Translations under genes and position numbers: made by a program
The notes under the pieces: model-generated
Told to the model about the DNA's origin: nothing
The model's database searches: none
The model's input: only the letters and a program-made list of their open reading frames with translations
Shown here: positions 1 through 59,912 of the stretch, in pieces
Layout: every line of letters starts with the position of its first letter
Numbering within the stretch: the first letter of the stretch is position 1
From: Rickettsia typhi
GTDB lineage: Bacteria > Pseudomonadota > Alphaproteobacteria > Rickettsiales > UBA1997
Length of the DNA stretch: 59,912 bases
Assembly: GCA_945875925.1 (NCBI GenBank)
Contig: CAMCME010000003.1
Location: 1-59,912 of the forward strand
Direction of reading: 5' to 3'

Positions 1-1
1 T

Positions 2-415
2 TATCAAATTGGCAAACAAAAATACGCCACCAAAGATCTTTTAGAAGTCAGCAGCAAAGACATTCAAAGCAAATATCACGAATTTGCCACCATCTTGCGC
101 CAACACAATGTTTCGGGGCGCGAAAATGCTTTTGATAAATTGGTAAATCTTTTTCTTTGCAAAATTGTTGACGAGTCAAAAAACCCAGAAGATTTAAAGT
201 TCAACTGGAAGGGAATTGCTTATGACAGCTATTTTGACTTACAAGATCGCCTGCAATTGCTTTATCAAGCGGGAATGAAAGAGTTTTTAGCGGAAGATGT
301 GACTTACATTGACGGCGCGGCAATCGACAAAGCTTTTCGTTTTTTTAAAAAAGACCCCGACGCAACCAAAGACACCATCAAAAAATATCGGATTAGTACG
401 CTTTGCGGTTGGTAA
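2..415 (+). pseudogene. Truncated type IIG-like restriction-modification / N-6 DNA methylase gene (starts before the window)
   Basis: Frame is open from base 2 (YQIGKQKY...KYHEFATILRQHNVSGRENAFDKLVNLFLCKIVDE), which I recognise as a motif of fused type IIG RM proteins. It stops shortly after DTIKKY (~388), far too early to reach the methyltransferase motifs. Confidence 0.7.
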
Positions 416-429
416 AGAAAAATAGAAGA

Positions 430-1539
430 TTATTTCTTAAGGAGTTCAGTCAAGCCATCTGCAACTTTACCATAAGAGTCGCTTATGCTCTTAAATGAAA
501 TTGCGTACTGCCCCTGTGGTTTTGTAATGTCCACAACCATAGTCTTTGTATCCTTATATTTATTACATAAATCTTGCGTTAGATATACAACTGGCACCCC
601 CGCTTTTTCTGCTATTGATCGTAATTGCGAAGTAAAATCACAGCATTTTTGAATTATAAAAGGATTAGAGTCGGCGCCAAAAATACCCTTAAACTCCTCT
701 TCTGATATTGAAAGATTTCCGCGCGAAGCATATTGCTGAAATTTTCTTACGCTGGCATTTACATCCTTTATCCATTGTTCGGCAGCCCTCGAAAAAGAGG
801 TACCTTCTTTTACACTTCCTCCATTAAATCTTTTAGCCATTTGCACCACCAAACCCAAAAACTTTGGTTGGAAATTTAAACCTTTAAAACTTTTTGTTGT
901 TTCATAATCTCTAAGCAACCTAATCCAATTTTGAAAAATAGAGCTTAAATTATCTATGGCTTGTAATGAGAAGAATGCTGGAGAAACTGGCGCAATAAAA
1001 TAATCACTTGTCATCATTATCATAGCGTTAATTATACTGCTAGCGCTTGGTGATGTATCAATCAGAATGAAGTCATAATTATTTTTTTGCTTCCTGATAG
1101 CGTGCTCAAATTTACTTGGTATGTCATTGGTAAATTCATTTCGATTTTTGATTATTCCATAAAGATCAGCTTCTATATTTGAGAGATTTATGGCGCCAGA
1201 AATTAGATCAACATAACCTTTGTCATTATGCCTTGATTGAGTTCTATATATTCCTTTTTTACAAGGCTGAGATTTCATTTCAATATCAAGATATTCTGAA
1301 AGAGATATGTATTTTTTGACATTCTCGCTCCACTTAGAATCATCATCAGTTGAATATTCAACACTTGTTGAAAGTCCATATACCGCGGCTGTCAAATTCA
1401 TTTGCGGATCAGCATCTACTAACAACACCTTATACCCCTTATCTGCTAAAATAAAACCTAAATTATGAACTAAAGTAGTTTTACCAACGCCACCTTTGTG
1501 ATTAAAAAAAGTTATGATTTTTCCCATATTATCTGACAC
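430..1539 (-). CDS. ParA/Soj-family ATPase (orphan, 369 aa)
   Basis: Deviant Walker A KGGVGKTT, LLVDADPQMNLT and YDFILIDTSPS; no parB adjacent. Confidence 0.85.
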   Translation of the reverse strand: MSDNMGKIITFFNHKGGVGKTTLVHNLGFILADKGYKVLLVDADPQMNLTAAVYGLSTSVEYSTDDDSKWSENVKKYISLSEYLDIEMKSQPCKKGIYRTQSRHNDKGYVDLISGAINLSNIEADLYGIIKNRNEFTNDIPSKFEHAIRKQKNNYDFILIDTSPSASSIINAMIMMTSDYFIAPVSPAFFSLQAIDNLSSIFQNWIRLLRDYETTKSFKGLNFQPKFLGLVVQMAKRFNGGSVKEGTSFSRAAEQWIKDVNASVRKFQQYASRGNLSISEEEFKGIFGADSNPFIIQKCCDFTSQLRSIAEKAGVPVVYLTQDLCNKYKDTKTMVVDITKPQGQYAISFKSISDSYGKVADGLTELLKK

Positions 1540-1966
1540 AATTATTGATTAATTTTTCAAACATAAATTCGCTGCCCTTGCTATTAAAACGCCAGCAAAA
1601 TTCGTCCAAATACCCGCTTAGATATTTCGGACTAACAAAGTGAAATTGTCCTTTAATTCCTCTTTTAAAAATCGCCCAAAAACTCTCAATAGTGTTGGTG
1701 TGAGAGATCCCATTAACATATTCTTTGCGACTATGATTGACTGTATGATGAGGAATAATGCCTTTGAAAGGCTTATATCCTTTAAATAAAATCATCAGTC
1801 ATTAAAGTTGTTGAAAACATATCAACATTTTTTAACACAATATCGCGAAGTGATTTAAAGTTCAATTTTTTATTATCTTTTTTGAGTGATGCTCAGTTCT
1901 CACTTTTCCACCTCTCTCAATCATTCCAATTACGCATTCTTTATCAGTTCCGCGACCTCTTTTAAT
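1529..1966 (-). pseudogene. IS1595-family (ISXO2-like DDE) transposase, 5'-truncated with two frameshifts
   Basis: Three frames join to give KRGRGTDKECVIGMIERGGKV / DNKKLNFKSLRDIVLKNVD..TLMTDDF / KGY..HHTVNHSRKEYV..HTNTIESFWAIFKRGIKG..KYLSGYLDEFCWRFN. Lesions are a 1-nt loss in the T run at 1878-1883 and a 4-nt TAAA duplication at 1783-1790. Confidence 0.9.
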
Positions 1967-2140
1967 TATTTATAACCCCAATCGCGCTTAAAAAATTTCA
2001 AAATGGGATTGATTTTAAGTTAAAAGTTGAATTTGGTTTATCAGATTGGTTTAAAGTTTTTTTGCGTTAGCTCGTAGTTTTTTAGGTAAAATATCGAGTT
2101 AGAATTTGAGTAATAAATTTCAAAAATTTAGAAAAATAAA

Positions 2141-2500
2141 ATGATTAAAATGTATAAAAAAATAAAATTTTGCCTGCCTTTAATCGGCTTTTTAGCTTTC
2201 GTTGAAAACGCTTCAGCCTTGCCAGAGCAGCAAGAATTGCTTTTGGAAGATCCGAAACGTCCAACCAAAGAAATTAGTAGCGGCTTGGGAATTTCTCAAA
2301 AAGAATTTATCGAATGTTTTAAAAATGTGAGACCAGCCCAAGGATCTAATCCAAAAACCGCCAAAGTTCATTCTAACAAAAAAGCTCTTTTAAGCTGTCT
2401 GCAAAAATCAAATTCAGCAATCACAAACGAAATGCTGGATGAAGTTATGGATAAATATCGCCCCGGCGGTCATCAGGCGCAGGTTCCGATTGATCAGTAA
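2141..2500 (+). CDS. Small exported hypothetical protein
   Basis: Signal-peptide-like N-terminus ending ASA; two Cys; 119 aa. Confidence 0.75.
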   Translation: MIKMYKKIKFCLPLIGFLAFVENASALPEQQELLLEDPKRPTKEISSGLGISQKEFIECFKNVRPAQGSNPKTAKVHSNKKALLSCLQKSNSAITNEMLDEVMDKYRPGGHQAQVPIDQ

Positions 2501-2557
2501 TTTTGGCAAAGCGCTTTTACATAAAGCGGAATATTTGCTACGAATTAAAATAAAAAA

Positions 2558-2650
2558 TACCAAACTAAAAATATTTACACCAAAACACAAAAGAGATTTG
2601 TGTTTTGGTATATGTCGAATTGCGTTCAAAACATTGGTATTAGTTTGGTA
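2558..2650. repeat. Degenerate member of the TACCAAACTA-ended MITE family
   Basis: Begins TACCAAACTAAAAAT and ends TAGTTTGGTA, with an internal inverted repeat; no TA duplication preserved. Confidence 0.6.
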
Positions 2651-2849
2651 GCGATTTATTTTTCTTAAAAATAGAAATATCTTTTAAATGACTTAGGATC
2701 TTAGAAGGGCAAGAAAACCACTAATTTTTTAACCCGCACATCAACTTGAAATGAAGTTTCCCGTATGAATTAGGAAAATCTTATTGCGTTTCATTATCCT
2801 GAAGGATAAGAACCTTTTTAATTATAACACCTTGGAAAATCACTAACTT

Positions 2850-4307
2850 TTAGTTAGAGAGCTTTTTCTTAAGCAATTCATTCACCACGCTTGGATTAGC
2901 TTGGCCTCTAGATTCTTTCATCACTTGTCCCACAAAAAATCCAAAAAGCTTTTCTCTGCCAGCCTTATATTCCTCAACCGAAGGCTGATTCTCTGCAATC
3001 ACCTTATCGATGATTTTTTCAATCGCACTCACATCGCTAACTTGTTTGAATCCTTTATACTCAACAATCGCAGCAGCATCTTCGCCGGTCTCAATCATTA
3101 TATCTAAAACATCTTTGGCAATTTTTCCTGAAATCGTTCCGTCTTTCATCAAATCAAGAAGACCAATTAATTTTGGCGCATCAATTTTTAGATTTTCAAA
3201 ATTAATTCCAAGTTTATTCATGCGGCCAAACAGCTCTACTGTAAGCCAAGTTACAGAAATTTTTGGATCATGTTTTTTAATTAATTGCTCAAAATAAGTT
3301 GAAATATCAGTGTCGATTGTAAGCACACCAGCATCATATTCAGGAATTCCAAACTCTCTCATATAGCGCACTTTCTTAGCATCTGGAAGTTCGGGAAGCG
3401 ATTTCTTAATCTCATCTACATATTCTTGAGTTAAAACCAATGGCGGCAAATCTGGGTCTGGAAAATAGCGATAATCCATCGCATCTTCTTTACTTCTCAT
3501 GGTTCTGGTTTCGCCATTTAGCGCATCAAAAAGACGGGTTTCTTGGCTGATAGTTCCGCCATTTTCTAAAATCTCAACTTGTCTAGCCGCTTCAAATTCA
3601 ATAGCGCGCGAGATATTACGAATCGAGTTTAAGTTTTTAATTTCGCAGCGAGTTCCAAGCTTTTCTGCACCAACCAAACGCACAGAAACATTGGCATCAC
3701 AGCGTAAATTTCCTTTTTCCATATCGCCATCGCAAGTTTCAAGAGCGCGCGCAATTGAGCGAATTTTCTTCACATATTCGCAAGCCTCAAACGGACTTCT
3801 AATATCAGGCTTAGAAACAATCTCCATAAGGGCAACACCAGCCCGGTTTAAATCGATTAGCGTTAAAGTTGGACTTTGATCATGAATTGATTTCCCAGCA
3901 TCTTGTTCAAGGTGAATTCTTTCCACGCCGATAGATTTCTTTACACCATCTTCATTAAAAATTTCCACCACACCTTCACCCACAATTGGATGCGAGAATT
4001 GAGAAATTTGATAACCTTGTGGCAAATCTGCGTAGAAATAATTTTTACGATCAAAAACAGATCTTAGATTTATTTGCGCATTAATTCCTAAACCAGTTTT
4101 AACCGCTTGTTTTACACATTTTTCATTAATAGTTGGAAGCATTCCCGGCATGGCCGCGTCAATGAATGAAACTTGACTATTTTGCGGCGCACCAAATTTA
4201 ACTGAAGATCGAGAGAAGAGTTTTGATTCAGAAGCAACTTGTGCATGAATTTCGCAACCAACAACTAATTCATAATCATTGTTTTTGCCCTTTATTATGT
4301 AAGTCAT
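2850..4307 (-). CDS. gatB: Asp/Glu-tRNA amidotransferase subunit B
   Basis: [45 protein letters not shown]; start placed at MTYIIKG (4307). Confidence 0.97.
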
Positions 4308-4371
4308 GTTATGTGTTTGTAGGAGATCTATATTTAAAGATAGTGGGGAATTTTGATTCCCCACCACTATA

Positions 4372-7182
4372 TTATTCAGCCAAATTAGCCGCTATTTCAT
4401 TACCACCTTCCTGCTCGCCAACATCTTCGCCAGTTTCCGCTTCATCAACTTCTTTATTTCCAGTGTGAGCAATTCTTGCAACTGACACAACAGTTTCGTC
4501 TTTAGTCTTAATCAAGGTCACGCCTTGAGTGTTGCGACCTGTAATTCTAACTGTAGTAACTTCAGTTCTAATCAAAGTTCCTTTGTCAGTAATGATCATA
4601 ACTTGATCTTTACCTTCAATTGGGAAGCTCGCTACCACATTACCATTTCTTTTCGAAGTGATTATGTTGGTAATTCCTGAACCGCCGCGATTAGTGATGC
4701 GATATTCATAAGCCGAAGATCTTTTACCAAAACCATTTTCAGTAATAGTTAAAATAAATTCTTCATTAATTGCCATTTCTTCAATTTGTTCTTGAGGAAT
4801 TTCGGCTTTAATTTTCGCAATATCTTTTGGCTGTTCTAATAGATCAGTTGCTGGATTTTCTTGTAATTTTTTGTTGAAAATCAAGGCATCTCTAAGCTCT
4901 AATCTTTTATCAAGATCAATTTTTAAATATTTTTCTTTAACTTCAGAATCAGCTTCTGTGTGTTTCAAAATTGACATCGCGATAACTTTATTACCCTTGT
5001 CAAGCTTGATACCGCGCACACCAGTAGAATTTCTACTTTGGAAAACACGCAATTTTTCAACAGGGAATCTAATACATTTTCCATTCGCAGTTGAAAGCAT
5101 GATATCATCTTTACTTCCGCATAGAGCTACATTTACCAAAGCGTCGCCATCTTCAAGTTTCATGGCAATTTTACCACTTGATCTGATGTCGACAAATTGA
5201 TCCATCGAGTTTCTTCTAATATCGCCACTAGATGTCGCAAACACGATACTCAAGTCTTTCCAGCTTTCTTCATTTTCAGGAAGTGCTAAAATTGTACTAA
5301 TTTTTTCATCTTGTTCAATTGGCAGAAGATTCACCAAAGCGCGCCCTCTGGCTTGTGGATTGCCAAGTGGAAGTTTGTAAGCTTTTAATTTATAAACTTT
5401 TCCTTTGCTTGAGAAGAATAAAATTGGCGTGTGAGTGTTAGCCACAAAAATATCAGTTGCGATATCTTCATCTCTCACATCCATAGCGCTGCGACCCTTG
5501 CCGCCGCGTTTTTGAGTGCGATAAGCAGAAAGCAATACGCGCTTGATATAGCCGTTCATGGTTCCCACAACAACCATATCTTCTTTCGGAATTAAATCTT
5601 CGATATCAACTTCAAATTCACTATCTTCAATTGTTGATCTTCTTGGAGTTGCAAACTGATCTTTAATTTCAACAAGTTCTGCTTTTACCAAATTCATCAA
5701 TTTTACGCGATCTGCTAAAAGTGATAAATATTCAGAAATTTCAGCTGCCAAAATAGCCAGTTCCGCATTGATCTTGTCCATTTCCAAGCCAGTTAAGCGA
5801 GCAAGTCTCATATCAAGAATTGCTTTAGCCTGAACTTCAGTGAAATAGAATTTACCATCTTTAATAGTATTTCCTTTGTCTTGAACTAGCTTGATGATTG
5901 CTTCAACGGTTTGAGACGGCCAGCTTCTTGAGAGTAATTTTTCTCTAGCTTCTGCAGAATCAGCAGATTTTTTAATTAGCTCAACAATCTCGTCAATATT
6001 TGCAACTGCGACAGCCAAACCAATCAAGATGTGAGTTTTATCTCTTGCTTTGTTCAGCAAGAAATTAGTTCTGCGTGCAACCACATTTTCTCTAAAACGA
6101 GTAAATAATCTGATCACATCAAGCAAGTTAAGCAACTCTGGTCGGCCTTGGTTTAGAGCCAACATATTCACACCAAAACTACTTTGAAGTGGAGTGAAAC
6201 TATAAAGCTGATTAATGATAACTTCTTCCATCGCATCACGACGCAGCTCAATAACCACGCGAATTCCATCGCGATCAGATTCGTCACGAAGGTCTGTAAT
6301 TCCTTCAATTTTTTTCTCTTTAACCAGCTCAGCAATTTTTTCTACAAGCTTGGCTTTATTAACTTGGTAAGGAATTTCAGTAATGATAATTGCAACTTTG
6401 CCAGCATTTAATTTTTCAATTTTGTGACGACCGCGCATAATCACCGAACCACGCCCAGTGTTAGCCGCCGAGCTGCATCCATTTCTTCCCAAAATAATTC
6501 CTCCTGTCGGAAAATCTGGGCCAGGAATAATTTTTAATAAATCTTCAACCGTAATTTCGCTGTTATCAATGTAAGCCAAAACACCATCAATCACTTCGCC
6601 TAAATTGTGCGGAGGAATATTTGTCGCCATACCAACCGCAATACCACCAGAACCATTCACCAATAAATTTGGGAATCTTGCTGGCATAACTTTTGGTTCT
6701 CTTTCACTTCCGTCATAATTTGGAACAAAATCAACAGTGTCTTTGTCCAAATCTTCAAGCATTGTATGCGTAACTTTCTTCAAACGAGATTCAGTATAAC
6801 GCATCGCAGCAGCCGGATCATCATCAATAGAACCGAAGTTACCTTGTCCATCAATAAGTGGTAAACGCATTGAGAAATCTTGCGCCATACGAACCAAAGA
6901 TTCATAAATTGCCGAGTCACCATGCGGGTGATATTTACCCATTACTTCACCGACAATTCTCGCCGATTTTTTAAATGGTTTATTATAATCATAATTTCCT
7001 TCATACATCGCATAAAGAATGCGGCGATGCACAGGCTTCAAACCATCACAAACATCTGGAATAGCACGCGCCACAATTACGCTCATTGCATAATCCAAGT
7101 AAGATTTTTTCATCTCACTTACCAGCGAAACCGATTGAATATCTTTCCCTACGGCAACTTGAAAGGTGTTTTGATTAGTCAT
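4372..7182 (-). CDS. gyrA: DNA gyrase subunit A
   Basis: [17 protein letters not shown], GyrA box QKRGGKG. Confidence 0.98.
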
Positions 7183-7394
7183 TTTTTGATTTTTTTTGAG
7201 TGTGAAAATATATAATCAAAGCAAGATTTGCTTGAAACAGCTTCGCTTTGAAATTCATTAAGAACTTGAATATAAATAATGTTGTACATTTTAGAGATAG
7301 TTTGAAGGAAGTGCAAGATTTTTATTTGCCTTCACCAAATCCGATTTGTAAGTTCAAAGGCGAATTCAATAAATTAATTTAAAATCCAAAATCT

Positions 7395-8192
7395 ATGAAA
7401 ATCGGCGTTACGGGAATCACCGGAAAAATGGGCAGAACCATTGCTCGACTTATAATCGAAAATAGCTTAGTTGAACTTTCTTGCGGATTAACCAGACAAG
7501 GTGGCCAAAATGAAGGAGAAGATTTTGCGGAATTTTTAGGATATACTAAATCAGGTGCTAAAATTATTTCTGACATTGATCAATTCGTACAAAATTCTGA
7601 TGCAATCATCGATTTCTCAGCCCCAGCTTTAAGTTTAGAATTAGCAAGAAAATGTGCCGAGCATGGTCGCGTATTAGTTTGCGGAACTACAGGTTTCTCA
7701 GATTCTGAAAAACAAAAATTCGCTCTTAACGCTGAAAAATGCGTCATCATTTGGTCTTCAAATATGTCAGTTGGCGTCAATCTTTTAATCAATTTAGCCG
7801 AAAAAGTTGCCAGCGTTTTACATGATGATTTCGATGTTGAAATTTTTGAAATGCATCACAAAAATAAAGTTGATGCGCCGTCAGGAACCGCTTTATCTCT
7901 TGGCGCCGCAGTCGCTCAAGGACGCGGAGTCGATCTAAAAACCGTCGCACAAATGGCTCGCGTCGGACAAAACAATGAAAGACAAAAAGGCGAAATCGGC
8001 TTTTGTTCTCTAAGAGGCGGCGATGTGGTTGGTGATCATTCTGTAATTTTTGCAGGAGACGGTGAAAGAATCGAACTTACTCACAAAGCTTCAAATCGCG
8101 ATGTCTTCGCCAAAGGTGCCATCCGCGCCGCAATCTGGGGCAGCGCCAAAAAACCCGGATTCTACTCAATGCGCGATGTTTTAAATGTCTAA
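7395..8192 (+). CDS. dapB: 4-hydroxy-tetrahydrodipicolinate reductase
   Basis: GITGKMG, GTTGF, EMHHKNKVDAPSGTA, HKASNRDVFAKGA. Confidence 0.96.
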   Translation: MKIGVTGITGKMGRTIARLIIENSLVELSCGLTRQGGQNEGEDFAEFLGYTKSGAKIISDIDQFVQNSDAIIDFSAPALSLELARKCAEHGRVLVCGTTGFSDSEKQKFALNAEKCVIIWSSNMSVGVNLLINLAEKVASVLHDDFDVEIFEMHHKNKVDAPSGTALSLGAAVAQGRGVDLKTVAQMARVGQNNERQKGEIGFCSLRGGDVVGDHSVIFAGDGERIELTHKASNRDVFAKGAIRAAIWGSAKKPGFYSMRDVLNV

Positions 8193-9255
8193 AAATATTG
8201 AAGTAAATAATTTTAAGAAAAAAATTTTCAGCAAATTTGACGAGGTTTTTGGAGAATTAAAAACTCCAAAAACCATTGCTGTAGCCGTTTCTGGCGGATC
8301 AGATTCTTTATCTCTCTCCATTCTTTTAAATGAATATTGCGTAGCAAAAAAGATAAAATTATTCGCAGTTACAGTTGATCACAAAATGCGCAAAAGCTCG
8401 TCTTTAGAGGCTTTGAAGCTTGCCAAGATTTTACAAAAAGAAAAAATTTCTCATCAAATTTTAGAAATAAATTCAGAAAAAATACCTCAAACCAACATCG
8501 AAGCAAAACTCCGTGAAGCTCGTTACGAATTGCTTCACAGCTTTTGCACTATAAATAAAATTAAACATTTGTTTTTAGGTCACATTCAAAGCGACATCGC
8601 GGAAAATTTTTTAATCAGACTTTTTCGCGGCAGTGGTTTAGACGGTTTATCATCAATTGCAGAAATTTCTGACTTCAAAAAAATAAAAATTATTCGTCCA
8701 TTTCTCGATATTTCTAAAGACGAATTGCAAGAATTTTTAAGAGAAAAAAAGATCAAATGGTTCGAAGATGAAAGCAATAAAGATGAGAAATTTTTGCGCA
8801 ATAAAATCAGAAATTTTTTCGATAGTTTTGAAGATAAAAACTTGATTCAAAAAAGAGTAAAAAGCGCAACCGATGAAATCTCTAGAATGCGCGATTTATT
8901 TGACTATTTAATGCTTAAAGAAGCGAAGAAAATATTAGAATTTAATCAACAAGGCTTCTTCATTATTAATCTTAAAAAATTCGCAAAAACAGAAGAAAAA
9001 ATTGCCCTAAAAATTCTCGCTTTAACTTTGATGGAAATTGGTGAAAAAACTTACAAACCGCGCTTAGAAAAATTACAAAGATTTTATTACTGGATCATAG
9101 AAAATGAAAATCACAAACCGCGAAATTTTTATGGCTGCATGGCCAAAAACCTAGATAATTCAAGGCTGATTATTTATAACGAAAAAAAATTACTAAAGAA
9201 AAAACACACCGTAACTTTTCATACAATTCTAAAAAAAATATTTGAGACCAAATGA
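8185..9255 (+). CDS. tilS: tRNA(Ile)-lysidine synthase
   Basis: PP-loop AVSGGSDS, AREARY-like KLREARY, LFRGSGLDGL, FLRNKIR. Confidence 0.92.
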   Translation: MSKNIEVNNFKKKIFSKFDEVFGELKTPKTIAVAVSGGSDSLSLSILLNEYCVAKKIKLFAVTVDHKMRKSSSLEALKLAKILQKEKISHQILEINSEKIPQTNIEAKLREARYELLHSFCTINKIKHLFLGHIQSDIAENFLIRLFRGSGLDGLSSIAEISDFKKIKIIRPFLDISKDELQEFLREKKIKWFEDESNKDEKFLRNKIRNFFDSFEDKNLIQKRVKSATDEISRMRDLFDYLMLKEAKKILEFNQQGFFIINLKKFAKTEEKIALKILALTLMEIGEKTYKPRLEKLQRFYYWIIENENHKPRNFYGCMAKNLDNSRLIIYNEKKLLKKKHTVTFHTILKKIFETK

Positions 9256-10271
9256 AAATCGCCAATGCTCAAATCGACTTTTACATTCAAAAAATCGCTC
9301 AAGAAAAAATCGCTGGCTGTTTAATATTCGGCCCAGAGGCTTCGGTTGTAAGCCACCGCTTCAATTCAATTGCTAGGAAAATATCACCCGATTTATCCGA
9401 TCCATTTTTAGTATCTAATATAAGCAAAGAAAGATTGTCCGAAGATAAAGCCTTATTATCAGATGAATTTTACTCTTTATCTTTTTTGGGCGGGCGCAAA
9501 TTAATCTTAATTAAAGATTCTGATGCTAATGTTGGCTCTGCTTTAAAGAATTTATTTTTAGACAAGGATTACGCAAAAAAGAGTGATAATTTCATATTAA
9601 TTCAAGCTGGCGATTTAGATAAAAGTTCCGCTTTGCGCAAGGCCGCAGAAAATGATTTGAGCTTTGCCGCAATCGCTTGTTATGAAGATGATGAAAGAGT
9701 AGTTAAAAAATTTATTGAAAGTGAACTAATCAAAAACCAAATCAAACCCAATTTTCAGATAGTTACATATATATATGATAAATGTGGCAAAAATCGCCAA
9801 GTCATTTCCTCCGAATTAGACAAGCTTCTATCCTATATAGGAAATAACAAAGAACTGACTATCGAAGATATTGATAAGGCAATCGGATCTGAAGTTGAAA
9901 CCTCAGCAAGCGAATTTATTAGCAGTTTCTGCTCTCAAAAGTTCGATACAGCTTTAATTCAAGCCGAAAAACTATTCCGAAATAGCTTCGAACCAATAGT
10001 CTTAATTCGCTTTTTATCTACTCATTTACAAAAACTTTACCAAGCAAAATGCGAAATTACTTTTGCAAATGTCGATTTTGAGAGCGCAATAAAATCTCAA
10101 AGACTGTTTTTTAAGACAGAAATTGAGTTTCGTAAAAATTTAAAACAACTTTCTTTGGCCTTTTTAGTAAGAATTTTGCATGATTTGGAGAAAGTTGAGG
10201 CAAAAATCAAAACTTCTTCGATTTCCTCGAAGTCCTTGTTTATTGCATTCGTCCAAAATTCAGACAAATAA
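9252..10271 (+). CDS. holA: DNA polymerase III delta subunit
   Basis: LIFGPEA, SFLGGRKLI, SSELDKLLSY; size and layout typical of alphaproteobacterial HolA. Confidence 0.88.
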   Translation: MKIANAQIDFYIQKIAQEKIAGCLIFGPEASVVSHRFNSIARKISPDLSDPFLVSNISKERLSEDKALLSDEFYSLSFLGGRKLILIKDSDANVGSALKNLFLDKDYAKKSDNFILIQAGDLDKSSALRKAAENDLSFAAIACYEDDERVVKKFIESELIKNQIKPNFQIVTYIYDKCGKNRQVISSELDKLLSYIGNNKELTIEDIDKAIGSEVETSASEFISSFCSQKFDTALIQAEKLFRNSFEPIVLIRFLSTHLQKLYQAKCEITFANVDFESAIKSQRLFFKTEIEFRKNLKQLSLAFLVRILHDLEKVEAKIKTSSISSKSLFIAFVQNSDK

Positions 10272-10315
10272 AATAATTATCTTAAACTATTTTAAGAAAT
10301 ATTTGTATTCTGTGC

Positions 10316-10343
10316 TTGACAATGAAAATCAAACATGTAGATT
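10316..10343 (+). promoter_or_regulatory. Sigma70-type rRNA promoter
   Basis: TTGACA-16 bp-TAGATT followed by the GC-rich discriminator CGGCCC, upstream of the 16S gene. Confidence 0.75.
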
Positions 10344-10497
10344 ATCGGCCCTCTTCGTTTCTGAAGAATGTTTAGTTGTTTCCCGAGTCACTTGAACTTC
10401 TCTGAAAAAGAGAACTACAGAAGATTAAGTTAATTTCACTAAAATTGTTGTTTTACATCGTAAATAATCGCGTTTTATACTTTTTTGAAAAAAAGTA

Positions 10498-12180
<1,683 letters not shown>

Positions 12181-12224
12181 ATACGCGATTATTTTTACGA
12201 TTTTTAAAACAATATTCTTCTCAC

Positions 12225-12596
12225 ATGCCGCATCTTATCATAGAGCACTCAGCAAATATTTCAAAAAATTCTGTTAATTCCCTCGAGGAAGAAATTCAAG
12301 ATATTATGAATTCTGTCGAAGGTAATTTTGATGCAGATCAATGCAAAGCAAGAGCCATCTCTTTTGATGACTATCTCGTGGGCAGACCAGATCAATCAAC
12401 CTCATCTTTTATTCACATTACTTTAAAAGCTCTTTCGGGAAGATCTGTGGAAGTTAGAAAAAATTTGTCTGTAAAAATTGCTGAATTTACCAATAAGTTT
12501 TTCATAGATTTGAATTTGGGAAGTAAACGCTGCGACATTTCTGTAGATATAGTTGAGATGGATCGCGAAACCTACCAAAAAATTCGCATCGAATAA
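12225..12596 (+). CDS. 5-carboxymethyl-2-hydroxymuconate isomerase / tautomerase family protein
   Basis: True start MPHLIIEHSANI (catalytic Pro2); FIHITLKALSGRS. The upstream ORF extension lies in the rRNA trailer. Confidence 0.85.
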   Translation: MPHLIIEHSANISKNSVNSLEEEIQDIMNSVEGNFDADQCKARAISFDDYLVGRPDQSTSSFIHITLKALSGRSVEVRKNLSVKIAEFTNKFFIDLNLGSKRCDISVDIVEMDRETYQKIRIE

Positions 12597-12611
12597 AATT
12601 TCTCAATCAAG

Positions 12612-13289
12612 ATGTTTGGCAAAAACAAAATACTTCAAGCTGAGACTCATGATGGGCTAAATCTTGATGTGCAGGAAATATTTCCGACATTACAAGGTGA
12701 GGGCCCTTACGCTGGACATCCTTCTGTATTTATTCGCTTGGGTGGCTGTAATTTGGCATGTAGTTTTTGCGATACTGAATTTGAATCTTACAAAAATCTT
12801 CCACTTCAAGAAATTATTGCGGAAGTTTTGCAATTGGCAAAAAATGATGAAGGAACATTGGTTAGAAAATTGATTGTGATTACGGGAGGAGAGCCTCTTC
12901 GCCAACCAATAGAAAAACTGTGTGAAGAGTTAGTAAAATTGAATTTCCTTGTTCAAATCGAAACTAATGGAACTTTATTTAGACAGTTGCCCAAAGAAGT
13001 GAAGATCATCTGCTCGCCAAAAATTAGTAATGGCAAATATCATCAAATTAGACCAGATCTACTTTCTCGCATTAATGCTTTCAAATTTATAATTTCTAAA
13101 ACTGATGAGAATTATCGAGATGTTGCGGAAGTTGGGCAATCAAATTTAGAAATTCCAGTTTATGCTCAAGCTATGGATGAATATGACGAAACCAAAAATC
13201 GCGCTAATTTAGAATATGCCTTAGGACTTTGCGAAAAACACGGCTATTTTCTTTCTCTACAAACTCACAAAATCCTAAAAATTCAATAA
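12612..13289 (+). CDS. queE: 7-carboxy-7-deazaguanine synthase (radical SAM)
   Basis: EIFPTLQGEG, CNLACSFCDT, VITGGEP, IETNG, LSLQTHK. Confidence 0.93.
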   Translation: MFGKNKILQAETHDGLNLDVQEIFPTLQGEGPYAGHPSVFIRLGGCNLACSFCDTEFESYKNLPLQEIIAEVLQLAKNDEGTLVRKLIVITGGEPLRQPIEKLCEELVKLNFLVQIETNGTLFRQLPKEVKIICSPKISNGKYHQIRPDLLSRINAFKFIISKTDENYRDVAEVGQSNLEIPVYAQAMDEYDETKNRANLEYALGLCEKHGYFLSLQTHKILKIQ

Positions 13290-13294
13290 CTTGA

Positions 13295-13762
13295 TCAGTG
13301 ATTCAATTTCTTAAAGAAATTTTCCATCGCTGATTCAATCACATCAAAAACTTCAACAAAGCCTTTCGATCCACCATAGTAAGGATCAATCACCTCATCA
13401 TTCCAATAATTCTCAGCTTCACAAAATTCTAAAAATAATTTGATCTTATGATGATGTTTGGCAGGAGAAGATTGTAAAAGATTTTTTAAATGAGTGCGTG
13501 TCATCGCCAAAATTAAATCAAATTCTTCAAAGTCTTGGGCTCTAACTTTTCGTGAATGGATATTTGCAAAAGAAATCCCCCTTTCCTCTCCAACTTTTGC
13601 TGATCTTGAATCTGGCGCTTCTCCATTATGATATGAATCTGTGCCAGCTGAATCAAAAATAAATCTATCTTCTAGATTTAAATTCTTTGCCTGATGCCTA
13701 GCAATTGCATGAGCAGTTGGAGAACGACAGATATTTCCCGTACAGATAAAAAGAGTCTTCAT
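13295..13762 (-). CDS. Low-molecular-weight protein tyrosine phosphatase
   Basis: CTGNICRSP P-loop, DSAGT, DPYYG. Confidence 0.93.
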   Translation of the reverse strand: MKTLFICTGNICRSPTAHAIARHQAKNLNLEDRFIFDSAGTDSYHNGEAPDSRSAKVGEERGISFANIHSRKVRAQDFEEFDLILAMTRTHLKNLLQSSPAKHHHKIKLFLEFCEAENYWNDEVIDPYYGGSKGFVEVFDVIESAMENFFKKLNH

Positions 13763-13766
13763 AGAT

Positions 13767-16700
13767 TTATAAAGTCTGGTTAGAAGAAAGATGCGAAATC
13801 CACATTTTAGAAATTTTCTCAGCTAAAGAATTTTGTTCGCAGCGCCATTTCAAATGAGTGAAATCTAACAAATCTGTTTTTTGATCTTGATTAGCACAAG
13901 CATAGAAATATTCCCATTTGCCAGTTTTTTCATCTTTGCGTTTTTGCAAACATTGTGAGCAGACACCTTTCAACATACATTGCATCGGCGCATTAAGACT
14001 GCTAATCGCAATATGTTTCGGATGTAAAATTTTTTCTAACTCTTGATAGCGAATTTGAGAAACCGCATACATCATGCTTTCATCTCCAATAGCAAAAATA
14101 CGATCTATTGCTGATAAACCATTTTGCTCTAAAGAATTTTTAGAAAAATATTGCTGCATCGCTTCAATAACATCGCCCTTAAACTGAACATCTCCAACTC
14201 TATTTAATTTCAAATTTGGCTCTTCATCTTCAATTGCAAATATTGCAACATCACTCAACCTTTCTATTTCGGATTGCCTGAGAACAAAAGAGTTTCTTCT
14301 GTATCCAGCGACGAAAATAATTTTGCAGCCATTTTTTTTATAAGCTTCCGCAATAGCTGTCAGCGGCATATTGCCGCGCCCTCCTCCGACCAAAATTACA
14401 TTTTCATTTTTTGCAAGTTCGGTTGGTTGGCCCGATGGACCCATAAAAACTACAGGCTCACCTGTTTTGAAGTTTTTAATCAAACTTGTAGAGCCGCCAG
14501 TATTAATTATTATACCGCTAATCAAGCCCGCAGTTTCGTCAATTTTTAAAGCCGTGATGGCCACACCCTCCATAGCCATTGTCTGATCAGAAACTTTTTG
14601 TGCAAAAGCATGATAATTTTGCAAACGAAATATCTGACCAAGTTTAGTTTGCTTGGCTAGAAGTGGCGCTTTTACGACCACCTCAAGAGCATAATCAGAG
14701 AGTTGATTGATCTCTTTGATTTGAACCAAAAATTCTGAATTTACCTTGTTCAAAAATTGATGATTTTCATCCGCTCCACTTTCTCTTGGTTTTAAAATTT
14801 CACTAATTTTTTTATATCCCAATTTGGCGCTAGCCATTGCTTTTACTACATTTCCTTCAAAATTTGGATGAAGATCGCCAAAGAAACTTACCGACTTTCC
14901 ACTCTCTTTATCAATTTTAGTTAAGACACTATAGTTCTGCGGTTTAGCGCTGTAGCTGCTTGCGATCTCATTTCCCTGCTCATCAACTTCAGCAAAATAT
15001 TTTCCACGAATTTGAAAATCTAAACCATCTTCTAAAGCTGGAGCCAAGTTTGGCGTGGTGCCAGCGGCGATAAAAAGAGATTTGCAATCAAATAATTTTT
15101 CTAAACCTTGGCTATCAGCAGTTTTTAAAATTTTAATATGACCAAATTGATCAAGAACCGCCTCAACTGGCGAAATATTTTCAACCAATTCAACTCCTTC
15201 TTCAAAAGATTTTATCACTTCTTGGTGATTAAATCTGTAAGCAGGAGAATCTTGAATTTTTTTGCGATAAAGAATTTTTACGCCACCCCATTTTTTTAGA
15301 AGATCGGTTTTGGATTCAAAATTTTTAAGCTCATATTTTTCAACTTCTCTGGCATGATTCAAAAATTCTTCAGCGATAATTTTTTCTTCCAAATTGAACT
15401 GTTTTAAAATTTCTTCTTCACCAAAAACTTCACTTAATTTTTTGTAACGCTGGGCAAATTTCTCAATTTGCAATAAATAATAAGCTTGAGCTTCACAGGC
15501 CGTATCCATTGCTGTCAGCCCTGCACCAATTACTAAAATTGGCATTCTGATTTGCAAATTTGTGAAGAGATCTTTTTTAAATGCTCCCGTCAATTGCAGC
15601 GACATTAAAAAATCTGAAGCTGATCTAATTCCTTTAGCGAAGTTATTTTTTATATCGATGATATTTGGTCGGCCCGCGCCAATACAAAGCGCAACATGGT
15701 CGAAACCATAAGTGTCGAACGCGATTTTTTCAGTGATTGACGAACCAAAACGAATGCCTCCAAACATGCGGAAATTTTTTCTACGCTCTAAAAGCAGGCG
15801 AATAACTTTAAGAAAATTTTTGTCCCAACGCACAGTAATTCCATATTCTGCAACACCACCAAAGCCCTGAATTAAGCGCTTTGAAAGCGGTTCATAAATT
15901 TCATTAACAAATTTTATTGGTTTAAATTCTTGTCTAATTCCAAATTCATTTATTCCAGAAATTTCAGCATCCAAAGGCTCGATTTTAAGTCCGTCAATTG
16001 CCACTACCTCGTGACCATCATTCATTAAATGATGCGCCAAAGTATATCCTGCAGGTCCGAGTCCTGCGATCAAAATTCTTTTTCCTGAATTTTCTTGAGG
16101 AATTTCGCGCTCAATATTTAGGGGATTCCATCGCGTTAAAAGGCTGTAAATTTCAAAGCCGTAAGGAAGCGCTAAAACATCGCGCAGAGTTTTGGTTTCA
16201 ATTTGTGGAATATCGACAGGGTCTTGCTTTTGATAGATGCAAGATTTCATGCAATCATTGCAAATTCTGTGGCCAGTTCCCGCAATCATCGGATTATCTA
16301 CAACCGCAATTGAAAGCGCTGCAATTGATAAACCTTCCGACTTCAAGAAATTCATCTCAGAAATTTTTTCATCCAACGGACAGCCATGCAGCTCAACATT
16401 CAAAGCATCGTATTTAAATCGATCTTCATTTTTTTCTTTTGCTCCGCTGCGACAAGAATCTTTATTTTGCTTGTGACAAAAAATGCAATAATTGCTTTCA
16501 CCCAAAACTCTATTCAGAGTGAAGCCCTGATCTGTAAGGTTAAAACCATCTCGTTCTTTTTTATCTTCAGTAAAATTTTTTACCGAAACTAAGTTTTGTT
16601 GATCAACTTTTTTTGGCAAAATAAATAATGCGCCATTTTTGTGAAGTGCTTTACAGAATTTATTATGTAGTGCGCAGGCCGAATAAATAGTTAGTTGATC

Positions 16701-17222
16701 TAATCTTTTTTGCTCTGTTTCACTCAGGTTCTCTTCCTTTTTCAGCAATTCATCAATTGCGTCAGCCAACTTTATTTCTAGATCGCCGCTACTTTTGTAA
16801 GTAATTTTTAAATTTTCTAAAATAGTTTCGTGAGAAATATTTTGCTCTTTTAGTAGCTTCAAAAAAGTCGCTTCATCAAATTTTTTAGCGACAATTCTTT
16901 GCACAAAATCACGACGAATTTTGTAAATTTTTTTATAAGCAAAATGATCTTTTTGAAGAGCTAAATTTTGTTCGGTGATTGAGAAAAGTTCAGCTAAAAA
17001 ATCTTCTAAAACACGGGCCACATCTATTAAAATCTCAGCTTCCTCAGCTTTAGAAAAATTCTGTTTATTAGTTTTTAAAGATGCAAATTTTTGAGAAATT
17101 TCAGAGTCTTTTTTTTCTAGAAAATTAATAAATTTTTGATGCAATTTTAACAAGCCCTCTCTTTCATAGAGGTCGTCGAAGGTAATTTCAAAAGCGGGAT
17201 TTAGCGGGTTAACATAGGGCAT
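13767..17222 (-). CDS. 1151-aa Fe-S flavoprotein: GltD/NfnB-like domain fused to a C-terminal FNR/PyrK (NfnA)-like domain
   Basis: CIFC..SC, GCPL, ICNDCMKSC, GLGPAG, GAGLTAMD; C-terminal GGGRGNMP and MQCMLKGVCSQC. Confidence 0.8.
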   Translation of the reverse strand: MPYVNPLNPAFEITFDDLYEREGLLKLHQKFINFLEKKDSEISQKFASLKTNKQNFSKAEEAEILIDVARVLEDFLAELFSITEQNLALQKDHFAYKKIYKIRRDFVQRIVAKKFDEATFLKLLKEQNISHETILENLKITYKSSGDLEIKLADAIDELLKKEENLSETEQKRLDQLTIYSACALHNKFCKALHKNGALFILPKKVDQQNLVSVKNFTEDKKERDGFNLTDQGFTLNRVLGESNYCIFCHKQNKDSCRSGAKEKNEDRFKYDALNVELHGCPLDEKISEMNFLKSEGLSIAALSIAVVDNPMIAGTGHRICNDCMKSCIYQKQDPVDIPQIETKTLRDVLALPYGFEIYSLLTRWNPLNIEREIPQENSGKRILIAGLGPAGYTLAHHLMNDGHEVVAIDGLKIEPLDAEISGINEFGIRQEFKPIKFVNEIYEPLSKRLIQGFGGVAEYGITVRWDKNFLKVIRLLLERRKNFRMFGGIRFGSSITEKIAFDTYGFDHVALCIGAGRPNIIDIKNNFAKGIRSASDFLMSLQLTGAFKKDLFTNLQIRMPILVIGAGLTAMDTACEAQAYYLLQIEKFAQRYKKLSEVFGEEEILKQFNLEEKIIAEEFLNHAREVEKYELKNFESKTDLLKKWGGVKILYRKKIQDSPAYRFNHQEVIKSFEEGVELVENISPVEAVLDQFGHIKILKTADSQGLEKLFDCKSLFIAAGTTPNLAPALEDGLDFQIRGKYFAEVDEQGNEIASSYSAKPQNYSVLTKIDKESGKSVSFFGDLHPNFEGNVVKAMASAKLGYKKISEILKPRESGADENHQFLNKVNSEFLVQIKEINQLSDYALEVVVKAPLLAKQTKLGQIFRLQNYHAFAQKVSDQTMAMEGVAITALKIDETAGLISGIIINTGGSTSLIKNFKTGEPVVFMGPSGQPTELAKNENVILVGGGRGNMPLTAIAEAYKKNGCKIIFVAGYRRNSFVLRQSEIERLSDVAIFAIEDEEPNLKLNRVGDVQFKGDVIEAMQQYFSKNSLEQNGLSAIDRIFAIGDESMMYAVSQIRYQELEKILHPKHIAISSLNAPMQCMLKGVCSQCLQKRKDEKTGKWEYFYACANQDQKTDLLDFTHLKWRCEQNSLAEKISKMWISHLSSNQTL

Positions 17223-18702
17223 TTTTTACAATTTTCTCTTCATCAAATTCAAATTTTTTATCACCAATTATTTGGTATTTTTCGTGACCTTTGCCAGCCA
17301 AAATTAATATATCATCACTTGCAAGCATTACTAGAGCCTTTTCAATCGCGTCTTTACGATTTTCTATTTCGATAACTTTAGTCAAATCACAAGCAGCTAA
17401 AATTTCTTTTCTAATTTCGGCAGGATTTTCTGAGCGCGGATTATCATCACTTACAATAACTAAATCTGCCAAGTCGCAAGCGAGTTTTCCCATGATTGGA
17501 CGCTTTTTAGCATCACGATCTCCTCCGCAACCAAATAGCACTATCAGCCTTGATTTGGTAAGTTTGCGAGCGAGATGCAAAACATTTTCCAAAGCATCTG
17601 GAGAATGAGCAAAGTCGATAAATACTCGAGCTTTATTTTGTAAGATAGCGACTTGCTGCATGCGACCCGATGCCGATTTAATTTCAGGAAAATTCTTGAG
17701 TAATTCTCTTAACTTTTCATCAGATAAATCATGCTTGGCCATAACTGTGGCAAGAGCGCATAAAATATTAAAAGCTTGAAATTCACCAAAAATACTCAAG
17801 TGAACTTCGTAAGTTTTTTCTCTAAATTTAAAAATAACTTCTTGATGTAAATCTTGGGCTTTAATTTCTAAAATCTTGAAATCAGTGGCTTCAAAGCCAT
17901 AAGTAAAAATTTTATGATTTTTTTTCTGACAGATTTTTTTGATATTTTCAAATTCAGGAATGTCAGAATTTAAAACTGCTATTGATCCATTTTCTAAGAC
18001 ATTTTCAAAAAGCATCATCTTGCATTTGAAATATTGCTCCATCGATTGGTGATAATCTAAATGGTCTTGAGTGAAGTTGGAAAAGGATCCAACACATATA
18101 TCAAGTCCAGCAATTCTTTTTTGTTCTAAACCAATTGAACTAGTTTCAATAAAAACATCATCCACAGAATTTTGTTTTAAGACGCTTAAATTTTTATAGA
18201 AGGAAACTATGTCGGGTGTAGTTAGAAAACTTTTTTGCAAAATATCTTGCGACACTTGATTACATATAACGCCAAGAGTGCCTATAGAAGCTGATTTTTT
18301 ACCAAGAAATTCTGTGATTTGACGAGAAAATTCGCTGATGGAAGTTTTGCCGTTAGTGCCCGTAACTGCGTAAATATTGGTTGGAAGTGGGGAGTAAAAA
18401 GTTTTTAGAAATTCAACTAAAAGTGAAAATGGATCGCTGCATTTAATTTTGATGAGTTTTTCTTTATTTTCAAAACCAGTGAAATCACCTGCCATAATTG
18501 CTATCGCACCATTTTTTGCTGCGTCAGAAATAAATTCTGAACCATTTTTTGATTTACCTGGAATGGCAAAAAATACTGAATTTTTTTTAACTAATCGCGA
18601 ATCAATCGCAATATCTGCAAACTCTATATTCTCAAGCAAAACATCTTTTTCTAAAACTTCATTTGCAACTTTTACTGATTGTAGAATTTTCTTGAGATTC
18701 AT
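17209..18702 (-). CDS. murE: UDP-MurNAc-tripeptide synthetase
   Basis: VTGTNGKT, LTTPD, FTQDHLDYH, DFAHSPDAL, GCGGDRD, DNPRSE (meso-DAP type), AGKGHE. Confidence 0.96.
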   Translation of the reverse strand: MNLKKILQSVKVANEVLEKDVLLENIEFADIAIDSRLVKKNSVFFAIPGKSKNGSEFISDAAKNGAIAIMAGDFTGFENKEKLIKIKCSDPFSLLVEFLKTFYSPLPTNIYAVTGTNGKTSISEFSRQITEFLGKKSASIGTLGVICNQVSQDILQKSFLTTPDIVSFYKNLSVLKQNSVDDVFIETSSIGLEQKRIAGLDICVGSFSNFTQDHLDYHQSMEQYFKCKMMLFENVLENGSIAVLNSDIPEFENIKKICQKKNHKIFTYGFEATDFKILEIKAQDLHQEVIFKFREKTYEVHLSIFGEFQAFNILCALATVMAKHDLSDEKLRELLKNFPEIKSASGRMQQVAILQNKARVFIDFAHSPDALENVLHLARKLTKSRLIVLFGCGGDRDAKKRPIMGKLACDLADLVIVSDDNPRSENPAEIRKEILAACDLTKVIEIENRKDAIEKALVMLASDDILILAGKGHEKYQIIGDKKFEFDEEKIVKNALC

Positions 18703-19400
18703 CGAGCAATTTCTCCAATCAAGCGATTGAATCTTTGCGCGGCAATTCTTGGATTGGCATCACGCGTGATTGGCCGTCCCACAACTAACTGCGAAGAACC
18801 ATTTTGTAATGCAGTTTTTACATCTGTAACGCGTTTTTGATCGTCAGATGGAATTGCTTCTAAACGAATTCCAGGAGTGACAATCGAAAAATTTGAGCCC
18901 AATTTTTCGCGTAAATTTTTCGCTTCTAAAGCCGAAGCCACAACGCCGTCAAGGCCTGATTCTATTGCTAATTTTGCTTTTTTTACAACTAAATCTTCGA
19001 GTGAAATTTTTGGATCAAAACCCATTTCAGATAAATCATTTTGATCGAGATTTGTTAGAACTGTGACACCCAAAATTTTCATTTTGCCTTTATTAGCCAC
19101 AGCTTGCTTCATGATGCTAGAACTGGCTGTATGTATGGTTAGAAGGTCGATTTCATATTGCGCTAAATTTGCCACAGCGCGGCCAACCGTTTCGGAAATA
19201 TCGTAGAGCTTTAGATCGGCGAAAATTTTTTTGTTTTTGTTTTTAAGCCATTCAATCACCTGAAAGTAAGAGCCGCTCATCATCATCTCAAGACCGATTT
19301 TATAAAAAACCACCTCGTCAGAAATTTCTTCAACTAATTTTTTGGCTGATTCAAAATCGGCAACATCTAGGGCTACAATCAAGCGGTCATTGGAGGTCAT
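18699..19400 (-). CDS. pyrF: Orotidine-5'-phosphate decarboxylase
   Basis: LIVALD, YKIGLE, DLKLYDISETV, VTPGIR, DDQKRV, VVGRPI. Confidence 0.96.
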   Translation of the reverse strand: MTSNDRLIVALDVADFESAKKLVEEISDEVVFYKIGLEMMMSGSYFQVIEWLKNKNKKIFADLKLYDISETVGRAVANLAQYEIDLLTIHTASSSIMKQAVANKGKMKILGVTVLTNLDQNDLSEMGFDPKISLEDLVVKKAKLAIESGLDGVVASALEAKNLREKLGSNFSIVTPGIRLEAIPSDDQKRVTDVKTALQNGSSQLVVGRPITRDANPRIAAQRFNRLIGEIAR

Positions 19401-19432
19401 AAGAACAACTATTTTTTTGCAGATTTGTCTGT

Positions 19433-20059
19433 CTATTTATCTTTGGATTTATCTTTTTGGGTAAAAGCTTTTTCTTCGCCAGTTAAAAGGCGGATAATAT
19501 TTTCTTTATGTCTGGCTAAAACTAGGATAAATAAAAACCAGCAAAGCCAAATCTGTTCAACTGGAGCTTCGTAATGTGAAGATAAAATGATTGAAGAAAA
19601 AATTGCGATTAGAGATGAAACTGAAGAAATTCTGAATATACAAAAAGACATTATCCAAAAAGCCGTAACCAAAAAACCAATTTTAAAATCTAGCGCGAAT
19701 AAAACTGCAATTGCGGTTGCAACACCTTTACCACCTTTGAAGCGAAGATAAACTGGGTAAACATGGCCCAAAACTGCAACGGCAGAAACCAGAACTAGAA
19801 ATAAATGTAAATGATCAATTTCAGCGAAGCTAAAGCGCGCTATAATAACCATCACCGCGCCCTTGAAGCCGTCTAATATTAGCGTGGCAAAGCCAAGTTT
19901 TTTGCCGACAACTCTGGCCACATTGGTGGCGCCGATATTTTTTGAGCCTAATTCACGGACGTCTTTCTTAGCAAAAACTTTGGCCAAAACCAAACCAAAT
20001 GGAATTGCTGAAACTGCGTAAGTGATAATTAGAAATAGAAACTGGTAAACAGGTGTCAT
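19433..20059 (-). CDS. plsY: Glycerol-3-phosphate acyltransferase
   Basis: GSKNIGATNVAR, GHVYPV, GGKGVATA, RHKENI. Confidence 0.96.
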   Translation of the reverse strand: MTPVYQFLFLIITYAVSAIPFGLVLAKVFAKKDVRELGSKNIGATNVARVVGKKLGFATLILDGFKGAVMVIIARFSFAEIDHLHLFLVLVSAVAVLGHVYPVYLRFKGGKGVATAIAVLFALDFKIGFLVTAFWIMSFCIFRISSVSSLIAIFSSIILSSHYEAPVEQIWLCWFLFILVLARHKENIIRLLTGEEKAFTQKDKSKDK

Positions 20060-20568
20060 TATTTAGGATCTTTATCTTTATTTTTTCTGAAAGCGTCTAA
20101 AGAAATCACTTTTGCAGATAAATCAACTGTTTCTCTCTTGGCATTTTTAGATTCAGATTTATTGGCCAAATTTGACTCACCAAAATCTTCACCAGAGAAG
20201 CCTTCAGCATCATCATAACTAACGCTGAATTTTAAGCCAAAATTCATTGACGGATCGGCGAAAGATGTAACTGATTTATAAGGAACAACCAGCTTTTCAT
20301 ATTTGCCGTCGAAGCTTAGAGAGACTTTAAAGTTATCTTGTTCAACAGCCAAACTTTTATACTGATATTGCAGCGCGATGGTCATTTCTTCAGGATATTT
20401 TTCCATCAACTTCTTAGGGATTGTAACGCCTGGAAAACGCACCAAAAATGTGATAATAAAATAATGTTTTCCAAGCAGACCAGTTTTTTCAACTTTTTTT
20501 AAAGTCTCGCAAATCACTGAGCGCATTGAGTTTTCGATAATTTCATCATAGCCGATTAGGTCTTGCAT
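20059..20568 (-). CDS. sspB: Alphaproteobacterial SspB (ClpXP adaptor for tmRNA-tagged proteins)
   Basis: HYFIITF..FPGV, YPEEMTIALQYQY, FADPSMNFGLKF, C-terminal KVISLDAFRK; directly downstream of ssrA. Confidence 0.9.
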   Translation of the reverse strand: MQDLIGYDEIIENSMRSVICETLKKVEKTGLLGKHYFIITFLVRFPGVTIPKKLMEKYPEEMTIALQYQYKSLAVEQDNFKVSLSFDGKYEKLVVPYKSVTSFADPSMNFGLKFSVSYDDAEGFSGEDFGESNLANKSESKNAKRETVDLSAKVISLDAFRKNKDKDPK

Positions 20569-20604
20569 GGAAATTTAAAAATGGATTTTGTTTAGATAAA
20601 AAAG

Positions 20605-20956
20605 TGCCGGTTTTTCTGTTGCAAGGAAAACCGGCAAACCCCGATAAAATCACTTATGCTAAGCAGCTAAAGCCACTGGAGCAAATTCGAAGTTATCATT
20701 AGCAAAATTGTCGTTTGCGTTTACTTTTTTTGAACGGATATCGCAATCTTTCGATTGTAATCGGCAGTATCTCAACCGAGCAAAATCAATCTCTTTACCA
20801 TGCATGTCGAAGCTAATTCACCCCCATAAAACTTTCGCAACCGAAAGTGAATCACTAATATTCCAGCGAATTAATTACGCTGTAGCTTTAGCGAAAGCGA
20901 ATGGTGGAGGTGTCGGGTACCGCCCCCGAGTCCATGTACATCTATTTCAAATTGAG
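20605..20956 (-). ncRNA. ssrA: Two-piece (circularly permuted) tmRNA; outer ends approximate
   Basis: The acceptor piece ends CACCTCC-A-CCA at 20902 with the alphaproteobacterial T-loop GGCGGTA. The coding piece starts GGGGGTG at 20825, giving a G3-U pair. Tag ORF 20718-20659 reads ANDNFANDNFEFAPVALAA*. Confidence 0.95.
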
Positions 20957-21196
20957 TTTATCACTATAGCCCCCAAACTTGCATTTGAGAACGCTGGTAA
21001 GTTTAAATTACGAAAAACTTTTTGACAAGCTTTCAAATCTCCCAAAACTTCATTGGCAAAGTTAATTTTCACCCATAAAATCAAAGAAAATGAGCTCTCA
21101 AAAATTCAATAAAATCTTTAGAAAATAAAAATTTTTCTTCTAGTTTGAATTCTTGCAAATTTTCCTTTTTCGAAATCCCCAAATAAAGTTCAAAAA

Positions 21197-22801
21197 ATGT
21201 CAGAAGAAAACCTATCATCTTGCGAGTCGAATCCCACCAATAGAAAAAAAGTTATCATTCTTGGCAGTGGTCCAAACCGCATCGGACAAGGAATTGAATT
21301 CGATTACACTTGCGTTCACGCTGCTTTCGCTTTTAGAGAAGCGGGCATTGAAGCAATTATGGTGAATTGTAATCCAGAAACAGTTTCAACAGATTATGAC
21401 ACTTCTGATCGCCTTTATTTTGAACCTTTAACAGCCGAAGACACCATAGAATTGATCAAAAAAGAAATGACCAATGGCGAATTGCTTGGAGTTAATGTGC
21501 AGTTCGGTGGTCAAACACCACTTGGTTTGGCAAAATTTTTACAAGATGAAAATATTCCAATTATCGGAACTTCTCCTGACATGATTGACTTGGCTGAAGA
21601 TCGTGATCGCTTCAAAAAATTATTACAAAAATTAGAACTTAATCAGCCCCAAAATCACATCGCTTATTCTTCAGGACAAGTAATCGAACAAGTTAATGAA
21701 ATTGGATTTCCTGTAGTTGTTAGACCTTCTTATGTTCTTGGTGGGCGAGGCATGGCGATTATTTATGATGAAGCTTATTTGATGAAATATTTAGTAGAAT
21801 ATTCTGAAGTTTTTGAAAGCGGCCCACTTCTGTTAGACAAATTTTTAACTGATGCAATTGAAGTGGATGTTGACGCTTTATGCGATGGAAAAGAAGTTTT
21901 TGTGGCAGGCATTATGCAGCATATTGAAGAAGCTGGGATTCACTCTGGCGACTCTGCTTGCTCGATTCCACCATTTTCTTTGTCAGAAAAAATTATAGAA
22001 GAAATCAAAAAAGCCACAGTAAAAATGGCTTTGGCCTTGAATGTGAAAGGCTTAATGAATGTGCAATATGCCATTAAAGATGAAGTGGTTTATGTTTTAG
22101 AAGTTAATCCAAGAGCTTCTAGAACTGTTCCCTTCGTGGCTAAAGCAACTAACACGCCAATCGCTAAAATTGCCTCTTTAATTATGGTTGGCAAAAAACT
22201 TAGCGAATTTAATTTGGTAGAAAAAAAATTAAATTATTTTTCTGTTAAAGAAGTAGTTTTCCCATTCGCTAGATTTAGCAATGTTGATACTATTTTAGGC
22301 CCTGAAATGAAATCTACTGGCGAAGTTATGGGAATTGACATTTCCTTTCCTTTGGCTTTTGCAAAAGCCCAAGTTGCTGCAGGATCAGGCCTTCCAACTT
22401 CAGGATTAGCCTTTATTTCAGTAAAAGATTCTGACAAAAAATATCTTCCAGAAATTGCTAAAAAATTATCTAGCATTGGTTTTAGCATTGTTGCAACTCG
22501 CGGCACAGCAAAACTTTTAGCTGAAAATGGCATTGCGGTTACAATCGTAAATAAAATTACCGAAGACAAGCCGCATGTTGTTGACATGATTGAAAGAAAA
22601 GAAATTTCATTGGTGATCAACACTACTGAAGGCGCACAAGCCACTAAAGATAGTTTTTCAATTCGCCGAACAGCTTTGATGAAAGGCATTACTTACAGCA
22701 CCACAATTTCTGGAGCGAGAGCTTTGGTTGACGCGATTGAAGCTTATAAAAACATCGATTGCTGCTTTGAAGTTCGCGCTTTGCAAGATTTAGGAAATTA
22801 A
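21197..22801 (+). CDS. carB: Carbamoyl-phosphate synthase large subunit, C-terminal half only
   Basis: Starts [29 protein letters not shown] (second ATP-grasp unit) and ends with the MGS-like allosteric domain; 534 aa. Confidence 0.92.
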
Positions 22802-22809
22802 TTTTTGCA

Positions 22810-40552: not shown

Positions 40553-40993
40553 ATGAAAAAAGCAGTTCTAAAAAATTTAGAAATAATTTTAGCCAGCTCT
40601 TATGGCCTTGCGATTAAAACTCAGAATTATCATTGGAATGTAGTTGGAGCAAATTTCAAATCTCTGCATGAAATGTTTGGCGCGCAATATGAAGAATTAT
40701 CTGATGCCATTGATGAATTAGCCGAAAGAACTAGAGCTTTGGAAGGAAAAGTAGAAGCCAGTTTTGAGAATTTTGCTAAACTTAGCAAAGTTAAAAGCGG
40801 CGATAAAGATTTTAAAGCTGATACAATGTTAAAAGATTTAACTGCTAGTCATGAAGCAATTGCAAAACTTTTGCATGAAGGAATTAAAGTGGCACAAAAA
40901 GAAGCTGATGAAGCCACTGCCGATATGTTTATTGGCAGAATTGAATCTCATGAGAAAGCTGCTTGGATGCTTCGTTCTAGTATTTCTAACTAG
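40553..40993 (+). CDS. dps: DNA starvation/stationary-phase ferritin-like protein
   Basis: NYHWNVVG..FKSLHEMF, IDELAER, DEATAD, HEKAAWML. Confidence 0.95.
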   Translation: MKKAVLKNLEIILASSYGLAIKTQNYHWNVVGANFKSLHEMFGAQYEELSDAIDELAERTRALEGKVEASFENFAKLSKVKSGDKDFKADTMLKDLTASHEAIAKLLHEGIKVAQKEADEATADMFIGRIESHEKAAWMLRSSISN

Positions 40994-41057
40994 ATTTATA
41001 GATTTATTTTTGAGGCAAGAAAGGATTATATATCTAGCTAGCCAAAAATCATTCCCT

Positions 41058-41294
41058 CTCGGTGCCATCCCCGCGAAGGCTGGGATCCAGAAGATTTTCA
41101 TTAAAATCAATCACTTAGGTTTTTTTAACTATTTCTAGATCCCCGCCTTCGCTGCTATAACAAACTAAAAATCTTTACCCTCAATAAAGTTTGTTTGGTA
41201 TATGGGGTCCCCATAAAGTGGGGCGCCGTTCGTACGGCGTAAAATAAAAACTATACCAAACTTAAAGATATTTAGTTTGGTATATGACACCGAG
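41058..41294. repeat. Palindromic repeat with a MITE nested in its right arm
   Basis: Left arm CTCGGTGCCATCCCCGCGAAGGCTGGGATCC; right arm GATCCCCGCCTTCGCTGC[TA..MITE..TA]TGACACCGAG. Confidence 0.85.
41158..41282. mobile_element. 125-bp TA-duplicating MITE, copy of 22874-22999
   Basis: Near-identical sequence; TA at 41156-57 and 41283-84. Confidence 0.9.
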
Positions 41295-41389
41295 GTTGTT
41301 GCTAGTTGAATATAATTCCCAAAAAAAAGACCCCGTCATTCGATTTGAATAAAGGGGTCTTTTTATATATAGTCGAAGAAATATTTCTC

Positions 41390-41911
41390 TTAGTCGAGAA
41401 TCACTTCGCAATTACCATTCGCGATGTAAGCGTCCAAGCCAACAGTTGTGATTTCTTTGTAACGACTATCACCTAAAATTCTGATTAAAGTTCCAACTGG
41501 TCCGTCAGTTTGAACATTGAAGAAAACTCCAGTTTGTCTGAATGTTGCAGGGAATTTATCGCAAATTTCACCTTCGCAACGAGAGATCATTTTATTTTTC
41601 TTATCCAAAATTAAATAAGCCTGAATGTCTCTTTTAGCACATTCTCTTTTAGTACAAATAAATCCTGTCACTGGTGCACATTTAAGCTTATTCCAGGCTT
41701 GTCCAGCTTTATAATATTTCTCAGCTTCACTGAAAACTTGCGTTAGATCTGTTGATTGAATTTCTGGAATATCAGATTCTACTGAAGATTTTTTAGAAGT
41801 TTTTTCAGCTTTAGATTTAGTGCTTAGCTCGATTTTATTTTCTTTAGACCAAGAAGGAGATGAAAGGAGAGAAAAAACAACTGCAAATAAAATTGTGAAT
41901 TTAATTTTCAT
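41390..41911 (-). CDS. Exported Cys-containing hypothetical protein
   Basis: Signal-peptide-like N-terminus, K/S/E-rich linker, six Cys in the C-terminal domain. Confidence 0.75.
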   Translation of the reverse strand: MKIKFTILFAVVFSLLSSPSWSKENKIELSTKSKAEKTSKKSSVESDIPEIQSTDLTQVFSEAEKYYKAGQAWNKLKCAPVTGFICTKRECAKRDIQAYLILDKKNKMISRCEGEICDKFPATFRQTGVFFNVQTDGPVGTLIRILGDSRYKEITTVGLDAYIANGNCEVILD

Positions 41912-41952
41912 ATTTTGTTTTTGAATTTATTGGCAAGGAAATCAAGCAAATT

Positions 41953-42029
41953 TGGTGCACCCGACAGGAGTCGAACCTGTAACCTTCTGATCCGTAGTCA
42001 GATACTCTATCCAATTGAGCTACGGGTGC
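41953..42029 (-). tRNA. tRNA-Arg (ACG)
   Basis: 77 nt GCACCCG...CTACGGA loop...GGTTCGACT...CGGGTGCACCA. Confidence 0.96.
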
Positions 42030-42105
42030 AATTGCAAAACTTTAAACAGCCAAACCAAAGTAAATTGGCTTGGCCGTTTAAAGCCTGATTTTTGTTTGAA
42101 GTTTT

Positions 42106-43167
42106 TTAAGAAACTACTTTTGTTTTTCGTTCTTTTTCTTCGCTATTCTTCTCGGAAGATTTTTCGCCGCTTTTTTTCTTTTTAGCAATACCTAATTTTT
42201 CTCTTACTAAGCTTTCTATCTCTTCAGCAACTTTAGGATTTTCTTTTAGATAAGTTTTTACATTTTCTTTTCCTTGGCCAATTTTATTTCCCTTGTAAGC
42301 ATACCAAGAACCTGACTTTTCAATTATGTCATTTTTGGTCGCAATATCAATAACTTCGCCAATTCTAGAAACGCCTTCACCATAAATAATTTCAAAATCA
42401 GCGGTTTTGAAAGGTGGGGCAACTTTATTTTTTACAACTTTAACACGAGTTTCATTTCCAAGAACTTCTTCTTGATCTTTTATCGCAGTGCCGCGACGAA
42501 TATCAAGGCGAACCGAAGCATAGAATTTCAAAGAATTTCCACCTGATGTTGTTTCTGGAGAACCAAACATCACACCAATTTTCATTCTAATTTGATTGAT
42601 GAAAATGATTGTCGAGTTACTCTTTGAAACTGTCGCAGTTAATTTTCTAAGAGCTTTGCTCATTAATCGAGCTTGTAAACCCATTTGGTTATCACCCATT
42701 CCGCCTTCAAGTTCAACCTGAGGAACTAAAGCTGCAACTGAATCCACAACAACTAAATCAACAGCGCCAGAGCGAATTAAAGTATCAGCAATTTCAAGAG
42801 CAGCTTCACCATTATCTGGTTGAGAAATGATCAATTCTTCTAAATTGATACCAAGATTTTTTGCATAGGCAGGATCAAAAGCATGTTCTGCATCAATGAA
42901 AGCGGCAGATAATCCAGCTTTTTGAGCTTCTGCAATTGCGTGCAAAGTAAGCGTGGTTTTTCCAGAAGATTCTGGTCCGTAAATTTCAATAATTCTGCCA
43001 CGAGGATATCCACCAACTCCAAGAGCAACATCTAGAGATAGAGATCCACTTGGGATAACTTCAATATCAATAACTGGCTTTGAGCCAAATTTCATGGCTG
43101 AGCCTTTACCAAATTGTTTATCAATTTGTGAGAATGCGGCTTCTAAAGCTTTTTTACGATCTTCCAT
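42106..43167 (-). CDS. recA: Recombinase A
   Basis: [42 protein letters not shown]. Confidence 0.99.
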
Positions 43168-43246
43168 ATTTCTCTCCTATTTTTTAGTTTTTTTGTTGGT
43201 GTTATTTGTTTTTGAGCGGAAATTTGTACTTCCGCCCAAATACGGT

Positions 43247-44131
43247 TTACTTGTTTAGCAATTTCATCATGGTTTCGCCAAGAGAAGCTGGGCTATCAGC
43301 CACAGAAACTCCAGCAGATTTCATAGCTTCGATTTTATCTTCAGCTCCACCTTTACCACCAGAAATAATGGCACCAGCGTGACCCATTCTTCTACCTTCA
43401 GGAGCAGTACGACCAGCGATGAAACCTACACATGGTTTAGAACGACCTTTTTTAGCTTGAGCTTTCAAGAAAGCTGCAGCTTCTTCTTCGTCAGAACCAC
43501 CAATTTCACCAATCATGATCATAGCTTGAGTTTCTTCATCAGATAAGAACATATCTAAACAATCGATGAAGTTTGTTCCATTAACTGGATCGCCACCAAT
43601 ACCAATACAAGTACTTTGGCCTAAGCCAACTCTGGTTGTTTGGTGAACTGCTTCATAAGTTAAAGTTCCTGAACGAGAAACTATACCGATTGAACCTTTT
43701 TGGTGAATGTGTCCTGGCATGATACCGATTTTACATTCGCCTGGAGTGATAACACCTGGACAGTTTGGTCCAACCAATCTTGATTTTGAACCAGTCAAAG
43801 CTTTTTTAACTTTAACCATGTCAAGAACTGGAATTCCTTCAGTGATACAAATGATCAATTCTATTTCAGCGTCAATCGCTTCCAAAATTGCATCAGCTGC
43901 GAATGGAGGTGGAACATAGATTACAGATGCATTGGCATCAGTTTTTTTACGAGCATCAAACACAGTATCAAAAACTGGTAGATTTAAGTGAAGCGTTCCG
44001 CCTTTAGCCGGAGTAACACCACCAACCATTTTTGTACCGTAAGCAATTGCTTGTTCAGAATGGAAAGTGCCTTGAGCTCCTGTAAAGCCTTGGCAGATAA
44101 CTTTGGTATTTTTATTTACTAGAACTGACAT
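43247..44131 (-). CDS. sucD: Succinyl-CoA synthetase alpha subunit
   Basis: [27 protein letters not shown]. Confidence 0.98.
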
Positions 44132-44157
44132 TTGGTTTCTTTAGTTTGTTTTTAGAA

Positions 44158-45327
44158 TTATTTTACAGCTGCAACAATTTTTTGCGCCGCATCAGATAAG
44201 TCGTTAGCAGAAATTACTGCTAAACCAGATTTAGCAAGTATTTCTTTACCAAGTTCAACATTGGTACCTTCAAGTCTTACAACCAAAGGAATACTTAAAT
44301 TAACTTCTTTTGCAGCTTCAATAATACCGTTAGCGATAATATCGCAACGCATGATACCACCAAAGATATTAACCAAAATGCCTTTTACATTTGGATCAGA
44401 AAGAATGATTTTAAAAGCTGCAGTAACTTTTTCACGAGTAGCTCCACCGCCAACATCTAAGAAGTTAGCTGGAGATGAACCATAAAGTTTAATGATATCC
44501 ATTGTTGCCATAGCAAGACCAGCACCATTAACCATACAGCCAATTTTACCATCCATCTTCACATAATTTAGATCATATTTCGAAGCTTCAATTTCTAGAG
44601 GCTCTTCTTCATCTAAGTCACGAAGCTCTTTGATGTCGTCATGACGATGCAAAGAGTTATCGTCGAAATTATATTTTGCGTCTAAAGCAACGATATCGCC
44701 TTCAACTGTTTCAACTAGTGGGTTGATTTCAATTTGAGCTGCATCTGTTTCGATGAAAGCTTTGTAAAGAGAGAAGATTAATTTGCTGAATTTTTTCAAA
44801 GTTTCGCCTGAGAAACCAAGAGAAAAACCAAGTTTTCTAGCATGGAATTGTTGAATTCCTGCAGCAGCATCAACTGCAACTGTGATGATTTTTTCTGGAG
44901 TATGTTGAGCAACTTCTTCGATTTCAACGCCACCTTCGGTGGAAGCCATGAAAACTACAGATTTAGTTTTGCGATCAACAACAACTGAAAGGTAATATTC
45001 TTTTTTAATGTTTGAACCAGCTTCAATGTAAAGTCTTTTTACAAGTCTGCCTTCAGGTCCAGTTTGGTGAGTAACCAAAGTCATGCCTAGAATTTGTGAA
45101 GCTTTTTCTTTAACCTCTTCAACTGATTTTACAACCTTAACACCGCCACCTTTACCGCGACCACCTGCATGAATTTGAGCCTTAACTACAAAAACTTTAT
45201 TTCCGGCAGCTTCTAAAACCTCAGCTGCTTGAAATGCTTCTGGGATACTAAAAGCAACATGTCCTTCTGGAACAACGACGCCAAATTTTTTAAGCAGGGC
45301 TTTAGCCTGATATTCATGAATGTTCAT
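44158..45327 (-). CDS. sucC: Succinyl-CoA synthetase beta subunit
   Basis: [39 protein letters not shown]. Confidence 0.98.
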
Positions 45328-45550
45328 GTCTAATTTTATTTGAAATTGAACTTAATACCCGATTTTAGATATTGATCGGGAGAAATAAGGATCTCTACTG
45401 AAGTAGAGCGCACCTAAATAAGTGATATAATCTAAAGAACTCTAGGTTTAACTATAGAGTTGCAAAAAATGAGGGGCTCACAATAAATTTTGTTTTTAAC
45501 TTGGCAATAAAATATTCTAACCTTTCCATAATCTTTCTCGACATTTTTTG

Positions 45551-46297
45551 ATGAAAAAATCCGTTTTAATAATTAGGCCGAAAGATCAGGCTGCAGAAGT
45601 TGCAAATTATCTTAAAAATAGTGGATTTGAAGTTTTTATAGAGCCAACTTTTGTGGTACAAAAATCTATTGAACCAGATGCTGATTCATTAGCAAAAATT
45701 TTTCAAAAAAAGATCGCAGCAATCATTCTAACCAGCGCAAATGCAGACAAAACAGCTTTGCAAGTGATGAGTGATTTGAATCTTGATAAGAATATTAAAA
45801 TTTTTGCAGTGGGGAAAAAGACTGCCAAAACCTTTGTAGATTTGGGTTACAAAAATATTCTTTTTTCAGAAGAAAAATCTGCCGAGAGTTTAGAAAGAAA
45901 AATTCTGAGCGATAAAGAAATTATCTCTCAAAAAAGCGAAGAAGTTTTATTATACTTTTGCGGAGAAATTATAACTTTGGATTTTCAAGCTAGACTCGCT
46001 GAATTAAATGTTAAATTAGAGAAAATTATCTCTTACAAAATTCTTGAAAAAGAAAAATTTTCAGAAGAATTTTTAACAATATCTAAAAAATCAAATTTTG
46101 ATTTCACACTTATTTACTCTAAAAACAGTCTTAAGCATTTTTTTGAGTTGTTAAAAAAACATAATCTGTTTGAATCTTTTCAAAGCAGACGAATATTGTG
46201 TTTAAGTGCCAAAATTCTCTCTTTGGCGCGCGATCTTGGATTTAAAAATTCTGCAACTTTTGCAGAAATTTCAATTTTAAAAAAATTCTATGACTGA
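45551..46297 (+). CDS. hemD: Uroporphyrinogen-III synthase
   Basis: VLIIRP, LTSANA, FAVGKKTA, LIYSKNS; position before mic60/hemY-like genes fits. Confidence 0.85.
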   Translation: MKKSVLIIRPKDQAAEVANYLKNSGFEVFIEPTFVVQKSIEPDADSLAKIFQKKIAAIILTSANADKTALQVMSDLNLDKNIKIFAVGKKTAKTFVDLGYKNILFSEEKSAESLERKILSDKEIISQKSEEVLLYFCGEIITLDFQARLAELNVKLEKIISYKILEKEKFSEEFLTISKKSNFDFTLIYSKNSLKHFFELLKKHNLFESFQSRRILCLSAKILSLARDLGFKNSATFAEISILKKFYD

Positions 46298-47297
46298 AGA
46301 AAATATTCAAAAAGATTTGGAAAACAAAATCTTAAAAAAAACACCATCTGCAAATTTGGCAAATAAAAAACATATCTCATCTTCAGCAAGAATTATATTT
46401 TTTGTGGCAATTTCTGCGGCAGCTTATTTTGGTTTTAAATACTTCAAAATCAAAGAAGCTGTAAGATTAAACGCCAAAACCGAAGTTAGCAAATTTGATG
46501 CTATTGAAAGCGAAATTTTTGATTTGGCTGATGAATATAAAAATCAGATGAATGGCGAAAGTTCGGGCGATATTTCAGAAATTTCTAGTAATGAAATTAA
46601 AGAAAAAGGTGCGGGATTTATTTATAAAATGCTGCTGAAAAATCAGATTCAACTTAATGATTTGAAGGGCCAAATTCAAAGTCTTAAAACTGATTTCTCA
46701 AAATATAAAAGTCAGGAGAAAACTCTTAAAATAATTTTTACTTATGTTGATTTGAGACAAAAAGTTTTTGCCAGAAACAATGAAAATTATGAAGAGACTT
46801 TGAAAAGCCTTGAACTATTAGCTTCAACAGATTCTCAGCTGCAAGAAAAAGTTACAAAATTGCGCAGCCTTTTAAAAGATTTTTCGGGAGAAAAAGCCTT
46901 AAGCGCGAAATTTCATGATTTGATTCCTGAAATGATTATCACAAAAAATCAAGGTGCTGCAAATGATAGCTTCATCTCTAAAATTCGTCGCCATCTTTCT
47001 AAATTAATAATTGTGAGAAGAATTGACGAAAAAAATCCTATGGAAGTGGATGCTGCGATTGTGAAAGTTGAAAAATTATTACAAGAACAAAATTATCAAG
47101 AAGCCTTAACTGCATTGGTTGCATTGGATCAGACTTATCATGAAATTATCGTTGGATTTTTAGAAACACTAAACAACGCCTCCGAATTGCAAAAACTTGA
47201 TCGGGACATTTTTGCTTACCTAAAAAACTTAGGCCCAGAAAAATTAGGCCAAGAAAAATTAGGCCAAGAAAACCTAAGCTCAGGCGTTTCAAATTAA
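46290..47297 (+). CDS. Mitofilin-domain (COG4223 / alphaMic60-like) membrane protein
   Basis: One N-terminal TM, coiled coil, C-terminal SKLIIVRR..VDAAIVKVEKLL..QEALTALVAL; sits between hemD and a HemY-like gene. Confidence 0.7.
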   Translation: MTEENIQKDLENKILKKTPSANLANKKHISSSARIIFFVAISAAAYFGFKYFKIKEAVRLNAKTEVSKFDAIESEIFDLADEYKNQMNGESSGDISEISSNEIKEKGAGFIYKMLLKNQIQLNDLKGQIQSLKTDFSKYKSQEKTLKIIFTYVDLRQKVFARNNENYEETLKSLELLASTDSQLQEKVTKLRSLLKDFSGEKALSAKFHDLIPEMIITKNQGAANDSFISKIRRHLSKLIIVRRIDEKNPMEVDAAIVKVEKLLQEQNYQEALTALVALDQTYHEIIVGFLETLNNASELQKLDRDIFAYLKNLGPEKLGQEKLGQENLSSGVSN

Positions 47298-47318
47298 CTA
47301 AATTAAGTATTCGTCAAT

Positions 47319-48629
47319 ATGCTAAAAACTACCTGGTTTTTATTTCTCGCTTTCGCAATCTCTACTCCTTTAATTTGGATGCTAAATCATGATGGCCAAG
47401 TGGTAATTACTTGGCTTGGATTTGAAGCTCAAACCGACATTTTAACCGCCATTATACTGGCAATTTTATTCACGCTTTTGGTCTTCATAATTTCTTATGC
47501 AGTCACCAGAATCTTGGCGATAAGATTTCCTAATTTGCTGAAAATGTTTTTCAAAAAAACTTATCTAAAAAGATTAGAAAAATTAGTTCACAGACATTGG
47601 CAAGGTTTGGATGTGATGGCGCAACTATTGATGGCGATTGAAACTAAAGATTTAAAATCATCAGAAAAATTACAAAAAAAATTATCTAAATTAATCAAAA
47701 ATCCTCAGTTAAATAATTTTCTTTCAGGCAAGTTGGCTTTTGATAATAAGGACTTCGCGAGTGCTGAAGAATTTTTTACCAAATTAGGTGACGACAAAAA
47801 TGCAAAAATTTTGGTCTTAAAATCTAAGTTCAAATTGGCTTTAGAAAATAATGATGAAGTGACAGCAATTGCTTATGCCAAACAGATTTTATCGGTGAAA
47901 AAAGATAATATGGACATGGCGCGCACTTTGCTTTCCTTATATAAAAAACATGGCTTATGGCAAGATGCGAAAGAGTTGATTGGTACTTATGGAATTGAGC
48001 AATTTAGAGATGAATTACAAAGAAGAGATTTGGCGGTGATGAACACTGCTTTGGCTTTTGAATTTTATCACAAGAAGCATTTTGCAAGCGCCATTAAGCA
48101 CGCTAAAATGGCGTTGAAATCGGAAAATGATTTTTTACCAGCAATTGAAGTGATGCTGAAATCTTGGATCAAAAGAGGATTTTCTTTTAAGGCTAGTTGG
48201 ATGATAAAAAATTTATGGCGCGAAAATCCGCATTTAATTTTAGCAGAAATTTTTGATTTAATTCATCGCAAATCTCCAGCAAAAGTTAGAATCAAAGCCA
48301 TGAAAAAACTGGCCGCTTTGAATCCAGAAACTCATTTAGGAAAATTAGCAATTGGACTTGTAGCCTTCAGAGCCAGCCAATATGAAGATGCGAAGGAGTT
48401 TTTAAGATTGTCACTTTTAACCGAAAAAACTTATCGTGCTTACAAACTTTTGGCTTACAGCGAAAGATTTTTAGGCGATAAAGAAAAGGCGCAACAATAT
48501 TCACAGAAAGCCGAAATGATGAGCCGAAATGATCATTATTCTTGCAGCAATTGTAATCATTCAAGCGCCAGCTGGGATGCTAAATGCACAACTTGCGGAA
48601 GTCATGATTGTTTGGAGTGGCATTCTTAA
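47319..48629 (+). CDS. HemY-like (Orf52) TPR membrane protein
   Basis: Two N-terminal TMs with GQVVITWLG, helical repeats, C-terminal CSNC..W..KCTTC zinc ribbon. Confidence 0.78.
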   Translation: MLKTTWFLFLAFAISTPLIWMLNHDGQVVITWLGFEAQTDILTAIILAILFTLLVFIISYAVTRILAIRFPNLLKMFFKKTYLKRLEKLVHRHWQGLDVMAQLLMAIETKDLKSSEKLQKKLSKLIKNPQLNNFLSGKLAFDNKDFASAEEFFTKLGDDKNAKILVLKSKFKLALENNDEVTAIAYAKQILSVKKDNMDMARTLLSLYKKHGLWQDAKELIGTYGIEQFRDELQRRDLAVMNTALAFEFYHKKHFASAIKHAKMALKSENDFLPAIEVMLKSWIKRGFSFKASWMIKNLWRENPHLILAEIFDLIHRKSPAKVRIKAMKKLAALNPETHLGKLAIGLVAFRASQYEDAKEFLRLSLLTEKTYRAYKLLAYSERFLGDKEKAQQYSQKAEMMSRNDHYSCSNCNHSSASWDAKCTTCGSHDCLEWHS

Positions 48630-48654
48630 CTTATGTGGCTGTTATTTCTATATA

Positions 48655-48745
48655 ACTGTCATTTCGAGCGTAGCGAGAAATCTCAGGAATCTTAAACTAT
48701 TAGAGCAAAACTCATGAGATTTCTCGCTACGCTCGAAATGACAGT
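48655..48745. repeat. Palindromic repeat with perfect 30-bp arms, followed by a 19-bp tandem duplication (48735-48772)
   Basis: ACTGTCATTTCGAGCGTAGCGAGAAATCTC / GAGATTTCTCGCTACGCTCGAAATGACAGT; GAAATGACAGTGAGTAGAA x2. Confidence 0.9.
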
Positions 48746-48780
48746 GAGTAGAAGAAATGACAGTGAGTAGAATACTTATA

Positions 48781-49953
48781 TTAAAACTTTCTTCTACCAG
48801 ATTTACCGCGACTTCCTCTCCAATCTCTTTTTTCACCTTCTGGTTTCTCAGCTCCAGCTTTTTCTGATTTTGGTTTTTCTGATCTAGGTCTTCCTGATTC
48901 TGATCTTGATCTTCCAGCGCCACCCGAACTTCTAGCACCACCTCTTGCTGATCCAAATCTTGAAGATCTGCCTCTTCCACCTTCTCTTTCTTCTTGTTCA
49001 TCACCAGATTTTTTACCAGATTTTAAATCAGGCTTTGCCACAACTTTAGGAGCTGGAGGCAGCAAGAAATCTGGCAAAGCAGTTTCAATTTCCAACTTCT
49101 TACCAAAAAAATCTTCCATCACAATTTTCTTAGCATGCAAACAAACTCGTCTGGCCAAATCTCTTTTGATTACATCTTTTCCACCATATTTTACATCGCC
49201 GATAATTGCATGACCAAGCTCTTTGCAATGAACGCGAAGTTGGTGTGTGCGGCCAGTTAAAGGCGACAATTCTACCAAAGAATAATCTTTAAATTTTTCT
49301 AAAAGTTTAAATTCAGTAATTGCTTCTTTGCCATCAACTTCATCGCGATAAACTTTTTCATTTTTGCCAACAAATTTTTTGCAAATTGGAATATTAATCA
49401 CACCTTCAGTTTTTTTCATAACACCAACCACCAGCGCCAAATATGTCTTGCGAATGGTTTTATTTTTGAAAGCTGCGGTAAGAATTTCTGCCGCCGCAGA
49501 ATTTCGTGCAATCAATAAAAGCCCGCTGGTGTCTTTGTCTAAGCGATGAACCAGCTGTGGATTTTCTTGATTTCCAAATCTTAAATAAGGCAAATAATCA
49601 TCCACCGAAATTAAAATTCCGCTGCCGCCTTGAGTTGCAAGGCCAGATGGTTTGTTCAAAGCGATGATATTGTCATCACGAAAAATTATTTGTTCTTTAA
49701 TCTGAGCAACTTTTTGATCACTGATTTTAGTTTTTTTCTTTTCAAATTCAGTGCGAATTTCGATTTCAGCAAAAACATTTATTTCGTCTGCATGTTCAGT
49801 TTTGTAAGATGCATCAACTCTTGCACTATTAACTCTGACTTTTTTTTCACGCACTAATTTTTGCGCTAGTCCAAAAGAAATATCAAATTTTTGACATAAA
49901 AATTTATCTAAACGAAGAGATGTAAAATCTTTGGTAACGGTGACTTGAGGCAT
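48781..49953 (-). CDS. rluC: RluA/RluC-family 23S rRNA pseudouridine synthase
   Basis: S4 domain RLDKFL, HRLDKDTSG, LTGRTHQLRVH, GDVKYG; long G/R/S/E-rich tail. Confidence 0.9.
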   Translation of the reverse strand: MPQVTVTKDFTSLRLDKFLCQKFDISFGLAQKLVREKKVRVNSARVDASYKTEHADEINVFAEIEIRTEFEKKKTKISDQKVAQIKEQIIFRDDNIIALNKPSGLATQGGSGILISVDDYLPYLRFGNQENPQLVHRLDKDTSGLLLIARNSAAAEILTAAFKNKTIRKTYLALVVGVMKKTEGVINIPICKKFVGKNEKVYRDEVDGKEAITEFKLLEKFKDYSLVELSPLTGRTHQLRVHCKELGHAIIGDVKYGGKDVIKRDLARRVCLHAKKIVMEDFFGKKLEIETALPDFLLPPAPKVVAKPDLKSGKKSGDEQEEREGGRGRSSRFGSARGGARSSGGAGRSRSESGRPRSEKPKSEKAGAEKPEGEKRDWRGSRGKSGRRKF

Positions 49954-50388
49954 TTAAGCGAGAATAAGTTTTGTTAAATAAAAGCCGAAAAATAAGGCTA
50001 ATATTGAAAGTGTCACTGATGATAAAGCATAAAAAAGCGCTAGAGTGTTTTGGCCCGCAGTGAAGAGACGAAAGAAATCTAAAGAAAATGCTGAGAAGGT
50101 TGTAAAGCCACCTAAAAAACCAACAAATAATAAACTTCTAGTTTTGCTGCCCAGCACATCGAAATATTTAATCATCACATAATAAAGCACGCCGGCAATT
50201 AAAGAACCAAGAACATTCACACAAAATGTTCCCCAAGGAAAATTTGCGGGAAAATTTGCGGGAAAATTTGCGGGAAAATTTTTAGAGATATTTTCAACAC
50301 GAATTGATTTGGTGATGAATTCGAAAGTTAGGTATCTAGCGACTGAGCCAAGAGCGCCGCCAATGGCGATTAGGAGAATGTTGAGCAT
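49954..50388 (-). CDS. crcB: Fluoride channel CrcB/Fluc
   Basis: GGALGSVARY, FPWGTFCVN, GFLGGFTTFSAF. Confidence 0.95.
   Translation of the reverse strand: MLNILLIAIGGALGSVARYLTFEFITKSIRVENISKNFPANFPANFPANFPWGTFCVNVLGSLIAGVLYYVMIKYFDVLGSKTRSLLFVGFLGGFTTFSAFSLDFFRLFTAGQNTLALFYALSSVTLSILALFFGFYLTKLILA
50237..50281. repeat. In-frame 12-bp tandem repeat inside crcB
   Basis: GGAAAATTTGCG x3.75, encoding NFPA-NFPA-NFPA-NFP. Confidence 0.95.
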
Positions 50389-50424
50389 GTGCTAAATTTT
50401 TGTAATAAATATCAACATATCTTC

Positions 50425-50477
50425 GCCATTGCGAGCGTGAGCGAAACAATCCTGCAGATTCGTAAGCTAGCAATAAC
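50425..50477. repeat. Degenerate palindromic repeat (GTCATTGCGAGCG family)
   Basis: GCCATTGCGAGCGTGAGCGAAACAATCC with a decayed right arm. Confidence 0.55.
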
Positions 50478-50488
50478 GAAATAAAATC

Positions 50489-51646
50489 CTAAGCCAACTT
50501 CTTCAACTTCTCGGCCAAATCAGTTTTTTCCCAACTAAATCCGCCATCTTCAGTAGGCTGGCGGCCAAAGTGTCCGTAGGTAGAAGTTCTTTTATAAATT
50601 GGACGATTTAGTTCAAGATAATTTCTGATTCCGCGCGGTGAAAGATCAACTAATTCATTTATAATTTTAACCAAACCTTCTCCGTCAACTCCTGTTTTGT
50701 GATTATTCACATATAAAGAAAGAGGCTTAGAAACACCAATTGCGTAAGCGATTTGAATGGTGCAACGATCTGCTAAACCAGCAGCAACTACATTTTTCGC
50801 CAAATAGCGCGCCATGTAGGCGGCAGAGCGATCAACTTTAGTTGGATCTTTTCCTGAAAAAGCACCACCTCCATGAGGAGCAGCGCCGCCGTAAGTATCA
50901 ACAATAATTTTGCGACCAGTCAAACCAGCATCGCCATCAGGGCCACCAATTACAAATTTGCCCGTCGGGTTTACTAAGAAACTTTTATCCGCGCACATCC
51001 AACCTTTTGGCAAAGTTTTTTCTACATAAGGTCTGATCAATTCTTTTACTTGTTGCGCGGTCATTCCTTCTTTATGCTGAATTGAAACTAACACAGTTTC
51101 AGCACGCACCGGAATTCCATCTTCGTAAAAAAGTGTCACTTGACTTTTGGCGTCAGGGCCTAAATCGAGAAGGTCTCCAGATCTGATCGCATCCATAATA
51201 TTATGCAAAATGCGGTGCGAATAATAAATCGCCGCAGGCATTAAAACATCTGTTTCTTTGCAGGCATAACCAAACATAATTCCTTGATCTCCCGCTCCTT
51301 CATCTTTGCCGTCAGAAGCATCAACTCCAACTGCGATATCAGCAGATTGGCCATGAATTAAATTGGTAATTTGCACATTTTGCCAATTAAAACCTTTCTG
51401 CTCATAGCCAATATCTTTGATAGTGCCGCGAATCAAATCTTCGATTTCTGTTTTAGAAATTTGCGGCGCGCGAATTTCTCCACCAATAATAACCGTGTTG
51501 GTGGTGGCAAAAGTTTCAATTGCCAAGCGCGAATATGGATCTTTTTGTAAATAAGCATCCACCAAAGTGTCTGAAATTTGATCGCAAATTTTATCGGGAT
51601 GACCTTCTGAAACTGATTCAGAAGTGAATAAATAGTTTTTCGGCAT
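50489..51646 (-). CDS. metK: S-adenosylmethionine synthetase
   Basis: [28 protein letters not shown]. Confidence 0.99.
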
Positions 51647-51684
51647 ATATTTATAGAGACTGATTCTTAGGCACTATCTCTCTC

Positions 51685-51715
51685 TTGTCACCTAGCAGTT
51701 TTTGCGGGGTGACAA
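51685..51715. repeat. Short palindrome in the metK leader
   Basis: TTGTCACC...GGTGACAA; resembles the local GTCA-ended palindrome families. Confidence 0.55.
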
Positions 51716-51786
51716 TCGAGGTTGGCAAAACCCCAATTTAAGAGTGAAGTAATAATAAAGGCGGGGGCTCCCTAGATATGAAAATA

Positions 51787-51816
51787 CAGCTCGCATTAAT
51801 TTAAAAATGCGGGCTG
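51787..51816 (-). terminator. Hairpin after gltX
   Basis: CAGCTCGCATT / AATGCGGGCTG stem followed by TATTTT on the minus strand. Confidence 0.65.
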
Positions 51817-51821
51817 GCAAC

Positions 51822-53222
51822 TTAATTCTGACTTAAACTAAAATCAATTCTTCTTTCCACTTCCGATTTTCCTAGAATTTCTACCACATCAAAAATTCCG
51901 CCAGCAGATGCGGCCGAGTAAGTTAAGATGATGCGCAGAACTGGTCCGAAATCTTTAATTTTTAAGCCCTTTTGAGTAGCAAAATTATTAAAAGCATTTT
52001 TGATTCCGTCGTGATTCCATTCGTTCAAATTGCTAAAAAGAATTTTTAAATCTGAGATTAGAGATTTTTTTTCGCTGATTATTGCTTTGGAAGCTTCATC
52101 AAAATCTGCCGAGAATCCGTCAAAATAAACTGCTAAATTTTTTGCTAATTCATCCAAAACATCGGCTCTTTCTTTAACAAATTTAATCGCTTTTAAAATG
52201 CGATTTTTTTCATTTTCAGATATATTTTTTGGGGATTTTTCAAAGAAATTTTCTAGCAAAATAAATAATTCATCTTCGTTTTTTTCTTTGATGTAATGTT
52301 TATTCACCGATTTCAATTTAGCAAAATCAAAGCGCGCTGGCGATTTTCCAACTTTTTCCAAGTTAAACCATTCAATTGCTTGAGCATCAGAAATCAGCTC
52401 AGAATCTCCATGAGACCAACCTAAACGAAGTAAATAATTACGCATCGCTTCAGGCAAATAGCCCATTTCTTTATATTCAATAACAGAAGTTGCACCATGT
52501 CTTTTCGACATCTTCGCGCCGTCAGGGCCGTGAATTAGAGGAATGTGGGAGAATTCAGGAACTTTCCAGTCAAGAGCCTGATAAATAATTTTTTGTCTAA
52601 AAGCATTGGTCAAATGATCGTCGCCGCGAATTACATGAGTGATATTCATATCGTGATCATCAACCACCACAGCAAGCATATAAGTTGGGGTTCCATCTCC
52701 TCTCAGCATTACCAAATCATCCATCTCAGAATTTTTTACACGAATTTCGCCTTGCACCAAATCTTTTATAACCACCTCGCCTTCAAGTGTCGCTTTGATT
52801 CTGATTACGGGTTTTACTGTAGAAGTTTGTGATTGAAATTTATCACGCCATGAACTTTTGAAACGAAAAATTTCGCCTTTTTTTTCTGCGGCACTTCTCA
52901 TTTCTTCTAGCTCTTCAACTGAAGTGTAACATAAATAAGCTTGGTTTTTTTCTAAAAGAGATTCAGCTACCTGCTTGTGTCTTGCCACATTTTGTGACTG
53001 CAAAATAAAATTATCATCATGTTTTAAACCAAGCCAATCAAGGCCTTGCAAAATTGCTTCAATTGCCGCTTCGGTTGATCTTTCTTTATCAGTATCTTCA
53101 ATTCGCAGCAAAAATTTGCCGCCTTTATTTTTGGCAAATAGATAATTAAATAAAGCGGTGCGCGCTCCGCCAATGTGTAAATAGCCAGTTGGTGATGGAG
53201 CAAAGCGAGTGATAACAGTCAT
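51822..53222 (-). CDS. gltX: Glutamyl-tRNA synthetase
   Basis: RFAPSPTGYLHIGG, LRIEDTD, RGDDH, KMSKR. Confidence 0.98.
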   Translation of the reverse strand: MTVITRFAPSPTGYLHIGGARTALFNYLFAKNKGGKFLLRIEDTDKERSTEAAIEAILQGLDWLGLKHDDNFILQSQNVARHKQVAESLLEKNQAYLCYTSVEELEEMRSAAEKKGEIFRFKSSWRDKFQSQTSTVKPVIRIKATLEGEVVIKDLVQGEIRVKNSEMDDLVMLRGDGTPTYMLAVVVDDHDMNITHVIRGDDHLTNAFRQKIIYQALDWKVPEFSHIPLIHGPDGAKMSKRHGATSVIEYKEMGYLPEAMRNYLLRLGWSHGDSELISDAQAIEWFNLEKVGKSPARFDFAKLKSVNKHYIKEKNEDELFILLENFFEKSPKNISENEKNRILKAIKFVKERADVLDELAKNLAVYFDGFSADFDEASKAIISEKKSLISDLKILFSNLNEWNHDGIKNAFNNFATQKGLKIKDFGPVLRIILTYSAASAGGIFDVVEILGKSEVERRIDFSLSQN

Positions 53223-53247
53223 TTGGTTTTGGGAATAATCTTATTTT

Positions 53248-53274
53248 AGATCCTGAAAAAGTTCAGGATGACAG
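53248..53274. repeat. Single arm of the TCATCCTGAAC palindrome family
   Basis: AGATCCTGAAAAAGTTCAGGATGACAG upstream of gltX. Confidence 0.65.
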
Positions 53275-53402
53275 TTTGGGGAATTGTACAATTTATATTA
53301 ATCGCAGTCTGTCTTCTTGACAATAAGGAAGCTGACAACAAAGATTATTACAATTAAACTCGTCACTAAAATCAATCAACAATCTTCAATTCATCAATAT
53401 AG

Positions 53403-55112
53403 ATGTTATCTTCTCCAGCTAGTACCGATATTGCCTCAAGGTTAATAGAAAAAAAGGTTATCTCTGAAGACCAATTAGCGATTGCCGTTAAAGAGCAGGA
53501 ACGCTTACACGGAACCAAAACCGTTGGTGCAATTTTGGTTGAGATGGGTTTCGTTTCTGAAGGCGCTCTTGGTGAAATTTTAAACGAATCTTCCAGCATC
53601 AAAAAATTCGACATTAAATCGTCAATCATTGATGCTAGATTGGTGAAAAAAATTCCTAAGGAATTTGCAGTTCACAATAAATTGATTGCGGTTTCTCACG
53701 GCAAAAATTCAGTGACAATTGGCATGATCGATATTTTCGACATCGTTGCCATTGACCAAGTTAGAAGGTGTTTCCCACCAAATTTCAAAATCGTTCCGGT
53801 CTATATTCCTGAAGCTGATATTTTACATGCCATAGATCAATATTATGACTATGAAATGTCGATTGAAGGTATTTTAAAAGAGATCGAAAACAGCACCAAC
53901 AGCAAGAATATCAATGATGAAGCTCATCTTCGCGGCGACTATAAAAGTCCGATGGTTCGCTTGGTGGATGCAATTTTAACTGACGCGCTTCACCGCGGCG
54001 CTTCGGATTTACACTTTGAACCAGAAAATCTTTTCCTGAGAATTCGCTATCGTATTGACGGAAAAATGGTACAAATTCGCTCAATCCACAAAGAGTATTG
54101 GTCTGCAATTGCCGTGCGTTTGAAGATTTTGTCAGGCATGAACATTGCTGAAAGCCGAAAACCACAAGACGGTCACATTCACTCAGAAATTCTTGGTCGT
54201 AAAATCGACTTTCGTGTATCAACTCAGCCAACCATCAATGGTGAAAATATCGTAATGCGTGTTTTGGATGAGAAGCAGTCGATTCTCTCTTTAGATACTC
54301 TAGGATTCAGCGACTATAGCGTAAATCTTCTCAAAAAATTAGTTCAAAGGCCTGAAGGTGTAATCATTCTTACTGGTCCTACGGGTTCTGGTAAAACCAC
54401 AACTCTTTACACAGTTTTAAGTTTCATCAACTCGATTGATAAAAACATTATGACTTTAGAAGATCCTGTAGAATATCGCATTCCATTGATCAGACAGTCT
54501 AACATTAAAGCCGATAGCGGTATGGATTTCGCGTCGGGTATTAAAGCAATTCTACGACAAGATCCCGATGTGATTTTGGTAGGGGAAATTCGTGATAAAG
54601 ATACTGCGATTACTGCAATTCAAGCAGCGATGACGGGTCACCAAGTTTATAGCAGTTTGCACGCCAATGACGCACTCGCATCTATTCCGCGTTTAATGAA
54701 TATGGGTGTTCCAAATTATTTAATGGCCGGCGCTTTAATTGGAGTTGTGGCTCAAAGACTTGCTAGAAAACTTTGTGTACATTGTAAAAAAGAACATCCA
54801 GTTGATGCGCTTGATGCAAGACTTCTTGGTCCAGAACATCACAATGTTAAAACTATTTTCAAAGCTGTAGGGTGCGTAAAATGCAACAATTCTGGCTATA
54901 AAGGGCGAGTGGTTGTGAATGAAATTTTGGCTTTTGATCGCGAACTTGATGAAATGATTATTGCTGGTGCAAGTCGCAAAGATTTATTTAAATATGCCAC
55001 CAGCCACGGCTTTATGCCAATGGTTGAAGATGGTTTGCAAAAAGTTATTGCTGGTATCATCGATCTTAAAGAATTGATGCGTGCCGTCGATTTAACAGAC
55101 AGAATGAATTAA
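53403..55112 (+). CDS. GspE/PilB-family secretion or pilus-assembly ATPase
   Basis: ASDLHFEP, RYRIDG, PQDG, GPTGSGKTT, LEDPVE, LRQDPDVILVGEIRD, tetra-Cys CVHC/CVKC. Confidence 0.93.
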   Translation: MLSSPASTDIASRLIEKKVISEDQLAIAVKEQERLHGTKTVGAILVEMGFVSEGALGEILNESSSIKKFDIKSSIIDARLVKKIPKEFAVHNKLIAVSHGKNSVTIGMIDIFDIVAIDQVRRCFPPNFKIVPVYIPEADILHAIDQYYDYEMSIEGILKEIENSTNSKNINDEAHLRGDYKSPMVRLVDAILTDALHRGASDLHFEPENLFLRIRYRIDGKMVQIRSIHKEYWSAIAVRLKILSGMNIAESRKPQDGHIHSEILGRKIDFRVSTQPTINGENIVMRVLDEKQSILSLDTLGFSDYSVNLLKKLVQRPEGVIILTGPTGSGKTTTLYTVLSFINSIDKNIMTLEDPVEYRIPLIRQSNIKADSGMDFASGIKAILRQDPDVILVGEIRDKDTAITAIQAAMTGHQVYSSLHANDALASIPRLMNMGVPNYLMAGALIGVVAQRLARKLCVHCKKEHPVDALDARLLGPEHHNVKTIFKAVGCVKCNNSGYKGRVVVNEILAFDRELDEMIIAGASRKDLFKYATSHGFMPMVEDGLQKVIAGIIDLKELMRAVDLTDRMN

Positions 55113-55129
55113 TTTTATAATTTAAAAAA

Positions 55130-55609
55130 ATGTCTTCTCCAGCTCAAAAACCATTAAAACCAAATGAATCTATTGAGAATATAATGCTCAATTCTTTGGC
55201 CAACACTTCGGGAATTTCTTACACCTCAAATGATAAGAATATCAAAATCACCGCTTGGCCAGAATTTGTTGATAGCCAAAATAGCACCATCGGCAATGTA
55301 TTTGTTTGGATCTATCACATCAGAATCGACAATAACACCAATGAAACTATCAAATTAATCAATCGTTATTGGAAAATTATTGATGAAAAGGGCGCTGTAC
55401 AAGAAGTAGAAGGCGAAGGTGTGATTGGTGAACAGCCAAAAATTATTCCAAAAGGAAGTTTTCAATATAGCAGCGGCGTACATTTGCGCCACCCTTCAGG
55501 AATTATGGGCGGGCGTTATCAAATGCAAAAAGATAATAGCGAAACATTTTATGTAGAAATTCCAACTTTCTCTTTAGATGTGCCAAGCTTGAAGGAAATA
55601 GTAAATTAG
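55130..55609 (+). CDS. apaG: ApaG protein
   Basis: YHIRIDN, LINRYWKI, VEGEGVIGEQP, FQYSSG, GIMGGRY. Confidence 0.93.
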   Translation: MSSPAQKPLKPNESIENIMLNSLANTSGISYTSNDKNIKITAWPEFVDSQNSTIGNVFVWIYHIRIDNNTNETIKLINRYWKIIDEKGAVQEVEGEGVIGEQPKIIPKGSFQYSSGVHLRHPSGIMGGRYQMQKDNSETFYVEIPTFSLDVPSLKEIVN

Positions 55610-55617
55610 AAACTCTT

Positions 55618-56340
55618 ATGAGAATTCTTGCTTTTGACACTACTAATTCAACCTTGTCGGTTGCTATTCTTGAAGATCAAAAAATTCTCGCCAAAAGCAC
55701 CATTTTCGAAAATGGTAAGCAGTCTGAAATGTTAATTCCCGAAATTGAAAAAATTTTAACTGAAGCCAAAATCTGGTATCAAGATTTAGATTATTTGGCC
55801 GCAACCCAAGGCCCTGGAAGTTTCACGGGCGTTAGAATTGGCCTCTCATCAGCTCGTACTTTAAAACTCGCAACCAATCTTCCACTTATTTTATTAGATT
55901 CCCTTGAAGTTTTGGCTTTTAAATATCGCCACAAATTTGGCCAAAATTCTGGTAAAATTTTTGCAGCAATTGATGCCCGAATGGATGAATTTTTTATTGG
56001 AAATTTTTTAAGCAATGCTGGAGAAATCTCAAAAATATCTGAATCACAGCTGGTAAGTTTTTCTGATGTAATAAATTTTTTACCTAAAGAAAAATTCTTC
56101 TTATGCGGAAGTGGTAAAAAAATTCTTGCTGAAATTCTAGAAAATAAGAATTTTGAATTTGAATATAATGAAGAAGAAGATGTGATTGAAGCTGATTTGG
56201 TTGGGCTTTTAGCTAAAATAAAAATATCTGGGGAAATTTTAGAAAATAATTCAGAAGCTCTTTATTTAAGAGAACCTAGAATTAGCAAAAGAAAAGAAGA
56301 AAATAATGGAGGCCGGGGTCGGAATCGAACCGACGCATAG
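55618..56340 (+). CDS. tsaB: tRNA threonylcarbamoyladenosine biosynthesis protein
   Basis: ILAFDTT, GPGSFTGVRIG, IDARMDE, LYLREP. Confidence 0.94.
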   Translation: MRILAFDTTNSTLSVAILEDQKILAKSTIFENGKQSEMLIPEIEKILTEAKIWYQDLDYLAATQGPGSFTGVRIGLSSARTLKLATNLPLILLDSLEVLAFKYRHKFGQNSGKIFAAIDARMDEFFIGNFLSNAGEISKISESQLVSFSDVINFLPKEKFFLCGSGKKILAEILENKNFEFEYNEEEDVIEADLVGLLAKIKISGEILENNSEALYLREPRISKRKEENNGGRGRNRTDA

Positions 56341-56381
56341 GAGCTTTGCAGGCTCCTGCATTACCACTTTGCTACCCAGCC
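56307..56381 (-). tRNA. tRNA-Cys (GCA)
   Basis: GGCTGGG stem, loop CTGCAAA, GGTTCGATT, U73 discriminator, encoded CCA. Confidence 0.95.
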
Positions 56382-56549
56382 AAGGAGATAAGATTTAAGA
56401 GATTAAATCTTTCAGAAAATTGTGTTTGAGATATGTATTTCGCATAAGTTTCTATAATCTAAGAATAGAAAAAAATATTACAAGTTTTTGTCCTTCTTTT
56501 TCTAAGAAGCTTGACGAAAGATTAAAAAATTAACTTACAGAAATTTCAA

Positions 56550-57785
56550 ATGTCAGATAAAAATCTTTATTCTCAGCATTTCAAAAACTCTCCGACAGCA
56601 AAAGATCTTAAAAGCCACCTTAAGAGTTGTGAGCTTGCGGCTATAAAGTTACGCCAAGAAATTAAAGATAAAAAAGTTGCACCAATCGATATTATTTTTG
56701 GCAAAAATGATCTGAAATATTTTTCAGATTTAGCTAAAAAAATCTCAAAATATAAAAAAATTATTGTGCTAGGAGTTGGCGGATCAAGCCTTGGTGGCAA
56801 AACTTTAGCTGCACTTAAAGATCAAAATAAAGTTGAATTCTTAGAATCAATCGACCCAACTACAATTAAAAATTGCCTAGATAAAGTTGATTTCAAAAAC
56901 ACTTTTTTCTTAGTTGTAAGTAAGTCTGGCGAGACCATCGAAACTATCTGTCAAACTTTAGTCATTTTAGATAAAATTAAAAAATTAAAGATTAAAAATT
57001 TCGCTAAACAATTTTTATTCATCACCGAATCAGACACAAATTCTATCGCCAAAATTGCTAAAGAGATTGGCGCCGAAATTGCCAATCATCCAAATAATAT
57101 TGGTGGGCGCTATTCTTGCTTTTCTATTGTCGGACTTTTGCCAGCTTTGCTTTGCGGCATCAATATTACCAAAATTAGAAATGGTGCTAAAAAAATAGTC
57201 TCTGATTTTTTGAATAATGATGAAATTTTAAATTCTTGCGCCACTCAACTTTATCTTTATGAGCGAGGCTTCACCAACAGCGTGATTATGCCTTACATCG
57301 ATAATTTAAAAAACTTCACCGATTGGTATCGCCAACTTTGGGCAGAATCTTTAGGCAAATTTGGTTTCGGCTCAACTCCAATAAATTCGATGGGAACAGT
57401 TGATCAACACAGCCAATTACAACTTTATCTTGAAGGCCCGAAAGACAAATTTTTCACATTTTTAACTCAGGAAAATCACCCGAATGATTTTTTAGTAAAA
57501 GACCTGAAGTCTTGCCCAACTTTGTTTGGTGGCAAAAAATTAAGCGACATTGTGAAAGTTGAACAAATGACCACCATCGAAGTTTTAAATAAGAAAAAAC
57601 TGCCGATTAGAATTTTTGAAATTAAAAAGCTTGATGAAGAAATTCTTGGTGGATTAATGATGCAAATGTTTTTAGAGACGATTTTGATTGCTTATATTAA
57701 AAAATTTAATCCATTTGATCAGCCAGCAGTTGAACTTCGTAAGGACTTGGCCAAAAAAATTCTCAAGCAAAATATTTATGCTTAA
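56550..57785 (+). CDS. pgi: Glucose-6-phosphate isomerase (short type)
   Basis: LGVGGSSLG, SKSGETIET, IGGRYS, QLWAESLGK, GTVDQHSQLQ, NPFDQPAVE. Confidence 0.95.
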   Translation: MSDKNLYSQHFKNSPTAKDLKSHLKSCELAAIKLRQEIKDKKVAPIDIIFGKNDLKYFSDLAKKISKYKKIIVLGVGGSSLGGKTLAALKDQNKVEFLESIDPTTIKNCLDKVDFKNTFFLVVSKSGETIETICQTLVILDKIKKLKIKNFAKQFLFITESDTNSIAKIAKEIGAEIANHPNNIGGRYSCFSIVGLLPALLCGINITKIRNGAKKIVSDFLNNDEILNSCATQLYLYERGFTNSVIMPYIDNLKNFTDWYRQLWAESLGKFGFGSTPINSMGTVDQHSQLQLYLEGPKDKFFTFLTQENHPNDFLVKDLKSCPTLFGGKKLSDIVKVEQMTTIEVLNKKKLPIRIFEIKKLDEEILGGLMMQMFLETILIAYIKKFNPFDQPAVELRKDLAKKILKQNIYA

Positions 57786-58281
57786 AAAAATAAAAAATAA
57801 AAATTTACTAATTTTACTTTTCGCAGCTTCTGCAATTGCATTAATTGGCGCCTACATTTCACAATATTTTTTCGGCTATGAGCCTTGCATTTTATGTCTT
57901 GAACAACGCAAGCCATTCTTTGCTATCATTGCCACCAGCGCTTTAACTCTTACTTATTTCAAGTCTGAAAAATCTAAAAAAAACGCGCTTTATCTTTGCA
58001 CAATTTTATTAGTAATTAATTTTGCACTCGCCATTTATCACAGCGGCGTTGAGAAAAAAATCTTCCGCGGCCCTGTTACTTGCTCATCTGAAACTCTCAA
58101 TAAAATTGACAATATTGAAGATTTAAAAATCGCCCTAAGCGAAACCAAAGCTATTAGATGCGACGAGCCAAGCTTCCTCTTCCTAAATCTTTCAATGGCA
58201 AATTGGAACGCACTTTACTGCCTTCTTCTTGTCTCTTACATCGGCTTCATCCGCTATCAAAGACGTTCAGCTCTGCTTTAA
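57778..58281 (+). CDS. dsbB: Disulfide bond formation protein B
   Basis: PCILCLEQR, AIYHSGVE, second Cys pair (TCSS, IRCDEP), SMANWN; start MLKKIK overlaps the pgi stop. Confidence 0.9.
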   Translation: MLKKIKNKNLLILLFAASAIALIGAYISQYFFGYEPCILCLEQRKPFFAIIATSALTLTYFKSEKSKKNALYLCTILLVINFALAIYHSGVEKKIFRGPVTCSSETLNKIDNIEDLKIALSETKAIRCDEPSFLFLNLSMANWNALYCLLLVSYIGFIRYQRRSALL

Positions 58282-58305
58282 TTTTTATCTGAGGATAAAA
58301 ATTAA

Positions 58306-58358
58306 AAGGCTGTGAGTTTTTTAATAACTCTTCAAGTTATTAAAAAACTCACAGCCTT
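58306..58358. terminator. Perfect 24-bp inverted repeat between dsbB and the CRISPR array
   Basis: AAGGCTGTGAGTTTTTTAATAACT-CTTCA-AGTTATTAAAAAACTCACAGCCTT; an 11-bp hairpin precedes it at 58279-58304. Confidence 0.7.
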
Positions 58359-58365
58359 CCGACGC

Positions 58366-58401
58366 AATCCTAATTAATCCAAAATTCTTCTAGTTTAACT
58401 T
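58366..58401 (+). CRISPR. Highly decayed terminal CRISPR repeat
   Basis: 20/36 ungapped identity to the consensus, 31 nt before the first intact repeat. Confidence 0.6.
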
Positions 58402-58432
58402 CAACTCAAGAAACCGTGACTCGGATTTTCGC

Positions 58433-59325
58433 GTTCCAGCTTGACCGCAAATTCCCATCGCCTAGCTTTGATCCAGAATATCTTTATAAAGGAGAAGTGT
58501 TCCAGCTTGACCGCAAATTCCCATCGCCTAGCTTCTTTTCTACTTGCTTAATCTGTTCATAATGTTCCAGCTTGACCGCAAATTCCCATCGCCTAGCTTA
58601 CTTTTGAACAGGAAGAAAACGAATCACTAGTTCCAGCTTGACCGCAAATTCCCATCGCCTAGCTTAAACTAAGCCATAAGCCCCCAAGAACTCATGTTCC
58701 AGCTTGACCGCAAATTCCCATCGCCTAGCTTAAGCGTCAAATTTTAATCAAATTTCAATAAGTTCCAGCTTGACCGCAAATTCCCATCGCCTAGCTTTAA
58801 CCCAGCGTGATTATTTGTGCCGTCAGAGTTCCAGCTTGACCGCAAATTCCCATCGCCTAGCTTTTAAAGAAACCTTGAGTAAATGTATTGTTAGTTCCAG
58901 CTTGACCGCAAATTCCCATCGCCTAGCTTTTATGAAGACGACAGATTAACTTGGAACCCGTTCCAGCTTGACCGCAAATTCCCATCGCCTAGCTTAAGAT
59001 GTGGTGCATAATGATCTCAACAAAAGTTCCAGCTTGACCGCAAATTCCCATCGCCTAGCTTATAGTTGGTTGAGTGCCAAGTGCCACCGCAGTTCCAGCT
59101 TGACCGCAAATTCCCATCGCCTAGCTTCGAATCTCTCTTAAAAAAACACGGCGTGGTGTTCCAGCTTGACCGCAAATTCCCATCGCCTAGCTTAGTTCAT
59201 TGCGTGATAAGAAACTTCGAGTAGTTCCAGCTTGACCGCAAATTCCCATCGCCTAGCTTAAAGCAGGCGCACACCATGCACAATTCGTTGTTCCAGCTTG
59301 ACCGCAAATTCCCATCGCCTAGCTT
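58433..59325 (+). CRISPR. CRISPR array, type II-C-like: 14 identical 36-nt repeats, 13 unique spacers
   Basis: Repeat GTTCCAGCTTGACCGCAAATTCCCATCGCCTAGCTT; twelve 30-nt spacers and one 29-nt spacer; next to cas2 with no csn2 or cas4 between. Confidence 0.98.
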
Positions 59326-59332
59326 AGGAGCT

Positions 59333-59361
59333 CTGCGAGCCTTTTAAAACAAGGCTCGCAG
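59333..59361. terminator. Hairpin between the last repeat and cas2
   Basis: CTGCGAGCCTT-TTAAAAC-AAGGCTCGCAG. Confidence 0.7.
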
Positions 59362-59397
59362 CAAGTGTTTGATTTAGAAAAAATGACAAAAATCGGT

Positions 59398-59730
59398 CTA
59401 AAAAAGTTCATATTGTTCTGGATTTTTTGGATTTGATTTTTGTCTTCTACCATTAAAGGTAATAATATTTTCATATTGCTTATCTGTAAAAATGAGAATG
59501 TGAACCTTGCCACTCTCGGGCACAATCTTTTCAATTTTTTTGACATATTTTTCTGACGCTTCTTTGCTGGCACAAAATCTTTGATAGACAGAAAATTGCG
59601 CCATCTGAAATCCCATATCAAGCAAGGCATTACGAAACTCGGTCGCAGCTTTGCGCTCTTTTTTTATCATCACTGGTAAGTCAAATAAAACTTGAATCCA
59701 CAAAATTCTATAAGCTGAAAGTTGAGTCAT
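59398..59730 (-). CDS. cas2: CRISPR-associated endonuclease Cas2 (type II-like)
   Basis: LSAYRILW..LFDLPV, FRNALLDMGFQMAQFSVY, FTDKQY. Confidence 0.96.
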   Translation of the reverse strand: MTQLSAYRILWIQVLFDLPVMIKKERKAATEFRNALLDMGFQMAQFSVYQRFCASKEASEKYVKKIEKIVPESGKVHILIFTDKQYENIITFNGRRQKSNPKNPEQYELF

Positions 59731-59766
59731 TTAAATTTCTGATTTTAAGAAATCATTAATTCACTA

Positions 59767-59912
59767 TACCAAACTAAAAATCTATTGATCGCAGTAGCAA
59801 AGTATTTTTGAGGGAAAATTAAAACTTAAAAAAACTTGCTGTATCAATATACCGCTGGTTTTTTTAAGTTTTAATTTTTACCAAAAAGATGAAGCTAATG
59901 CGATCAATAGAT
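59767..59912. mobile_element. TA-type MITE upstream of cas2 (runs off the window)
   Basis: TA|TACCAAACTAAAAATCTATTGATCGCA at the left; the window ends in the complementary TGCGATCAATAGAT; core resembles 37099-37267. Confidence 0.8.

Follow-up and report, generated by a model that had tools for sequence, protein, structure and literature searches.

Why does the degradation tag of a tmRNA carry its N-terminal motif twice in a row, and what keeps both copies in place? The question is raised by a locus in the window, by which we mean the whole 59,912-nt stretch of DNA analysed here, from a genome of the order Rickettsiales. There the original prediction had read a tag of the form ANDNF-ANDNF-EFAPVALAA*, recoded at every codon and followed by sspB, and translation of the minus strand inside an intact tmRNA confirms the reading of the tag.

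The gene encoding this tag, ssrA, is a regular alphaproteobacterial two-piece tmRNA gene, with all the sequence-level features of its kind. It matches the Rfam family alpha_tmRNA (RF01849) with 170.1 bits against a cut-off of 50 (E 2.6e-47), above the gathering threshold and over the full length of the covariance model (positions 1-355 of 355), and the same locus also matches RF04321, tmRNA_permuted, with 127.6 bits against a threshold of 47. The parts of the locus, all on the minus strand, are the following:

20603..21032, minus strand: ssrA, two-piece (circularly permuted) alphaproteobacterial tmRNA gene (Rfam RF01849, RF04321)
20902..20912, minus strand: 3' strand of the acceptor stem, CACCUCC, plus encoded ACCA, end of the tRNA-like acceptor piece (from the sequence)
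20826..20901, minus strand: intervening segment of 76 nt between acceptor piece and coding piece (from its position; an insertion relative to the Rfam consensus)
20819..20825, minus strand: 5' strand of the acceptor stem, GGGGGUG, start of the coding piece (from the sequence and the Rfam alignment)
20719..20723, minus strand: resume-codon context UAAAC, directly 5' of the tag frame (matches the order-wide pattern)
20704..20718, minus strand: ANDNF copy 1 (GCA AAC GAC AAT TTT), beginning at the resume codon (from the sequence and its translation)
20689..20703, minus strand: ANDNF copy 2 (GCT AAT GAT AAC TTC) (from the sequence, its translation and the spacing comparison)
20659..20688, minus strand: remainder of the tag, EFAPVALAA, and TAG stop (from the translation)
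20598..20635, minus strand: 3' hairpin GCCGG...CCGGC followed by a U-run, end of the coding piece (from the sequence and the MFE and centroid folds)
20059..20568, minus strand: sspB, alpha-type SspB adaptor of 169 aa (Pfam PF04386; 34 nt downstream of the tmRNA)

The permuted order is evident from the acceptor piece, which ends in ...CACCUCCACCA at 20902, followed by the GGGGGUG at 20825-20819 and, further 3', by the tag frame. Read from the sequence, GGGGGUG pairs with CACCUCC and gives the acceptor stem a G3-U pair, the alanine identity element. The 76-nt intervening segment is presumably removed by processing, and the MFE and centroid folds agree in predicting a stable helix for the hairpin that closes the coding piece. 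The tag frame opens with a GCN resume codon, the GCA directly after UAAAC, and runs to GCU UUA GCU GCU UAG, a hydrophobic xAA end. In E. coli the context upstream of the resume codon has a role in setting the frame. The charged tmRNA should add one further alanine ahead of the peptide encoded here. ARAGORN reported no tmRNA in the window, against the 170 bits from Rfam, and annotation pipelines that use ARAGORN only may overlook this gene. Upstream of the tmRNA, on the plus strand at 21197-22801 of the window, lies the frame of a 534-aa protein with pre-ATP-grasp, ATP-grasp and MGS-like domains, which are those of the carbamoyl-phosphate synthase large chain, at about half the usual length of that protein.

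The frame on the minus strand at 20718-20659 reads GCA AAC GAC AAT TTT, GCT AAT GAT AAC TTC, GAA TTT GCT CCA GTG GCT TTA GCT GCT TAG and encodes ANDNFANDNFEFAPVALAA*. All five codon pairs of the two ANDNF copies differ, in the third base only, with no residue difference, and ANDNxANDN occurs just once in the whole 1.67-Mb genome (reversed-pattern control, 0). The recoding at every codon, to which the original prediction had drawn attention, therefore stands as far as the five synonymous differences go, but it is no special state, since in the first 15 tags of the same genus three to five of the five pairs differ, all five of them in 4/15. Among 40 genus members the first four pairs all differ in nine. 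The GCA/GCT pair is fixed or nearly fixed in these 40 (GCC appears once) and the TTT/TTC pair is fixed in the 11 of the 15 tags that have Phe at position 10, while the wobble bases of the Asn and Asp codons fluctuate within the genus; the complete recoding of the pair owes partly to chance. Copy 1 leans to codons ending in C, as in the widely conserved resume region, and copy 2 is more AT-rich. Codon 7 is AAT in all 82 family genomes that carry the doubled motif, and none of them has TTC as codon 5. In 55 of these 82 the two Asp codons have different wobble bases (GAC/GAT or GAT/GAC), where independence would predict about 38, with shared ancestry uncorrected, and the GAC/GAC pair is seen in only three of the 82; this discordance could come from shared ancestry, from the avoidance of an exact direct repeat or from a constraint on the RNA. 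As a cause of the synonymous differences, RNA structure is unsupported, the coding piece folding no better than shuffled sequence (z -0.23). In the predicted fold copy 1 is unpaired and copy 2 is paired only within a weak helix.

How widespread is the doubled motif? All of those first 15 same-genus tags start with ANDNFANDN[F/I/V/L], and a pattern search found ANDNxANDN in 40 of the 44 species of the genus, the other four being two species that gave no tmRNA match and two that are 80-84% complete. In the family the same search found it in 82/126 species and 10/17 genera, with none for the reversed-pattern control. Scanning a single genome for each prokaryotic species added at least 51 further tmRNA tags of the ANDNxANDN type and three probable ones, nearly all of them, among the matches listed, from freshwater MAGs titled 'Rickettsiales bacterium'. 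At the level of the order, two or more ND[ND] motifs are present in 106 of 182 tags (58%), 65 of 111 genera and 25 of 38 families, in a table obtained by automatic finding plus a dozen manual corrections, whose entries are uncertain for family f23 and for a few further genomes because their tmRNAs are divergent. The period between motifs is nine residues in 48 genomes, five in 19, seven in 18 and eight in nine, and within this sample period 5 is confined to the source family and one genus of another family. A stricter pattern, ANDN...NDN, is found in 99/182 tags inside the order, and outside it in only five of some 398 alphaproteobacterial genomes sampled from about 240 families. The original statement that alphaproteobacterial tags usually carry one motif is thus right for the class at large and wrong for the order to which this genome belongs, and the finding that the prediction had itself named as counting against it, a common doubling, holds within the order, whereas doubled motifs are rare in the rest of the class. 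On this distribution, the doubled ANDN is to be read as an old, conserved majority state of the order, ordinary for the lineage of the source genome.

Tags of other members of the order include ANDNNRSVGRLALAA, ANDNFVFANDNNSSANLVAA, ANDDFVAANDNVETAFVAAA and ANDNFAAEGDVAVAA, which we take to be those of Rickettsia, Ehrlichia, Anaplasma and Wolbachia, respectively, and the doubled motif was presumably already visible in long-public sequences of such well-known relatives. We found no discussion of doubled ANDN motifs in the searchable literature on the motif, on the Caulobacter tag and on Rickettsiales tmRNA tags, the primary SspB-alpha papers lying outside the scope of that search. Five small genomes from other orders of the class (G545, G380, G533, G450 and G577; 0.9-2.0 Mb; loci L284, L287, L289, L298 and L299) have two NDN motifs, ANDNAQFVAANDNFVVEGDIAIAA and ANDNFALVACNDNFVAPAAKAA being examples. 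The tags also vary at the other end. Within the genus (loci L016-L030) there are two classes, one of 19 residues ending in ...VA[L/V/I]AA, a ClpX-type degron, and one of 21 residues ending in ...ATKVAFA or ...ATRVAFA, and elsewhere in the family endings such as ...EEAFA, ...KKFAIA and ...KVAIA occur.

The conservation extends to the peptide and stops at the wobble base. Codons 1-9 encode the same amino acids in all 40 genus members, and five wobble positions are polymorphic (AAC/AAT, GAC/GAT, AAC/AAT, GAT/GAC and AAC/AAT); this restriction of the variation to wobble bases argues that selection acts on the peptide. When one representative of each of the 65 doubled-tag genera is compared, A-N-D-N is essentially invariant in both copies and the residues that follow it are variable. 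Judged by these comparisons, the doubled ANDN(F) is maintained by purifying selection on the peptide. The original view that there was no fresh slippage, and that the peptide was under selection, is borne out by the persistence of the doubling across the genus and much of the family with synonymous changes only.

Which of the two copies is the extra one? The first Asn of copy 1 lies 18 residues from the C-terminus and that of copy 2 lies 13. In the doubled tags of the order the second NDN stands 10-15 residues from the C-terminus (median 12) and the first at a median of 21, and in single-motif tags of the order the median distance is 13. Copy 2 is therefore at the usual distance from the C-terminal degron and copy 1 is the extra one, and the source tag is best read as a canonical alpha-type ANDNF-EFAPVALAA with one additional N-terminal ANDNF. 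The C-terminal LAA is a degron of the type that ClpX recognises. It had been suggested that the duplication relieves crowding between SspB and ClpX; copy 2 gives no help to this idea, as it keeps the canonical spacing, but copy 1 does lie five residues further from the degron. Hersch et al. in 2004 reportedly found that engineered E. coli tags with extra spacing were delivered better, and a copy 1 site further from the degron would fit that result.

The next gene on the same strand, 34 nt downstream of the tmRNA, is sspB, as predicted. Its 169-aa product carries the SspB substrate-binding domain PF04386 at residues 11-145 (E 1.9e-34), and its relatives in the PDB are the solved alpha-type adaptors 2NYS (E 1.6e-29) and the entries 2QAS/2QAZ, named 'SspB protein' (E 4e-24). 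A low-complexity linker is present, and the protein ends in ...ISLDAFRKN, which can be aligned with the ...VSLDAFRKK of 2NYS, its Agrobacterium homologue, and may be the ClpX-binding peptide of SspB. The neighbouring gene product is predicted to be a regular SspB-alpha. The genome also encodes SmpB (PF01668, E 3.7e-52, in an intact 148-aa frame) and a ClpX with a zinc-finger N-domain (436-aa frame), and because tmRNA, SspB, SmpB and ClpX are all encoded, the rescue and degradation pathway looks complete in the source genome.

The adjacency of the two genes is not peculiar to this genome. In 99 of the 160 genomes of the order in which both were located, sspB lies at most 1.5 kb downstream of ssrA in the same orientation, with a median gap of 118 nt, and these pairs span about 24 families; the writer and the reader of the tag are therefore genetically linked. 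Co-transcription of ssrA and sspB is possible, though in the source genome a hairpin and a U-run intervene.

Nearly all high-quality genomes of the order encode SspB (154 of 161). No SspB match was obtained in family f23, in the single sampled genome of family f31, in all seven genomes examined of genus g435 and in the one sampled genome of genus g442, the last two genera belonging to the source's own family (f1). The tags of these lineages are without ANDN (ADENAEFALAA, AEDNFAGQLAA, AEDNSDLALAA, AGLSNLGNKAVKAV..., AINTYEEDEMLAAA and also AGLSNLGNK...). Among SspB-positive genomes, 178/189 retain at least one ND[ND], and among genomes with no SspB match 14/19 are without ND[ND] and 5/19 have it, in counts of genomes that are not phylogenetically independent, so that the joint loss of SspB and ANDN amounts to about four events and not to 19. 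Of the five SspB-less genomes that bear ND[ND], four may reflect assembly gaps (81-84% complete, one of them with an SspB-positive sibling, or with the tmRNA at a contig end), and one, G110, which is 95% complete and keeps ND[ND] with no SspB match, is a real exception. Genus g434 has a few SspB-positive small genomes with a decayed single motif (AKKNF, AKDNF), and the link between SspB and ANDN is not absolute. Since lineages that lost sspB are also without ANDN, the motif appears to be tied to the adaptor: the co-loss in four lineages backs the proposed link, and it is suggestive of an evolutionary tie between ANDN and SspB-alpha, though short of a statistical proof. Loci of the SspB-less kind in f23, f31, g435 and g442 include L310, L312, L313, L315, L316, L326 and L350-L356, and within the source family their tags shrink to 11-12 residues.

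Single copies have also been lost where the adaptor is retained. In SspB-positive relatives copy 1 has decayed and copy 2 is kept in tags beginning AKKTF-, AKINF- or AKNNF-ANDN[I/V], ANENF-ANDNF and ANESF-ANDNE, and copy 2 has decayed and copy 1 is kept in ANDNF-ANVAIAA and ANDNF-ANNVAMAA. That either copy decays alone in such relatives is the pattern expected of two redundant sites. Two congeners of family f26 differ in the same complementary way, with ANNI-ANDNV-RFAPMALAA at locus L203 (G103) and ANDNF-ASNE-RFAPMALAA at locus L173 (G140), which suggests that an abutting double motif once existed in this second family too, and that either copy may be enough.

What, then, do the two copies do? 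The tag frame of this intact two-piece tmRNA carries an old, conserved doubled ANDN(F), apparently tied in evolution to SspB-alpha, and we consider it probable that both units act as docking sites for the adaptor. The main alternative, in our judgement rather unlikely, is that copy 2 is the only SspB site and that copy 1 is kept for trans-translation, its RNA being contacted by SmpB or the ribosome or its early residues acting in the exit tunnel, with the canonical tag displaced downstream. Such an arrangement would explain why the spacing of copy 2 equals that of single-motif tags, why copy 1 holds the conserved GCA AAC GAC AAY of the Rfam consensus and is richer in C-ending codons, why codon 7 is AAT in 82/82 genomes, and why genus g20 and the genomes G668 and G676 have a decayed copy 1 and an intact copy 2. 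However, lineages that are without SspB drift at the first four residues (ADEN, AEDN, ANEN, AGLS, AFAK), and since these residues drift freely without the adaptor, trans-translation needs no ANDN where the tag resumes; copy 1 is also free to vary at its wobble bases, and in other lineages it is copy 2 that has been lost instead (ANDNFANVAIAA). We think it improbable that the second motif is read by another factor (Lon, ClpAP/ClpS, FtsH or a periplasmic tail-specific protease) and widens the range of proteases acting on the tag. It is true that several proteases degrade ssrA tags (reviewed in PMC8138137), but both copies bear the same invariant A-N-D-N signature, both vanish where SspB is absent, and no candidate reader co-varies with them in the data gathered here.

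The second GCU could in principle serve as an alternative resume codon, as the original prediction had also proposed, and two tag lengths of 19 and 14 encoded residues would result, the shorter of which, ANDNFEFAPVALAA, is a perfectly canonical alpha-type tag. The upstream context speaks strongly against this proposal and leaves it very improbable: [U/C/G]A[A/G][A/G][C/U] stands directly 5' of the resume codon in 156/173 tags of the order, and here the first GCA is preceded by UAAAC, which conforms to this pattern, and the second GCU by AUUUU, which does not; moreover, in relatives with spacers of 7-9 residues the second GCN follows ordinary codons. Recent replication slippage, an assembly artefact or a functionless chance repeat would be suggested by nothing beyond the repeat itself, and any such origin has a practically negligible probability, as no wobble base is the same in the two copies, 82 species of the family share the arrangement in independent assemblies, and ANDNxANDN occurs once in the source genome with a control of 0; recent slippage and artefact are ruled out by this conservation.

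With these alternatives weighed, two redundant or cooperative SspB-alpha docking sites are the most likely explanation of the doubled motif. Both ANDN units would serve as docking sites, being either redundant or jointly raising the occupancy of the adaptor, which could remain on the tag at a greater distance from the C-terminus during its engagement by ClpX; the tagged proteins would then be handed to ClpXP. The spacing of the two sites bears on how this might work. The zero-spacer, 5-residue period is a local version found in the source family, most of the order having 7-9 residues, and, from what is known of the SspB fold, motifs with period 5 would be too close together for both of the distant grooves of one SspB dimer, and neighbouring ANDN sites may be mutually exclusive in their occupancy. 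Copy 1 also retains the pan-bacterial nucleotides of the resume region, GCA AAC GAC AAY, and some RNA-level constraint may act on it. As a tentative extension, to which we give less than even weight, most of the order may possess a natural two-site tag on which SspB-alpha protomers bind both ANDN units, either simultaneously, so that two adaptors would be recruited, or in a hand-off from the distal to the proximal one during engagement by ClpX.

Comparison with known systems suggests that the doubled motif of the source tag is a variant of a known tag architecture. The Caulobacter crescentus tag reads (A)ANDNFAEEFAVAA (PMC9393093). Both it and the source tag are encoded by a permuted two-piece gene (RF01849), start with ANDNF and have a hydrophobic xAA end, the motif-to-C-terminus distance being 12 there and 13 for copy 2 here, and both species have an SspB-alpha (the source protein matches the adaptor entries 2QAS/2QAZ of this system at E 4e-24) and a ClpX with its N-domain. 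The two tags differ in that the source tag has the extra front ANDNF, with 19 encoded residues against 13, and in the source genome sspB lies directly downstream of ssrA. Other members of the order, in family f33, have the tags ANDNFVFANDNNSSANLVAA and ANDDFVAANDNVETAFVAAA introduced above, presumably those listed for Ehrlichia and Anaplasma on the tmRNA Website. These tags too have two A-N-D-N units, with the second at the canonical distance, and SspB is present, but their periods are 7-9 residues with a hydrophobic spacer (FVF, FVA, VALVA), whereas in the source tag the spacer is zero and the copies abut. The E. coli system (AANDENYALAA, gamma-type SspB and ClpXP) shares an N-terminal adaptor-binding part, a C-terminal ClpX degron and an adaptor tethered to the ClpX N-domain; it differs in its single, shorter motif and in that the adaptor and protease sites abut. 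To our knowledge, sspB is unlinked to ssrA in E. coli.

Research on AAA+ proteases has long asked how one very short degron can serve an adaptor as well as a protease, and the answer has been used in the engineering of controllable degradation tags. Here a tag with two motifs has persisted for a very long time across the greater part of an order to which Rickettsia-, Ehrlichia- and Wolbachia-like bacteria belong. Its members offer a natural spacing series of 5, 7, 8 and 9 residues in which delivery by a second adaptor site could be compared, together with natural 'knock-outs', which are the lineages that have lost one copy and those that have lost the adaptor and both copies. If the two-site tag is real, the abutting 5-residue version would be its extreme case and could offset the weak-looking ...AFA C-termini found in part of the genus, and the clearance of rescued polypeptides in these bacteria would be more adaptor-dependent than it is in E. 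coli or Caulobacter.

Follow-up and report, generated by a model that had tools for sequence, protein, structure and literature searches.

A type II-C CRISPR-Cas9 locus with cas9 replaced by a two-gene cassette in an aquatic Rickettsiales genome

Results

CRISPR array and flanking hairpins

The window analyzed here is the entire contig C3 (59,912 nucleotides), one of the 80 contigs of a 1.67-Mb genome that is 97% complete. The CRISPR array occupies positions 58433..59325 on the + strand near the right end of the window, and consists of 14 exact copies of the 36-nt repeat GTTCCAGCTTGACCGCAAATTCCCATCGCCTAGCTT, which recur every 65-66 nt and start at 58433, 58499, 58564 and so on to 59290. They enclose 13 spacers, no two of them alike, of which 12 are 30 nt long and one is 29 nt. 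Chance cannot account for 14 identical 36-mers spaced so regularly, and the array is as an earlier note on this DNA had described it. The crRNAs are read from the + strand of C3, because the terminator fixes the strand of the tracrRNA and the repeat is complementary to the anti-repeat. The array is transcribed toward cas2, convergent with the cas operon, which is the usual layout of type II-C loci. The same orientation is backed by the hairpin downstream of the array, behind which, when read in this direction, a T-rich tract is seen in four species.

Two hairpins border the array. An AT-rich long hairpin with a 20-bp stem (58309..58355) lies between the dsbB stop codon (58281) and the array; it is a terminator-like site and marks the dsbB-side edge of the inserted CRISPR module. 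The cas-distal flank at 58356..58432 (+ strand) is upstream of repeat 1 in crRNA sense, and this orientation makes it a possible leader or promoter region, although a search of its + strand for a sigma-70 consensus found none. The second hairpin (59330..59366, + strand) separates the last repeat from the cas2 stop codon, with the core stem CTGCGAGCC/GGCTCGCAG and a fold energy of -19.6 kcal/mol. This hairpin had also been recognized in the earlier note, and its position is kept in three same-genus genomes (UBA2645, G015 and G019) with other stem sequences, followed by T-rich tracts in crRNA sense. It is probably the intrinsic terminator of the pre-crRNA, and possibly serves cas2 as well.

Cas2, the MITE-like element and the junction with contig C7

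The cas2 gene (59398..59730, - strand) is intact and encodes 110 amino acids (Pfam CRISPR_Cas2, 2.3e-16; TIGR01573, 3.1e-19) with 84% identity to the Cas2 of G015. The stretches between cas1, cas2 and the array contain no additional ORF, neither csn2 nor cas4, either here or in the intact relatives, in agreement with the gene arrangement first reported. The final six codons of cas1 (ELMIS*) are located at 59745..59763 (- strand) and are separated from the rest of the gene, on contig C7, by a palindrome that resembles a miniature inverted-repeat transposable element (MITE).

This element is 165 bp long, of which 149 bp (59764..59912) fall within the window. It is non-coding, with terminal inverted repeats (CTATACCAAACTAAAAATCTATTGATCGCA) of approximately 30 bp and a fold energy of -59 kcal/mol, and about 17 copies at 95-100% identity are present in the genome, 12 of them at contig ends. 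The break at the end of C3 is due to this multicopy repeat. The insertion lies six codons ahead of the cas1 stop and supplies a new stop codon. By its architecture (non-coding, strong palindromic fold, terminal inverted repeats of about 30 bp, many copies) the element is similar to Rickettsia palindromic elements and to MITEs. As in such elements, one copy is found inside the 3' end of a gene to which it gives a new stop. No target-site duplication is evident, either at the cas1 site or at the copy on contig C4.

The single Cas1 match of the genome lies at one end of contig C7, and this end likewise falls within the 165-bp element; it overlaps the reverse complement of the end of C3 exactly, over 131 nt. 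The join crosses the repeat, which no contig spans. When the flanks are joined without the element, they are colinear with the cas1 3' end and the cas2 start in three relatives. The same-genus genome G031 has an empty site in which the tonB-like gene is followed, after at most 2 nt, by dsbB and pgi without any CRISPR module. The depths of C7 and C3 co-vary in four metagenome runs (10.7/11.6, ~7/7, 25/30 and 10.7/10.3). Overlap, colinearity, synteny and depth support that C7 and C3 adjoin, and the contig extension that had been recommended could be carried out in this way. Mis-binning or a chimeric join, which the earlier note had named as a danger, is excluded by the overlap, the empty site in G031, the depths and the independent contigs described below.

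Genes beyond the right edge of the window

Positions on C7 are given below as position on L010 plus 35999. From C7 (+ strand) into C3 (- strand), the order of the locus is tracrRNA, cas9 stub, orfA, orfB, cas9 tail, cas1, MITE, cas2, hairpin and array, and the whole CRISPR module lies between the tonB-like gene and dsbB. No tRNA or integrase adjoins the module, the tRNA-Cys being 2 kb off, beyond pgi and dsbB, and the idea of an integrative island was rejected on these grounds.

The tracrRNA gene lies upstream of cas9 on the opposite strand and is divergent from it. Its anti-repeat, AUGGGAAUUUGCAGUCAAGCUGGUAAC, had been proposed as something to look for; it pairs with the CRISPR repeat over about 25 bp, with an overall cofold energy of -74.5 kcal/mol. 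The predicted tracrRNA continues with a stem-loop and then a GC-rich hairpin, accompanied by a U-run. Across six genomes the anti-repeat does not vary, and 7 of the 23 stem pairs in the two downstream hairpins change compensatorily. An Rfam scan of the tracrRNA region gave no family near its gathering score.

The cas9 gene is reduced to a stub. The remaining ORF is 120 amino acids long, of which 115 codons are N-terminal cas9 codons, and a separate 68-nt piece of the cas9 3' end forms a tail. The stub matches positions 1-106 of the 1070 positions of TIGR01865 (E 1.9e-28) and shares 84% identity with the relatives' Cas9 N-termini. The 5' breakpoint is at C7 43320/43321 (L010 7321), and the last 90 nt of the stub match the intact cas9 of G029 with one mismatch right up to this point. 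The 3' breakpoint is at approximately C7 44856/44857, where homology resumes for the last 68 nt (about L010 8858) at a TTAAA microhomology. A TIGR01865 search of the 97%-complete genome found no other piece of cas9 besides the stub, and no full-length cas9 with RuvC and HNH nuclease domains was found in it. The earlier note had expected cas1, cas9 and the tracrRNA beyond the right edge: cas1, the start of cas9 and the tracrRNA are indeed on C7, but a functional cas9 is not. Nor does this genome hold the uncharacterized compact Cas9 that had been anticipated, as there is only the 115-codon stub with its 68-nt tail, and the Cas9 proteins of the relatives are 1093-1141 amino acids long, the usual II-C size.

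The cas1 gene matches cas1_NMENI (E 1.1e-76) and is about 89% identical to the cas1 of the relatives, with one T lost from a T-run at codon 41, which shifts the frame. Logan contigs from four lake-water metagenome runs belonging to two studies reproduce the structure from the stub through the cassette to the frameshift, including both junctions, and show 0-1 differences. The array is collapsed in the Logan contigs, which hides spacer differences among samples. In one of these runs (X3), a minority contig has the extra T in cas1 together with five substitutions, and another contig runs past base 7321 as an intact cas9 of the G029 type; this population therefore lives alongside relatives whose loci are intact.

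The orfA-orfB cassette

About 2.9 kb of cas9 has been replaced by a 1.5-kb cassette that consists of orfA and orfB. The 197-amino-acid product of orfA has no family match, and a comparison with 5.8 billion proteins yielded just four relatives; it is an ORFan. One orfA homolog elsewhere adjoins a large serine recombinase. The product of orfB (288 amino acids) belongs to DUF2971 (PF11185), with 23.6 bits against the Pfam gathering cut-off of 22, and the majority of its distant homologs carry PF11185. It has a sub-threshold match to Tox-ART-HYD1 (1.2e-4), and in PHROGs it matches only a family of unknown function. PADLOC gave no match for either gene. The dN/dS values of the two genes are 0.4-0.7, estimated on few changes.

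At its left end the insertion starts with a degenerate version of a hairpin motif (..GAGCTTGGTTACAAACCAAGTCTAGC..). This hairpin occurs as variants A and B in about 20 copies in the genome, often paired approximately 50 nt apart, and A and B hairpins are found on both sides of the orfB homologs in G036 and on contig L102. In G036 and G034, orfB occurs without orfA, far from any CRISPR, downstream of argG. The orfA-orfB pair is mobile cargo. The hairpin that would form its right end is absent here because the right junction falls inside the end of orfB.

Spacer targets

Protospacers were found in IMG/VR for three (spacers 4, 6 and 9) of the eight spacers searched. Three IMG/VR contigs agree with spacer 6 at 29/30 positions, with the target among tail-fibre-like genes and with the 3' flanks ATGGACTT and ATGAACTT. 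Spacers 4 and 9 have their targets on a single complete 55.5-kb phage genome (IMGVR_UViG_3300012667_000989), each at 26/30 positions; on the PAM-proximal side the match is unbroken over 22 and 20 nt, respectively, and the 3' flanks are CAAGACTA and CGAAATGA. This phage has direct terminal repeats, RecT and a phage lysozyme, and a GC content of 28% in a sampled 3-kb stretch. The targets are AT-rich freshwater phages. The spacers do record phages of this lineage; the earlier note had named phages or plasmids of a poorly sampled lineage. A tentative PAM with A at flank position 5 (N4A; ACT in two of three) is suggested by the flanks.

The other searches were negative. Spacers 3, 8, 10, 11, 12 and 13 had no exact 22-mers in IMG/VR, and spacers 10 and 13 had none in JGI metagenomes. 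No spacer matched cultured phages or PLSDB plasmids, so that of the two databases suggested for the search only IMG/VR yielded targets and the tentative N4A, and a lone 88% hit in a Sulfolobus plasmid (E 0.2) was rejected as noise. No spacers in common with the relatives' arrays were found. Self-targeting as the reason for the loss of cas9 in this genome was ruled out, as no spacer has a match of at least 20 nt within the genome.

Intact loci in related genomes

Besides this genome, cas9 is carried by 6 of 44 species genomes of the genus (5 of the 36 searched directly, plus UBA2645). CRISPR-Cas is thus sporadic in this genus, not rare as it had been taken to be for Rickettsiales. The host assignment itself held, since UBA2645, a member of the same genus, was placed in Candidatus Gamibacteraceae by Schoen et al. 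(bioRxiv 10.1101/2021.08.31.458344). CRISPR is not discussed in that preprint, in its published version or in Castelli et al. 2024, and no publication on CRISPR in Gamibacteraceae turned up in our literature searches. Thirteen related loci come from MAGs of Rickettsiales or of mislabelled relatives; most of these MAGs are named as Rickettsiales bacteria from lakes, and a few go by other names.

Complete loci with tracrRNA, cas9 (1093-1119 aa), cas1 (305 aa), cas2 (110 aa) and an array are present in G015 (CAIZZE01), G019 (CAZENB01) and UBA2645, and the UBA2645 Cas9 has RuvC_III, HNH and a helical lobe. These same-genus loci and that of G029 (CANEUK01) have an anti-repeat identical to the one described here and near-identical repeats (3-5 nt different in G015, G019 and UBA2645), and the 84% (Cas9 N-terminus), ~89% (Cas1) and 84% (Cas2) identities given above are to their proteins. 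They differ in that the full Cas9 is retained and in their chromosomal sites, with HipA, DNA ligase, PriA and GuaB as neighbors. The UBA2645 locus, which has no csn2 or cas4 beside it, is likewise of subtype II-C. The site of the module varies by species in the genus (guaB, priA or tonB/dsbB).

The same cas9 replacement in other lineages

The same order of stub, orfA, orfB, tail and cas1, with identical junctions, was found in two other lineages and three assemblies: L100/L101 (JGI 3300032327 and ENA ERZ21930612) and L103 (ENA ERZ28594560). The L100 locus is next to guaB, as in G015, and so at another chromosomal site than in this genome. Its cas1 and cas2 are intact and G015-like (94-96%), only two repeats are left, the start codon of the stub is changed from ATG to ACG, and its CRISPR repeats differ from those of this genome. 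In L103, the homology of cas1 stops after about 76 codons. On contig L102, a single degenerate repeat separates orfB from the priA downstream of it; this is the UBA2645 context, and all cas genes are gone.

Synonymous divergence between this genome and L100 is very uneven along the locus. The dS values are 0.045 for orfA and 0.11 for orfB, 0.30 for the 5' part of cas1, 0.42 for the cas9 stub, 0.89 for the 3' part of cas1, 1.01 for cas2 and 1.21 for guaB. Over the cassette, dS ranges from 0.03 to 0.11, more than 10-fold below that of housekeeping genes or cas2, and there is a sharp step within cas1. The 5' part of cas1 is equally near to alleles with intact cas9 (L024, 95-99%) and to L100.

Discussion

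Our data indicate that the array and cas2 are very probably the array-proximal part of an inactivated type II-C CRISPR-Cas9 locus in the course of decay. Its type II-C descent is shown by a tracrRNA and a type II cas1 and by the lack of csn2 and cas4, and the reading of the layout as type II-C in the earlier note is borne out by the cas1_NMENI match, the TIGR01865 match of the stub and the anti-repeat. It has the same ancestral cas9-cas1-cas2 set as the II-C loci of Neisseria meningitidis and Campylobacter jejuni, the same 36-nt repeats and 30-nt spacers, a Cas1 of the NMENI family, and a tracrRNA composed of anti-repeat, stem-loop and terminator. The putative PAM several bases away from the protospacer (N4A..) is also like that of Nme-type systems, a tentative likeness drawn from three protospacers. 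The locus differs from these systems in that cas9 is destroyed, cas1 is frameshifted and split by the MITE, and the host is an aquatic Rickettsiales bacterium. Judged from gene content, three lesions inactivate the locus: the replacement of cas9, the frameshift in cas1 and the MITE in cas1. The earlier note had allowed that the locus might be a relic, and with only a cas9 stub and a frameshifted cas1, a relic is what it appears to be. The loss of cas9 is recent, because none of the 14 repeats has yet diverged and cas2 has remained intact. None of the RNA-seq runs searched for the locus carry the stretch, and a residual role of the array or cas2 is conceivable.

Two readings that would deny the inactivation can be weighed against these results. 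The system would still be functional if a complete cas9, left unassembled or unbinned, worked in trans with the array and the tracrRNA; the array, tracrRNA and cas2 are intact, and a genome that is 97% complete in 80 contigs is not closed. This is extremely unlikely, as the canonical position of cas9 is taken by the stub and cassette, the TIGR01865 search of the whole genome yields the stub only, cas1 is frameshifted in all four runs, and the only contig end with an intact cas9 in X3 matches another species, G029. Alternatively, the truncation of cas9 or the association of C7 with C3 might be a chimera of assembly or binning, since the genome is a MAG and the contig breaks in a multicopy repeat. 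The likelihood of such an artifact is vanishingly small when both junctions and the frameshift are covered in four runs by independent Logan contigs, the split 3' end of cas1 reunites colinearly, the G031 empty site joins the two flanking genes, the depths of C7 and C3 co-vary, and three other assemblies have identical junctions.

The inactivation of the locus proceeded in steps. The hairpin-bounded mobile cassette entered cas9 after codon 115, and its right end has been lost together with about 2.9 kb of cas9, the right junction being at the TTAAA microhomology in the end of orfB. As the junctions are identical in all carriers, the cas9::cassette allele has a single origin. The cassette is about 10-fold younger than the old, lineage-specific flanks in which it is embedded, and from this we infer that the null allele was copied by homologous recombination into the resident II-C loci of different species. 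The stub and the 5' part of cas1 have intermediate dS values (0.42 and 0.30), and the history of recombination is therefore more complex than one clean transfer. After the transfer, cas1, cas2 and the arrays would have decayed independently, by the frameshift and the MITE in this genome, by shrinkage of the array in L100 and by total loss of the cas genes in L102. Interference would not be expected without Cas9, nor spacer acquisition with a broken cas1, and the array and tracrRNA may be seen as fossils of recent date in which phages of this lineage are still recorded.

The distribution of the null allele could also be explained without allelic replacement, if the whole broken module had been transferred to new sites or had been inherited vertically. 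CRISPR modules are indeed found at guaB, priA and tonB/dsbB in different species of the genus. However, a module moved in one piece should show uniform divergence, and what is observed is a dS of 0.03-0.11 in the cassette against 0.9-1.0 in the 3' part of cas1 and in cas2, with the step inside cas1; furthermore, the repeats of L100 are different and its cas1 and cas2 are G015-like (94-96%). Transfer of the whole module or plain vertical descent is thus rather unlikely, and copying of the null allele between resident loci is the reading that we follow. It is a separate matter whether orfA and orfB are under selection, either as a new partner of Cas1-Cas2, the tracrRNA and the array or as a defense or addiction module that drives the spread. 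The allele recurs in three lineages, orfB is present in a third CRISPR remnant (the one beside priA with a single degenerate repeat), L100 retains intact cas1 and cas2, and orfB has the sub-threshold Tox-ART-HYD1 match. Such a role is nevertheless very unlikely for genes that PADLOC does not match, of which orfB is solitary downstream of argG in G036 and G034, and whose dN/dS is 0.4-0.7 on few changes; cas1 is broken here, the arrays have shrunk or disappeared in L100 and L102, and the stub in L100 has lost its start codon.

Copying of the null allele by homologous recombination leads to a more speculative idea, which we consider doubtful though worth stating. The cas9::orfA-orfB allele might be a horizontally spreading CRISPR knockout that replaces cas9 in the resident II-C loci of Gamibacteraceae, using cas9 and cas1 as homology arms, and that is favored either because the loss of Cas9 is advantageous, for example as a relief from self-targeting, or because the cassette confers a benefit or addiction. 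One UBA2645 spacer has a perfect self-match, with the flank TTTTTAAA.

The system itself is of an ordinary kind, and what sets it apart is the Rickettsiales host, the links to phages and the apparent spread of a cas9-knockout allele across species. Type II-C CRISPR-Cas9 is a recurrent and mobile accessory system in this aquatic Rickettsiales family, whose defense systems and phages are essentially undescribed, and the spacers provide rare host-virus links for Rickettsiales, including the complete 55.5-kb phage with two spacer matches. The locus is also a well-resolved natural case of the loss of Cas9 immunity, in which a cassette hit was followed by a deletion and by stepwise decay. It is similar to other cases of CRISPR-Cas decay and orphan arrays in having a cassette in the effector gene, a deletion at a microhomology, decay of the adaptation genes and an array that persists. 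What differs here is that one and the same null allele, including its junctions, occurs in species between which synonymous sites of housekeeping genes are saturated. This points to spread of the knockout between species by recombination and not to a private lesion, and a null allele that crosses species boundaries would bear on the patchiness of CRISPR-Cas in bacteria with small genomes. In terms of usable Cas9 orthologs, these are found in the intact relatives, where they are of ordinary size, and not in this genome.

Phage matched by the array and a self-matching spacer in a relative

Two spacers of the window array match the genome of one phage, IMGVR_UViG_3300012667_000989 (L065, L069 and L070). 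At 55.5 kb this genome is complete, with direct terminal repeats; it encodes RecT and a T4-type lysozyme, and one sampled 3-kb stretch has a GC content of 28%. Because of these two matches, we regard it as a candidate Gamibacteraceae phage.

In the same-genus relative UBA2645, in which cas9 is intact, spacer 11 of the array (L025) is a perfect match to the chromosome of UBA2645 itself (L083 1501-1530), where the match has the 3′ flank TTTTTAAA. The matched site is homologous to a gene in contig C15 of the genome studied here (7652-7673), read from its N-terminal sequence as putatively trpE/pabB-like, and the spacer agrees with this orthologue at 28/30 positions. A second UBA2645 spacer shares 21 contiguous nucleotides with a putative nuoF-like gene in our contig C5. 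The UBA2645 spacer matches could represent self-targeting, or the DNA of relatives could be the target.

State of cas9 and arrays in other genomes

The Cas1 search also returned two loci from more distant metagenome-assembled genomes titled Rickettsiales bacterium (L032 306-3803 and L034 3845-5869), the Cas1 proteins of which are approximately 70% identical. The cas9 of L032 is split into 289 and 875 aa, and that of L034 is open over 674 aa only, so cas9 may be damaged in these loci as well, and its decay may be common across the clade.

A second array of the same repeat family, with approximately 46 repeats, was observed in the same-genus genome G015 (G015:C5:44270-47341), on a different contig from the array adjacent to the cas operon and far larger than it.

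Insertions and repeated elements

The tonB-like gene is separated from the gene for the TonB-dependent receptor by an ORF of 789 aa (C7:39697-42066; L010 3698-6067), which contains internal repeats and for which the Pfam search gave no match. The receptor and the tonB-like gene directly adjoin in the same-genus genome G031 and in G066, and therefore the ORF is a further lineage-specific insertion, next to the CRISPR module.

The stop codon of cas1 is a new one, provided by a palindromic, MITE-like element of 165 bp that is reminiscent of the Rickettsia palindromic elements. Approximately 17 near-identical copies are present (window 59764-59912; C4:4322-4492; C9, C13, C18, C30 and C47; 12 contig ends), and the contig breaks of the assembly are mainly due to this element.

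Two related hairpin motifs, A (ATGAACATGTGGACTGGGTTACAAACCCAGTCCAGC) and B (GAACTGAACGTGAGGACGGGGTTACAAACCCCGTCCTGC), occur in approximately 20 copies in the genome, with sites at C31:300-1550, C2:45910-45979, C8:35115-35167, C34:6492-6545 and C69:4307-4358; further sites are L080 4703 and 5656. These hairpins are intergenic, are arranged as B/A pairs and enclose small gene cassettes, for which the region 3′ of argG is a hot spot. The paired hairpins around small cassettes resemble an integron-like or REP-like cassette system.

A small membrane protein on the minus strand of the window (49954-50388), putatively CrcB/FluC-like from the appearance of its sequence, has a loop with the tandem peptide repeat NFPA x3 (NFPANFPANFPANFP), which is a short, in-frame tandem duplication.
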